A stretch of 20,563 nt of DNA from a virus (taxonomy: Duplodnaviria; Heunggongvirae; Uroviricota; Caudoviricetes). The position numbers and the translations under genes were made by a program. A model generated the notes under the pieces. The model made no database searches, was not told the DNA's origin, and worked only from the letters and a program-made list of their open reading frames with translations. The stretch is from positions 118,700 through 139,262 of IMG/VR virus record IMGVR_UViG_2974665086_000001. One strand, 5' to 3'. Positions within the stretch are counted from its first letter, which is position 1; every line of letters begins with the position of its first letter. Positions 1 through 20,563 of this stretch are shown here, piece after piece.

Positions 1-2
1 TG

Positions 3-164
3 TGCAGTTACTTATTGATGATAGCCTTAATGGTTGTGCATGAGCATATTAACCCCAATTTTCACGCAGCAGGCTTCTGGCATTGTTTAATTCTAGTTAG
101 TATCGCAACAAGCATGTATGCCGTGTTCAAGTATGTAAGACCAATTGAAGAAGATGCAATCTGA
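3..164 (+). CDS. 5'-truncated small membrane protein
   Basis: Open frame from window edge to TGA 162-164 (CSYLLMIALMVVHEH...LILVSIATSMYAVFKYVRPIEEDAI); two hydrophobic stretches; followed directly by a promoter. Confidence 0.5.
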   Translation, partial: CSYLLMIALMVVHEHINPNFHAAGFWHCLILVSIATSMYAVFKYVRPIEEDAI

Positions 165-165
165 C

Positions 166-194
166 TTGACCTTTCTGCCTGACGTGTGTAGGCT
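166..194 (+). promoter_or_regulatory. sigma70/SigA-type promoter
   Basis: TTGACC 166-171, 17-bp spacer, TAGGCT 189-194; leader CAACAACGGAGG follows. Confidence 0.65.
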
Positions 195-222
195 GGTCTC
201 AACATCAACAACGGAGGACAAC

Positions 223-621
223 TTGAAGGCTCGTGATTGGCTCGCAGATCAGAATTTGGCGAAGCGTGGCGCAAAGGGCAAGTTCAGCTCGGTCGCGATG
301 CAGGCGCTCGCTAAGCATATCGCAGCGGGCAACACGCTTGACGACTGGGATAAGAACGGTCGCATTAAGCCCGTAACTAACGGCGATGAGATAGTTAGAA
401 CAGTAAAGATGCCAGTGCAGCGAGTTACACCGATTAAGACTGATCGGGTCGCTATTCGTGGTGCAAACAAGATGCGTGTTGTTGATACGCGTGGTACGGT
501 TATTGTTCTCGACACTCATACAGGCAAGGATAGCTGCAATAAGCCTATCCGTTTTTGTGCGTGCAAGAACCTGCGTCCACCGCATTACATTGACGTGGAA
601 TCTTTTACATTTGAAGTTTAA
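223..621 (+). CDS. Hypothetical protein with N-terminal Lsr2 DNA-binding-domain-like motif (132 aa)
   Basis: TTG start at 223 after GGAGG (the track start at 145 overlaps the promoter). KARDWLADQNLAKRGAKGKFSSVAMQA resembles Lsr2 [22 protein letters not shown] by eye. Confidence 0.7.
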   Translation: MKARDWLADQNLAKRGAKGKFSSVAMQALAKHIAAGNTLDDWDKNGRIKPVTNGDEIVRTVKMPVQRVTPIKTDRVAIRGANKMRVVDTRGTVIVLDTHTGKDSCNKPIRFCACKNLRPPHYIDVESFTFEV

Positions 622-639
622 TCGTGATAGGATATATAT

Positions 640-993
640 ATGAGCTTTACATCAGACCTTATTAGTATGGACCATCCTGAGGGATTTGAAATCTCAGATG
701 AAGTTTGGGATGGTACCAACCCCGCAGAGATTATTGATAATCTGATTGAGCGCGGGTTTATTCTAGAGAACGCCGAAGGTAATCTTATCTGGGGTGAAGC
801 TCTCGAACAGAGTTATCCCGAGGTAGCAGAATTACTTACTGCCATTCATAAAGCAGCAACCGAACAGGTTATCGCTGATATGGTAGAAGCAGAGATTTTG
901 CAGGGAACGTTCAATGGGACTGATATGGTTTACCAACTTACAGAGGAGGGAAAACTATATGCAGATGGTCTCTTGGACAAAAGCACCAGATGA
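640..993 (+). CDS. Acidic hypothetical protein, possible C-terminal winged-helix
   Basis: 117-aa ORF; C-terminal MVEAEIL...YQLTEEGK is typical of wHTH ends; function unknown. Confidence 0.7.
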   Translation: MSFTSDLISMDHPEGFEISDEVWDGTNPAEIIDNLIERGFILENAEGNLIWGEALEQSYPEVAELLTAIHKAATEQVIADMVEAEILQGTFNGTDMVYQLTEEGKLYADGLLDKSTR

Positions 994-1339
994 ACTAACC
1001 GCTAATTTGCCGTATGACTTGTTCATGCGTACAACTCCGGTTAATCATGGTGTAGTTATTCGCCCGTTCGATAACTACATCGGTGAGACAGAGTTAGAAT
1101 CACGTCGTTATAGCATTGTTCGTCAGAGCAAGGTTAATGGCACCTTCCGTTGTATTATCGCTAGCAGCAGCTATGATCACGGATGGGATTCGGAAAACCT
1201 GTTGGAACCTTTCGAGCAGTATATCAACGGGCATTTCGTAGAATTGCTTGCGGCTGGTGCACTCGACACAGTTAATATGACTAGTGTAGACGGGTGGGAC
1301 GGCACAAGCGTTTCACTCATCAATTGTCTATTCAGTTAG
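959..1339 (+). CDS. Hypothetical protein (126 aa)
   Basis: ATG 959 after GAGGAGG 943-949; same frame as track ORF 914..1339. Confidence 0.65.
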   Translation: MQMVSWTKAPDELTANLPYDLFMRTTPVNHGVVIRPFDNYIGETELESRRYSIVRQSKVNGTFRCIIASSSYDHGWDSENLLEPFEQYINGHFVELLAAGALDTVNMTSVDGWDGTSVSLINCLFS

Positions 1340-1347
1340 GTTAAACA

Positions 1348-1845
1348 ATGACTATAGTTCTAGCTGTGCTTATGGTGCTAGTAGCCCTTTTCTGCATCTA
1401 CAAGATGTATGGAGGCTGGACGGAAGATAAGCAGCTCTCGCCAGTCACACAAGCCGAGATTGAAAAGGGTAAATATGGACACCCTTTCAATCCGGTTGAC
1501 GTAATCAAAGAATCACTGAGACTTGAAGCACCGCCCGAGGGTTATTGGTGGGAGATTGAAGTAGGTGCGAAAGATAACGGCGTTGTCTTGAAGCTGGCTA
1601 TGCGTGATATGATGACGCAGACAGTAACAGTAATCGATGAATGTCGATTGGATGAAGTCGTTATCTCGTATTCATACTCACCGGATAAGAAAATGCCCGT
1701 TTCCGAGTATTATGCATCGGAACATGCGGACGCCAATCAGGCTAAACAACTATTCCAGGGCTGGGCACGGCGGGTAACCAAGGATGCTCGAATGGAATAT
1801 GACAGTAAATATCAGGCAGTATACGAGCAGGAGATTATTTCCTAA
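1348..1845 (+). CDS. N-terminally membrane-anchored protein (paralog of 1845-2345)
   Basis: Hydrophobic N-terminus MTIVLAVLMVLVALFCIY; motif PFNPVDVIKESLRLEAPPEGYWWEI. Confidence 0.8.
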   Translation: MTIVLAVLMVLVALFCIYKMYGGWTEDKQLSPVTQAEIEKGKYGHPFNPVDVIKESLRLEAPPEGYWWEIEVGAKDNGVVLKLAMRDMMTQTVTVIDECRLDEVVISYSYSPDKKMPVSEYYASEHADANQAKQLFQGWARRVTKDARMEYDSKYQAVYEQEIIS

Positions 1846-2345
1846 TGGCGTTCACTATATTTATGCTATCTGGCGCAGTAGTAGTATTTCTAGCATTTTT
1901 GTGGGCTATCTGGCCGATGCTGGAAATTGACAAAAAGAAAAAGCCAGTACCTACACCAGCACCGCCAGAGCCGACAGGCAATGTGCTTAACCTTCCATTC
2001 GATCCTATGGAATCGGCTCGTCGTGCTCTATCACTGTATACGTCTCCGGTTGGTTATTTGTGGCAGCTTAAGTATTCTAAAGCTCAGTACGTTCCTAGCT
2101 CCGAAGAAAGTATCGTATTCTGGATTCATCTGTATAATTCTGACACACAGCAGAACGATGGTCCCGGCATGAAGGTTAGTCTTACTAATATTGCTAATCT
2201 ATGGGAAGAAAGCAATAAGTCGAAAACTTATGCTAAGGGACTCGAACAAACGTTCTGCGGGAAAATCGTCAAGTACGCTTCCGGCAAGCGCAAAGAAAAG
2301 CAGATTGAAGTGTTTGAGGAAGGCATTCCAGTTTATGTGATTTGA
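1845..2345 (+). CDS. N-terminally membrane-anchored protein (paralog of 1348-1845)
   Basis: Hydrophobic N-terminus, Pro-rich linker, motif PFDPMESARRALSLYTSPVGYLWQL; TAATG overlap with upstream gene. Confidence 0.8.
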   Translation: MAFTIFMLSGAVVVFLAFLWAIWPMLEIDKKKKPVPTPAPPEPTGNVLNLPFDPMESARRALSLYTSPVGYLWQLKYSKAQYVPSSEESIVFWIHLYNSDTQQNDGPGMKVSLTNIANLWEESNKSKTYAKGLEQTFCGKIVKYASGKRKEKQIEVFEEGIPVYVI

Positions 2346-2370
2346 CAGCAGCAGACGACGAGTGTACGCT
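2342..2370 (+). promoter_or_regulatory. sigma70/SigA-type promoter
   Basis: TTGACA 2342-2347, 17 bp, TACGCT 2365-2370. Confidence 0.7.
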
Positions 2371-2390
2371 AGAGTTCAGGAGGTCATCAC

Positions 2391-2504
2391 ATGGCAAAGA
2401 TGCTCGGAGACTCTAGCTACATTCCGAAGAAGCGCGCTACAATCGAGAAGCGCCAGGCACGCAGACGCGAAACCCGACGATGGAAGAAAGATCAGGTGAA
2501 TTGA
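2391..2504 (+). CDS. 37-aa Arg/Lys-rich peptide
   Basis: Below track cutoff; AGGAGGT 2378-2384 then ATG; MAKMLGDSSYIPKKRATIEKRQARRRETRRWKKDQVN. Confidence 0.75.
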   Translation: MAKMLGDSSYIPKKRATIEKRQARRRETRRWKKDQVN

Positions 2505-2506
2505 TA

Positions 2507-2905
2507 ATGCCTATCATGCATGAGTGGTTGTACGAGACAGTCAACCTTAAGGAATTGGTTGGCGCAGTTCGTAGTATCGTTAAGCAGAACCCAGATAACA
2601 ATTATCGCGACAATCACAACGAGTGCTACTACCTGTTGGTAGATAACGAACCGGGTTGCATTATCGGTCGTGGCTTGCACGCTATTGGTGTCAGCAAGGA
2701 ACGTCTCGAAGAGCTGGACGCCGACGAAGAGGACTCCGGTTTTCAACCTTTGTATTCACGTGCACAAAACCAGATCGAAGAGCCGGATATTCCGGTAGCT
2801 GTGCGTTGGTTGCAATCTGTTCAGACAATGCAGGACACTGGCAGCACTGATTTTGATGCGGTGTTGTTTGCCGACGCAAAATATCCAAATGTTTACACCG
2901 ACTGA
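2507..2905 (+). CDS. Hypothetical protein (paralog of 3249-3629)
   Basis: Start moved to ATG 2507, just after the 2504 stop; motif NPDNNY..ECYY..PGCIIGRGL..IGV and QTMQD. Confidence 0.75.
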   Translation: MPIMHEWLYETVNLKELVGAVRSIVKQNPDNNYRDNHNECYYLLVDNEPGCIIGRGLHAIGVSKERLEELDADEEDSGFQPLYSRAQNQIEEPDIPVAVRWLQSVQTMQDTGSTDFDAVLFADAKYPNVYTD

Positions 2906-2938
2906 AAATTCCCAAAAATTTTCAAAAATAGTTAGCGG

Positions 2939-3256
2939 GTGAGAAAAATCAAAAAAAATCAAAAATTGGATAAACTTCCTACGCAGCCCGATCCCGATTT
3001 GCTTGAGAATCTTATCTTTACTAACTATAGTCGGATGATCTGGAATAAAAAGATCACGGTTGAGCAAGCCAATGCTGAGCTGGATAAGCTTGAAGGCTTT
3101 CCAATTAACACTCGGTTTATTGGTATTGCTCGCCGCATCGAAGGCAGAGGTATCGTCGTACATTACCTTAAATGGGTAAACGGCGGCTGGGAAAACAATA
3201 CGGAAGAGCGACGTACAGAGCGCGCTCAAGAGGTAAGAAGGAATCGCAATGGCTGA
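2939..3256 (+). CDS. Hypothetical protein
   Basis: 105-aa GTG-start ORF filling the gap; overlaps the next gene by 8 bp. Confidence 0.65.
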   Translation: MRKIKKNQKLDKLPTQPDPDLLENLIFTNYSRMIWNKKITVEQANAELDKLEGFPINTRFIGIARRIEGRGIVVHYLKWVNGGWENNTEERRTERAQEVRRNRNG

Positions 3257-3629
3257 ATACGAATTTAAGTTGCTGCCTTATGATGTTCTGATGCAGGCAC
3301 GAATAATTCTGCGTGCGACACCAGACTTTCGTTATCATGGTGGCGACTGTGCACAAGAGGTTGGCGGAAAGGCTTTGGGTAGCTGTAGGTACATCGAAGA
3401 TGGTGTAGGCAGTTGCTTGTTCGGTAAGGCTTTGCTTGATCTTGGTGTTCCCGCTGACTTTATCTCAGAGCAGGAAGAGAATAATATTCGAGTCTTCTGG
3501 GACGATGCTGATATTACTGATTTCCAAAAGAGAATCGTAACCGAGCTGAGTAGAATCCAGAGAATGCAGGACCGAAACTATACTTATGGTGAGATTTACG
3601 AGCTGCAAAATGCCGGAATTCTTATGTAA
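3249..3629 (+). CDS. Hypothetical protein (paralog of 2507-2905)
   Basis: Motif TPDFRY..SCRY..GSCLFGKAL..LGV and QRMQD. Confidence 0.8.
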   Translation: MAEYEFKLLPYDVLMQARIILRATPDFRYHGGDCAQEVGGKALGSCRYIEDGVGSCLFGKALLDLGVPADFISEQEENNIRVFWDDADITDFQKRIVTELSRIQRMQDRNYTYGEIYELQNAGILM

Positions 3630-3637
3630 TATGTTAT

Positions 3638-3657
3638 CCTAATTCTAATGAATTAGG
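3638..3657 (+). terminator. 8-bp stem-loop after stop codon (possible terminator)
   Basis: CCTAATTC-taat-GAATTAGG; no U-tract. Confidence 0.3.
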
Positions 3658-3659
3658 GG

Positions 3660-3803
3660 GTGATTAGGCTGTGCCAAGTCACATACACAAACAAGCAAGG
3701 CGTTCAGCGTATTACTTCGGTCAAAAGCCGCGTAGTCGCTGAGCGTCTTGCTTCGTGGTTATCTAAACGTGGTGCCACACAAATTTCAATTAAGGAACTA
3801 TAA
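3660..3803 (+). CDS. 47-aa basic hypothetical protein
   Basis: GTG start, MIRLCQVTYTNKQGVQRITSVKSRVVAERLASWLSKRGATQISIKEL; TAATG overlap with the next gene; start site uncertain. Confidence 0.5.
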   Translation: MIRLCQVTYTNKQGVQRITSVKSRVVAERLASWLSKRGATQISIKEL

Positions 3804-4111
3804 TGATTGTTGTCGAAGAGTCAAAGATTAAGCAGATTGAGTCGGCTCTCGCTTTGCTTAAGGAAGTCGATCTGATTTATACGCAGTCCGAAATAACGAT
3901 CATGCGTTGGATCGAGCAGCAGCGTAGCGCCGCAGCAGAGCAGGAGCGCCAGCGGCTAGAGCGTGGCAAGGCTATGTATCAGGCTTACTGCAAGGAGCTG
4001 AACGTTTCCTACCCCAGTGTAGAGCGAGCATGGGCGCTGATGCACAAAAACAAGCGCCAAGCATGGATGGTCGCAGCCGAATATGCAGCGCATTGGAAGG
4101 CCGCAGAATGA
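3803..4111 (+). CDS. Hypothetical protein
   Basis: 102 aa, AAGGA RBS. Confidence 0.75.
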   Translation: MIVVEESKIKQIESALALLKEVDLIYTQSEITIMRWIEQQRSAAAEQERQRLERGKAMYQAYCKELNVSYPSVERAWALMHKNKRQAWMVAAEYAAHWKAAE

Positions 4112-4144
4112 GCGTTTTTCTGGGCGTTTTGGAGCCTAAACTTA

Positions 4145-4564
4145 ATGTCTAAAAGTATGGAAGAATATTTTGATTTCACGATACTGTATGAGGGCGGCAC
4201 CGAAGAAAAGTTATATGCAAAAGCTGGCACCTTTAAGTTTGACGCGAATTATCCAGAGTACGATATCCAATATTGGGCAAGCGAAAGATATACTGCACTG
4301 CCGCCAACTAAATACACACTTAGTTACGTTAACTTAAACGGCGCGCACGTGGAAATGACTCTGCCCTATGGAACTAGATACGTCATGCGTAAGATTAAAG
4401 GTAATCTCTGGTGGGTTGAGTTTAAGGTGGGCAATGATTGGAAACGTTGCTTCCAATACCATGATAAACTTATTGATGCGTTAAAGGATATGGCAGAAAA
4501 TAGAGTGCCACATATGAGTTATCGCATTAATGGAGGAAAACTAGATGGTAAACCGAGCAAATGA
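4145..4564 (+). CDS. Hypothetical protein
   Basis: 139 aa, GGAG RBS. Confidence 0.75.
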   Translation: MSKSMEEYFDFTILYEGGTEEKLYAKAGTFKFDANYPEYDIQYWASERYTALPPTKYTLSYVNLNGAHVEMTLPYGTRYVMRKIKGNLWWVEFKVGNDWKRCFQYHDKLIDALKDMAENRVPHMSYRINGGKLDGKPSK

Positions 4565-4835
4565 GTTAACAGACATTGTTCAAGCGATTGCACTGCACAG
4601 TTTCGAGGCCGGTAGTTTAAGAGCTACTGCCATTCTTAGAGGCGAACCAGAGCCAGAAAAAGTTAAGCAGTTGCATAAGCTGGTGAGTCAACTCTCATTG
4701 GCAATGTTAAGTTATTACAATGAGCAGTACGCGGAAGATACTCAGCTAGGTATAGATTACTTATCTGGTAAGGGCATTTTTAGCACCGCAGAGCAAGCAC
4801 AGAAGCGTTACGGTAAACCCTTGTCAGCGAGCTAG
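4545..4835 (+). CDS. Hypothetical protein
   Basis: 96 aa, GGAGG RBS. Confidence 0.75.
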   Translation: MVNRANELTDIVQAIALHSFEAGSLRATAILRGEPEPEKVKQLHKLVSQLSLAMLSYYNEQYAEDTQLGIDYLSGKGIFSTAEQAQKRYGKPLSAS

Positions 4836-4849
4836 CATCACGCTATGGT
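4821..4849 (+). promoter_or_regulatory. sigma70/SigA-type promoter
   Basis: TTGTCA 4821-4826, 17 bp, TATGGT 4844-4849. Confidence 0.55.
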
Positions 4850-4875
4850 ATAGGTGAACCGAACGGAGCACAGCA

Positions 4876-5115
4876 ATGTTCACCATTACCGTAACGTACA
4901 CGTCACACGACGATAAAATATTGGATAAGTTAATGCACGTGTTTCACGTCGTAGACACAGCGTTAACTTTTTTGTACGATGAGATTAACAATGCGATTGT
5001 GCTGCATAAAGTTATGCCAAACATCACCGATCAGGGTAATGGGATAACTTATGTCAATCGTATGCAGGAAACTGTGCACCTGGTAATGCGTAAAGTTATC
5101 CCCGAAGAAAATTAG
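4876..5115 (+). CDS. Hypothetical protein
   Basis: 79 aa, GGAG RBS. Confidence 0.7.
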   Translation: MFTITVTYTSHDDKILDKLMHVFHVVDTALTFLYDEINNAIVLHKVMPNITDQGNGITYVNRMQETVHLVMRKVIPEEN

Positions 5116-5128
5116 ATCGCGGTTTGTG

Positions 5129-5157
5129 TTGACAACAGCGTCTAGTGTCTGTAATGT
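5129..5157 (+). promoter_or_regulatory. sigma70/SigA-type promoter within an imperfect inverted repeat
   Basis: TTGACA 5129-5134, 17 bp, TAATGT 5152-5157; GTTTGTG..ACAACA / TGTTGT..CACAAAC arms span 5122-5170. Confidence 0.7.
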
Positions 5158-5186
5158 TGTTCTCACAAACAACGGGAGGCATTGCA

Positions 5187-5432
5187 ATGGAGAGTAACCG
5201 ACTCAAACAAGCCATGACACATAAGCACAACGCAGCTTATTATTTTGCCGTGGGTTATAATGCCGCGCAAGGTAAAGAAGCAATCAATGCCGAGACGTTT
5301 GCTTATGCCTATCGTGAGGACTATAAACAGCGCGTCAACGGAGATACACAAGTCTTCCCGAACGTCCGTGATTTCGCCGAGGTCTATCTAGATTCACTCG
5401 CGAGCACGTTCTACAACAAGCCCAAGGATTAA
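5187..5432 (+). CDS. Hypothetical protein (81 aa)
   Basis: ATG 5187 after GGGAGG; the track start at 5145 lies inside the promoter. Confidence 0.75.
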   Translation: MESNRLKQAMTHKHNAAYYFAVGYNAAQGKEAINAETFAYAYREDYKQRVNGDTQVFPNVRDFAEVYLDSLASTFYNKPKD

Positions 5433-5455
5433 CTTAAGCTCTACCGTCACCGGTC

Positions 5456-5491
5456 AAGGTAGCATAAGCATAAAACCTTATGCTACCTTTT
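5456..5491 (+). terminator. 13-bp stem-loop, probable intrinsic terminator
   Basis: AAGGTAGCATAAG-8 nt-CTTATGCTACCTT followed by TT. Confidence 0.55.
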
Positions 5492-5509
5492 AAGTTGGGA
5501 GAAATAGTT

Positions 5510-5770
5510 ATGCGTTGCCTATCGTGCAATGAAGTGTTTACGGAAAACGGTACTCAGTTCTGCTCAGACCGCCACCGAAAAAGATATCTGCACGACCATG
5601 CTCTATGCAAAACACCACATAAGAAAAGTTGGTGGGTTGAAGAGGATGCACAAGAGTTTATTGATACACACGAAGACCTGTATAAAGTTAACCTGCATCC
5701 TTACATGTGTTCGTGCCTTATGTGGCATATTGGTCACAGCATTAAGGAAGAACTTGCACACTCCGCTTAA
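5510..5770 (+). CDS. Putative double zinc-finger protein (paralog of 15792-16130)
   Basis: ATG 5510 after GGAG; CLSC..FCSDRH plus CKTPHK..YMCSCLMWHIGHS. Confidence 0.75.
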   Translation: MRCLSCNEVFTENGTQFCSDRHRKRYLHDHALCKTPHKKSWWVEEDAQEFIDTHEDLYKVNLHPYMCSCLMWHIGHSIKEELAHSA

Positions 5771-5793
5771 CTTAAATCAAAGAAAGAGAAATA

Positions 5794-5970
5794 TTGGCTA
5801 GATTCAAAGTAATACAAATCTATGGACCGAATCACAATCCACGAGCAAAAGAAATTGATGCCGAGGATTTTGCAGCTAAAGATGACTGGATTATCTTTTA
5901 TAACGGTTCGGGCAGAGCAGTAGCCGCAGCTAGCGCACATAACACACTCACAGTAGAGAAAGAATGGTAA
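5794..5970 (+). CDS. 58-aa hypothetical protein
   Basis: TTG start after AAAGAG; MARFKVIQIYGPNHNPRAKEIDAEDFAAKDDWIIFYNGSGRAVAAASAHNTLTVEKEW; fills the gap exactly. Confidence 0.6.
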   Translation: MARFKVIQIYGPNHNPRAKEIDAEDFAAKDDWIIFYNGSGRAVAAASAHNTLTVEKEW

Positions 5971-5971
5971 C

Positions 5972-6439
5972 ATGAGCAATAAACTTAAGATCGGTATCGT
6001 TGTCGCAGTAGTCGTTATTCTTATCGTAACCGTCGTGGGTTGCAGTAAGGCTAATAACAATAACCGACAGACCGAGTATAAAGAGGTATGGACCACCCAT
6101 TACCAAAATGGTAGGTACGATCCCTATTATGATTATGGTCTAGGTTCACGTATGGAAAACGGTCGTCGCATTTATGTAGTTCCGCAGCAAGCACCTAAGA
6201 CTGTGATTAACAACTACAATAACAATTCTCCGCAGACTACCAAGAATAATACTGTCACCACTACACCTAGCAAGCCCGCACCTACTACTGCACCAAAGCC
6301 TAGCGATAAGCCTACGCTTAAGATCGAGACCAGTAAGCAGCAGACGCAGGCACCTAAAGTTAACACTCCTGCACAGCCTAAGCCCGCTGCACCTAAACCT
6401 CCTGCACCGAAGCCAGCAGCACCTAAGCCTGCCAAGTAA
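5972..6439 (+). CDS. Putative lipoprotein with Pro/Lys/Ala-rich C-terminal tail
   Basis: Basic N-terminus, hydrophobic core, lipobox VVGC (Cys24); tail KPAAPKPPAPKPAAPKPAK. Confidence 0.75.
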   Translation: MSNKLKIGIVVAVVVILIVTVVGCSKANNNNRQTEYKEVWTTHYQNGRYDPYYDYGLGSRMENGRRIYVVPQQAPKTVINNYNNNSPQTTKNNTVTTTPSKPAPTTAPKPSDKPTLKIETSKQQTQAPKVNTPAQPKPAAPKPPAPKPAAPKPAK

Positions 6440-6472
6440 ACTTATCTTCCGGAAATTAATTTCGGCGTAGTG

Positions 6473-6521
6473 TTGCGTTCGCTCTGTGCTTGTAGTAGAG
6501 TCTTACTTACAAGCACAGAGC
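6473..6521 (+). promoter_or_regulatory. Promoter embedded in a 14-bp perfect inverted repeat
   Basis: TTGCGT 6473-6478, 17 bp, TAGAGT 6496-6501; GCTCTGTGCTTGTA 6481-6494 / TACAAGCACAGAGC 6508-6521. Confidence 0.65.
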
Positions 6522-6549
6522 ACCAAACAATCAGAGGAGAAAAACTAAA

Positions 6550-6765
6550 ATGGAGTTTACTTACAACAACGGTTTCTTTGATTTTATTTGGTGGGGTGGT
6601 AGTTATATTACTCCGGGCATCAACTATGGTGCGCTAGGTTTCAAGCCTAGCGATAATCACGTTATCGGCGTGTGGGATTACAATAAGGACGCACCGACTA
6701 TTCCAAAGACTCAGAAAGCATTTGAACGTAAGTGCAACGAGTGGTTCGCTGAGAACTTCAACTGA
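6550..6765 (+). CDS. Hypothetical protein
   Basis: 71 aa, GAGGAG RBS. Confidence 0.8.
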   Translation: MEFTYNNGFFDFIWWGGSYITPGINYGALGFKPSDNHVIGVWDYNKDAPTIPKTQKAFERKCNEWFAENFN

Positions 6766-6776
6766 GAGGATATGTT

Positions 6777-7001
6777 ATGTCTGTCAAGAGCTTGAAGAGT
6801 GACCTAAACGAGTGTGATTACTTTATCGTGCATCATTGGCGCGATATGAAGAATGTCACCGAACTGGGCTTTAAACGAAATTGGGATAGCTTGCAGTTCT
6901 ATTTAGCAGAGCGCAACGCTATTGCGTTAAAGTTGCTGGATCAAGGAATTGATTTGGTCGATCTTGACCTGGTGGTTCCGATGCAAGAGTCACAGCTTTA
7001 A
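6777..7001 (+). CDS. Hypothetical protein
   Basis: 74 aa, preceded by motif variant GGATATGTT. Confidence 0.75.
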   Translation: MSVKSLKSDLNECDYFIVHHWRDMKNVTELGFKRNWDSLQFYLAERNAIALKLLDQGIDLVDLDLVVPMQESQL

Positions 7002-7015
7002 GTTATCAAACATCG

Positions 7016-7044
7016 CCCCGGCTTAATAGCCGGGGTTTTGTTTT
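7016..7044 (+). terminator. Intrinsic terminator
   Basis: CCCCGGCT-taat-AGCCGGGG then TTTTGTTTT, 15 nt after a stop codon. Confidence 0.85.
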
Positions 7045-7066
7045 GGAGAAAGATTAGGTAAAGATT

Positions 7067-7315
7067 ATGGGATGGATTAGACAGACTAAAATGCCGTGTC
7101 CGTGCGGAGCTAGGCCAACACTGCCGAGCTACTTCGGTAATAAGCACATGGTAGGCGATTGTTGGCAATGTGATACGTGTGAGTTTAAATGGTACGTAGA
7201 GCTGACAACGAAAACTGCATATGACTTCAAACAAGAAAAGTTCCAAGAAACTAAATTGGAATGGGTTACATATGACCCATTGGAGAAGTTAACTAAACGA
7301 AGCAAGAGCTACTGA
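7067..7315 (+). CDS. Small Cys-motif (putative Zn-binding) protein
   Basis: CPC..P and WQCDTCEFKW. Confidence 0.75.
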   Translation: MGWIRQTKMPCPCGARPTLPSYFGNKHMVGDCWQCDTCEFKWYVELTTKTAYDFKQEKFQETKLEWVTYDPLEKLTKRSKSY

Positions 7316-7389
7316 TGAGTATACTATTTTGGATAGCTTTCTTTATCGCATTCGTTGCTGTATTTGCAGCATTAAACTATTGGTTATAA
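7315..7389 (+). CDS. 24-aa hydrophobic membrane peptide
   Basis: TGATG coupling to the upstream stop; MSILFWIAFFIAFVAVFAALNYWL; fills the gap. Confidence 0.55.
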   Translation: MSILFWIAFFIAFVAVFAALNYWL

Positions 7390-7393
7390 CATA

Positions 7394-7699
7394 ATGGTAT
7401 GGGACGATTGTTTTAGTATGGCATCAAAGTATGTGTGTATAGAGTGCAGGCATGTAGGCAACAATAAATGCCATAAGCACGACGATAATGTCACGGTTAG
7501 TTGGCGTTGGCGTGGTCCGAAAAAGAATAATGGCATAGCTTGGCGACGTATTTCGCAGGGTGAATGGTTATGGGATCGCAAAGCAGTAGCCAGAGCAGAA
7601 CAAAAGAAATCTGACAAACGAGCTAAGTTTGAACAGGTAATGAAACGAAAGAAAAGAGAGCTTAGTGGTAATCACCACAACGACGTTAAGAATACTTAG
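7394..7699 (+). CDS. Basic Cys-containing hypothetical protein
   Basis: CIECR..KCHKH..WRWRGPKK..AW; true start may be the later Met (MASKY). Confidence 0.7.
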   Translation: MVWDDCFSMASKYVCIECRHVGNNKCHKHDDNVTVSWRWRGPKKNNGIAWRRISQGEWLWDRKAVARAEQKKSDKRAKFEQVMKRKKRELSGNHHNDVKNT

Positions 7700-7865
7700 A
7701 CGATATAAGTATATTGGTTCCGAACCGATCACATTCGAGGACCTAGACGGAGTTAGAACAATATCTATCGGTGAACATAGTTATCAGGTAGAGCAGTATA
7801 ATGAAGCTGATAAGACAATAACTAATAGTCGTACACCACCGATAGGTTTGTGGAAGGAAATTTAA
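7665..7865 (+). CDS. Hypothetical protein
   Basis: 66 aa, abuts the next gene; start uncertain. Confidence 0.55.
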   Translation: MVITTTTLRILRRYKYIGSEPITFEDLDGVRTISIGEHSYQVEQYNEADKTITNSRTPPIGLWKEI

Positions 7866-8219
7866 ATGGGCGTTAAGATATTCGTAGATGATGAGCGTGC
7901 AGTACCGGACGTATCATGGACTTTAGTTAAGAATAGTCACACCGCCCTGATTATGCTTGATGGTCTAAGACAGCAGCATATTCAAATTGAATCTATAAGT
8001 CTTGATCATGACTTAGGTGCTCCGAGATTCCTAGATGAATACGACGATACACGTTGTATTGTTAACTGGATGATTATGGAGAATTATTGGCCTACTAACC
8101 TATATGTGCATACGAGTAACCAAGTTGCAGAAGATTGGTTAGTGGGTACAATAAGACGATACGGACCTAAGAATATACTTAAGGGTTACGGTCATAACTT
8201 TTGGAAGCACCAACGTTGA
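7866..8219 (+). CDS. Cyclic-phosphate-processing receiver (cREC)-like domain protein
   Basis: Motifs KIFVDDER, ISLDHDLG and VHTSN match this stand-alone receiver-like family by eye. Confidence 0.75.
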   Translation: MGVKIFVDDERAVPDVSWTLVKNSHTALIMLDGLRQQHIQIESISLDHDLGAPRFLDEYDDTRCIVNWMIMENYWPTNLYVHTSNQVAEDWLVGTIRRYGPKNILKGYGHNFWKHQR

Positions 8220-8377
8220 GCGATTTGTATGTAAGCAATGAACAGTTTAAATATGTTTTGTGCAGTGTGGCAGATCAGTTGTTGTCAATAGGAGTAGAAG
8301 TTATCCCGGTTACTGCACTGAAAGAAATATCACTTAACTTAGAGGTAATAGAAACGGTGGGAATGAACGATGATTAA
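8216..8377 (+). CDS. 53-aa hypothetical protein
   Basis: TTGA overlap with the upstream stop and 8-bp overlap with the macrodomain start; MSDLYVSNEQFKYVLCSVADQLLSIGVEVIPVTALKEISLNLEVIETVGMNDD. Confidence 0.55.
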   Translation: MSDLYVSNEQFKYVLCSVADQLLSIGVEVIPVTALKEISLNLEVIETVGMNDD

Positions 8378-8810
8378 GCACTTCGAGGGTGATTTGTTTA
8401 CCAGCGAGTCTGAGGCTATTGGTCATGGTGTGAACACGTGGGGTATTATGGGCGGTGGAATTGCCGTTGAATTTCGTAAGCGATACCCAGATATGTATGA
8501 GCACTATAATCATGTATGTAAAAACACAGACGATGCAGACTTAGTTGGTAAGGCATATATCTGGTACGATGAATCAGGTAAAGTTATTGCTAATTTGTTC
8601 AGCCAAGATAAGCCAGGGCCAAACGCCCGGTACAGTTGGACAATGCAGGCGATTAAGAAAACTTTAGATGAGCTAGAAGCCCAAGGTATTACCAGTCTTG
8701 CCATTCCTAAGATCGGTAGTGGTATTGGTGGACTCAAGTGGGCAGATATGTATTACTATCTGGTTGATGAGTTTAATGACCACCCGGTAGACTTACACCT
8801 TTACATTTAA
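8370..8810 (+). CDS. Macrodomain (ADP-ribose binding/processing) protein
   Basis: GDLF, HGVN..G.MGGGIA..FRKRYP, IANLFSQ and AIPKIGSGIGGLKW are hallmark macrodomain motifs. Confidence 0.92.
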   Translation: MIKHFEGDLFTSESEAIGHGVNTWGIMGGGIAVEFRKRYPDMYEHYNHVCKNTDDADLVGKAYIWYDESGKVIANLFSQDKPGPNARYSWTMQAIKKTLDELEAQGITSLAIPKIGSGIGGLKWADMYYYLVDEFNDHPVDLHLYI

Positions 8811-8834
8811 ACGTTCCAGGCAGGCGAATAAGTT

Positions 8835-8887
8835 AACACAACAACCTAAATCGGGGTCGAAAGATTTTTGATCTAGGTTGTTGTGTT
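8835..8887. repeat. 14-bp inverted repeat whose right arm contains a -35 element
   Basis: AACACAACAACCTA 8835-8848 / TAGGTTGTTGTGTT 8874-8887. Confidence 0.8.
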
Positions 8888-8909
8888 TTCGTCGTTGATG
8901 GGTTACGCT
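8881..8909 (+). promoter_or_regulatory. sigma70/SigA-type promoter
   Basis: TTGTGT 8881-8886, 17 bp, TACGCT 8904-8909; C/A-rich leader and AAGGAG follow. Confidence 0.55.
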
Positions 8910-8937
8910 AGTTCTACACCAACCAAGGAGCGCAGCA

Positions 8938-9135
8938 ATGAGCGATATCGGCAACGTAGTCATGGTACGCAAAGAAGCGTACAAGATCACAGACAAGCGT
9001 CATGTTGGCGATTGTGGCAGCAAGTTCTTTGGCAAGTTTAAGTTTACTCTTGTCAAGGTTGCTGATGGTTCCGTGTGGAATGCTTTGGGTAAGTCCGTCG
9101 CTTGGAACACCAAGCTCTACGAAGCAAAGGGATAA
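8938..9135 (+). CDS. Hypothetical protein
   Basis: 65 aa, AAGGAG RBS; its stop lies within the GGATAAGTT motif. Confidence 0.8.
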   Translation: MSDIGNVVMVRKEAYKITDKRHVGDCGSKFFGKFKFTLVKVADGSVWNALGKSVAWNTKLYEAKG

Positions 9136-9138
9136 GTT

Positions 9139-9366
9139 ATGTTGTGGAAACTGACTGAACAGCACTTCAAGAACGAACCGGTTACCACTGCATCCAATTT
9201 GAGTGGAGGCCATGCACTTAAGTTATTACAGGACGCGGAACTACGTCTGCGCACGCAAAATCTTAATGCGAGCTTTAAGTCAGGACCGCGTATGTTTCGC
9301 ATGGTACAAATCGATGGTTCTGACGTGATAACTTATGTTATCGAACCGATGGAGGTACAGCAGTGA
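9139..9366 (+). CDS. Hypothetical protein
   Basis: 75 aa after the start-associated motif. Confidence 0.8.
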   Translation: MLWKLTEQHFKNEPVTTASNLSGGHALKLLQDAELRLRTQNLNASFKSGPRMFRMVQIDGSDVITYVIEPMEVQQ

Positions 9367-9497
9367 GAGAGTCAGTTAAGCAAGCTCTTGCGGGTGTCCT
9401 TATCGGAGCTGCAATGGCAGGTATTTTCTTTATGGGTGACCGTTTCGAGTATCAAAAGGAACAGCAGCTTAAGAATACCAGCCAGTACCAGCATTAA
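9363..9497 (+). CDS. 44-aa single-pass membrane protein
   Basis: GTGA overlap, GGAGG upstream; MRESVKQALAGVLIGAAMAGIFFMGDRFEYQKEQQLKNTSQYQH. Confidence 0.65.
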   Translation: MRESVKQALAGVLIGAAMAGIFFMGDRFEYQKEQQLKNTSQYQH

Positions 9498-9511
9498 GGT
9501 TTGTCAGTACA

Positions 9512-9967
9512 ATGAAATATGTTTACTGCACGTTGCTTGCGGTCGTGGGTATCGTACTTGGTAGTTATGTTTTGTCCGGGCCGGATGAAGAAATCAAGTA
9601 CGATTACTCAGAATTATTAGCTGACCCAGTGTCAGAACTAGCACCGAAGGAAGTAAAGCCTGACTACAACACCATTCTGCTTTACACACGTGAGAACATA
9701 AGTTATGCGTGTGACAAGGCATTCTTTTACGGTCAAGACGGTGAGATAAACGGAAAGGAGAAACATAGAATAGTATCTGTGGTCGCAGAAAGATTTGGGT
9801 TGACAGACTTGGACAGACCTGCTATCGAAAACTTTATGGTGCACGCAACCGAGATGGGTTGTAGCGACCAGGCGGTTTTGTTAAAGTCGGACACCATCGA
9901 TTCATACACAGTTCAGCGCGGAAACCGCACCGCAACCTTTGACGCAGATACCGGAGCACGCAAGTGA
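9512..9967 (+). CDS. Membrane-anchored or secreted hypothetical protein
   Basis: Hydrophobic N-terminus YCTLLAVVGIVLGSYVL; 151 aa. Confidence 0.75.
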   Translation: MKYVYCTLLAVVGIVLGSYVLSGPDEEIKYDYSELLADPVSELAPKEVKPDYNTILLYTRENISYACDKAFFYGQDGEINGKEKHRIVSVVAERFGLTDLDRPAIENFMVHATEMGCSDQAVLLKSDTIDSYTVQRGNRTATFDADTGARK

Positions 9968-10197
9968 GTAATGTTATACCGTTTCCTGTCCGGAAACCGA
10001 CCGGGGATTATGTAGTTACCTGGACGTGGCCGGAAGAACTTACCTACGTAAGTTTGTTTCACAGATTCGAGATTGCAGAGCAGCACGTTAAGATAAGTCT
10101 AGATGGTGAGTACGTTACCCAAAACTCGGGAGGTTGGCACTATGACCTATCACACAATGGCGCGGCAACTATTCAATACTGCGAACAAACGGCATAA
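9964..10197 (+). CDS. Hypothetical protein
   Basis: 77 aa, GTGA overlap; begins MSNVIPFP. Confidence 0.75.
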   Translation: MSNVIPFPVRKPTGDYVVTWTWPEELTYVSLFHRFEIAEQHVKISLDGEYVTQNSGGWHYDLSHNGAATIQYCEQTA

Positions 10198-10255
10198 TGT
10201 TCATACAATTTGTTGTGACAAAACCGTTACATACATCACAAACTTGACACGTCGG

Positions 10256-10284
10256 TTGACATAGTATCTATCAAGTCGTAGTGT
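10256..10284 (+). promoter_or_regulatory. sigma70/SigA-type promoter
   Basis: TTGACA 10256-10261, 17 bp, TAGTGT 10279-10284. Confidence 0.7.
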
Positions 10285-10390
10285 CATACATACCAGGGGA
10301 TAAACCAGAAGATAGAAAGGAGTCTAATCCTCTTGCAGTCGGGAAGCACGATAGTAAAGTTAAACTCATTTCTATTCAAGGAGATAACCA

Positions 10391-10714
10391 ATGCAGACAT
10401 TCACGCACGATGAGGTAGCTACACTTAAGGCTGTGGCGACAGGTAATCTTAACGTTCTCGCTGAGCTAGGTGTACCCGAACAGGGTCGCGAGAAGCTGGA
10501 AGCAGTCGTACACAAGCTAGATAACTATTTTTCTCTTCCGGGGCGAGAAATCTCAGTTGATCTTAATCGACGTGGCGACAAGGTAGCGGTCACTGTTACT
10601 CACCTGCCTACACGGCTTAAGGTAACCGTTGAAGGCACCAGCGAATTGCAGTGCAAGGCGATTGCACTTAAGCAATTGGAGGCCAAGGTGTACAAACTGG
10701 ACAAGACCGGATAA
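10391..10714 (+). CDS. Class I release factor (RF-1 domain)-like protein lacking GGQ
   Basis: AVTVTHLPTRLKVTVEGTSELQCKAIALKQLEAKV aligns by eye with RF1/RF2 SAVRITH(L/I)PTGIV..Q.ERSQHKNK..A(L/M)KQ..AKL; the GGQ loop is missing. Confidence 0.65.
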   Translation: MQTFTHDEVATLKAVATGNLNVLAELGVPEQGREKLEAVVHKLDNYFSLPGREISVDLNRRGDKVAVTVTHLPTRLKVTVEGTSELQCKAIALKQLEAKVYKLDKTG

Positions 10715-10723
10715 CTTATCCGG
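10707..10723. promoter_or_regulatory. 17-bp palindrome, putative operator
   Basis: CCGGATAA-C-TTATCCGG; fully symmetric form of the start-associated motif. Confidence 0.5.
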
Positions 10724-10728
10724 CAGAG

Positions 10729-10762
10729 AAGCGGATTCTTCGGAGTCCGCTTTCTTTGTATT
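10729..10762 (+). terminator. Intrinsic terminator with C(UUCG)G tetraloop
   Basis: AAGCGGATTC-ttcg-GAGTCCGCTT then TCTTTGTATT. Confidence 0.85.
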
Positions 10763-10781
10763 GACAGGCAGGTAAACTTAA

Positions 10782-10931
10782 ATGCAGCTCTCTAACGGCT
10801 CGGATAATGTTTGGCCTACATCTACCCACGGACGGCAGAAAAGTGTCTGGAAATCGCTATCAGATACCCCAAACGACGAACGTGCAGCATACGCGTATGC
10901 GCAAATTGTGCGTGATCGAATTGTGACCTAG
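10782..10931 (+). CDS. 49-aa hypothetical protein
   Basis: ATG after CAGGTAAACTTAA; MQLSNGSDNVWPTSTHGRQKSVWKSLSDTPNDERAAYAYAQIVRDRIVT; fills the gap between terminator and next promoter. Confidence 0.45.
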   Translation: MQLSNGSDNVWPTSTHGRQKSVWKSLSDTPNDERAAYAYAQIVRDRIVT

Positions 10932-10947
10932 CTCACACGGTTTGGTG

Positions 10948-10981
10948 TTGCGCCAACTAGAAACATCGATTAATGTTTCTA
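10948..10981 (+). promoter_or_regulatory. Promoter with overlapping 9-bp inverted repeat
   Basis: TTGCGC 10948-10953, 17 bp, TAATGT 10971-10976; TAGAAACAT 10958-10966 / ATGTTTCTA 10973-10981. Confidence 0.65.
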
Positions 10982-11018
10982 CCAACAGCAAAGCAACGGA
11001 GCAAAGGAGTTAACCAAA

Positions 11019-11294
11019 ATGCGTTTCTCGGTTACTAAGTCCCACGGTATCGGATATCATATCCGCACGCCCTACGAGACAAAGGAAATTGCTTCGAGCA
11101 CACTTGACAAGTGGATTCGTGAGTACGCGAACAAGGTTAAGAATAACCACGGTTTCGGTTCTGTTTTCGACAAGCGCGAGGATAACGGAACTGGCACGAT
11201 AGAGTTTGAATACTTTGTCAACGGTTGCCTTAACCGTGAAATGTTCACCATCGAACTTGTGCAGCGTCCAATTGCAGAAATCTTGAAGGGATAA
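11019..11294 (+). CDS. Hypothetical protein
   Basis: 91 aa, AAAGGAG RBS. Confidence 0.8.
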   Translation: MRFSVTKSHGIGYHIRTPYETKEIASSTLDKWIREYANKVKNNHGFGSVFDKREDNGTGTIEFEYFVNGCLNREMFTIELVQRPIAEILKG

Positions 11295-11299
11295 GTTAA

Positions 11300-11509
11300 A
11301 TGTCAAAGCAATGGAGTCCTGCGGCGTTGCCCGGTTGCTATATCTCTGCTGATGGTAAGTACACAGCAGAATTGCGTAAAGCTGGTTTCTCCGCAGACTT
11401 CAATTGCAGAATGGCGCGGCATTATGTTATCCGCTTGCGCTATCAGTCCACAATCATCGGCACTGCTTTAACTTTAAGTGATGCCGCCCGCGAATACCTG
11501 AGGGGTTAA
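11300..11509 (+). CDS. Hypothetical protein
   Basis: 69 aa after the start-associated motif. Confidence 0.8.
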   Translation: MSKQWSPAALPGCYISADGKYTAELRKAGFSADFNCRMARHYVIRLRYQSTIIGTALTLSDAAREYLRG

Positions 11510-11512
11510 GTT

Positions 11513-11809
11513 ATGTCTGTCGCAGCAACAATCCGTAGTCAAATTGAAATCGGTGTGCTTATGGCACTGGGAGCATCCGACTTAATTTATTGGGAGGATA
11601 TGTTCGAGTTTAAGGCTCGCATTCTGCCTAAAGCATCGGCCCAGCGTGCGCGAGTAATGCGCGTGCAGATCAAACTAGATAGCAACGACACCTACAGTAT
11701 TGAAGTGGGGTACGTGCATAAATTTGATTGGGTGACGCACAAGCATTTCGACAACGTGTACGCGGATAACCTTAACCAGGTTCTGATCGGATTGGACAAC
11801 GTGAGCTGA
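11513..11809 (+). CDS. Hypothetical phage protein
   Basis: 98 aa; motif VQIKLDSNDTYSI..FDNVYADNL. Confidence 0.8.
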   Translation: MSVAATIRSQIEIGVLMALGASDLIYWEDMFEFKARILPKASAQRARVMRVQIKLDSNDTYSIEVGYVHKFDWVTHKHFDNVYADNLNQVLIGLDNVS

Positions 11810-12018
11810 TGTTTAAGTTAAGGGTTGCATACGCCGAGACTAACACCGTGCGTATGTTGAAAAATGATAAAGACTATCAGGTTGTGTTAAATGCCTGCCT
11901 GCAACATGCTATGTTTGCTATGAGTCACGGCAAGCATGTTGTGCTTAAGGACAATGGCTTTAACGTTCTCGGGCCGGACGGTAAAGTTAACCGTGGTTAC
12001 CGGATTACGGAGGTTTAG
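11809..12018 (+). CDS. Hypothetical protein
   Basis: 69 aa, TGATG coupling. Confidence 0.75.
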   Translation: MFKLRVAYAETNTVRMLKNDKDYQVVLNACLQHAMFAMSHGKHVVLKDNGFNVLGPDGKVNRGYRITEV

Positions 12019-12020
12019 TT

Positions 12021-12218
12021 ATGCGTAGCAGTGATGAAGTAACAATGGAAGAACGTATTAGCTTTACCAATGTGCCTGTCACTCTCGACGGGCAACCGGC
12101 TAAAGTTATGGGTTACAGCAATGATTTTCCCATTGTGCGCTCACGAACTAATAGCGCAGAGTTTTCATGGTCAACAGTAAAACGTATTATTGCACGCGAC
12201 CGTGCATTCAAGAGCTAA
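12021..12218 (+). CDS. Hypothetical phage protein
   Basis: 65 aa; VTLDGQPAKVMG..EFSWSTV. Confidence 0.75.
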   Translation: MRSSDEVTMEERISFTNVPVTLDGQPAKVMGYSNDFPIVRSRTNSAEFSWSTVKRIIARDRAFKS

Positions 12219-12229
12219 GGGGATAAGTT

Positions 12230-12427
12230 ATGTATCAGGGGCACGCAATTGTTCGTGGTGTGCATCGTGAGCGCGCCTGTAAAAGCAGGGAACAAGCAAG
12301 TCTTTGGTTAGGTATGTTATTAGTCGAATTTCACGCGGTGCTTGAATGCACAGATATGAGAACCGGTGAGTTTCGAGATAACAATACTGGAAACCTCATT
12401 GGATTCTACACCCTCGACAAGGAGTAA
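12230..12427 (+). CDS. Hypothetical protein
   Basis: 65 aa after the start-associated motif. Confidence 0.75.
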   Translation: MYQGHAIVRGVHRERACKSREQASLWLGMLLVEFHAVLECTDMRTGEFRDNNTGNLIGFYTLDKE

Positions 12428-12431
12428 ACTT

Positions 12432-12521
12432 ATGTGTGAGGAGTGCGGCAATCCAACCAACACAAAGCAGGAATATTGTTTTGTATGTCTAGACTTAGTA
12501 TTCGACTGTCTAGACGAATAA
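12432..12521 (+). CDS. 29-aa CxxC-CxxC micropeptide
   Basis: AAGGAG-TAAACTT-ATG; MCEECGNPTNTKQEYCFVCLDLVFDCLDE. Confidence 0.65.
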   Translation: MCEECGNPTNTKQEYCFVCLDLVFDCLDE

Positions 12522-12561
12522 GTTAATGCAATATGTGATCTAGGTCACAAATTGGTCTCAA

Positions 12562-12612
12562 CGCTTGCGCTGGTATGAAAGATCAATTAAAGTAGTTCAT
12601 ATCAGCCAAGCG
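12562..12612 (+). promoter_or_regulatory. Promoter enclosed by a long imperfect inverted repeat
   Basis: TTGCGC 12565-12570, 17 bp, TAAAGT 12588-12593; CGCTTG-c-GCTGGTATGAA / TTCATATCAGC-CAAGCG. Confidence 0.65.
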
Positions 12613-12634
12613 GAACCGAACAAAGGAAATTAAA

Positions 12635-12904
12635 ATGAGTAATGTCTCCAAGGCAGAATTCACAAGCAACTTGCTTGATCTTGCAATCGCCACCGTGGAA
12701 TTGTTAAAGCGGGCAGGTGCACAAGAATCGCATATCGAACCGCTAGTTGCTAGTATTACTCCCGGAGTGCCTAGCGCGGGTATTCCTTGGGCGGTTCACT
12801 TTTGCAAGGGTCATGGTGTGGTATTGGGTAATACCAAAGCGGAAGCAATGGCAAACTTGCAAGCAATGCACTATTCCGCACGCTTTATTCTCGGACTTGC
12901 GTAG
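12635..12904 (+). CDS. Hypothetical protein
   Basis: 89 aa, AAAGGA RBS. Confidence 0.8.
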   Translation: MSNVSKAEFTSNLLDLAIATVELLKRAGAQESHIEPLVASITPGVPSAGIPWAVHFCKGHGVVLGNTKAEAMANLQAMHYSARFILGLA

Positions 12905-12919
12905 CGAATAAGTTTGTTT

Positions 12920-12942
12920 GGTTTAGGTTTAATACCTAAACC
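12920..12942 (+). terminator. Intergenic stem-loop
   Basis: GGTTTAGGT-ttaat-ACCTAAACC, extendable with G-U pairs; no U-tract. Confidence 0.35.
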
Positions 12943-12987
12943 TTGCAAGCAATTCGGTACAACCAACAACCAACGGAGGATTAAGTT

Positions 12988-13167
12988 ATGTCTGACACAG
13001 ACAAGCTCGACGCTATCGTAAGTCAGTTAAGTGAACTGGCAAGCGGTACCGAGTACCCCGACGAACAGGTTAACTTTACCGTTGTTTTGAAGAACGGTAA
13101 GTCAATCGATATCTGGCAGTCACTTAATGATGGTGGCTTCAAGTGGTCCGAATCGAACAAAGGATAA
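12988..13167 (+). CDS. 59-aa hypothetical protein
   Basis: GGAGGATTAAGTT-ATG; MSDTDKLDAIVSQLSELASGTEYPDEQVNFTVVLKNGKSIDIWQSLNDGGFKWSESNKG; just under the track cutoff. Confidence 0.8.
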   Translation: MSDTDKLDAIVSQLSELASGTEYPDEQVNFTVVLKNGKSIDIWQSLNDGGFKWSESNKG

Positions 13168-13170
13168 GTT

Positions 13171-13455
13171 ATGTTCAAGTCAGTAGCAGATATGAAGCGC
13201 CAGCTTGTGCCGGGTACAGTTATCAGGATGGTTCGGCACGATTGGTACCCTAGCGGTCCACTTATCGGTGAGGATCGTGAGATTGTTTCAGCGAATAGCG
13301 TCGGCATTAAGATTAAGACCGAGCGCAACGGAGAAACAGTCGAGTCCGGTATGGATTGGCCCCGACCGAAGTACATAAGTTTTACCGAGAACGGTTGGAA
13401 AGTGCAGCTTGATCCGCAAACGGATAAGTTTATGGAGTACGTAGTCGTTCGGTAA
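13171..13455 (+). CDS. Hypothetical protein
   Basis: 94 aa after the start-associated motif. Confidence 0.8.
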   Translation: MFKSVADMKRQLVPGTVIRMVRHDWYPSGPLIGEDREIVSANSVGIKIKTERNGETVESGMDWPRPKYISFTENGWKVQLDPQTDKFMEYVVVR

Positions 13456-13464
13456 GGTTGAACG

Positions 13465-13490
13465 CGGAACTTAACTTAAATTAAGTTCCG
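13465..13490 (+). terminator. 10-bp intergenic stem-loop
   Basis: CGGAACTTAA-cttaaa-TTAAGTTCCG; arms contain the TAAGTT core. Confidence 0.4.
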
Positions 13491-13526
13491 TCTTGAATCA
13501 ATCGAACATCAACCAAAGGATAAGTT

Positions 13527-13712
13527 ATGTCTGAGCGGAAAGTAGACGCAAGGCAGTACAAAGGTTTCACAATCGAAACTATCGAACAAGACTCCGGACG
13601 TAAGACTTATGATATTCGAGACTCCAATGGGAATATCGTAGAGTGGGCAGCATACAACCTAAGTGTTGCCAAAGCAACTGTCAATGCAATTCTCGAATCG
13701 AACAAGGGATAA
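13527..13712 (+). CDS. Hypothetical protein
   Basis: 61 aa after the start-associated motif; ends ESNKG. Confidence 0.8.
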   Translation: MSERKVDARQYKGFTIETIEQDSGRKTYDIRDSNGNIVEWAAYNLSVAKATVNAILESNKG

Positions 13713-13715
13713 GTT

Positions 13716-13925
13716 ATGCTCAAGAGCTTTCTCATTCACAACCCATCCGTGCATTACATTGTCGATGGAACCGGGAACAAAGATGACCGGGACTTCGATG
13801 AAATCTTAACCATTCTGGAACAGAACGAAAAGGATGGTTTCGGTACTTTTCTTTTCCGCGATTCCAACACAGTTGTTTACTGCACGCAAGCAAACGTAAT
13901 CTGGAAGTACGTCGATCTATCTTAA
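13716..13925 (+). CDS. Hypothetical protein (tandem paralog of 13935-14153)
   Basis: IHNP..RDFDE..LEQNEKD..G.FLFR..NVIWKYVDL. Confidence 0.85.
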   Translation: MLKSFLIHNPSVHYIVDGTGNKDDRDFDEILTILEQNEKDGFGTFLFRDSNTVVYCTQANVIWKYVDLS

Positions 13926-13934
13926 GGATAAGTT

Positions 13935-14153
13935 ATGTATCTCTTGCGTACCATTCATACCCCCAAACTTCCCAGTGATACATTCCCTGATACTATCAAC
14001 AATCATCGGGATTATAGCGAGGTAATAGAATCGCTGGAAAAACTGGAAAAAGATAACCTCGGAAAGTTTATCTTTCGATCCGAAGACACTGCTATATTCC
14101 AAATGAAAACCAACGTTATTTACAAGTACGTCAATCTGGGAGATAAGGAATAA
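13935..14153 (+). CDS. Hypothetical protein (tandem paralog of 13716-13925)
   Basis: IHTP..RDYSE..LEKLEKD..G.FIFR..NVIYKYVNL. Confidence 0.85.
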   Translation: MYLLRTIHTPKLPSDTFPDTINNHRDYSEVIESLEKLEKDNLGKFIFRSEDTAIFQMKTNVIYKYVNLGDKE

Positions 14154-14158
14154 TCACA

Positions 14159-14446
14159 ATGATGACATTCGAGGGACCACAGGGACATAAGATAACTGCT
14201 TCAAGCACAGTTTTGCGTGATGGAAACACTGTGCTTACAGTTAAGGGCTACGATCACGCTATTAATGGGTGTGAGTTTGTAGTTACGCCACAAGCACTGT
14301 ACGCGGTGGCAAAAAAGATAATGCGCAATCCCAAGCGTATTGCTGTCGGTGGCAGCAGAGAGATTAACCCTCACGTTTACAGTGCATATGTCGAAAAGTC
14401 AGTGTTTAACAGTTTCGACAAGAACGATCCGGCATACGTCGGTTAA
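14159..14446 (+). CDS. Hypothetical protein
   Basis: 95 aa, TAAGGA RBS. Confidence 0.75.
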   Translation: MMTFEGPQGHKITASSTVLRDGNTVLTVKGYDHAINGCEFVVTPQALYAVAKKIMRNPKRIAVGGSREINPHVYSAYVEKSVFNSFDKNDPAYVG

Positions 14447-14448
14447 GT

Positions 14449-14478
14449 TATCCCCCTACCACGCCCGGTAGGGGGATA
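14449..14478 (+). terminator. 12-bp GC-rich stem-loop
   Basis: TATCCCCCTACC-acgccc-GGTAGGGGGATA immediately after a stop; no U-tract. Confidence 0.5.
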
Positions 14479-14504
14479 TACCCATTTACGAAAGGATAAG
14501 TTAA

Positions 14505-14750
14505 ATGATGTTCAATAGGTATGAAGTAAAAGCACGTATGGCTAAAGATAAAAAGCCAATGCTTGGTGATTTAGTGCAGGTATTCACATTTAAGAAATTT
14601 GCCTTCAATTGGGCTAATGACTTGAATCGTACGCATAGACTTATCTACGGACATTCTGACATAGAATACTATGTATTCGATACAAAACTTAAGCAAGAAC
14701 TGTGCATGTGCTCGGATACGAGCTGCACGTATGTCCGCAGTCATGGCTAG
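14505..14750 (+). CDS. Hypothetical protein
   Basis: 81 aa after the start-associated motif. Confidence 0.75.
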   Translation: MMFNRYEVKARMAKDKKPMLGDLVQVFTFKKFAFNWANDLNRTHRLIYGHSDIEYYVFDTKLKQELCMCSDTSCTYVRSHG

Positions 14751-14763
14751 ATTGCTCTGTACC

Positions 14764-14803
14764 GGACTAGCCTAGCGTCTAGGCATAGTTGCTAGGCTAG
14801 TCC
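14764..14803 (+). terminator. 13-bp stem-loop
   Basis: GGACTAGCCTAGC-14 nt-GCTAGGCTAGTCC after a stop, before a promoter. Confidence 0.45.
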
Positions 14804-14841
14804 AAGAACGTCCGTTAGCGTTGATCTGAGAGACCATAAAT

Positions 14842-14891
14842 TTGTGTTGACATTGCTAGCAATGTTGATTAAGGTTTAGCTATCAGCACAA
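14842..14891 (+). promoter_or_regulatory. Promoter with a 16-bp perfect palindrome in the spacer
   Basis: TTGACA 14847-14852, 17 bp, TAAGGT 14870-14875; ACATTGCTAGCAATGT 14850-14865; outer TTGTGTTGA / TCAGCACAA. Confidence 0.7.
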
Positions 14892-14905
14892 CAACGGAGG
14901 ACATA

Positions 14906-15184
14906 ATGAGTAAGTATCGCGCATACCACGGACGTAATCGATTGGATAATGTCGATTACTTAAGTGCAGAGGATGCTTGGAAAGCACTGCACAGTTGGTA
15001 CGATAACAAAACTGAGTTTATCGATGAGTTTGAAGTCAGCTTGCGGGAAGTTGACGAAATCGGTGAAATCTTGTTTGAACTTGAAACACTTAAAGAACCT
15101 GGCATGATTTATATCCTCGAGCCTAGTGACTTTATTGGTGAGGATATCTCACGTTCCGCCGTATCCGTCCGAAAGGTAGGTTAA
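14906..15184 (+). CDS. Acidic hypothetical protein
   Basis: 92 aa, CAACAACGGAGG leader. Confidence 0.8.
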   Translation: MSKYRAYHGRNRLDNVDYLSAEDAWKALHSWYDNKTEFIDEFEVSLREVDEIGEILFELETLKEPGMIYILEPSDFIGEDISRSAVSVRKVG

Positions 15185-15187
15185 GTT

Positions 15188-15430
15188 ATGCGACACTCCG
15201 AACTGAAACTACTGTCAGAGCAGGAATTGACAGAACTTGCCCTTAAACTGTGGGATAAGTTAAAGCAGGAGACAGGCAGCATTGATTTGTTCTCTGTCAC
15301 ACCTTTCAACGAAACTCGCAGTAATCTTAATCGCGTATTGACGCGATTGGATAAGGCAAGGGATTGGACTTCGCCGTGGGGCGATCACGACGGAATCGAA
15401 CAGAACATTCTTAATTGGATCAAGGGTTAA
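15188..15430 (+). CDS. Hypothetical protein
   Basis: 80 aa after motif variant GGTTAAGTT. Confidence 0.8.
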   Translation: MRHSELKLLSEQELTELALKLWDKLKQETGSIDLFSVTPFNETRSNLNRVLTRLDKARDWTSPWGDHDGIEQNILNWIKG

Positions 15431-15454
15431 CTTAACCAGGCAGGGAGTTGTAAA

Positions 15455-15685
15455 ATGAACGTTGTCAAGTTTAAGAAAAAGCGTCAACAAACTGCCTGGT
15501 CTAAGTATTGCACCGAGGTTTACTATTCTATGCGTGATGCACAGCTTAAGCGTGTAGAAGAATGGGCTATTGGTTATGAGACCGAGGAGCGATTCTATTA
15601 CGAAAACATCGAACCTAGAATAACCTTTAAAGACGTGTTGATTAGTCTTAAAGGTAACTGGCAAGCTAGCCATATGGCAGCGTGA
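15455..15685 (+). CDS. Hypothetical phage protein
   Basis: 76 aa, GGGAG RBS. Confidence 0.8.
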   Translation: MNVVKFKKKRQQTAWSKYCTEVYYSMRDAQLKRVEEWAIGYETEERFYYENIEPRITFKDVLISLKGNWQASHMAA

Positions 15686-15696
15686 AAGGATAAGTT

Positions 15697-15789
15697 ATGT
15701 CTAGTTACGCATGTTGTGCAGAGTGCGATCCCTCACTATACTGCGATGAGTGTGGGGAGCTAGTGAACGATTGCGAATGTGAGGATTAG
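15697..15789 (+). CDS. 30-aa Cys-rich acidic micropeptide
   Basis: Exact GGATAAGTT-ATG start; MSSYACCAECDPSLYCDECGELVNDCECED (7 Cys). Confidence 0.75.
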   Translation: MSSYACCAECDPSLYCDECGELVNDCECED

Positions 15790-15791
15790 TT

Positions 15792-16130
15792 ATGTGCCGA
15801 CCTAATAAAGGTCACTGTGACTGGTGTGGTATTGTTTTAAATCCGGGTTACAATGAAATAGTTTGTTGTAGGACTCATAAAAGAACACTAATGAGGCATA
15901 GAGTTAACCTAGCTAAACGCGAAGCTCTGCCTTGCCCGCATCCCGAAAAGTTATCTTTTTTGCTCAGAGGATTAGTTATCCGTTGGGCACATGCGTGTGG
16001 TAATTACTATTACTTATGTGCGTGTGGCAACTATCATCTAACTAGCTGGAAAGATATTGGTTATGAATCGTCTGAATCGATAGAAAACTATAAAAACAGT
16101 CTGCCACCAATGCGCAGAAGATTGAATTAA
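15792..16130 (+). CDS. Putative double zinc-finger protein (paralog of 5510-5770)
   Basis: CDWC..CCRTH plus CPHPEK..YLCACGNYHLTS. Confidence 0.75.
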   Translation: MCRPNKGHCDWCGIVLNPGYNEIVCCRTHKRTLMRHRVNLAKREALPCPHPEKLSFLLRGLVIRWAHACGNYYYLCACGNYHLTSWKDIGYESSESIENYKNSLPPMRRRLN

Positions 16131-16164
16131 CTTTACATAGCATGTGATCTAGACCACATTGGTA

Positions 16165-16193
16165 TTGTGTTCGCGGCCGGTATGGGTTAGGCT
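16165..16193 (+). promoter_or_regulatory. sigma70/SigA-type promoter
   Basis: TTGTGT 16165-16170, 17 bp, TAGGCT 16188-16193; ACACAA complement at 16200-16205. Confidence 0.6.
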
Positions 16194-16221
16194 ATTGCTA
16201 CACAAACAAACGGAGGCAGCA

Positions 16222-16539
16222 ATGAGTACCATCGAAACTATCACCACCGAATACACTCTGTACGGCGGAGAATTTAAGTTTAAGCAGGACGCGTGGGATA
16301 AAATCTGGGAAAATAAGCTGAAAGCTGCCGGGTTGGCAGTGTTGCAAGGCCACGCGGTTAAGTTTACCGGTGACAAAGAAGAAGGTATCCTTGTTATCAA
16401 TGATGGTGAGGTTATCATTAACGACAATTGGTCAACGGAAGAAGAAACCGTTTATACTCCGGAAGAAATAGAACAACAAAACTGGGAGCAGGAAATGGCA
16501 GAAATTCAAGAAATGATAGACGAACGTCCTGTGTACTAA
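16222..16539 (+). CDS. Acidic hypothetical protein (105 aa)
   Basis: ATG 16222 after CGGAGG; Glu-rich C-terminus. Confidence 0.8.
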   Translation: MSTIETITTEYTLYGGEFKFKQDAWDKIWENKLKAAGLAVLQGHAVKFTGDKEEGILVINDGEVIINDNWSTEEETVYTPEEIEQQNWEQEMAEIQEMIDERPVY

Positions 16540-16549
16540 ACTTAATGCG

Positions 16550-16588
16550 ATAGAGCCTACTACAAAATAGTAGGCTCTATTCGTGTTT
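16550..16588 (+). terminator. Probable intrinsic terminator
   Basis: ATAGAGCCTACTA-caaaa-TAGTAGGCTCTAT then TCGTGTTT. Confidence 0.7.
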
Positions 16589-16618
16589 ACAGAAAATTCA
16601 CATAAAAAGAGAGAAGCA

Positions 16619-16975
16619 ATGGAAATCCAAAAAGTTATCGTAGAGTTTGATGGTGAAGAATATTCTAGCTACTTAAGATATCTGGAAAAAAATCAAACAA
16701 AAACAGAAATTCAAGAAAATTCAAAAAATGAAGAAGACCCAAACGAATATCAAGAAAACTTAACCCTAACAAATCAAGTATATGCAAGGTCAACATCAAC
16801 AGGTAAATATAAGTTGCTTGCTGCCCTTAAGAGTAAGGGGGATGGTCAAGCATTTATCAGGTGGCATAATAACGTATACAATAACGAGACTATTGCATAT
16901 GACGTTTATAGAATGTATAACTTAAAGTGGATCGCAAATGCGGCGGGTGGTATGTTGACACTCATACCAACATAG
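16619..16975 (+). CDS. Hypothetical protein (118 aa)
   Basis: ATG 16619 in the frame of track ORF 16583..16975; very AT-rich. Confidence 0.65.
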   Translation: MEIQKVIVEFDGEEYSSYLRYLEKNQTKTEIQENSKNEEDPNEYQENLTLTNQVYARSTSTGKYKLLAALKSKGDGQAFIRWHNNVYNNETIAYDVYRMYNLKWIANAAGGMLTLIPT

Positions 16976-16983
16976 ATTAGACT
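16955..16983 (+). promoter_or_regulatory. sigma70/SigA-type promoter
   Basis: TTGACA 16955-16960, 17 bp, TAGACT 16978-16983. Confidence 0.7.
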
Positions 16984-17021
16984 CGTAGACACAAGCACAG
17001 ACACTAGCTAAGGAGCACACA

Positions 17022-17354
17022 ATGGCAAGTCGCGTACTGGTCAAAGAAGCACTTATCATTATTGGTTATAGTCAGTCAGCAGCACTAGCATTAGCAGAAC
17101 AGAATGGGGATAATGATAGTGCACGTCATACCGAGGCTATTAGTCGGTTGGTGTTTGATTTGCTTTACAAGAACATGCATCACGATATTAAGGCAGATGC
17201 AGCACAAAGACTTAATTCAATGCACGATTTGATTCAATTCACAATCGAGAATGCAGAAAAGAAATACAAGCCAGAGGTGATTGCAGAATACGCAGAACTG
17301 CAAAAACTTAACCTCAGTCGTTTGGCGACAGTAATCAATGAGTGGCCTGCATAA
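17022..17354 (+). CDS. Hypothetical helical protein
   Basis: 110 aa, TAAGGAG RBS. Confidence 0.8.
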   Translation: MASRVLVKEALIIIGYSQSAALALAEQNGDNDSARHTEAISRLVFDLLYKNMHHDIKADAAQRLNSMHDLIQFTIENAEKKYKPEVIAEYAELQKLNLSRLATVINEWPA

Positions 17355-17935
17355 CTTAATATCAAGACTGGGCAAAATGGCCGGGTGGATGAGAGTTATC
17401 GTCCATTCGGCCATAGCTATATATACAGATAGCTTAAGTTATAGAGAGAAACATAGAGAACTTAATACATTGAATGCAGCAAAAGCTTATGGCCGATGTT
17501 GTTATTTTTTTGACGATTAGAGCATCATAACTTAATAGGCAGCACAGAGCTTAGGACAACATAAGAACATAGCTCTAAAGTTATATAGTGTACCCCGTAC
17601 GTTGAAGCAAATAGAGTGCTGCATATAAGTTAATGCGCCATATAGGTCAGAGTGAATTTGAATCGGATAAGATTTCATTTCTAACACAAGTGTACTAGTA
17701 ATAGCGAAAAAGCTTATTTAAACTTAATGGCAAAAACTATGCAATTTTGATCAAAAAACAACAAAAATCGATCAAAATTCATCAAAAACAGCTTAATATC
17801 GGTCAAAAACGATGAAAACTTAATGCAGCTTAAATAGCTATGACTTAATGGCTATCCGAGCAGAAAAGTTTTGTTTTCATATAGCTATGGCAGGCACTTG
17901 TTGTTTTTATCGGGTTATTTATAGCTAGACTTAAT
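17353..17935. repeat. AT-rich non-coding region with dispersed ACTTAAT heptamers and phased A-tracts
   Basis: ACTTAAT at 17354, 17460, 17530, 17722, 17818, 17843 and 17929; A-tracts start at 17732, 17743, 17753, 17763, 17774, 17784, 17805 and 17815. Confidence 0.75.
17377..17414 (+). terminator. 16-bp RNA stem with three G-U pairs
   Basis: ATGGCCGGGTGGATGA-gagtta-TCGTCCATTCGGCCAT; all non-Watson-Crick pairs are G-U on the + strand. Confidence 0.5.
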
Positions 17936-17998
17936 GGCGACCCCGGCGAATTAAGTTATATGCCGGCCTCGCATCAATTTCAAATAATGTTTGTGCCG

Positions 17999-18201
17999 GC
18001 AGCTTAGCCTAACCTAACTAAGGATAGCCTATGCTAAGTAAGGTTAGGCTAACATAAGTAAGGTAAGCCATAGCTATATAAGGCAAGCCTTACCTATGTA
18101 AACGAGACCTAACATGACGTGAGATTCAAGTAAGCATAGCCATAGCTATATTGAAACAAGATTCATGTTAGGCAACACTAACTAAGCATGACCTTAGTTG
18201 A
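17999..18201. promoter_or_regulatory. Tandem array of IdeR/DtxR-type iron boxes, 20-bp period
   Basis: 19-mers vs TWAGGTWAGSCTWACCTWA: 17999 (16/19), 18019 (16/19), 18039 (18/19), 18059 (16/19), 18079 (17/19), 18099 (12/19); also 18131 (14/19), 18163 (14/19), 18183 (12/19). Confidence 0.8.
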
Positions 18202-18586
18202 ATCCAGATTCAAATTGATTGTATTAGCGATTGTACCAACTAGCAGCATTGAACTCGTAAGTCAACAGTCAATTTTGCTGCACTACGCGAGAAACATTAT
18301 TTGACAATTCTTGAAACGTTTGCTTTGCCGTCTCAGATCGATTCTAAGCGACTAATACCTTGTTTGCACACAATCGTACTAGGTATGCGCTGAAAGTCGC
18401 TTAGCGTGCATCGTCGCAGGTCAGAGTGTTAAGAAAACGAAAGAAACACTGGTGTGTGATCTATGTCATATTGACAATTGTTGAATCGATTCTGTATCCC
18501 GCGTCATGTGCACACCGCCCGGAGAACAAACGAGAACCATGCTACAAAGAATAATACAGAAACTGTGATGCAGATCACATAGACAA

Positions 18587-18928
18587 ATGTTGTTTCAAGT
18601 CTCGTTTGGGGGTAATGTTCTCGTTGTAAGGCAAACGGAAACGAGAACGGGGCAGACGATGAGTGAGCAAGCGATCCGCGATTACTGTGTTAAGCATTCT
18701 GACTTTTGGAAAGGCACTGTTGTGTCTACGTTCGTGTCCGACAACTCGCACTATGCCGTAGTTCAGTTTCGTGACGTTGTAACGGCGGCGCAGTGGCTCG
18801 AAGCACAACGTGACCCGGATGATGCACTCATGCGAGCACTCGGATTCCGCCAGCTCACAGGCGATCTGTACGGGCCGGTAATCAGTGTTTACGAACCGGC
18901 CAAAGTATGCGTTAAGTTCGCAGACTAG
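18587..18928 (+). CDS. Hypothetical protein
   Basis: 113 aa; true start may be ATG 18659 (MSEQAIRD). Confidence 0.65.
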   Translation: MLFQVSFGGNVLVVRQTETRTGQTMSEQAIRDYCVKHSDFWKGTVVSTFVSDNSHYAVVQFRDVVTAAQWLEAQRDPDDALMRALGFRQLTGDLYGPVISVYEPAKVCVKFAD

Positions 18929-18957
18929 TTCTTCCATTCTTTCAGGAAAGGTTCACA

Positions 18958-19335
18958 ATGATCACTCTCGCCAAAGAAACCGACTACATTACGATTACCG
19001 GAGTGCAAGCAATATCCTGCGCAATGGATATGCGTAAGGGCACCATCGAACAAACACGTTCGGGTCGTTGCTGCGATACCGGACCGTTCTCGAATACCAG
19101 GGAATCCGACCGGGAAGAATTGCTTTACTCGTTGCTGATCTGGCGCGATAGCCCGGAAAGAATCAGCATGACTTTTATTCCAGACCGTTTGTGGTCGGAT
19201 GCGCCCGATTGGAATAATCCGGTATCGGTAATGATCGATTCTGGCGATGCTTGCGAGCCACACGAATATCGGTTCGATTACGTTCCGCACGGTTTCCAGT
19301 GGCCCAACGAGAACATCGATAATCGCTACCTATAA
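18958..19335 (+). CDS. Hypothetical protein
   Basis: 125 aa, GGAAAGG RBS. Confidence 0.75.
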   Translation: MITLAKETDYITITGVQAISCAMDMRKGTIEQTRSGRCCDTGPFSNTRESDREELLYSLLIWRDSPERISMTFIPDRLWSDAPDWNNPVSVMIDSGDACEPHEYRFDYVPHGFQWPNENIDNRYL

Positions 19336-19421
19336 CCAGCACGCGGGCACATATGAGAGTGTGTGCCCTATGGTGGATATAGTTCGGCTACCAACACACA
19401 ACGCAAACAAAGGATAATACA

Positions 19422-20279
19422 ATGAGCGAGAACACTGTAACCCTCGAGAACGCTGCACCGATCAACCGTGACGATATTGCGTTCTCAAAGAACGATATGA
19501 CCACCGCCCGGTTCTGGGGTATCCGTGAGGGCATGATTAAGCCCGGAACCAAGGGCAAGACACACTCCGACGTTCTCGTTGCGTGGCATATGGCCGGTCG
19601 CCCGATTGTGGAAGCTCCCAAAGCGTGGAAGGTTCCCGCTACGGACAAGCACGCGTTCTCTGCCTACTGCGAGGCTAACTCGCTCGAGGCTACGGAATCG
19701 AACTACAACGCTTGGGTTGTAGAAGATAAGCCGTTGCCCGTTGGGTACTGGGCACCTGAGACCAAAGCACGCATTACGTTCATCGATTCCGACGGTACAG
19801 AATCGACCGTAGACGTATCAGAGGATAAGTTGCGTGAGACTCGACTCGAACTGTCAGGCTCGTTGAACGGTCGCCCGGAATCGCGTCACTACATCATGGC
19901 TGCACAGTTGAACACCGACCAGCGACCTGTGAGCATGACTACTGCCAATGGTGCCCAGCACACAATCCGCGAGGCTATGGAAGATGACAAGCCTGCCGAC
20001 GTAATGGCCGGTTTTGTAGTGGAATGGCAGAGTAAGCGAGACAGCAACGTACTGCTACACGCACAGATCGCAGAGCTGCACGCTGCTATCTTCACTGCAC
20101 TCTCAGAGCGTGATGATGCACGTGCACAGCTCGAGGCTATGACAGTCGAGCGTGATGCTTTGATCGCAGCACAGAGCAAGCCAGCACCTGCTAAGCGTGC
20201 AAGCACACGTAAGGCCCCGGCACAGACAAAGCGAGCACAGGCAGCACAGGCTCAAAGCGTTATCGACCTCGACGCATGA
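19422..20279 (+). CDS. 285-aa protein with N-terminal Lsr2-DBD-like motif, coiled coil and basic tail
   Basis: TARFWGIREGMIKPGTKGKTHSDVLVAWHMA resembles Lsr2 [30 protein letters not shown]; heptad region LHAQIAEL..VERDALIAA; tail PAKRASTRKAPA. Confidence 0.8.
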   Translation: MSENTVTLENAAPINRDDIAFSKNDMTTARFWGIREGMIKPGTKGKTHSDVLVAWHMAGRPIVEAPKAWKVPATDKHAFSAYCEANSLEATESNYNAWVVEDKPLPVGYWAPETKARITFIDSDGTESTVDVSEDKLRETRLELSGSLNGRPESRHYIMAAQLNTDQRPVSMTTANGAQHTIREAMEDDKPADVMAGFVVEWQSKRDSNVLLHAQIAELHAAIFTALSERDDARAQLEAMTVERDALIAAQSKPAPAKRASTRKAPAQTKRAQAAQAQSVIDLDA

Positions 20280-20343
20280 GCGAGCACGGAGCAATCGCAG
20301 TATTGCTTGGACTTGTCCACATCGAAAAAGTGATCGCGCTACT

Positions 20344-20366
20344 GATAGCGATAATCATTATCGCTA
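20344..20366. promoter_or_regulatory. Fur-family-like operator palindrome
   Basis: TAGCGATAAT-C-ATTATCGCTA (10-1-10); 20344-20362 matches the classical Fur box GATAATGATAATCATTATC at 17/19. Confidence 0.45.
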
Positions 20367-20387
20367 GTGTGATCTGACACACAACTA

Positions 20388-20419
20388 GCCCGGACTTGAA
20401 TTTAGTTTCAAGTCCGGGC
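20388..20419. repeat. 13-bp inverted repeat containing TTGAA-N6-TTCAA
   Basis: GCCCGGACTTGAA-tttagt-TTCAAGTCCGGGC. Confidence 0.8.
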
Positions 20420-20429
20420 AATGTCATAT

Positions 20430-20537
20430 GTAGGTAAGCCTAAGTTAGGTAAGGCAATGCTAAGTTGAACTCGGATTCAAGTAAGGCCGGCCTTACCTAA
20501 GTTGAATCTCGTTTCAAGTAAGGGCAGGCTAACCTAA
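20430..20537. promoter_or_regulatory. Second IdeR/DtxR-type box array, 37-bp period, alternating with TTGAA-N6-TTCAA
   Basis: Boxes at 20430 (15/19), 20445 (16/19), 20482 (16/19) and 20519 (17/19); TTGAA-N6-TTCAA at 20465 and 20502. Confidence 0.8.
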
Positions 20538-20563
20538 GTGACGGAGGTCACCTTCCCCTACAT

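What the first reader, a model, noticed from the sequence alone, without database searches (positions are those of the whole stretch)
10391..10714. Phage release-factor-like protein with the catalytic GGQ loop deleted, in its own transcription unit
Seen: residues 49-100 (LPGREISVDLNRRG-DKVAVTVTHLPTRLKVTVEGTSELQCKAIALKQLEAKV) parallel RF1/RF2 domain 3 (INPADLRIDxxRxSGAGGQHVNxTxSAVRITHxPTGIV..SQHKNK..AMKQMKAKL), with the GAGGQHVN segment missing. The gene has its own promoter (10256), a palindrome at its stop (10707) and a UUCG terminator (10729). Established: GGQ is essential for peptidyl-tRNA hydrolysis. Inference: a catalytically dead mimic that could occupy ribosomes, decoy PrmC or a host sensor, or use the fold to bind RNA, i.e. 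a translation-takeover or anti-defence factor.
Basis: partly seen in the sequence, partly recalled or inferred. Interest (0 to 1): 0.75.

Follow-up and report, generated by a model that had tools for sequence, protein, structure and literature searches.

The report
Phage release-factor domain without catalytic loop
Rhodococcus phage Trina has a small, conserved early gene whose product copies the peptide-releasing domain of bacterial release factors but has the catalytic GGQ loop cut down to a two-residue turn, so it cannot release peptides and probably works as a non-catalytic binder whose target has not been tested.

Summary
Window 10391-10714 (+) encodes a 107-aa protein, listed as uncharacterized in Rhodococcus phage Trina.

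- **Homology:** Residues about 48-107 are homologous to release-factor domain 3 (RF-1 / GGQ domain). A four-member family profile hits T. thermophilus RF2 at E 4.7e-7. hhalign against GGQ-bearing RF-1 domains gives 97.7% probability (P 1.4e-12). The only gap is 9 columns, lying exactly over GAGGQHVNT.
- **Structure:** An AlphaFold model has RF1 as its best structural match (Z 9.8).
- **The gene is functional:** Four relatives at about 50% identity all lack GGQ. In near-identical wastewater strains, 11 of 12 variants are synonymous.
- **Transcription unit:** A promoter-like element, a strong ribosome-binding site and a terminator hairpin recur at the same positions in all four loci.
- **Architecture:** Residues 1-47 form an acidic helical hairpin with no detectable homology to anything.
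- **Function:** Untested. My best guess is a non-catalytic RNA or ribosome binder made early in infection.
- **Novelty:** GGQ loss is not unique. Representatives of Acinetobacter and Pseudomonas phage RF-1 domain proteins lost GGQ by substitution; this scan had already noted the Acinetobacter case on other DNA. mS35 and plant PrfB3 are inactive relatives. A Gemmatimonadales membrane-protein family ends in the same loop-less module.

I class this as a new variant of a known kind.

The parts
10256..10284 (+). Promoter-like element: -35 TTGACA (10256-10261), 17-nt spacer, -10 TAGTGT (10279-10284)
   Evidence: Read. The same -10 TAGTGT followed by CA(A/T)ACATA occurs upstream of the homologues in L001 and L003, and TTGACG-16-TATGGT occurs in L004. 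The generic sigma-70 scan did not call it. Function as a promoter is inferred.
10285..10390 (+). Leader of about 105 nt with Shine-Dalgarno AAGGAG at 10378-10383, 7 nt before the ATG
   Evidence: Read. Leaders of roughly 85-170 nt are present in all four loci. The transcription start is not mapped.
10391..10714 (+). CDS, 107 aa plus stop; UniProt A0A2D0ZNR7, 'Uncharacterized protein', Rhodococcus phage Trina
   Evidence: Single copy in the genome. 11 of 12 natural variants are synonymous.
10391..10531 (+). Residues 1-47: acidic helical hairpin (helices 6-26 and 30-44), pI about 5
   Evidence: Model; charge. No homology to RF domain 1 or anything else by hhalign. Only generic helical-hairpin structural matches.
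10532..10711 (+). Residues 48-107: basic core (pI about 9.6) of the release-factor peptidyl-hydrolase domain (strand-strand-strand-helix)
   Evidence: sequence. (structure: RF1 1zbt Z 9.8, rmsd 2.1, 62 residues aligned). (charge).
10568..10582 (+). Residues 60-64 (RRGDK): tight turn replacing the roughly 14-residue catalytic GGQ loop
   Evidence: 9-column gap over GAGGQHVNT. Strands 54-61 and 64-71 in the model. Matched RF chain ranges are 10 residues longer than the model ranges.
10707..10723 (.). Perfect 8+1+8 palindrome CCGGATAA-C-TTATCCGG spanning the TAA stop codon
   Evidence: I2. It also folds as a small hairpin. Its role is unknown.
10728..10763 (+). Intrinsic-terminator-like hairpin (10-11 bp stem, UUCG loop) with a T-rich tail
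   Evidence: -30 kcal/mol, z -5.9. Unrelated but equally strong hairpins follow the stop codon in L001, L003 and L004.

Best explanation
**What is shown.**
- The gene is a real, selected, probably early and monocistronic phage gene.
- Its product has two parts: an acidic N-terminal helical hairpin, and a basic C-terminal module that descends from the peptidyl-hydrolase (GGQ) domain of bacterial class-I release factors.
- In that module the catalytic loop between the first two strands has been shortened to a two-residue turn.

**What follows from established knowledge.** The GGQ loop is what reaches the peptidyl-transferase centre, and its backbone performs catalysis. The protein therefore cannot release peptides.

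**What is inferred.** It acts non-catalytically as a binder.
- The most likely partner is structured RNA: the large-subunit A-site region, a tRNA acceptor end, or another RNA.
- Binding would go through the basic sheet/helix face kept from the release-factor domain.
- The acidic hairpin would supply a second contact or a self-association surface.
- By this route it would modulate host or phage translation early in infection.
For: **Homology and loop deletion:**

**Fold:**
- The model has pLDDT 73 and secondary-structure order H-H-E-E-E-H.
- Foldseek top hits are RF2/RF1 (prob 1.0, rmsd 1.3-3.4 A, 22-32% identity).
- VIA-align gives RF1 Z 9.8, mtRF1 8.6, RF1 8.3, mtRF-R 7.8, PrfH 7.7.

**A functional gene:**
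- Four relatives at about 50% identity have the same length and architecture, and 21 columns are invariant.
- 11 of 12 variants in near-identical wastewater strains are synonymous, against 25% expected (p 2e-6).
- Promoter-like element, leader and terminator recur at the same positions in all four loci.

**Support for an RNA or ribosome partner:**
- The module is basic (pI 9.6).
- By my alignment to E. coli RF2, invariant K94 and K89 fall at about RF2 Lys289 and Lys284 on helix alpha7. The P-tRNA acceptor end points at alpha7 near Lys282 and Lys289 (PMC6742477).
- The two characterised inactive descendants of this domain both bind ribosome or RNA: mitoribosomal MRPS35 (PMC6514570) and plant PrfB3, which binds the petB 3' UTR (PMC5897788).
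- The core also resembles double-stranded-RNA-binding domains structurally (Z up to 8.2).
- The phage invests in translation, with 27 tRNA genes.
Against: - There is no direct evidence for any partner.
- The protein lacks the parts that give known RF-domain proteins their ribosome affinity. It has no codon-recognition domains 2/4, and only domain 3 matches. It has no ArfB-type basic C-terminal tail, and single substitutions in that tail strongly reduce ArfB ribosome binding (PMC3950681).
- Overall charge is near neutral (pI 7.9).
- The alpha-beta-beta-beta-alpha arrangement is common, so fold similarity carries little functional information (note).
- The model is of moderate confidence (pTM 0.49), and the packing of the two halves is uncertain.
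Confidence: 0.4

Rival explanations
1. Protein-binding decoy or adaptor. The release-factor-like core or the acidic hairpin binds a host protein that normally recognises release factors (PrmC methyltransferase, RF3, a rescue or defence component), or binds another phage protein. RNA is not involved.
For: - The N-terminal acidic helical hairpin looks like a protein-protein interaction element.
- Small early phage proteins commonly act as stoichiometric inhibitors of host proteins (general knowledge).
- RF1 domain 3 in the solved RF1-PrmC complex (2b3t) is among the Foldseek matches.
Against: - PrmC's substrate is the Gln of the GGQ loop, and that loop is deleted.
- No PADLOC defence model matches.
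- The gene has no conserved partner gene: its neighbours are unrelated small ORFs and it is monocistronic.
- The interaction could not be tested.
Confidence: 0.25
2. Non-catalytic blocker of the 50S A site. The domain docks where RF domain 3 or an aminoacyl-tRNA acceptor arm sits, and directly inhibits termination, ribosome rescue (ArfB, ArfA-RF2 type) or elongation on host ribosomes. This is the strong form of the first reader's ribosome-mimic idea.
For: - The module derives from a domain whose only known docking site is the 50S A site / PTC (PMC6742477).
- The most conserved residues (G62, S84-K89) lie, by strand topology, at the end of the sheet from which the GGQ loop emerges in release factors (inferred).
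Against: - The same points as for the main explanation: no anchoring domains or tail.
- A general A-site blocker would also hit phage translation.
- Without the loop, the contacts with A2602 and the PTC that hold domain 3 in place are lost (PMC6742477).
Confidence: 0.15
3. The resemblance is convergent or a chance match. The protein would be an unrelated small alpha/beta protein (dsRBD-like or HPF/RaiA-like), or a decaying gene remnant with no function.
For: - All Pfam RF-1 scores are below the gathering threshold.
- dsRBDs (Z 6.5-8.2) and hibernation factors (Z 6.4-6.7) also match the model.
- One member gives Ribosomal_S30AE at E 0.026.
- One relative (L003) is split by a frameshift.
Against: - hhalign Prob 97.7, P 1.4e-12, with motif-level agreement (V-T/R-V/I-T-H-x-P-T-G-L; S-x-x-Q-x-K-x-x-A-x-K-x-L) and a single gap at the GGQ loop.
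- Release factors head three independent libraries: PDB sequences, NCBIfam and the structure searches.
- Purifying selection and conserved expression signals argue against decay.
- The L003 contig has only 1.39x coverage, so its frameshift in a T-run may be an assembly error.
Confidence: 0.05

Closest known systems
Domain 3 (GGQ / peptidyl-tRNA hydrolase domain, Pfam PF00472 RF-1) of bacterial class-I release factors RF1/RF2
   Same: - Three-stranded sheet plus long helix.
- Shared motifs V-(R/T)-(I/V)-T-H-x-P-T-G and S-x-x-Q/N-K-x-x-A-x-x-x-L.
- No alpha-i insertion between strands 2 and 3.
- Best sequence and structure matches.
   Different: - The roughly 14-residue catalytic loop with GGQ is reduced to a two-residue turn.
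- There are no domains 1, 2 or 4.
- The helix stops about two thirds of the way along alpha7.
- An unrelated acidic helical hairpin is fused at the N-terminus.
- Scores are below Pfam's threshold.
Small phage-encoded RF-1 domain proteins (PHROG 20323 and relatives): Acinetobacter phage Lazarus gp245, Pseudomonas phage phiPsa300 gp006, Pseudomonas phage P8749 'release factor A'; mycobacteriophage Alice gp197, Nanosmite gp140, WXIN
   Same: - Stand-alone release-factor domain 3 encoded by a phage (378 phage records).
- The Acinetobacter and Pseudomonas representatives also lack GGQ: SGARRWVN, GGM and GASAW.
   Different: - Those proteins lost GGQ by substitution and keep a full-length loop. Here the loop is deleted.
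- The mycobacteriophage proteins keep GGQ and carry a C-terminal extension.
- None has the N-terminal hairpin.
- The Trina family profile scores higher against cellular RF1 and an ArfB-like protein (27-30 bits) than against any of these (10-16 bits). This suggests a separate origin.
- PHROG 20323 matches only at E 0.015.
Catalytically inactive release-factor-domain proteins of organelles: mitoribosomal MRPS35 (mS35) and plant plastid PrfB3
   Same: The release-factor peptidyl-hydrolase domain has lost the catalytic Gln or GGQ and was re-used non-catalytically: as a structural ribosomal protein, or as an mRNA 3'-UTR binder and stabiliser (PMC6514570, PMC5897788).
   Different: - These are eukaryotic organellar proteins.
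- MRPS35 derives from the ICT1/ArfB class with the alpha-i helix and has flanking helical domains.
- PrfB3 keeps the full RF2 multi-domain layout.
- The 2019 survey describes the widespread bacterial versions (RF1, RF2, ArfB, PrfH) as retaining the catalytic Gln. It does not mention phages (zero hits for 'phage').
ArfB (YaeJ) / ICT1 / mtRF-R stand-alone GGQ rescue factors
   Same: A stand-alone domain 3 without codon-reading domains. mtRF-R and PrfH appear among the structural matches (Z 7.8 and 7.7).
   Different: Those factors keep GGQ and depend on a basic C-terminal tail for ribosome binding (PMC3950681). The Trina protein has neither. It also lacks the alpha-i insertion of ArfB class 1 / ICT1.
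C-terminal module of a ~390-aa Gemmatimonadales polytopic membrane-protein family (L005, L006, P0011-P0031; all 'hypothetical protein')
   Same: The same loop-less version of the module. It aligns without a gap across the turn (L-P-x-E-x-x-V-D ... G-x-x-V-T-V-T-H-L-P). hhalign Prob 97, P 7e-11 against the phage family and Prob 86 against RF-1. The Atlas structure search also paired the two.
   Different: - It is fused to a multi-pass membrane protein in bacteria, not a free phage protein.
- The helix motif differs (no LQCK).
- The loci were found by a pattern containing VTVTHxP, so the pairwise statistic is somewhat inflated.

Membership tests
Pfam RF-1 (PF00472) / bacterial release-factor peptidyl-hydrolase domain | Profile match at or above the curated gathering score (35 bits) | tested here: not met
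   Scores were 13.3, 14.9, 21.4 and 15.2 bits for the four family members. The six-frame search of the genome gave no match at E<=0.001.
Pfam RF-1 (PF00472) / bacterial release-factor peptidyl-hydrolase domain | Remote homology by profile-profile or profile-sequence comparison | tested here: met
   hhalign Prob 97.7, P 1.4e-12. hmmsearch against PDB sequences gives RF2 at E 4.7e-7. NCBIfam prfA/prfB are the top hits for all four members.
Pfam RF-1 (PF00472) / bacterial release-factor peptidyl-hydrolase domain | Domain-3 fold (three-stranded sheet packed on a long helix) | tested here: met
   The predicted model gives RF1 1zbt Z 9.8, rmsd 2.1 A, 62 residues. mtRF1 scores 8.6 and RF1 8.3. Foldseek prob is 1.0 to RF2/RF1. 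This is a prediction, not a solved structure.
Pfam RF-1 (PF00472) / bacterial release-factor peptidyl-hydrolase domain | Catalytic Gly-Gly-Gln motif on a long loop between strands 1 and 2 | tested here: not met
   None of the four members has GGQ. There is a 9-column gap over GAGGQHVNT. The model has a two-residue turn there.
Class-I release factors RF1/RF2 (prfA/prfB) | Codon-recognition superdomain (PCRF, domains 2/4 with PxT/SPF) and N-terminal domain 1 | tested here: not met
   The protein has 107 aa. hhalign against full-length RF1/RF2 matches only domain 3, columns 216-280. NCBIfam scores are 15-20 bits against cut-offs of 370-423.
ArfB/YaeJ-ICT1 rescue factors | GGQ domain followed by a linker and a basic C-terminal helix needed for ribosome binding | tested here: not met
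   The protein ends within the domain-3 helix. It has no GGQ and no tail (alignment with the ArfB-like P0008). It has no alpha-i insertion.
PHROG 20323 (phage 'RF-1 domain peptide chain release factor') | Significant match to the PHROG profile | tested here: inconclusive
   E 0.015, 16.2 bits, residues 66-100 against profile positions 27-62 of 73.
Double-stranded RNA-binding domain (dsRBD) | alpha-beta-beta-beta-alpha fold plus a dsrm sequence profile | tested here: inconclusive
   Structural Z is 6.5-8.2 to Dicer, Staufen and ADAR dsRBDs. No dsrm hit appears in Pfam at E<=10 for any member.
Ribosome hibernation factor HPF/RaiA (Ribosomal_S30AE) | Match to PF02482 and the beta-alpha-beta-beta-beta-alpha fold | tested here: inconclusive
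   One member of four gives E 0.026, 15.7 bits against a 23.7-bit cut-off. Structural Z is 6.4-6.7. PDB-profile E values are 0.23-0.76.

The most novel reading that the evidence does not exclude
Loop-less and GGQ-substituted release-factor domains would form an unrecognised class of non-catalytic ribosome or tRNA-end binding modules. Phages of unrelated hosts (Rhodococcus, Acinetobacter, Pseudomonas) would have evolved them independently from the release-factor catalytic domain. Some bacteria would tether the same module to membrane proteins.

The Trina protein would dock its conserved G62 / S84-K89 tip at the 50S A-site entrance or at a peptidyl-tRNA acceptor end. There it would block host release or rescue factors, or protect phage translation complexes.
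Probability: 0.15. Interest if true: 0.8.

Novelty: new variant of a known kind. Interest (0 to 1): 0.55.

Why it matters
Release-factor catalytic domains are normally discussed only as peptidyl-tRNA hydrolases. This is a phage protein under clear purifying selection that keeps the scaffold and has precisely removed the catalytic loop. Substitution-type losses occur in other phages, and a membrane-tethered bacterial version exists. Together these suggest the scaffold has a second, non-catalytic use that has not been studied.

The protein is small and soluble-looking, and its phage has a cultivable host (R. erythropolis RIA 643). A ribosome or RNA binding test is therefore straightforward. Database labels such as 'peptide chain release factor' or 'peptidyl-tRNA hydrolase' on GGQ-less phage homologues are probably wrong.

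Tried and rejected
**Searches for relatives**
- tblastn of the protein against phage records at E<=10 gave only non-significant hits. Two of them were the domain 3 of full-length RF1/RF2 genes on unverified contigs.
- Scans of viral contigs and genome contigs with family patterns found no relatives.
- The exhaustive HMMER search found only two true relatives. Its hits P0004 and P0005 are repeat proteins and I judged them spurious.

**N-terminal hairpin as a remnant of RF2 domain 1**
- HMMER showed a colinear sub-alignment (residues 7-47 against RF2 61-103), but at only 2.7 bits.
- hhalign against full-length release factors found nothing there. I rejected the idea.

**Alternative folds**
- The HPF/RaiA and dsRBD readings rest on fold-level or marginal signals only.

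**Cys-His catalytic pair (invariant H71 and C88)**
- By strand topology the two residues lie at opposite ends of the sheet.
- I had no access to model coordinates, so I could not measure the distance. I consider the pair unlikely.

**Other checks**
- PADLOC gave no match.
- No RtcB, Pth or second RF-1 domain was found in the phage genome.
- For expression data, no RNA holder was listed among the public runs.
- Literature searches for phage GGQ-less release-factor domains found nothing specific.

Full report
**What is there**

The ORF at window 10391-10714 (+) encodes 107 aa. The window is the right-hand 20.5 kb (118700-139262) of a 139,262-bp virus record with direct terminal repeats.

The BFVD search returned the same protein at 100% identity as A0A2D0ZNR7, 'Uncharacterized protein [Rhodococcus phage Trina]'. 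Trina is a cluster CE phage of R. erythropolis RIA 643 with this exact genome length (bioRxiv 10.1101/2022.11.23.517428). That paper does not mention a release factor.

**Is the release-factor resemblance real?**

Single-sequence searches are weak but all point the same way:
- Pfam RF-1 at E 0.085, and PHROG 20323 ('RF-1 domain peptide chain release factor') at E 0.015.
- phmmer against PDB sequences puts T. thermophilus RF2 first (E 0.002), and most of the other matches are also release factors.
- NCBIfam prfA at E 2.9e-4.

An exhaustive HMMER search of 1.84 billion representatives, plus a word-index search, found only three diverged relatives. All come from metagenomes and are about 50% identical:
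- P0002, 112 aa.
- P0007, 114 aa.
- P0003 with P0006, a copy split by a one-base frameshift.

Each relative independently gives RF-1 as its best or second-best Pfam hit. Profile methods then give clear support:
- A three-sequence profile hits RF2 at E 4.7e-7 over positions 49-106 against RF2 223-290.
- hhalign of the four-member family against six GGQ-bearing RF-1 domains gives 97.7% probability (P 1.4e-12) over 62 columns.
- That alignment has a single gap of nine columns lying exactly over GAGGQHVNT.

None of the four members has GGQ.

**Structure**

An AlphaFold2 model built from the family alignment has mean pLDDT 73 and pTM 0.49. Its elements are helices 6-26 and 30-44, strands 54-61, 64-71 and 76-82, and helix 85-106.

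- Foldseek against the PDB is headed by RF2 and RF1 chains: probability 1.0, rmsd 1.3-3.4 A, 22-32% identity, E 0.01-0.1.
- An independent all-against-all aligner puts RF1 1zbt first (Z 9.8, rmsd 2.1 A, 62 residues). Next come mtRF1 (8.6), RF1 (8.3), mtRF-R (7.8) and PrfH (7.7).
- The matched RF ranges are ten residues longer than the model ranges, which is the missing loop.
- dsRBDs (Z up to 8.2) and hibernation factors (Z about 6.5) also appear. The arrangement is therefore a common one, and it is the sequence evidence that decides homology.
- There is no alpha-i insertion between strands 2 and 3. The module is thus of the RF1/RF2 / classical type, not the ArfB class 1 / ICT1 type.

In ArfB the GGQ loop is 15 residues between two strands (PMC3950681). 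In E. coli RF2 it is residues 245-258 (PMC6742477). In the Trina protein it is a G62-D63 turn.

**The N-terminal half**

Residues 1-47 are acidic (pI about 5), and residues 48-107 are basic (pI about 9.6). The same split is seen in the relatives.

hhalign against full-length RF1/RF2 matches only domain 3. A faint colinear HMMER alignment of the hairpin to RF2 domain 1 (2.7 bits) is not supported.

**Is it a working gene?**

- *Conservation:* There are 21 invariant columns, concentrated in V-T-V-x-H-x-P and S-x-L-Q-C-K-x-I-A-L-K-x-L-E.
- *Natural variation:* Contigs from four wastewater metagenome runs carry near-identical strains. Of 12 variant positions inside the CDS, 11 are synonymous against 25% expected (binomial p 2e-6). 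The one replacement (T83I) is at a position that varies across the family.
- *Copy number:* The gene is single-copy in the genome.

**Transcription unit**

- TTGACA (10256-10261), 17 nt, then TAGTGT (10279-10284) precedes a leader of about 105 nt. AAGGAG lies 7 nt before the ATG.
- The same TAGTGT with CA(A/T)ACATA stands upstream of the homologues in L001 and L003. TTGACG-16-TATGGT stands upstream in L004.
- The generic sigma-70 scan missed the site because TAGTGT matches TATAAT at only three positions. It does fit the actinobacterial TANNNT form (my own knowledge).
- Strong hairpins follow the stop codon in all four loci, with unrelated sequences (z -2.9 to -7.5). The Trina hairpin has a UUCG loop.
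- The palindrome CCGGATAA-C-TTATCCGG spans the stop codon.

A host-type promoter at the small-gene end of the genome suggests early expression. That is an inference, and no RNA data were available.

**Context**

- The neighbours are unrelated small ORFs. A cREC-macrodomain pair lies 1.5-3 kb upstream in the window, L001 and L004, and L003 has a Macro-domain gene in the same relative position. These genes sit in other transcription units.
- The phage has 27 tRNA genes and no tmRNA.
- It has no RtcB, no Pth and no second RF-1 domain.
- No PADLOC model matches.

**How unusual is it?**

A tblastn search with an RF1 domain 3 finds RF-1 domains in 378 phage records. I examined one representative of each of several groups:

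| Phage protein | State of GGQ |
|---|---|
| Mycobacteriophage Alice gp197, Nanosmite gp140, WXIN | GGQ kept |
| Acinetobacter phage Lazarus gp245 (78 aa, next to tRNA genes) | SGARRWVN |
| Pseudomonas phage phiPsa300 gp006 | GGM |
| Pseudomonas phage P8749 | GASAW |

- Loss of GGQ in phage RF-domain proteins is therefore recurrent. An earlier finding of this scan on other DNA (e1-1997298) had already noted the Acinetobacter case.
- The Trina family differs in two ways: the loop is deleted, not substituted, and it carries the N-terminal hairpin.
- Its profile scores higher against cellular RF1 and an ArfB-like protein (27-30 bits) than against the other phage proteins (10-16 bits). This suggests a separate origin.

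The 2019 survey of release-factor evolution describes the widespread bacterial versions as retaining the catalytic Gln. It names MRPS35 as an inactive organellar derivative (PMC6514570). Plant PrfB3 lost SPF and GGQ and binds the petB 3' UTR (PMC5897788). I found no paper on GGQ-less phage versions.

**A related bacterial module**

The metagenome scan turned up membrane proteins of about 390 aa (L005, L006). Their last 70 residues or so align to the phage module without a gap across the turn:
- hhalign Prob 97, P 7e-11 against the phage family.
- hhalign Prob 86 against RF-1 domains.

Twenty-odd cluster representatives exist, one of them labelled Gemmatimonadales. The Atlas structure search paired the phage protein with a 389-aa Gemmatimonadota cluster on its own. 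These loci were found through a pattern containing VTVTHxP, so the statistic is somewhat inflated.

**Mechanism**

*Shown:* homology, loop deletion, conservation, purifying selection and the bipartite charge.

*From established knowledge:* without the GGQ loop there is no release-factor-type hydrolysis.

*Inferred:* the protein is a non-catalytic binder. I favour an RNA or ribosome partner at about 0.4, for these reasons:
- Both characterised inactive descendants of the domain bind ribosome or RNA.
- The retained module is basic.
- The invariant K89 and K94 align at about RF2 Lys284 and Lys289 on helix alpha7, near where the P-tRNA acceptor end points (PMC6742477). This numbering comes from my own alignment and is approximate.

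Against this reading, the protein lacks every element known to anchor RF-domain proteins on the ribosome.

Three rivals remain: a protein-binding decoy (0.25), a direct A-site blocker as a stronger sub-case (0.15), and chance or convergence (0.05). A PrmC decoy seems unlikely because the substrate loop is gone.

**Verdict**

This is a new variant of a known kind, and I score interest at 0.55.

Noticed in passing
L003:5861-6186: In one relative the gene is split into a 47-aa N-terminal ORF and a 61-aa C-terminal ORF (TTG start overlapping the TGA stop). One T appears to be missing from a T-run, and the reading frames otherwise continue the family alignment. The contig has 1.39x coverage, so this may be an assembly error and not a real split.
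   Followed up: partly
L005:976-2166 and L006:2032-3207 (metagenome contigs); P0011-P0031: A family of ~390-aa polytopic membrane proteins has no Pfam match, and one member is labelled Gemmatimonadales. Each ends in a ~70-residue module that resembles a release-factor domain 3 with the same short turn in place of the GGQ loop.
   Followed up: partly
L011:1004-1240 (Acinetobacter phage Lazarus), L012:589-981 (Pseudomonas phage phiPsa300), L013:583-1077 (Pseudomonas phage P8749): These proteins are annotated 'RF-1 domain peptide chain release factor', 'peptidyl-tRNA hydrolase' or 'release factor 1/A'. Their GGQ is replaced by ARR, GGM and ASA respectively, so the annotations probably overstate their function.
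   Followed up: partly
window 10707-10723: A perfect 17-nt palindrome CCGGATAA-C-TTATCCGG overlaps the stop codon, immediately before the terminator hairpin. It could be a protein-binding site or simply an extra stem.
   Followed up: partly
window 10235-10240; L001, L003, L004 upstream regions (alignment A5): ATCACA is invariant upstream of the promoter-like element in all four loci. All four leaders are long (about 85-170 nt). This may be chance in a gapped alignment of short sequences.
   Followed up: no
G000:C1:80546-107110 (outside the window): ARAGORN finds 27 tRNA genes and no tmRNA in the phage genome.
   Followed up: no
window 10391-10711 (model m01a6605800cd): Small bacterial DUF6898 proteins (PF21839, 65-80 aa) match residues 47-107 structurally at 22-28% identity. 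No sequence-profile hit was seen. They may be another short relative of this fold.
   Followed up: no
window 7866-8810; L001:2667-4097; L004:2991-4699: A cREC-like gene and a macrodomain gene lie 1.5-3 kb upstream of the RF-like gene in the window, L001 and L004. L003 has a Macro-domain gene in the same relative position. These genes are in separate transcription units.
   Followed up: no

Follow-up and report, generated by a model that had tools for sequence, protein, structure and literature searches.

Near the end of a phage genome stands a row of 19-bp palindromes that resemble the boxes of the actinobacterial iron repressors IdeR and DtxR, and the question is which protein reads them and what the phage gains from it. 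The row lies within the 20,563-nt stretch of DNA analyzed here (the window), which forms the right end of a 139,262-bp phage genome (IMGVR_UViG_2974665086_000001). A first-pass annotation proposed that the units are sites for host IdeR/DtxR in an actinobacterial phage. The core of this proposal survives every computational test that we ran, and our preferred explanation is that selection maintains the units, in the terminal repeat of a phage lytic on Rhodococcus, as operator-grade sites for host IdeR, a member of the DtxR family; judged from sequence, we put the probability of this reading at about 0.62.

The studied phage is taken as the lytic Rhodococcus phage Trina, with R. erythropolis as host. 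Trina is a virulent phage of cluster CE, and its isolation host is R. erythropolis RIA 643 (PMC13313380); the same paper makes no mention of iron or of Trina terminal repeats. The proposal presupposes an actinobacterial host that has a DtxR-family regulator, and this holds for Rhodococcus, an ideR homologue having been reported in R. erythropolis RIA 643 (PMC10986025). Trina genes give no match to either of the two DtxR-family Pfam domains, i.e., no phage DtxR homologue is found. The Trina lysin carries LGFP repeats, and the closest portal proteins are those of the Rhodococcus phages NiceHouse, Dorin and Francesca and of cluster CB, with those of large Streptomyces phages next.

Two arrays of iron boxes in the terminal repeat

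The window ends with the right copy of an exact direct terminal repeat, which contains two arrays (A and B) and a three-gene island. The features are, in window coordinates:

17704–20563, unstranded: right copy of the exact direct terminal repeat, 2,860 bp, equal to genome positions 1–2860 with zero mismatches
17719–17943, plus strand: terminus-proximal repeats, CTTAATG(G/C) motifs and A-tract repeats
17999–18117, unstranded: array A, six 19-bp palindromic units at an exact 20-bp period with a 1-bp free spacer
18118–18216, unstranded: composite tail of array A, weak boxes or one-dimer sites and TGAA-N6-TTCA, 37-bp period
18301–18444, plus strand: conserved non-coding element 3' of array A, 78% identity over 145 nt to NiceHouse 982–1126
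18587–18928, plus strand: open reading frame (ORF) of 113 aa, first gene of the island, no Pfam family, match only to a PHROG of unknown function
18958–19335, plus strand: ORF of 125 aa, no known family, weak homologue in the Dorin terminal repeat
19422–20279, plus strand: ORF of 285 aa, weak match to a Dorin protein annotated as 'Lsr2-like DNA bridging protein'
20388–20419, plus strand: perfect hairpin after the island, 13-bp stem, top carrying a TGAA-N6-TTCA palindrome
20431–20537, unstranded: array B, a one-dimer site and three boxes in composite units, 37-bp period

Array A had been described as six 19-bp units at an exact 20-bp period that match the iron box at 12–18 of 19 positions, and it is found as described. 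The units start at 17999, 18019, 18039, 18059, 18079 and 18099 and have 3, 3, 1, 3, 2 and 7 mismatches, respectively, i.e., five units deviate at 1–3 positions and the sixth, in which the right half alone is kept, matches at 12/19. Tandem Repeats Finder reports the 20-bp period at 18004–18101, with 4.9 copies and no indels. The window was searched for boxes with the 19-bp IdeR/DtxR consensus TWAGGTWAGSCTWACCTWA, allowing up to three mismatches and using shuffles as background. Eight matches are obtained in the 20.5-kb window compared with 0.04 expected, a number reached by none of 100 shuffles of the window; five of the eight lie in array A (17999–18097) and three in array B (starting at 20445, 20482 and 20519).

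The three weaker units that the first-pass annotation had placed after the sixth, up to 18201, are present but do not continue the 20-bp register. These weak boxes (18131, 18168 and 18183; TWAGS-N4-SCTWA type, 5–7 mismatches) follow at offsets of 32, 37 and 15 bp, and belong instead to a composite repeat with a 37-bp period. The same composite unit builds array B, which goes beyond the earlier description and lies, with all its parts, inside the terminal repeat; here, a one-dimer site at 20431–20444 precedes the three boxes (3, 3 and 2 mismatches), which are set apart by TGAA-N6-TTCA palindromes. Because the terminal repeat holds the whole region, every array unit is present twice in virion DNA, and all 16 boxes of the genome are located within the two repeat copies, with none in the intervening 133 kb. 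The distance from the start of the terminal repeat to array A is 296 bp, and that from the end of array B to the other repeat boundary is 26 bp.

The TGAA-N6-TTCA palindromes are found at 18152–18165, 18199–18212, 20397–20410, 20466–20479 and 20503–20516, which gives five per Trina repeat copy compared with three in the other 133 kb. Five are also present in the first 1.2 kb of NiceHouse, and none in Dorin or in the Corynebacterium phage Kimchi1738; they may be read by a protein that only cluster CE phages have. An assignment as the actinobacterial LexA box was rejected by eye, the C and G of GAAC/GTTC being absent.

A consensus promoter scan of the plus strand from 17300 to 20563 returns no promoter, the scan being a crude one that actinobacterial and phage promoters may escape. 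With no promoter-like site seen to overlap it, the array does not look like a textbook operator. The conserved element 3' of array A opens with TTGACA-N17-TTTGCC, its start is also recognizable in Dorin, and it may represent an unusual early promoter or leader. The element has no match in Rfam, where the only matches are two to microRNAs, at chance level and far below threshold, which makes an RNA element unlikely. The sequence TTGACAATTGTTGAA has a second copy at 18471, after the conserved element, and no tRNA is present in the window. Elsewhere in the Trina genome, positions 84599–86203 encode a Ro60-type protein with a TROVE domain and a Ro60 vWA domain (E-values of 1e-38 to 1e-59); cellular Ro60 proteins function together with Y RNAs, and a phage Y-like RNA may therefore exist.

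Between the terminus and array A lie four to five CTTAATG(G/C) motifs (at 17719, 17812, 17842 and 17928) and an A-tract repeat of the GATCAAAAA type (17749–17818, period 10/21). The start of the NiceHouse genome resembles the Trina terminal repeat, and CTTAATG recurs in its first 200 bp, at the left end. These CTTAATG and A-tract repeats probably serve the phage itself as signals for its ends or for packaging, and are separate from the iron boxes.

Agreement of the units with host operators

Work on C. glutamicum gives the same consensus, lists the operators of genes that are derepressed in a dtxR mutant, and reports that DtxR shifted all but one of the 31 motifs tested (PMC1382209). The 13 C. 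glutamicum seed operators (Table 1 in PMC1382209) depart from the consensus at ~3–7 positions by hand count, with a median of 4, and the phage units, with their 1–3 mismatches, are therefore at least as good as host operators. Each IdeR subunit reads one CCTAA quintet, a half site can bind one dimer, and the quintet must have C at one of its first two positions and T at the third (PMC8464063). This rule is satisfied by 31 of the 36 quintets in nine units, as against 9.6% of random genome pentamers. Scoring of the sites thus relies on the consensus, the quintet rule and the hand count in place of a weight matrix from published operators; a half-site matrix built from the unconstrained outer halves of 69 host double boxes agrees with the consensus and has low information.

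The period of array A has a counterpart in host genomes. When one genome per prokaryote species was scanned for two boxes separated by a 1-bp spacer, such double boxes at the 20-bp period were obtained from at least 120 genome contigs, Actinomycetota accounting for 75 of 80 among the matches listed. The genes behind the inspected double boxes code for ferritin, haem oxygenase, HtaA (haem uptake) and siderophore-type binding proteins. Since double boxes front iron genes, the 20-bp period is the host's own side-by-side placement of boxes. Exactly two units are present at 72 of the 73 inspected host tandem loci, and in a sample of 61 genomes from the Mycobacteriaceae, the family of the host, the number of boxes per genome has a median of 9 and a range of 0–21 (60 of the 61 carry boxes); Trina has 8 per repeat copy. 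The period had earlier been given as about two helical turns, which would place bound repressors in the same rotational phase. This is correct only as an approximation, since 20 bp corresponds to 1.9 turns and the phase is near-constant rather than exact.

A match of this kind could also be produced by a different host reader of TTAGG/CCTAA-type sites, e.g., a manganese sensor or another additional regulator of the DtxR family. Two or more proteins of this family are often encoded by actinobacteria, and sequence evidence cannot separate paralogues with similar sites. However, the match is to a consensus derived from iron-regulated operators, and the host double boxes of the same grammar sit at iron genes; we regard a ligand of this kind as improbable.

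Natural variation of array A

Selection on the units was assessed in wastewater and factory metagenome contigs from four studies, with ~90–95% identity across the repeat; some of these contigs are of low depth, and alignment within repeats can be ambiguous. The first-pass annotation had noted that the copies vary at degenerate positions with their symmetry kept, and the natural variation bears this out by respecting the W and S degeneracy. Units 1–5 and their spacers contain 22 variable sites, in 17 of which the consensus is retained or better matched:

Exchange of A and T at a W position, or of G and C at the central S: 8 sites
Change in the 1-bp spacer: 4 sites
Change towards the consensus: 3 sites
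Change at an already mismatched position: 2 sites
Change away from the consensus: 5 sites, including two at position 6, where conservation is weak

Changes away from the consensus thus make up 5 of 22, compared with 75% under neutrality (P ~4e-7), a pattern which indicates that the consensus-specified positions are under selection.

Array length varies as well, one contig being 60 bp (three units) shorter and another 60 bp longer, i.e., copy number changes by whole units. The variants map to 17987–18107, where 119 bp are replaced by 59 in one contig, and 45 bp are repeated and 15 added in the other. Such 60-bp steps among environmental relatives are in line with a tandem repeat that arose by slippage or unequal recombination, that has no ligand and that resembles the iron box by accident. 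Yet the units of array A differ from one another at ~1/4 of their positions with the palindrome kept, and substitutions avoid precisely those positions that the consensus specifies (P = 4e-7). Furthermore, eight boxes stand against a chance expectation of 0.04, and the motif recurs in the second array, in related phages and in unrelated phages, which together make an origin without a ligand very hard to credit.

Iron boxes in other phages

Conservation among related phages, which the first-pass annotation had named as a check, is partial. NiceHouse has three boxes at 283–341 of its 5.3-kb repeat, followed by the same composite of half-site and palindrome as in Trina, and in the R. equi phages Dorin and Francesca there is only one box, which starts at 285 and 284, respectively, and deviates at one position. 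The distance of the array or box from the genome end is similar in all four phages (Trina, 296; NiceHouse, 283; Dorin, 285; Francesca, 284), and the flanks of the boxes are unalignable except for one 145-nt element. An array at the inner end of the repeat is seen in Trina alone, with none in the repeats of NiceHouse and Dorin. Boxes are absent from three Streptomyces relatives and from three phages of cluster CB that share the host, and the trait is therefore not general.

Outside these relatives, phages of Corynebacterium vitaeruminis (Ceetrepovirus, a different family) carry five boxes at an exact 20-bp period, together with 28 strict 14-bp one-dimer sites (TWAGG-N4-CCTWA) at 15/30-bp spacing, of which fewer than one is expected. 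This occurrence is independent of that in Trina, and the hosts of both phage groups possess the same repressor. The five-box array of Kimchi1738, at 60.34 kb, directly follows ~250 bp of an ATAAAT-type AT-rich tandem repeat. The one-dimer arrays of this phage are located at 62.8–63.3 kb and 66.3–66.8 kb, the last one ~100 bp from the right genome end. By tblastn, Trina and Ceetrepovirus have only a DNA polymerase, a ribonucleotide reductase and a thymidylate-synthase-like gene in common, and no DNA-binding protein common to Trina and Kimchi1738 is detectable. The motif is constant across phage lineages and host genera and therefore points to a conserved host repressor, as a phage-encoded ligand would be expected to drift with its phage; since small DNA-binding proteins can escape tblastn, a shared phage ligand retains some probability.

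A blastn search of the array against 50,697 phage records retrieves Ceetrepovirus phages and NiceHouse only. In IMG/VR, a scan for two boxes at the 20-bp period gives three loci, which is about the chance level, and the relatives found there by their portal proteins are all fragments without genome ends. One of the three loci belongs to a 75.7-kb phage (2974621193_000001) with a 191-bp terminal repeat, in which four to five boxes are scattered over the terminal non-coding 1.2 kb (74.5–75.7 kb and 1–400), and an actinobacterial LexA-box-like sequence, CGAACATATGTTCG, is present at ~340. Infection with phage WC1 raises the expression of iron-uptake genes in the same host strain (PMC10986025). 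WC1 has no boxes, and its iron response is therefore context and not evidence for a decoy.

A phage protein as alternative ligand

The location of the arrays brings a ligand of the phage's own into consideration. According to this alternative, the units are iterons for a phage protein, i.e., an initiator, a small terminase or an end-binding protein, which would mark an origin, a packaging site or an end-processing site in the terminal repeat, and the likeness to iron boxes would be due to chance or mimicry. Iterons are phased direct repeats of ~17–22 bp, and the exact 20-bp period falls within this range. Array A lies 296 bp from the physical left end, a spacing that NiceHouse, Dorin and Francesca also keep, and 26 bp separate array B from the opposite boundary of the repeat. 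Moreover, the five to six phased 20-bp repeats are placed beside an A-tract in Trina, where the A-tract repeats lie ~180–250 bp upstream of the array, or beside an AT-rich tandem repeat that abuts the array in Kimchi1738, in the manner of an unwinding element. The last Kimchi1738 array is ~100–400 bp from the right end, the small terminase gene is at the left end, and a second, lineage-specific palindrome is interleaved with the boxes.

Several observations are, however, difficult to reconcile with a phage-encoded reader. The host consensus is kept by all four phage lineages, whose proteins are ~50% similar or not similar at all; Trina and Kimchi1738 keep it without a detectable DNA-binding protein in common, and both the 1-bp spacer and the degeneracy at W and S match what host operators show. 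The cluster CB phages and the Streptomyces relatives have homologous portal and virion modules and long terminal repeats, but no boxes, and the Trina terminus has a repeat family of its own, CTTAATG. The ORFs next to the arrays, i.e., the three plus-strand ORFs of the island, where GC content is higher, match no initiator or helix-turn-helix family, and none of them co-varies with the boxes. Homologues of the 285-aa ORF are encoded in the terminal repeats of NiceHouse and Weasels2; because Weasels2 is without boxes, this ORF does not co-vary with them, and the Lsr2-like protein was rejected as the box ligand for the same reason.

Taken with these observations, an iteron function is unlikely, and IdeR is a well-supported candidate ligand as far as sequence comparison can tell. 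Among the points that speak against IdeR are the interleaved TGAA-N6-TTCA palindromes and the A-tract and AT-rich neighborhood, which resembles an origin or packaging region.

Proposed consequences of IdeR binding

Trina probably loads or soaks up host IdeR by means of the arrays. Iron-loaded IdeR would occupy each 19-bp box as two dimers, with one subunit per CCTAA quintet, and, estimated from site counts, array A would be coated by ~10–12 dimers and array B by ~7, which corresponds to ~40 subunits per repeat copy. Two protein-coated stretches would thereby flank the three-gene island of the repeat. Both the binding to the arrays and what it achieves are steps that we infer, and for the latter, given binding, two possibilities are ranked about equally.

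The first possibility is a decoy: replicating phage DNA would lower the level of free holo-IdeR, and iron uptake would be derepressed and ferritin lowered at the time when the phage ribonucleotide reductase needs metal. Points in favor of a decoy are the abundance and the good match of the sites, the absence of a recognizable overlapping promoter, the larger arrays in Corynebacterium phages, and the ribonucleotide reductase encoded by both Trina and the Ceetrepovirus phages. The second possibility is an iron-dependent local role at the genome end or at the island, where bound IdeR would act as a boundary, as a roadblock or in end architecture. Here, the supporting points are the fixed distance to the genome end, which holds even with one box, the bracketing of the island, the interleaved palindrome, and the A-tract and AT-rich repeats. 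The single box in Dorin and Francesca would be too few for a decoy and its fixed distance to the end suggests a position-specific role; such a local role has to be weighed against pure titration, since relatives keep one box at the same distance.

If IdeR does bind, a lytic phage would reach the master iron regulator of its host through DNA alone, each repeat copy offering about as many sites as the whole host chromosome. This would provide infection with a simple route to reprogramming iron uptake and storage; alternatively, it would let the phage sense how the cell is supplied with iron. In addition, the packing of IdeR dimers on long site lattices could be studied with the 20-bp and 15-bp arrays as natural substrates. 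It is conceivable, although we would bet against it, that lytic actinobacteriophages in general capture the iron sensor at their ends, with arrays of IdeR/DtxR sites in their own replicating DNA acting as a protein-free anti-repressor that would turn the host towards acquiring iron.

Comparison with known systems

According to the first-pass annotation, no phage iron-box array is known to have been described, and this agrees with the literature searched on iron boxes, IdeR or DtxR in connection with phages, which yielded no such arrays. What appears to be new is the arrangement of a known binding site and the surroundings in which it occurs, with a single tox operator as precedent. Like actinobacterial IdeR/DtxR operators, the units are 19-bp palindromes made up of four CCTAA quintets, with one base pair between adjacent boxes and degeneracy at the same positions. 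Host sites are, however, single or paired, whereas the phage sites come five to six in a row with a second array in addition, are located in a viral terminal repeat, and have no recognizable overlapping promoter.

In the temperate corynephage beta, the promoter of the lysogenic-conversion gene tox has a single DtxR operator. This operator, which is among the DtxR sites listed in PMC1382209, is likewise a phage-borne site for a host iron repressor of the DtxR family. It differs from the Trina locus in that it consists of one operator over one promoter, whereas Trina, a lytic phage, has arrays without a recognizable overlapping promoter.

The origin of phage lambda contains four dyad-symmetric iterons, and iterons are read by an initiator that the element itself encodes, usually from a gene at or beside the iterons. 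The Trina array is similar in that its repeats of ~20 bp number four to six, are phased and dyad-symmetric, and lie beside A/T-rich DNA, but no initiator gene adjoins it and the motif is that of a host regulator. For titration, a counterpart is provided by datA of E. coli, a chromosomal locus with few sites that titrates DnaA. Both are clusters of sites for a factor that are proposed to lower its free pool and not to control an adjacent promoter; datA, however, is a host locus, whereas the Trina sites are on a replicating virus and would therefore become more numerous as genome copies accumulate.

For sites of a host factor within a terminal repeat, phage T5 offers the closest published case. 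Its injection stop region, at the inner, non-coding end of a long terminal repeat, contains DnaA boxes of the host in clusters, a role of DnaA at the stop site being a hypothesis only (Davison, 10.1101/866236). Common to T5 and Trina are a large, non-coding, repeat-rich stretch within a long direct terminal repeat and clustered sites, putative ones in Trina, for a host protein that is present when the DNA enters, and array B of Trina is also positioned at the inner end of its repeat. The protein and its site are different ones, however, NiceHouse and Dorin have no inner-end array, and two-step DNA transfer, which in T5 depends on pre-early proteins, is not known to occur in these phages. The parallel with Fur-type and DnaA-type clusters in terminal repeats suggests a wider rule by which host-factor sites would be placed at phage ends.

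As a separate observation, the T5 genome contains Fur-box-like matches at 228–252 and 9694–9712, with three mismatches, where none are expected by chance; the former position is near the left end of the terminal repeat and the latter is inside the annotated injection stop region.

Follow-up and report, generated by a model that had tools for sequence, protein, structure and literature searches.

The right end of the window, the 20,563-bp stretch of DNA analyzed here, is an exact 2,860-bp direct terminal repeat (DTR) of a Rhodococcus phage, in which two arrays of IdeR-type iron boxes lie on either side of a rightward operon that encodes a putative remote homolog of the Lsr2 DNA-binding domain (DBD). 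Judging from these sequence features, we consider the arrays to be putative multi-copy sites for the host IdeR with an architectural or regulatory role, and the product of ORF 3 to be a putative DNA-binding protein based on an Lsr2-type DBD; we assign this reading a probability of roughly one half. In Actinobacteria, IdeR/DtxR acts as the master regulator of iron, and foreign DNA rich in AT is silenced by Lsr2. The DTR is a self-contained terminal module made up of a bent, repeat-rich, cis-acting left part, a rightward four-gene operon, a hairpin, and a second repeat cluster (Table 1).

Table 1. Features of the right copy of the DTR (positions in the window)
Feature	Position	Strand	Description
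Right DTR copy	17704–20563	+	2,860 bp; left copy at genome positions 1–2860
Terminal non-coding stretch	17704–17995		36–39% GC; A-tracts every ~10–11 bp
Array 1	17999–18216		19-bp boxes of the IdeR type, five to six of them phased at exactly 20 bp (17999–18117), then a weaker part
Conserved non-coding element	18300–18444	+	Includes TTGACAA...CTGCTTTGCC and CGCAGGTCAGAGTGTTAAGAAAACG
ORF 1	18587–18928	+	113 aa, no known family
ORF 2	18958–19335	+	125 aa, no known family
ORF 3	19422–20279	+	285 aa; N-terminal Lsr2-DBD-like tandem pair (putative), beta-rich middle, long C-terminal helix, basic tail
ORF 4	20276–20377	+	33 aa, hydrophobic; start overlaps the ORF 3 stop
Hairpin	20388–20419	+	13-bp stem, terminator-like, no T-run
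Array 2	20430–20537		Four IdeR-type boxes; two form 37-bp units together with TTGAA-N6-TTCAA
Terminal 26 bp	20538–20563		Palindrome GTGAC-N4-GTCAC; ...CCTACAT is the right physical end

Terminal repeat and its non-coding part

The genome is that of the lytic Rhodococcus erythropolis phage Trina (cluster CE, 139,262 bp). Comparison of the record ends fixed the exact length of the repeat; the two copies are identical over 2,860 bp with 0 mismatches. The preliminary description had proposed that the block is a direct terminal repeat marked at both ends by clusters of short repeats; its repeat nature was borne out by the 100% identity of the copies and by end sequences that are kept in relatives with determined ends. 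The same end comparison moved the start of the repeat unit, previously placed at 17999, to 17704. Because the DTR begins 296 bp to the left of array 1, only its right end is directly marked by a cluster. The DTR itself is not new, as it is already on record for Trina and its phage group (bioRxiv 10.1101/2022.11.23.517428).

The left termini are alike in Trina (GCGAAAAAG), at the start of the NiceHouse record (GCGAATAAGG), and in Weasels2 (GCAAATAGC). Beyond the right ends of the DTRs, these phages have in common an A-rich stretch that includes a ...TCAATTTT(G/C)A motif ~15–25 bp further on. A metagenome contig of a relative with a 57%-identical protein (L015) stops at the homologous ...CCTACAT terminus. 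The Logan contigs that covered relatives came from wastewater and factory metagenomes; those of wastewater relatives span both DTR boundaries, which is expected for a collapsed repeat. One contig of run X4 breaks off at 20562 and continues as adapter-like sequence, which we take to be a Nextera adapter; this is a weak hint only. A megablast search of the region against the phage collection, from which records of the phage's own genome may have been left out, gave no match.

The leftmost non-coding stretch contains the motif (A/G)CTTAAT(G/A) five times (four ACTTAATG and one GCTTAATA), against 0.5 copies expected in the DTR. Three further copies (ACTTAATA) are located just upstream of the DTR, and the motif is also repeated within the first 250 bp of NiceHouse. 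The conserved element between array 1 and the genes showed 78% identity to positions 982–1126 of NiceHouse and 76% to a metagenome sequence (L014). It had no match in Rfam, and the Rfam scan overall returned just two chance miRNA-like matches, which fell on the hairpin and the palindromic array. Its interpretation as a structured RNA was rejected, as the consensus fold of 18325–18450 (-7.3 kcal/mol, one compensatory pair) was unconvincing; the element is possibly a promoter or a leader.

Iron-box arrays in Trina and in other phages

De novo repeat analysis revealed the arrays as families with periods of 20 and 37 bp (D1–D3 in array 1), and the boxes were scored against the published IdeR consensus TWAGGTWAGSCTWACCTWA (PMC9505556; PMC10317159). 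The scores in array 1, out of 19, were 16 at 17999, 16 at 18019, 18 at 18039, 16 at 18059, and 17 at 18079; in the right part of this array, 37-bp units combine three weaker boxes with interleaved copies and variants of the palindrome TTGAA-N6-TTCAA. The boxes of array 2, which ends 26 bp before the right terminus, scored 15 (20430), 16 (20445), 16 (20482), and 17 (20519). Sites with a score of at least 16/19 occur eight times in the 136.4-kb unique genome, all of them inside the arrays, compared with 0.43 in shuffled genomes. The strict palindrome TTGAA-N6-TTCAA has seven sites in the genome, four of which are in the DTR.

The majority consensus of the Trina boxes is TAAGGTTAGCCTAACCTAA. Its information content reached 2.0 bits at A3, 1.6 at A8, 1.1 at T12, and 2.0 at T17; positions 3, 8, and 17 were among the best conserved and position 12 was weaker, although the consensus is biased by the selection of sites on score. 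Positions 3, 8, 12, and 17 correspond to the critical thymines of IdeR sites, which are found at position 3 of each CCTAA repeat (PMC10317159). Both L012 and the 57% relative L015 carry an identical copy of the last box, TAAGGGCAGGCTAACCTAA. A phage-encoded regulator of the DtxR family was dropped as a ligand of the arrays because a search of the genome with PF01325 gave no match.

Clusters of such boxes were also found in other phages. The sister phage NiceHouse has a collinear phased array at 283–565, with three boxes at 17/19, and Dorin has one 18/19 box at the same distance from the left end as array 1; neither has an array at the right end of its repeat. Weasels2 has a DTR and the homologous protein, but no boxes were found in it. 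In the Corynebacterium phage C3PO, five boxes at a 20-bp phase adjoin a nearly pure-AT tandem repeat tract, and the array is located ~120 bp upstream of a strong promoter, TTGACA-N16-TATAGT. A second array of C3PO consists of TTAGG-N4-CCTAA units, that is, the published one-dimer IdeR half-site (PMC10317159). The C3PO arrays are internal (61–64 kb of 67 kb), the record begins with the small terminase gene, where no trace of a terminal repeat was seen, and no protein common to the C3PO region and Trina was detected. In the Gordonia phage SteveFrench, the final 1.1 kb contain four boxes (17–18/19), of which one falls within the 191-bp DTR. A blastn-distant search with array 2 against the phage collection gave no match, and a scan of IMG/VR for two phased boxes gave three matches, of which two look like chance matches in coding DNA.

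The phased arrays in NiceHouse and C3PO and the box clusters in SteveFrench are new here; a search of the available literature found no paper describing iron-box arrays in the terminal repeats of large actinophages or such clusters in the other phages. Their distribution suggests that iron-box clusters occur independently in phages having only the host regulator in common.

Genes between the arrays

The three genes that the preliminary description had placed between the two repeat clusters were confirmed (ORFs 1–3), and the GC shift that it had noticed there survived full calculation. The block 18587–20377 has a GC content of 52.8%, compared with 44.6% in the rest of the genome (z = 5.2); the mean of all other genome windows of the same size is 44.6% (sd 1.6), with a maximum of 49.7. 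The GC3 values of the block genes are 0.53–0.64 versus 0.447 ± 0.064, and the non-coding DNA to the left of the genes has 36–39% GC. The three larger ORFs each have a full-length match to a PHROG family, these families being those of the phage itself or near copies.

The true start of ORF 1 is probably the ATG at 18660, which would give a product of 89 aa; the counterpart in L013 was called as 89 aa. In the wastewater relatives X1/X2, exactly 18651–18923 is swapped for 183 other letters. ORF 2 is present in the 92% relative (L012, L013) and absent from the 57% relatives. No Pfam families were found for ORF 1 and ORF 2, and their Atlas look-alikes did not exceed 0.90; a weak RRM-like lead was observed for ORF 1. 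Within ORF 4, a 10-1-10 palindrome is located at 20345–20365, and L012 keeps it through a change on both arms. The same position is occupied in Dorin by gp9, a tiny "membrane protein" gene. The hairpin downstream has a folding energy of -26 kcal/mol (z = -8.1), with 0 of 200 shuffles folding as well, and its loop region is a TTGAA-N6-TTCAA unit.

In the ORF 3 protein, helix-loop-helix units are located at residues ~20–60 and 75–105, and the C-terminal helix (residues 205–251) is coiled-coil-like and is followed by a basic disordered tail. The Lsr2-DBD-like N-terminus claimed earlier held as remote homology through homologs and family profiles, whereas ORF 3 itself lacks a Pfam Lsr2 match: neither the protein nor the whole genome matched PF23359, even at E 10. 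Two full-length homologs, P0005 (35.2 bits) and Dorin gp7 (35.5 bits), scored above the curated cut-off of PF23359, and P0004 (26.1 bits) and P0006 (23.9 bits) were just under it. Dorin gp7, a homolog of ORF 3 by both position and sequence, is annotated as a "Lsr2-like DNA bridging protein." Family profiles A1 and A3 matched the solved Lsr2 DBDs 6qkp, 2kng, and 6qkq at E 0.004–0.007, and for profile A1 these were the sole PDB matches; in one profile run, a likely spurious immunoglobulin match slightly outscored the Lsr2 DBDs. These results point to the N-terminus of ORF 3 as a putative remote homolog of the Lsr2 DBD.

AlphaFold2 models of ORF 3 had pLDDT values of 79 and 86.7. The structural match of the N-terminal model to Lsr2 was weak (Z 2.9 over 39 residues with 31% identity; Foldseek E 5.2); nothing scored above Z 3.5, and Lsr2 ranked sixth in both fold searches. 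For the full-length model, the only matches were to generic coiled coils at residues 203–258 (Z ~6), and Foldseek returned nothing. No match to PF11774, the dimerization/oligomerization domain of Lsr2, was found in ORF 3. At the aligned RGR position, KGK is present in Trina, P0001, P0002, and P0003, and RGR in the other members of the family. No relatives of the 285-aa protein were found in IMG/VR.

Possible role of the arrays and comparison with known systems

According to the mechanism that we propose, iron-loaded IdeR would coat the 9–12 boxes of each repeat copy. The role of the arrays would most likely be architectural or regulatory and similar to that at the mycobacterial bfrB promoter, with boxes upstream of a promoter displacing the silencer Lsr2; the arrays may keep the AT-rich ends of the 45% GC genome open and delimit the terminal operon. 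The GC content of the host is ~62%. The titration of IdeR during genome replication could be a side effect or an alternative role. The ORF 3 protein would bind AT-rich DNA and might compete with the host Lsr2 or organize the phage DNA. IdeR binding, iron dependence, and expression timing are what we infer here.

The suggestion of the preliminary description that the phage combines IdeR arrays with an Lsr2 mimic of its own to escape silencing is plausible, and its components are real: IdeR-type boxes in multi-box arrays, AT-rich adjacent DNA, and a protein with an Lsr2-type domain. The absence of the Lsr2 oligomerization domain from ORF 3 and the KGK in place of RGR speak against its details. 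A scan of the plus strand revealed no T-run terminator and, from the arrays to the genes, no consensus (sigma-70-type) promoter, so that a bfrB-like promoter geometry would be presumptive here. The absence of boxes in Weasels2, despite its homologous protein and DTR, counts against the proposed mechanism. Array 2 fits a structural or terminus role better than that of an operator because it is located behind the terminator hairpin, between convergent transcription units.

The second palindrome beside all boxes and the fully conserved last box near the cut site would also fit a phage-encoded end-recognition protein. The arrays would then be sites for phage proteins (small terminase or end-binding) that mark concatemer cuts or protect the ends, with the likeness to iron boxes being incidental or mimicry. 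The short distance from array 2 to the terminus, the presence of the last box and of GTGAC-N4-GTCAC in 57%-identity relatives, the fixed ~290-bp spacing between the left terminus and array 1 in Trina, NiceHouse, and Dorin, the interleaving with TTGAA-N6-TTCAA, and the location of the SteveFrench boxes at a genome end all agree with this explanation. It is nevertheless unlikely in our view, since the C3PO arrays are internal, with no terminal repeat seen at the record start, the repeats of NiceHouse and Dorin lack a right-end array, and unrelated phages of three genera, with no detected common protein, would each need an IdeR-like specificity; in addition, three of the four thymine positions critical for IdeR are among those best conserved in the boxes. 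We regard as distinctly improbable a mainly decoy function, in which the hundreds of boxes of replicating genomes would soak up iron-loaded IdeR, derepress iron uptake, stop storage, and feed iron-dependent phage enzymes, such as the ribonucleotide reductase that the phage encodes. The 9–12 boxes in each of two repeat copies per genome and the arrays without an identifiable promoter are in line with such a function, as is the infection of RIA 643, Trina's host strain, by phage WC1, where iron import genes were raised and bacterioferritin was lowered, as if IdeR were off; the strain has an ideR homolog (PMC10986025). WC1 is, however, a different phage, in which blastn-distant with the array gave no match. 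Moreover, a decoy needs no fixed position, yet between Trina and NiceHouse the array has kept its place with respect to both the ends and the conserved element, and the interleaved second palindrome would be left unexplained. Least probable are iterons of a replication origin or a partition-like site, bound by a phage initiator, with the phased A-tracts as an unwinding or bending element. This would account for a 0.9-kb non-coding region that combines phased A-tracts with repeats of several classes and for the nearly pure-AT tract adjoining the C3PO array, which is typical of origins; on the other hand, no initiator gene is adjacent, each repeat carries two separate arrays and hence each genome four, and unrelated phages have this motif, the host IdeR box.

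Returning to IdeR as the ligand, we put forward tentatively, as a possibility of less than even probability, that lytic phages of at least three Mycobacteriales genera (Rhodococcus, Corynebacterium, and Gordonia) independently placed phased IdeR/DtxR box arrays in terminal or early control regions. By recruiting or soaking up the iron-loaded sensor, they would couple either the opening of AT-rich DNA against Lsr2 or the host iron regulon to the iron supply; the Trina lineage would do so jointly with the Lsr2-type protein encoded between the arrays. If the arrays are functional in lytic phages, a host metal sensor would be used as an anti-silencing, boundary, or decoy factor. The hosts of these phages have 62–70% GC, and the proposal would offer a simple, testable handle on the expression of the first genes of 45% GC phages in high-GC hosts. 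It would also make phage success dependent on iron, which is relevant to the application of phages against Rhodococcus, Gordonia, Corynebacterium, and mycobacteria. The phages are within easy reach: Trina, NiceHouse, C3PO, and SteveFrench have been isolated, and their hosts are cultivable and for the most part harmless.

To our knowledge, the one textbook link of phages to DtxR is the single operator on tox of corynephage beta, a phage-borne operator for the host iron sensor of the DtxR family. Unlike this operator, which lies over one promoter of a cargo gene of a temperate phage, Trina has arrays in the terminal control region of a lytic phage. Short repeats and palindromes beside the boundaries of terminal repeats are likewise known from the SRL/SRR clusters of T7 and from T5, where a repeat-rich injection-stop region lies at the inner end of the terminal repeat; the parallel is a lead. 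There is no sequence relation to these, however, the left cluster of Trina is located 296 bp inside the DTR, and the motif is internal in C3PO. The likeness of ORF 3 to Lsr2 lies in a putative helix-loop-helix DNA-binding unit with a basic, G-centered loop. In contrast to Lsr2, the DBD-like domain is N-terminal and duplicated, a reversed architecture; the N-terminal oligomerization domain is missing, its place being taken by a beta-rich middle domain plus a long helix at the C-terminus, and ORF 3 and its closest relatives have KGK in place of RGR.

The DTRs of large lytic actinophages (Rhodococcus clusters CE and CB; Streptomyces clusters BE and BK) are likewise exact repeats of a few kb in genomes of ~130–140 kb and, like that of Trina, contain small genes of unassigned function together with an Lsr2-type gene. 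Their lengths are 5,291 bp in NiceHouse, 4,720 bp in Dorin, and 3,268 bp in Weasels2, the 2,860 bp of Trina being the shortest, and the DTR of Trina has only the Lsr2-type gene and the tiny membrane ORF in common with those of its relatives. Lsr2 genes inside DTRs were reported for Streptomyces BE and Arthrobacter phages (PMC8612146). The bfrB gene of M. tuberculosis has four IdeR boxes and is activated through relief of Lsr2 repression; IdeR-activated genes typically have several boxes, and according to the published model IdeR displaces Lsr2 (PMC10317159). Unlike the bfrB promoter, Trina has its boxes on a lytic phage genome, with up to six abutting at a 20-bp phase, 37-bp composite units that include a second palindrome, and one array at the terminus behind a terminator. 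Like that promoter, however, the Trina arrays consist of several boxes in a row in DNA that is expected to attract Lsr2.

Phage identity and ends of the terminal repeat

The portal protein, whose relatives belong to the Rhodococcus phages NiceHouse, Dorin, Francesca, Weasels2, Peregrin, and Grayson (50–57% identity) and to the Streptomyces clusters BE and BK, places the phage, as judged by sequence relatedness, among the large lytic actinophages. Rhodococcus phage Trina, as which the record was taken, has been assigned to cluster CE and described as a probably lytic sister phage of NiceHouse, with R. erythropolis RIA 643 as its isolation host (bioRxiv 10.1101/2022.11.23.517428). The genome also encodes the large subunit of a class I ribonucleotide reductase (genome 25020–26696), the alpha subunit of DNA polymerase III (68795–71665), and a Ro60/TROVE protein with a vWA domain (84599–86203) (sequence stretches L008, L010, and L011, respectively).

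Comparison of the ends of the 139,262-bp record, of which the window covers positions 118,700–139,262, revealed an exact direct terminal repeat of 2,860 bp, in which genome positions 1–2860 are identical to window positions 17704–20563. The terminal repeat itself is not new, having already been recorded for this phage group; however, the lengths obtained from the records (2,860 bp in Trina and 5,291 bp in NiceHouse) differ from the preprint, which assigns a 5,291-bp repeat jointly to “NiceHouse and Trina” (bioRxiv 10.1101/2022.11.23.517428). The left boundary in Trina lies between TA and GCGAAAAAGCTT, and the records of NiceHouse and Weasels2 start with GCGAATAAGGCTT and GCAAATAGC, respectively. 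About 15–25 bp past their right boundaries, all three phages share a stretch rich in A that includes the motif ...TCAATTTT(G/C)A, and a metagenome contig of a distant relative (L015; protein 57% identical) terminates exactly at the homologous ...CCTACAT. A weak hint of a physical end came from the metagenome run X4, in which one contig breaks off at 20562 and continues with adapter-like sequence, presumably a Nextera adapter. In longer contigs of close relatives, a single repeat copy joins the right unique arm to the left one, the outcome to be expected if the terminal repeat was collapsed during assembly. The exact repeat and the boundary comparisons, with end sequences like those of the relatives, indicate that the preliminary description was right in substance in proposing a direct terminal repeat, although its start is 17704 and not 17999.

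Organization and composition of the repeat

Features of the terminal repeat of Trina (window positions)
Feature	Position	Strand	Remarks
Left non-coding part	17704–17995		36–39% GC; A-tracts every 10–11 bp
Array 1	17999–18216		Iron boxes
Conserved non-coding element	18300–18444		78% identity to NiceHouse, 76% to a metagenomic relative
ORF 1	18587 (more likely 18660)–18928	+	
ORF 2	18958–19335	+	
ORF 3	19422–20279	+	285 aa
ORF 4	20276–20377	+	33 aa
Hairpin	20388–20419		13-bp stem; −26 kcal/mol, z −8.1
Array 2	20430–20537		Iron boxes
Terminal 26 bp	20538–20563		GTGAC-N4-GTCAC palindrome

The repeat contains an operon followed by a hairpin, with an array of iron boxes on either side. The left non-coding part has five copies of (A/G)CTTAAT(G/A), of which four read ACTTAATG (0.5 expected), and this motif also occurs in the first 250 bp of NiceHouse, where ACTTAATG repeats, array, conserved element, and genes follow in the identical order. 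Three copies of ACTTAATA were observed just upstream of the repeat, at window positions 17354, 17460, and 17530. Since they extend the ACTTAATG series of the repeat’s first 250 bp over the left boundary, a cis-acting region seems to straddle the cut site. The conserved element had no Rfam match and no convincing RNA fold. The motif CGCAGGTCAGA (variants CAGGTCAGG and CTGGTCAA) was found at window 18416–18426, at about position 1100 of the NiceHouse stretch L018, in the Dorin stretch L019, and at about position 852 of the stretch L026 of the unrelated phage C3PO. In all four phages, it comes after the iron-box arrays but ahead of the first gene downstream; it may be a common promoter or processing signal.

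The GC content of the gene block was 52.8%, against 44.6 ± 1.6% (maximum 49.7%) in all other windows of equal size, and the GC3 of its genes was 0.53–0.64, against 0.447 ± 0.064. Thus, the shift that the preliminary description had noted in a few sampled lines is real, as it survives both the full-genome comparison (z 5.2) and that of GC3, and the observation as a whole is confirmed. The homologue of the 285-aa gene lies 4–10 GC points above its neighbours in every relative examined, so the shift is partly a property of this gene family. For ORFs 1 and 2, raised GC is confined to Trina and its closest relative.

In wastewater relatives (runs X1 and X2), window positions 18651–18923 are swapped for 183 unrelated letters. 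Judged by its sequence limits, this exchange amounts to a clean swap of the ORF 1 cassette, and the same limits suggest that the true start of the gene is the ATG at 18660 (89 aa). Within the 33-aa ORF, a perfect 10-1-10 palindrome, TAGCGATAAT-C-ATTATCGCTA, was observed at 20345–20365, and its core fits the classical Fur box at 17 of 19 positions in our own comparison. In L012, the 92% relative, both arms are changed (TAACGATAAT-C-ATTATCGTTA), which leaves the palindrome intact and raises the Fur match to 18/19; the palindrome was not found in the 57% relatives.

Iron-box arrays in Trina and other actinophages

A repeat finder recovered the arrays without a prior model: they came out as repeat families, common to both clusters, whose spacing was 20 bp and 37 bp. 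These repeats resemble the IdeR box, for which the consensus TTAGGTTAGGCTAACCTAA and the degenerate form TWAGGTWAGSCTWACCTWA have been published (PMC9505556, PMC10317159). A scan of the 136.4-kb unique genome with the degenerate consensus at a cut-off of 16/19 returned eight sites, all of them within the arrays (0.43 in shuffled genomes); the highest scores were 18/19 at 18039 and 17/19 at 18079 and 20519. The majority consensus of 12 Trina boxes was TAAGGTTAGCCTAACCTAA. The thymines of the four CCTAA repeats, singled out as essential in a review of IdeR (PMC10317159), correspond to box positions 3, 8, 12, and 17. Positions 3, 8, and 17 are among the best conserved (2.0, 1.6, and 2.0 bits) and position 12 is weaker (1.1 bits); the consensus is biased because the boxes were chosen by score, which leaves differences between positions unaffected. 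A second palindrome, TTGAA-N6-TTCAA, alternates with the boxes: four of its seven strict copies in the genome are in the repeat, one of them forming the loop region of the hairpin. No DtxR-family protein is encoded in the phage genome.

The main new result is the sequence comparison across phages. Both arrays are kept in the 92% relative, and the 57% relative L015 has kept the last two boxes, with an identical terminal box. In the distant relative L016, a box appears to start at the truncated contig end, where the scan scored no site. NiceHouse has three boxes of 17/19 in 20-bp phase at 283–341, followed by weaker boxes interleaved with TTGAA-N6-TTCAA, and Dorin has a single box (18/19) at position 285; the box scan found none in Weasels2.

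When the left non-coding part was used as the query of a sensitive DNA search, the only match besides NiceHouse was the array of C3PO, Kimchi1738, and Cruella, which are 67-kb phages of Corynebacterium vitaeruminis from a different virus family. The first array of C3PO (NC_042085 61271–61369) consists of five boxes (17–18/19) in 20-bp phase; on one side it adjoins a tract of nearly pure-AT tandem repeats, roughly 300 bp long, and on the other a strong TTGACA-N16-TATAGT promoter serving five small genes lies at a distance of about 120 bp. The second array (NC_042085 63690–64040) is built of 15-bp units of TTAGG-N4-CCTAA, the published one-dimer IdeR half-site (PMC10317159), and the two arrays (stretches L022 and L026) flank the five-gene block gp56–gp52. 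As the C3PO record begins at the small terminase gene, its arrays are internal rather than terminal, and the array region has no protein in common with Trina. A search of IMG/VR for pairs of phased boxes also retrieved the Gordonia phage SteveFrench (NC_048207 74586–75608 and 1–191; L024 and L028), whose last 1.1 kb contains four boxes of 17–18/19 among other repeats (TCTTTGTGATAGTGAA); one of the four boxes falls within the 191-bp terminal repeat, and this region is common to 69 related Gordonia phage records at an identity of at least 80%. We found no description of phage iron-box arrays of this kind in the searched literature, and their presence in phages of three host genera takes the finding beyond a single-phage curiosity.

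The Lsr2-type protein and possible roles of the arrays

The Lsr2-like N-terminus that the preliminary description had attributed to the 285-aa protein was recovered in its family, whereas the Trina protein itself had no Pfam match and the phage genome no match to either Lsr2 model. Exhaustive searches yielded nine full-length homologues, three of which match Pfam Lsr2_DNA-bd at the N-terminus: P0005 (35.2 bits) above the cut-off of 26.9 bits, and P0004 (26.1) and P0006 (23.9) below it. The Dorin counterpart, annotated as “Lsr2-like DNA bridging protein,” exceeds the Pfam cut-off, can be aligned along the length of the Trina protein, and occupies the same position, as the last of the large genes in the repeat, with a tiny membrane ORF after it. 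Two family profiles, one made without any annotated phage protein, match solved Lsr2 DNA-binding domains (E 0.004–0.007). These domains are the only PDB matches of profile A1; in profile A3, an immunoglobulin chain stands slightly ahead (E 0.002) and was regarded as spurious. In the structural models (pLDDT 79 and 87), a tandem pair of helix-loop-helix units is accompanied by a beta-rich domain, a helix of 47 residues, and a disordered basic tail; the structural resemblance to Lsr2 is weak, which is not surprising for a 40-residue unit. The protein is not an Lsr2 orthologue but a member of a phage family in which the Lsr2 DNA-binding domain is built into a different architecture. It would bind to AT-rich DNA, competing with or replacing host Lsr2, which reportedly matters for mycobacteriophage replication.

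A host with IdeR/DtxR is the common factor of the phages with arrays, which is the strongest argument for this host sensor as the ligand. We put the probability that iron-loaded host IdeR would bind the arrays at about 0.5–0.6. An architectural or regulatory role, ranked first, would fit the AT-rich DNA at the flanks, the arrangement in multiple boxes, and the promoter geometry of C3PO. Ranked behind it is a decoy for IdeR, which would fit the copy number of the boxes and an IdeR-off-like response of the same host strain to another phage (PMC10986025). Phage-specific end recognition, the third in rank, would agree with where array 2 lies and with its last box being perfectly conserved. The three roles are compatible with each other.

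It is a reasonable and testable hypothesis that IdeR arrays act with an Lsr2 mimic against silencing, as the preliminary description proposed. In the first-ranked role, the arrays would act as at bfrB, where multiple IdeR boxes displace Lsr2 and switch on transcription (PMC10317159). Lsr2 genes within terminal repeats have already been described in related Streptomyces phages (PMC8612146); in comparison with Lsr2 itself, which has the minor-groove motif RGR, the Trina protein and its nearest relatives have KGK.

What the first reader, a model, noticed from the sequence alone, without database searches (positions are those of the whole stretch)
20430..20537. Second iron-box array with a 37-bp composite unit (iron box plus a second palindrome)
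Seen: units at 20445, 20482 and 20519 follow [19-bp IdeR-like box]-G-[TTGAA-N6-TTCAA]-G, repeating every 37 bp, with an extra overlapping box at 20430. The boxes TTAGGTAAGGCAATGCTAA, TAAGGCCGGCCTTACCTAA and TAAGGGCAGGCTAACCTAA match the consensus 16-17/19. The architecture differs from the 20-bp array 2.4 kb upstream but uses the same two motifs, so this is not a simple duplication. Inference: two different dimeric proteins bind in strict alternation, forming an ordered nucleoprotein scaffold.
Basis: partly seen in the sequence, partly recalled or inferred. Interest (0 to 1): 0.85.

Follow-up and report, generated by a model that had tools for sequence, protein, structure and literature searches.

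The report
Iron-repressor site array at phage end
The last 110 bases or so before the right end of Rhodococcus phage Trina's genome are a conserved, evenly spaced row of near-perfect binding sites for the host's iron sensor IdeR, alternating with a second palindrome; this suggests the lytic phage loads a host metal regulator and a second protein onto its DNA end, but no binding or function has been tested.

Summary
Three 19-bp boxes at 20445, 20482 and 20519 sit 37 bp apart. TTGAA-N6-TTCAA palindromes lie between them, and a short unit lies at 20430.

The window is the right end of Rhodococcus phage Trina. Both arrays lie inside its exact 2,860-bp direct terminal repeat (DTR), and array 2 ends 26 bp before the physical right end.

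The boxes are iron boxes by sequence:
- Their profile, defined by phase alone, matches chromosomal tandem IdeR operators that flank ferritin and siderophore genes (r = 0.95 on unconstrained positions).
- Box 20519 fits a strict consensus that 31 Rhodococcus-genus genomes never match.
- The phage encodes no DtxR-type domain.

Metagenomic relatives keep the module. In a 92% relative, 81 nt are identical. A 57% relative keeps the same unit and the same 26-nt distance, and its contig ends at the same base. NiceHouse has the alternating units only in its left array.

Best reading: host IdeR and an unknown dimer build a phased complex at the DTR's right boundary. I favour a role in end formation, weakly. 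Lsr2 counter-silencing, IdeR titration and origin iterons remain open. Nothing has been tested for binding.

This scan noted DtxR-type site arrays in other phages before. The terminal position and the alternation are new here.

The parts
17704..20563 (.). Right copy of the exact 2,860-bp direct terminal repeat (DTR) of the 139,262-bp genome. It is identical to genome 1-2860.
   Evidence: prefix equals suffix over 2,860 b with 0 mismatches.
17704..17998 (+). AT-rich left terminal stretch of the DTR (35% GC), with four same-strand ACTTAATG repeats at 17722, 17818, 17843 and 17929. The left terminus GCGAA.AAG..ACTTAATG is conserved in NiceHouse.
17999..18117 (.). Array 1, proximal part: six 19-bp iron-box-like units at an exact 20-bp period.
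   Evidence: The same place holds boxes in NiceHouse (283-402), L111, L106, and one box in Dorin and Francesca.
18114..18213 (.). Array 1, distal part: degenerate composite units. Boxes at 18131 and 18168 alternate with TTGAA-N6-TTCAA-type palindromes at 18114, 18151 and 18198.
   Evidence: (D2).
18587..20279 (+). Three DTR genes of 113, 125 and 285 aa, at 53% GC against a genome mean of 44.7%. The 285-aa product has an N-terminal Lsr2-type DNA-binding domain, with KGK in place of RGR.
20276..20368 (+). Small ORF for a hydrophobic peptide of about 30 aa. It holds the perfect 21-bp palindrome TAGCGATAATCATTATCGCTA (20346-20366), which has a Fur-type 7-1-7 core.
   Evidence: The palindrome stays perfect in L106 after two paired substitutions.
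20388..20419 (+). 13-bp-stem hairpin CCCGGACTTGAA-TTTAGT-TTCAAGTCCGGG. It looks like a terminator without a T-run, and its core is a TTGAA-N6-TTCAA palindrome.
   Evidence: -26 kcal/mol, z = -7.9..
20430..20444 (.). Short unit GTAGGTAAGCCTAAG. It fits the 14-bp one-dimer IdeR site TTAGGNNNNCCTAA at 9 of 10 specified positions.
   Evidence: PMC8464063.
20445..20463 (.). Iron box A, TTAGGTAAGGCAATGCTAA. Three of its four CCTAA-type quintets meet the T3 plus C1/2 rule.
   Evidence: (inner score 6.2 bits, null fraction 0.003).
20465..20480 (.). Second palindrome TTGAACTCGGATTCAA.
   Evidence: Identical in L106.
20482..20500 (.). Iron box B, TAAGGCCGGCCTTACCTAA. Three of four quintets meet the rule.
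20502..20517 (.). Second palindrome TTGAATCTCGTTTCAA.
   Evidence: Identical in L106; CTGAATCTCGTTTCAA in L109.
20519..20537 (.). Iron box C, TAAGGGCAGGCTAACCTAA. All four quintets meet the rule and it has 0 mismatches to TWAGGNNAGSCTNNCCTWA. It is identical in Trina, L106 and L109.
20538..20563 (+). Terminal 26 nt: G, GTGAC-GGAG-GTCAC, CTTCCCCTACAT, then the physical right end. L109 has the same length and the same ...CCTACAT end, and its contig stops at that base.

Best explanation
Array 2 is a conserved cis-acting protein-loading site at the right boundary of phage Trina's direct terminal repeat. It consists of one short and three full operators of the host iron-dependent regulator IdeR (DtxR family), interleaved at 18.5-bp centre-to-centre spacing with two copies of a second 16-bp palindrome. 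Shown: the sequence, the phasing, the position 26 bp from the physical end, the match to genuine iron boxes, and the conservation in relatives. Inferred: Fe-loaded host IdeR occupies the boxes, with two dimers on box C and at least one on each other box, and an unidentified dimeric protein occupies the TTGAA-N6-TTCAA sites. Together they would form a phased complex of about 110 bp. Most speculative step: this complex serves genome-end formation. It would work as a landmark or brake beside the right-end cut, much as IHF and terminase sites form cosB next to cosN in lambda. An alternative use of the same position is to cover the DNA end.
For: Position. The DTR is exact, and array 2 ends 26 bp from the genome end.
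Iron-box identity:
- 20-bp tandem boxes of this type are native actinobacterial operators. A scan found 46 loci, 42 of them actinobacterial, beside ferritin, FTR1, isochorismatase, Lys/Orn monooxygenase and siderophore-binding genes.
- A phage box profile defined by phase alone correlates with the chromosomal profile at r = 0.95 on the unconstrained positions 6-14. A permutation null reaches this in 0.0002 of trials. W at positions 2/18 and S at position 10 are shared.
- Inner-position scores of boxes A, B and C fall within the range of true operators.
- Box C matches a strict consensus with no hit in 31 host-genus genomes. Six sites with 2 or fewer mismatches sit in 2.86 kb, against 7-28 per whole host-genus genome.
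- The quintet rule of PMC8464063 is met for 10 of 12 quintets.
- The phage has no PF01325 domain at E <= 1. The isolation host has ideR (PMC10986025).
Conservation tied to the end:
- In L106/L107, positions 20463-20543 are 100% identical over 81 nt, while the DTR overall is about 90% identical.
- L109, whose neighbouring protein is 57% identical, keeps box, 1 nt, palindrome, 1 nt, box C and then 26 nt to ...CCTACAT, where its contig ends.
- The first box changed in L106 on both halves to the perfect dyad TAAGCAT-AGGCA-ATGCTTA.
- The alternation of the two motifs recurs in NiceHouse and L111.
Parallel case. Unrelated Corynebacterium phage Kimchi1738 has a large array of one-dimer DtxR-type sites ending about 85 bp from its right end.
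Against: No binding data exist for IdeR or for any other protein. NiceHouse, L111, Dorin and Francesca have no array at their right DTR boundary. Boxes are therefore not required for end formation in the wider group, although the unique-side sequence CACTT.CATA..TGTTCAATTTT is conserved there. Array 1, which is the better conserved array across clusters, lies about 290 bp from the left end, far for a cut-site accessory. IdeR is not known to act in packaging in any system. The coincidence of the contig end rests on one Logan contig. The second palindrome has no identified binder.
Confidence: 0.35

Rival explanations
1. Counter-silencing or boundary element. IdeR-Fe loaded on the two arrays keeps the host xenogeneic silencer Lsr2 from spreading out of the AT-rich flanks into the early three-gene cassette of the DTR. 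IdeR does this at the four tandem iron boxes upstream of M. tuberculosis bfrB.
For: Tandem iron boxes that displace Lsr2 are an established mechanism (PMC9132128; PMC5855569). The phage is 44.7% GC, against about 62% for the host (from my own knowledge, not checked here), so it is a likely Lsr2 target. The arrays bracket a 53% GC cassette, with flanks at 35-38% GC. The last large gene of the cassette has an Lsr2-type DNA-binding domain: its family profile hits PDB 6QKP and 2KNG at E = 4e-5, and the Dorin homologue passes Pfam PF23359. In Kimchi1738, five 20-bp boxes sit between an extreme AT tract and a TTGACA-17-TATAGT promoter.
Against: No sigma-70-type promoter was found on the + strand downstream of either Trina array. 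Array 2 is followed by the genome end, or in the junction form by the 3' ends of converging genes, so there is nothing obvious for it to activate. NiceHouse and Dorin have more than 1 kb between array 1 and their first gene. This model does not explain the fixed 26-nt distance to the end.
Confidence: 0.25
2. Decoy or sponge. The many high-affinity boxes, about 11 per DTR and two DTRs per genome, multiplied by replication, titrate IdeR-Fe. This would derepress host iron uptake and feed the phage's iron-dependent enzymes such as ribonucleotide reductase.
For: Box density is about 1000 times that of host-genus genomes, and box quality equals or exceeds the best sites found in them. The phage encodes RNR. 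Infection of the same host strain by an unrelated phage raises siderophore transporter expression and lowers bacterioferritin expression, which is the signature of an IdeR-off state (PMC10986025). Earlier notes of this scan proposed the same idea for gut phages.
Against: A sponge needs no fixed phase, no second palindrome in strict alternation, and no fixed distance to the genome end. All three features are conserved. The transcriptome paper concerns a different phage, which I did not check for boxes.
Confidence: 0.1
3. The boxes are iterons for a phage-encoded protein that happens to share IdeR's specificity. They would mark a replication origin or a partition site in the terminal repeat.
For: Array 1 resembles a lambda-type origin, with an AT-rich stretch followed by 5-6 dyad-symmetric units about two turns apart. 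Kimchi1738 has the same layout in a divergent intergenic region.
Against: No DtxR-type domain is present in the phage. Trina and Kimchi1738 share only DnaE, RNR and ThyX-like proteins by tblastn, so no common DNA-binding protein exists that could explain the same motif in both. Matching the host operator position by position, including the W and S degeneracies, is not expected for an unrelated protein. The cumulative GC-skew minimum is near 21 kb and the maximum is at the DTR. Array 2 has no adjacent AT-rich unwinding stretch inside the DTR.
Confidence: 0.12
4. Entry control. The array at the DTR's inner boundary acts like the T5 injection stop signal, or alternatively as a ratchet or end cap on whichever DNA end enters the cell first. 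In each case the mechanism is binding of an abundant host protein.
For: The T5 LTR carries conserved pairs of host DnaA boxes with palindromes near its inner end, proposed to be the stop signal (bioRxiv 10.1101/866236). In Trina, array 2 is both the inner boundary of the left DTR copy and the extreme right tip of the virion DNA.
Against: Two-step transfer is not known for these phages. The T5 model is itself unproven. NiceHouse lacks the array at this boundary.
Confidence: 0.08

Closest known systems
IdeR/DtxR iron boxes of Actinobacteria, including tandem boxes (four upstream of M. tuberculosis bfrB)
   Same: The 19-bp dyad and the position-specific profile are the same. The 1-nt spacer between tandem boxes is the same as in array 1. 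The CCTAA quintet rule is met, and a one-dimer 14-bp variant is present.
   Different: These boxes lie in a lytic phage's terminal repeat, next to the DNA end, with no promoter found nearby. There are up to six in a row, and they alternate with a second palindrome at a 37-bp period. Chromosomal arrays found here had two boxes.
DtxR-controlled tox operator of corynephage beta (recalled from the literature, not tested here)
   Same: It is a host iron-repressor operator carried on phage DNA.
   Different: It is a single operator over one promoter of a temperate phage's cargo gene. It is not an array at a genome terminus.
Lambda cosB (gpNu1 R sites interleaved with the IHF site I1, next to cosN)
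   Same: Sites for a host DNA-binding protein and for a second protein alternate within about 100 bp of the end-forming cut.
   Different: No terminase binding is shown here. The host factor would be a metal-sensing repressor, not a DNA-bending protein. The phage is a DTR phage, not a cos phage, and the array lies on the right-end side.
T5 injection-stop region (DnaA-box pairs and palindromes in the long terminal repeat)
   Same: Conserved clusters of host-protein boxes and palindromes lie in non-coding DNA near the inner end of a direct terminal repeat.
   Different: The host protein and the motif differ. The T5 function is itself only proposed. Two-step entry is unknown for Trina.
DtxR-type operator arrays noted earlier in this scan in gut or rumen phages and in one actinophage (e1-1601589, e1-1607233, e1-1930364, e1-1620489, e1-1936320)
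   Same: They are head-to-tail arrays of host metal-repressor sites in phage non-coding DNA.
   Different: Those lie between early genes. Here the array sits inside a DTR 26 bp from the physical end, and it is interleaved with a second operator.

Membership tests
IdeR/DtxR iron box (operator) | 19-bp dyad matching TTAGGTTAGSCTAACCTAA | tested here: met
   Boxes A, B and C match at 15, 15 and 17 of 19 with W at positions 2 and 18. The consensus is quoted in PMC4598388 and PMC8464063.
IdeR/DtxR iron box (operator) | Each of the four CCTAA-type quintets has T at position 3 and C at position 1 or 2 (PMC8464063) | tested here: met
   Box C meets the rule in 4 of 4 quintets, box B in 3 of 4 (quintet 2 fails) and box A in 3 of 4 (quintet 3 fails). 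Every box keeps at least one complete dimer site (reading).
IdeR/DtxR iron box (operator) | Position-specific profile equal to that of operators at iron genes | tested here: met
   r = 0.95 on unconstrained positions 6-14 against 84 chromosomal boxes that flank ferritin, FTR1 and siderophore genes. The permutation null reaches this in 0.0002 of trials.
IdeR/DtxR iron box (operator) | A cognate DtxR-family regulator is present in the cell | tested here: met
   An ideR homologue is reported in R. erythropolis RIA-643 (PMC10986025). The phage itself has none (PF01325).
IdeR/DtxR iron box (operator) | Metal-dependent binding by IdeR | not testable with these tools
   This needs EMSA or footprinting.
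IdeR/DtxR iron box (operator) | Placed over a promoter (repression) or upstream of one (activation) | tested here: inconclusive
   No + strand sigma-70-type promoter was found in the DTR by a simple scan. Array 2 is followed by the genome end.
cosB-like terminase assembly site | Lies beside the end-forming cut and is conserved together with it | tested here: met
   The distance to the end is 26 nt in both Trina and L109, and the terminal module is identical or nearly so in L106 and L109.
cosB-like terminase assembly site | Present at the same boundary in all relatives that share the packaging system | tested here: not met
   It is absent at the right DTR boundary of NiceHouse, L111, Dorin and Francesca.
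cosB-like terminase assembly site | Bound by the small terminase subunit | not testable with these tools
   No small terminase subunit was identified, and no binding assay is available.
Iteron-type replication origin | Phased repeats next to an AT-rich unwinding stretch, together with a cognate initiator gene | tested here: not met
   Array 2 has no AT-rich stretch inside the DTR. No initiator or shared DNA-binding protein was found. The skew minimum is at about 21 kb.
T5-type injection stop signal | Host-protein boxes at the inner end of the terminal repeat, plus two-step DNA transfer | tested here: inconclusive
   The position matches. The transfer mode is unknown, and no A1/A2 homologues were sought.

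The most novel reading that the evidence does not exclude
Lytic actinophages use the host's iron sensor as a structural part of their genome ends. Fe-loaded IdeR/DtxR, bound to operator arrays next to the physical terminus, would gate end formation, end protection or DNA entry, so that productive infection reads the cell's iron status. In Trina these are 19-bp boxes alternating with a second operator. In Corynebacterium phage Kimchi1738 they are dozens of 14-bp one-dimer sites. The two lineages would have reached this independently.
Probability: 0.2. Interest if true: 0.85.

Novelty: new variant of a known kind. Interest (0 to 1): 0.68.

Why it matters
Iron boxes are known as promoter operators, and on phage DNA only as the single tox operator of corynephage beta. 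Here a lytic phage carries the best iron boxes seen among those searched. They are arrayed at fixed phase with a second operator, inside its terminal repeat and 26 bp from the DNA end, and they are conserved in relatives whose neighbouring protein has drifted to 57% identity. If IdeR binds, this would be a new use of a host metal sensor by a virus, whether as a structural factor, an anti-silencer or a decoy. It would link phage development or host iron uptake to iron supply. It would also give a simple handle on how long terminal repeats are delimited in actinophages, which is unknown. One EMSA with a well-studied protein would test the first step.

Tried and rejected
- Near and distant BLAST of the DTR and of array 2 against the phage collection found nothing for array 2. 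The left 600 bp hit only the Corynebacterium phage arrays.
- IMG/VR pattern scans for the composite unit and for two-box units gave only chance hits, plus one Kimchi-like contig, L032. The search for related loci with the 285-aa protein found nothing in IMG/VR.
- The first JGI metagenome scan found nothing. The second found only the NiceHouse-like contig L111.
- Rfam found no RNA family in the DTR. As RNA, the array folds only modestly better than shuffles (z = -2.3), so I dropped an RNA-element reading.
- I considered and rejected CRISPR-like and coding readings. The units are too short, and no ORF spans 20428-20563.
- A phage-encoded DtxR-type protein was not found.
- Host regulon for TTGAA-N6-TTCAA: the motif is no commoner than its reversed control in 31 Rhodococcus-genus genomes. 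Two genomes have TTGAATCCRGATTCAA upstream of an acyl-CoA dehydrogenase gene; in one of them a TetR-family gene lies next to it. That is a lead, not an identification.
- I compared the second palindrome from memory with Zur (N7 spacing), LexA, ARG-box, Rex, CRP/FNR and HAIR motifs. None fits in both spacing and half-site. These comparisons were not tested with tools.
- DTR proteins as binders of the second palindrome: the 113-aa and 125-aa genes do not co-occur with the motif in NiceHouse or L109.
- The Streptomyces relatives Coruscant, Annadreamy and Evy, and the cluster CB phages Weasels2 and Peregrin, have no boxes.
- Sequencing runs were available only as contigs, so read termini could not be mapped.
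- Kurthkoti et al. 2015 could not be read. I took its content from two reviews, which disagree on two versus four boxes.

Full report
**What the window is**

The window is the last 20,563 b of a 139,262-b virus record that has an exact 2,860-b direct terminal repeat (DTR). Window 17704-20563 equals genome 1-2860 with no mismatch. Trina is a lytic cluster CE siphophage isolated on R. erythropolis (PMC13313380). That paper mentions neither iron boxes nor palindromes.

Both 'iron-box' arrays therefore lie inside the DTR. Array 1 is at DTR positions 296-510. Array 2 is at 2727-2834 and ends 26 b before the physical right end. There is no sequence beyond 20563 to examine. In the junction form, seen in the left DTR copy and in metagenomic contigs, no further unit follows.

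- Tandem Repeats Finder reports a 37-bp period at 20460-20539 (score 109) and a 20-bp period at 18004-18101.
- A degenerate box pattern gives 13 strand-matches at seven sites, all in the two arrays, against 0.45 expected.
- The second palindrome is exact four times in the DTR.
- Across the whole genome, every match of 16/19 or better lies in the DTR. The unique part reaches 15/19 at one site and 14/19 at three.

Several points need correcting.
- Identities are 14-17 of 19, not 16-17.
- The last unit has no second palindrome after it.
- The unit at 20430 is a short 14-bp site, not a 19-bp box.
- Array 1 already contains degenerate 37-bp units in its distal part.

**Are the boxes iron boxes?**

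I tested this without relying on the recalled consensus.

Chromosomal reference set. A scan of one genome per prokaryote species for two TWAGG-N9-CCTWA units 1 nt apart returned 46 loci, 42 of them actinobacterial. Sampled flanking genes were ferritin, FTR1 iron permease, isochorismatase, Lys/Orn N-monooxygenase, a formyltransferase and a siderophore-binding protein. Pairs of 19-bp boxes at a 20-bp period are therefore a native operator layout of the actinobacterial iron repressor.

Comparison with the phage boxes. The inner positions 6-14 were not fixed by that scan, and they show A8, G9, S10, C11, T12 with degenerate 6, 7, 13 and 14.
- Phage boxes chosen by phase alone (23 boxes from Trina, NiceHouse, L111 and L109) give the same matrix. 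The correlation is r = 0.95, and a permutation null reaches this in 0.0002 of trials. The A/T mix at positions 2 and 18 is also the same.
- Boxes A, B and C score 6.2, 3.8 and 6.7 bits on the inner positions. True operators average 6.2 bits. The fraction of the genome-wide null reaching these scores is 0.003, 0.011 and 0.002.
- The strict pattern TWAGGNNAGSCTNNCCTWA has no match in 31 genomes of the host genus. Box C matches it perfectly.
- With up to two mismatches, those genomes hold 7-28 sites each. The 2.86-kb DTR holds six.

Structural rule. Structural work shows that each IdeR subunit reads one CCTAA quintet. Each quintet needs T at position 3 and C at position 1 or 2. One dimer can also bind a 14-bp TTAGGNNNNCCTAA site (PMC8464063). 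By this rule box C has four good quintets and boxes A and B have three each. The unit at 20430 is a one-dimer site.

Who would bind. The phage has no DtxR-type domain. The isolation host has ideR (PMC10986025). I conclude that the boxes are IdeR-type operators by every sequence criterion available. Binding itself is untested.

**The second palindrome**

Its consensus over about 15 copies in Trina, L106, L109, NiceHouse and L111 is nTGAAynnnGwTTCAA. In host-genus genomes it is no commoner than a reversed control. In two of those genomes a near-identical site precedes an acyl-CoA dehydrogenase gene, and in one of them a TetR-family gene lies next to it. None of the DTR genes tracks its presence across relatives. 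Its binder is unknown.

**Relatives**

Array 1:
- NiceHouse (same cluster) has a homologous left terminus and an array at 283-560. That array has three plus two 20-bp boxes followed by four alternating box/palindrome units. This block is the best conserved part of the non-coding left end.
- The JGI contig L111 is NiceHouse-like and shows the same layout.
- Dorin and Francesca keep one box at 284/285.
- None of these has boxes at the right DTR boundary.
- Cluster CB phages and the Streptomyces relatives have no boxes.

Array 2 is kept in Trina's own lineage, which I recovered from public assemblies through the neighbouring 285-aa protein.
- L106/L107 (92% protein identity, wastewater). The contig runs through the DTR's right end into the unique left region. 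Positions 20463-20543 are identical over 81 nt, while the DTR as a whole is about 90% identical. Box A has changed on both halves into the perfect dyad TAAGCAT-AGGCA-ATGCTTA.
- L109 (57% identity). After a different terminator come box, T, CTGAATCTCGTTTCAA, G and box C, which is identical to Trina's. Then follow 26 nt ending ...CCTACAT, where the contig stops at the same base as Trina's genome end.
- L110 (58% identity). It breaks off inside a box at the same place.

In array 1, most Trina/L106 differences fall at degenerate, W or S positions, or move a box toward the consensus. I counted these by eye.

**A parallel in unrelated phages**

The left part of the DTR hit Corynebacterium phages Kimchi1738, C3PO and Cruella (67 kb, Zierdtviridae).
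- Kimchi1738 has five 20-bp-phased boxes (16-18 of 19) directly after an (ATAAAT)n tract and about 110 bp before a TTGACA-17-TATAGT promoter.
- It also has two large arrays of 15-bp units of the form CCTAAGTTAGGNNNN. The second ends about 85 bp from the right genome end.
- These units are perfect 14-bp one-dimer sites in the sense of PMC8464063.
- Trina and Kimchi1738 share only DnaE, RNR and ThyX-like proteins. A common phage-encoded binder is therefore unlikely, and a conserved host factor is the simpler explanation.

Earlier notes of this scan describe DtxR-type site arrays in gut and rumen phages and in one other actinophage. The theme recurs. The terminal-repeat position and the alternation are particular to this case.

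**Context inside the DTR**

From left to right the DTR contains:
- an AT-rich left end with four ACTTAATG repeats;
- array 1;
- two copies of TTGACAATTSTTGAAWCG;
- three genes at 53% GC;
- a small hydrophobic ORF that holds a perfect 21-bp Fur-type palindrome, kept perfect in L106 by two paired substitutions;
- a strong hairpin;
- array 2;
- the genome end.

The 285-aa protein is the only DTR gene shared with all relatives. Its family profile hits the Lsr2 DNA-binding domain structures at E = 4e-5, with KGK replacing the RGR hook in Trina's lineage. The Dorin homologue passes the Pfam Lsr2_DNA-bd cut-off.

**Mechanism**

I hold with fair confidence (about 0.7) that array 2 is a selected, phased protein-binding array made of IdeR-type operators plus a second operator.

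What the array does is open. I favour a terminus-linked role at 0.35. The reasons are that the terminal module and its 26-nt distance to the end are what is conserved down to 57% protein identity, and that Kimchi1738 also places its array against the right end. The closest analogy is lambda cosB, where host-factor sites and terminase sites alternate beside the cut. The main objection is that NiceHouse-type relatives lack the array at this boundary.

The strongest rival (0.25) is Lsr2 counter-silencing or insulation. IdeR on tandem boxes displaces Lsr2 at bfrB. The arrays bracket a GC-richer early cassette that encodes an Lsr2-domain protein, and the phage is AT-rich for its host. However, I found no promoter for array 2 to serve.

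The other rivals are less likely.
- IdeR titration (0.1) fits the box number, and it fits the iron-uptake derepression seen with another phage in the same host. It does not explain the fixed phase or position.
- Origin iterons bound by a phage protein (0.12) are disfavoured by the missing initiator, the exact host-operator profile and the GC skew.
- T5-like entry control (0.08) is possible but rests on an unproven model.

**Novelty and verdict**

The parts are known kinds: iron boxes, tandem boxes, and host-factor sites in phage ends. Their combination is new as far as the searched papers show. That combination is an array of host iron-repressor operators alternating with a second operator, inside a lytic phage's terminal repeat and against the DNA end. 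I rate it a new variant of a known kind. The interest is fairly high because the first step can be tested with one gel shift.

Noticed in passing
L023:3495-3600 (Kimchi1738 60,344-60,442); L025:27770-28250 and L025:31220-31830: Corynebacterium phages Kimchi1738, C3PO and Cruella carry five 20-bp-phased DtxR boxes right after an (ATAAAT)n tract. They also carry two arrays of about 25 and about 40 15-bp units CCTAAGTTAGGNNNN, which are perfect 14-bp one-dimer IdeR/DtxR sites. The last array ends about 85 bp from the right genome end.
   Followed up: partly
window 20346-20366: There is a perfect 10-1-10 palindrome, TAGCGATAATCATTATCGCTA, with a Fur-type 7-1-7 core, inside the small membrane-peptide ORF. 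In the 92% relative L106 it reads TAACGATAATCATTATCGTTA. These are two paired, non-synonymous substitutions that keep the palindrome perfect. It is absent in L109 and L110.
   Followed up: partly
window 19422-20279: The 285-aa DTR protein is the only DTR gene shared with Weasels2, Dorin, Francesca, NiceHouse and the metagenomic relatives. It has an N-terminal Lsr2-type DNA-binding domain (profile against PDB 6QKP/2KNG, E = 4e-5), with KGK instead of the RGR hook. The rest is a coiled-coil-like region and a basic tail.
   Followed up: partly
window 17722, 17818, 17843, 17929: Four same-strand copies of ACTTAATG lie in the first 235 b of the DTR (7 in the window against 0.9 expected). The repeat and the terminal GCGAA.AAG are conserved in NiceHouse and L111. 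They are candidate left-end recognition elements.
   Followed up: partly
window 18301-18318 and 18471-18488: Two copies of TTGACAATTSTTGAAWCG lie between array 1 and the first DTR gene. The first is followed by TTTGCTTTGCCG.CT.AGA....TCTAAGCGA, which is also present in Dorin (about 735-790). No matching -10 hexamer was found, and the function is unknown.
   Followed up: no
window 18650-18924: In the wastewater relative (contigs up to 136 kb, about 90-93% identical), 273 b inside the 113-aa gene are replaced by 183 unrelated letters. Relatives of Trina therefore circulate in wastewater and soil metagenomes.
   Followed up: no
whole record; PMC13313380: The paper's text gives 5,291 bp as the terminal repeat of 'NiceHouse and Trina'. 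The records show 5,291 bp for NiceHouse and 2,860 bp for Trina.
   Followed up: yes
L101:1501-1516, L087:1501-1516: In two Rhodococcus-genus genomes, TTGAATCCRGATTCAA lies about 50 bp upstream of an acyl-CoA dehydrogenase gene. This is identical or nearly identical to Trina's 18198 palindrome. In L087 a TetR-family gene lies next to it. It is a possible operator class for the second palindrome.
   Followed up: partly
genome-wide: Cumulative GC skew has its minimum near 21 kb and its maximum at the DTR. In the junction form, the point where + strand and - strand genes converge coincides with array 2.
   Followed up: no
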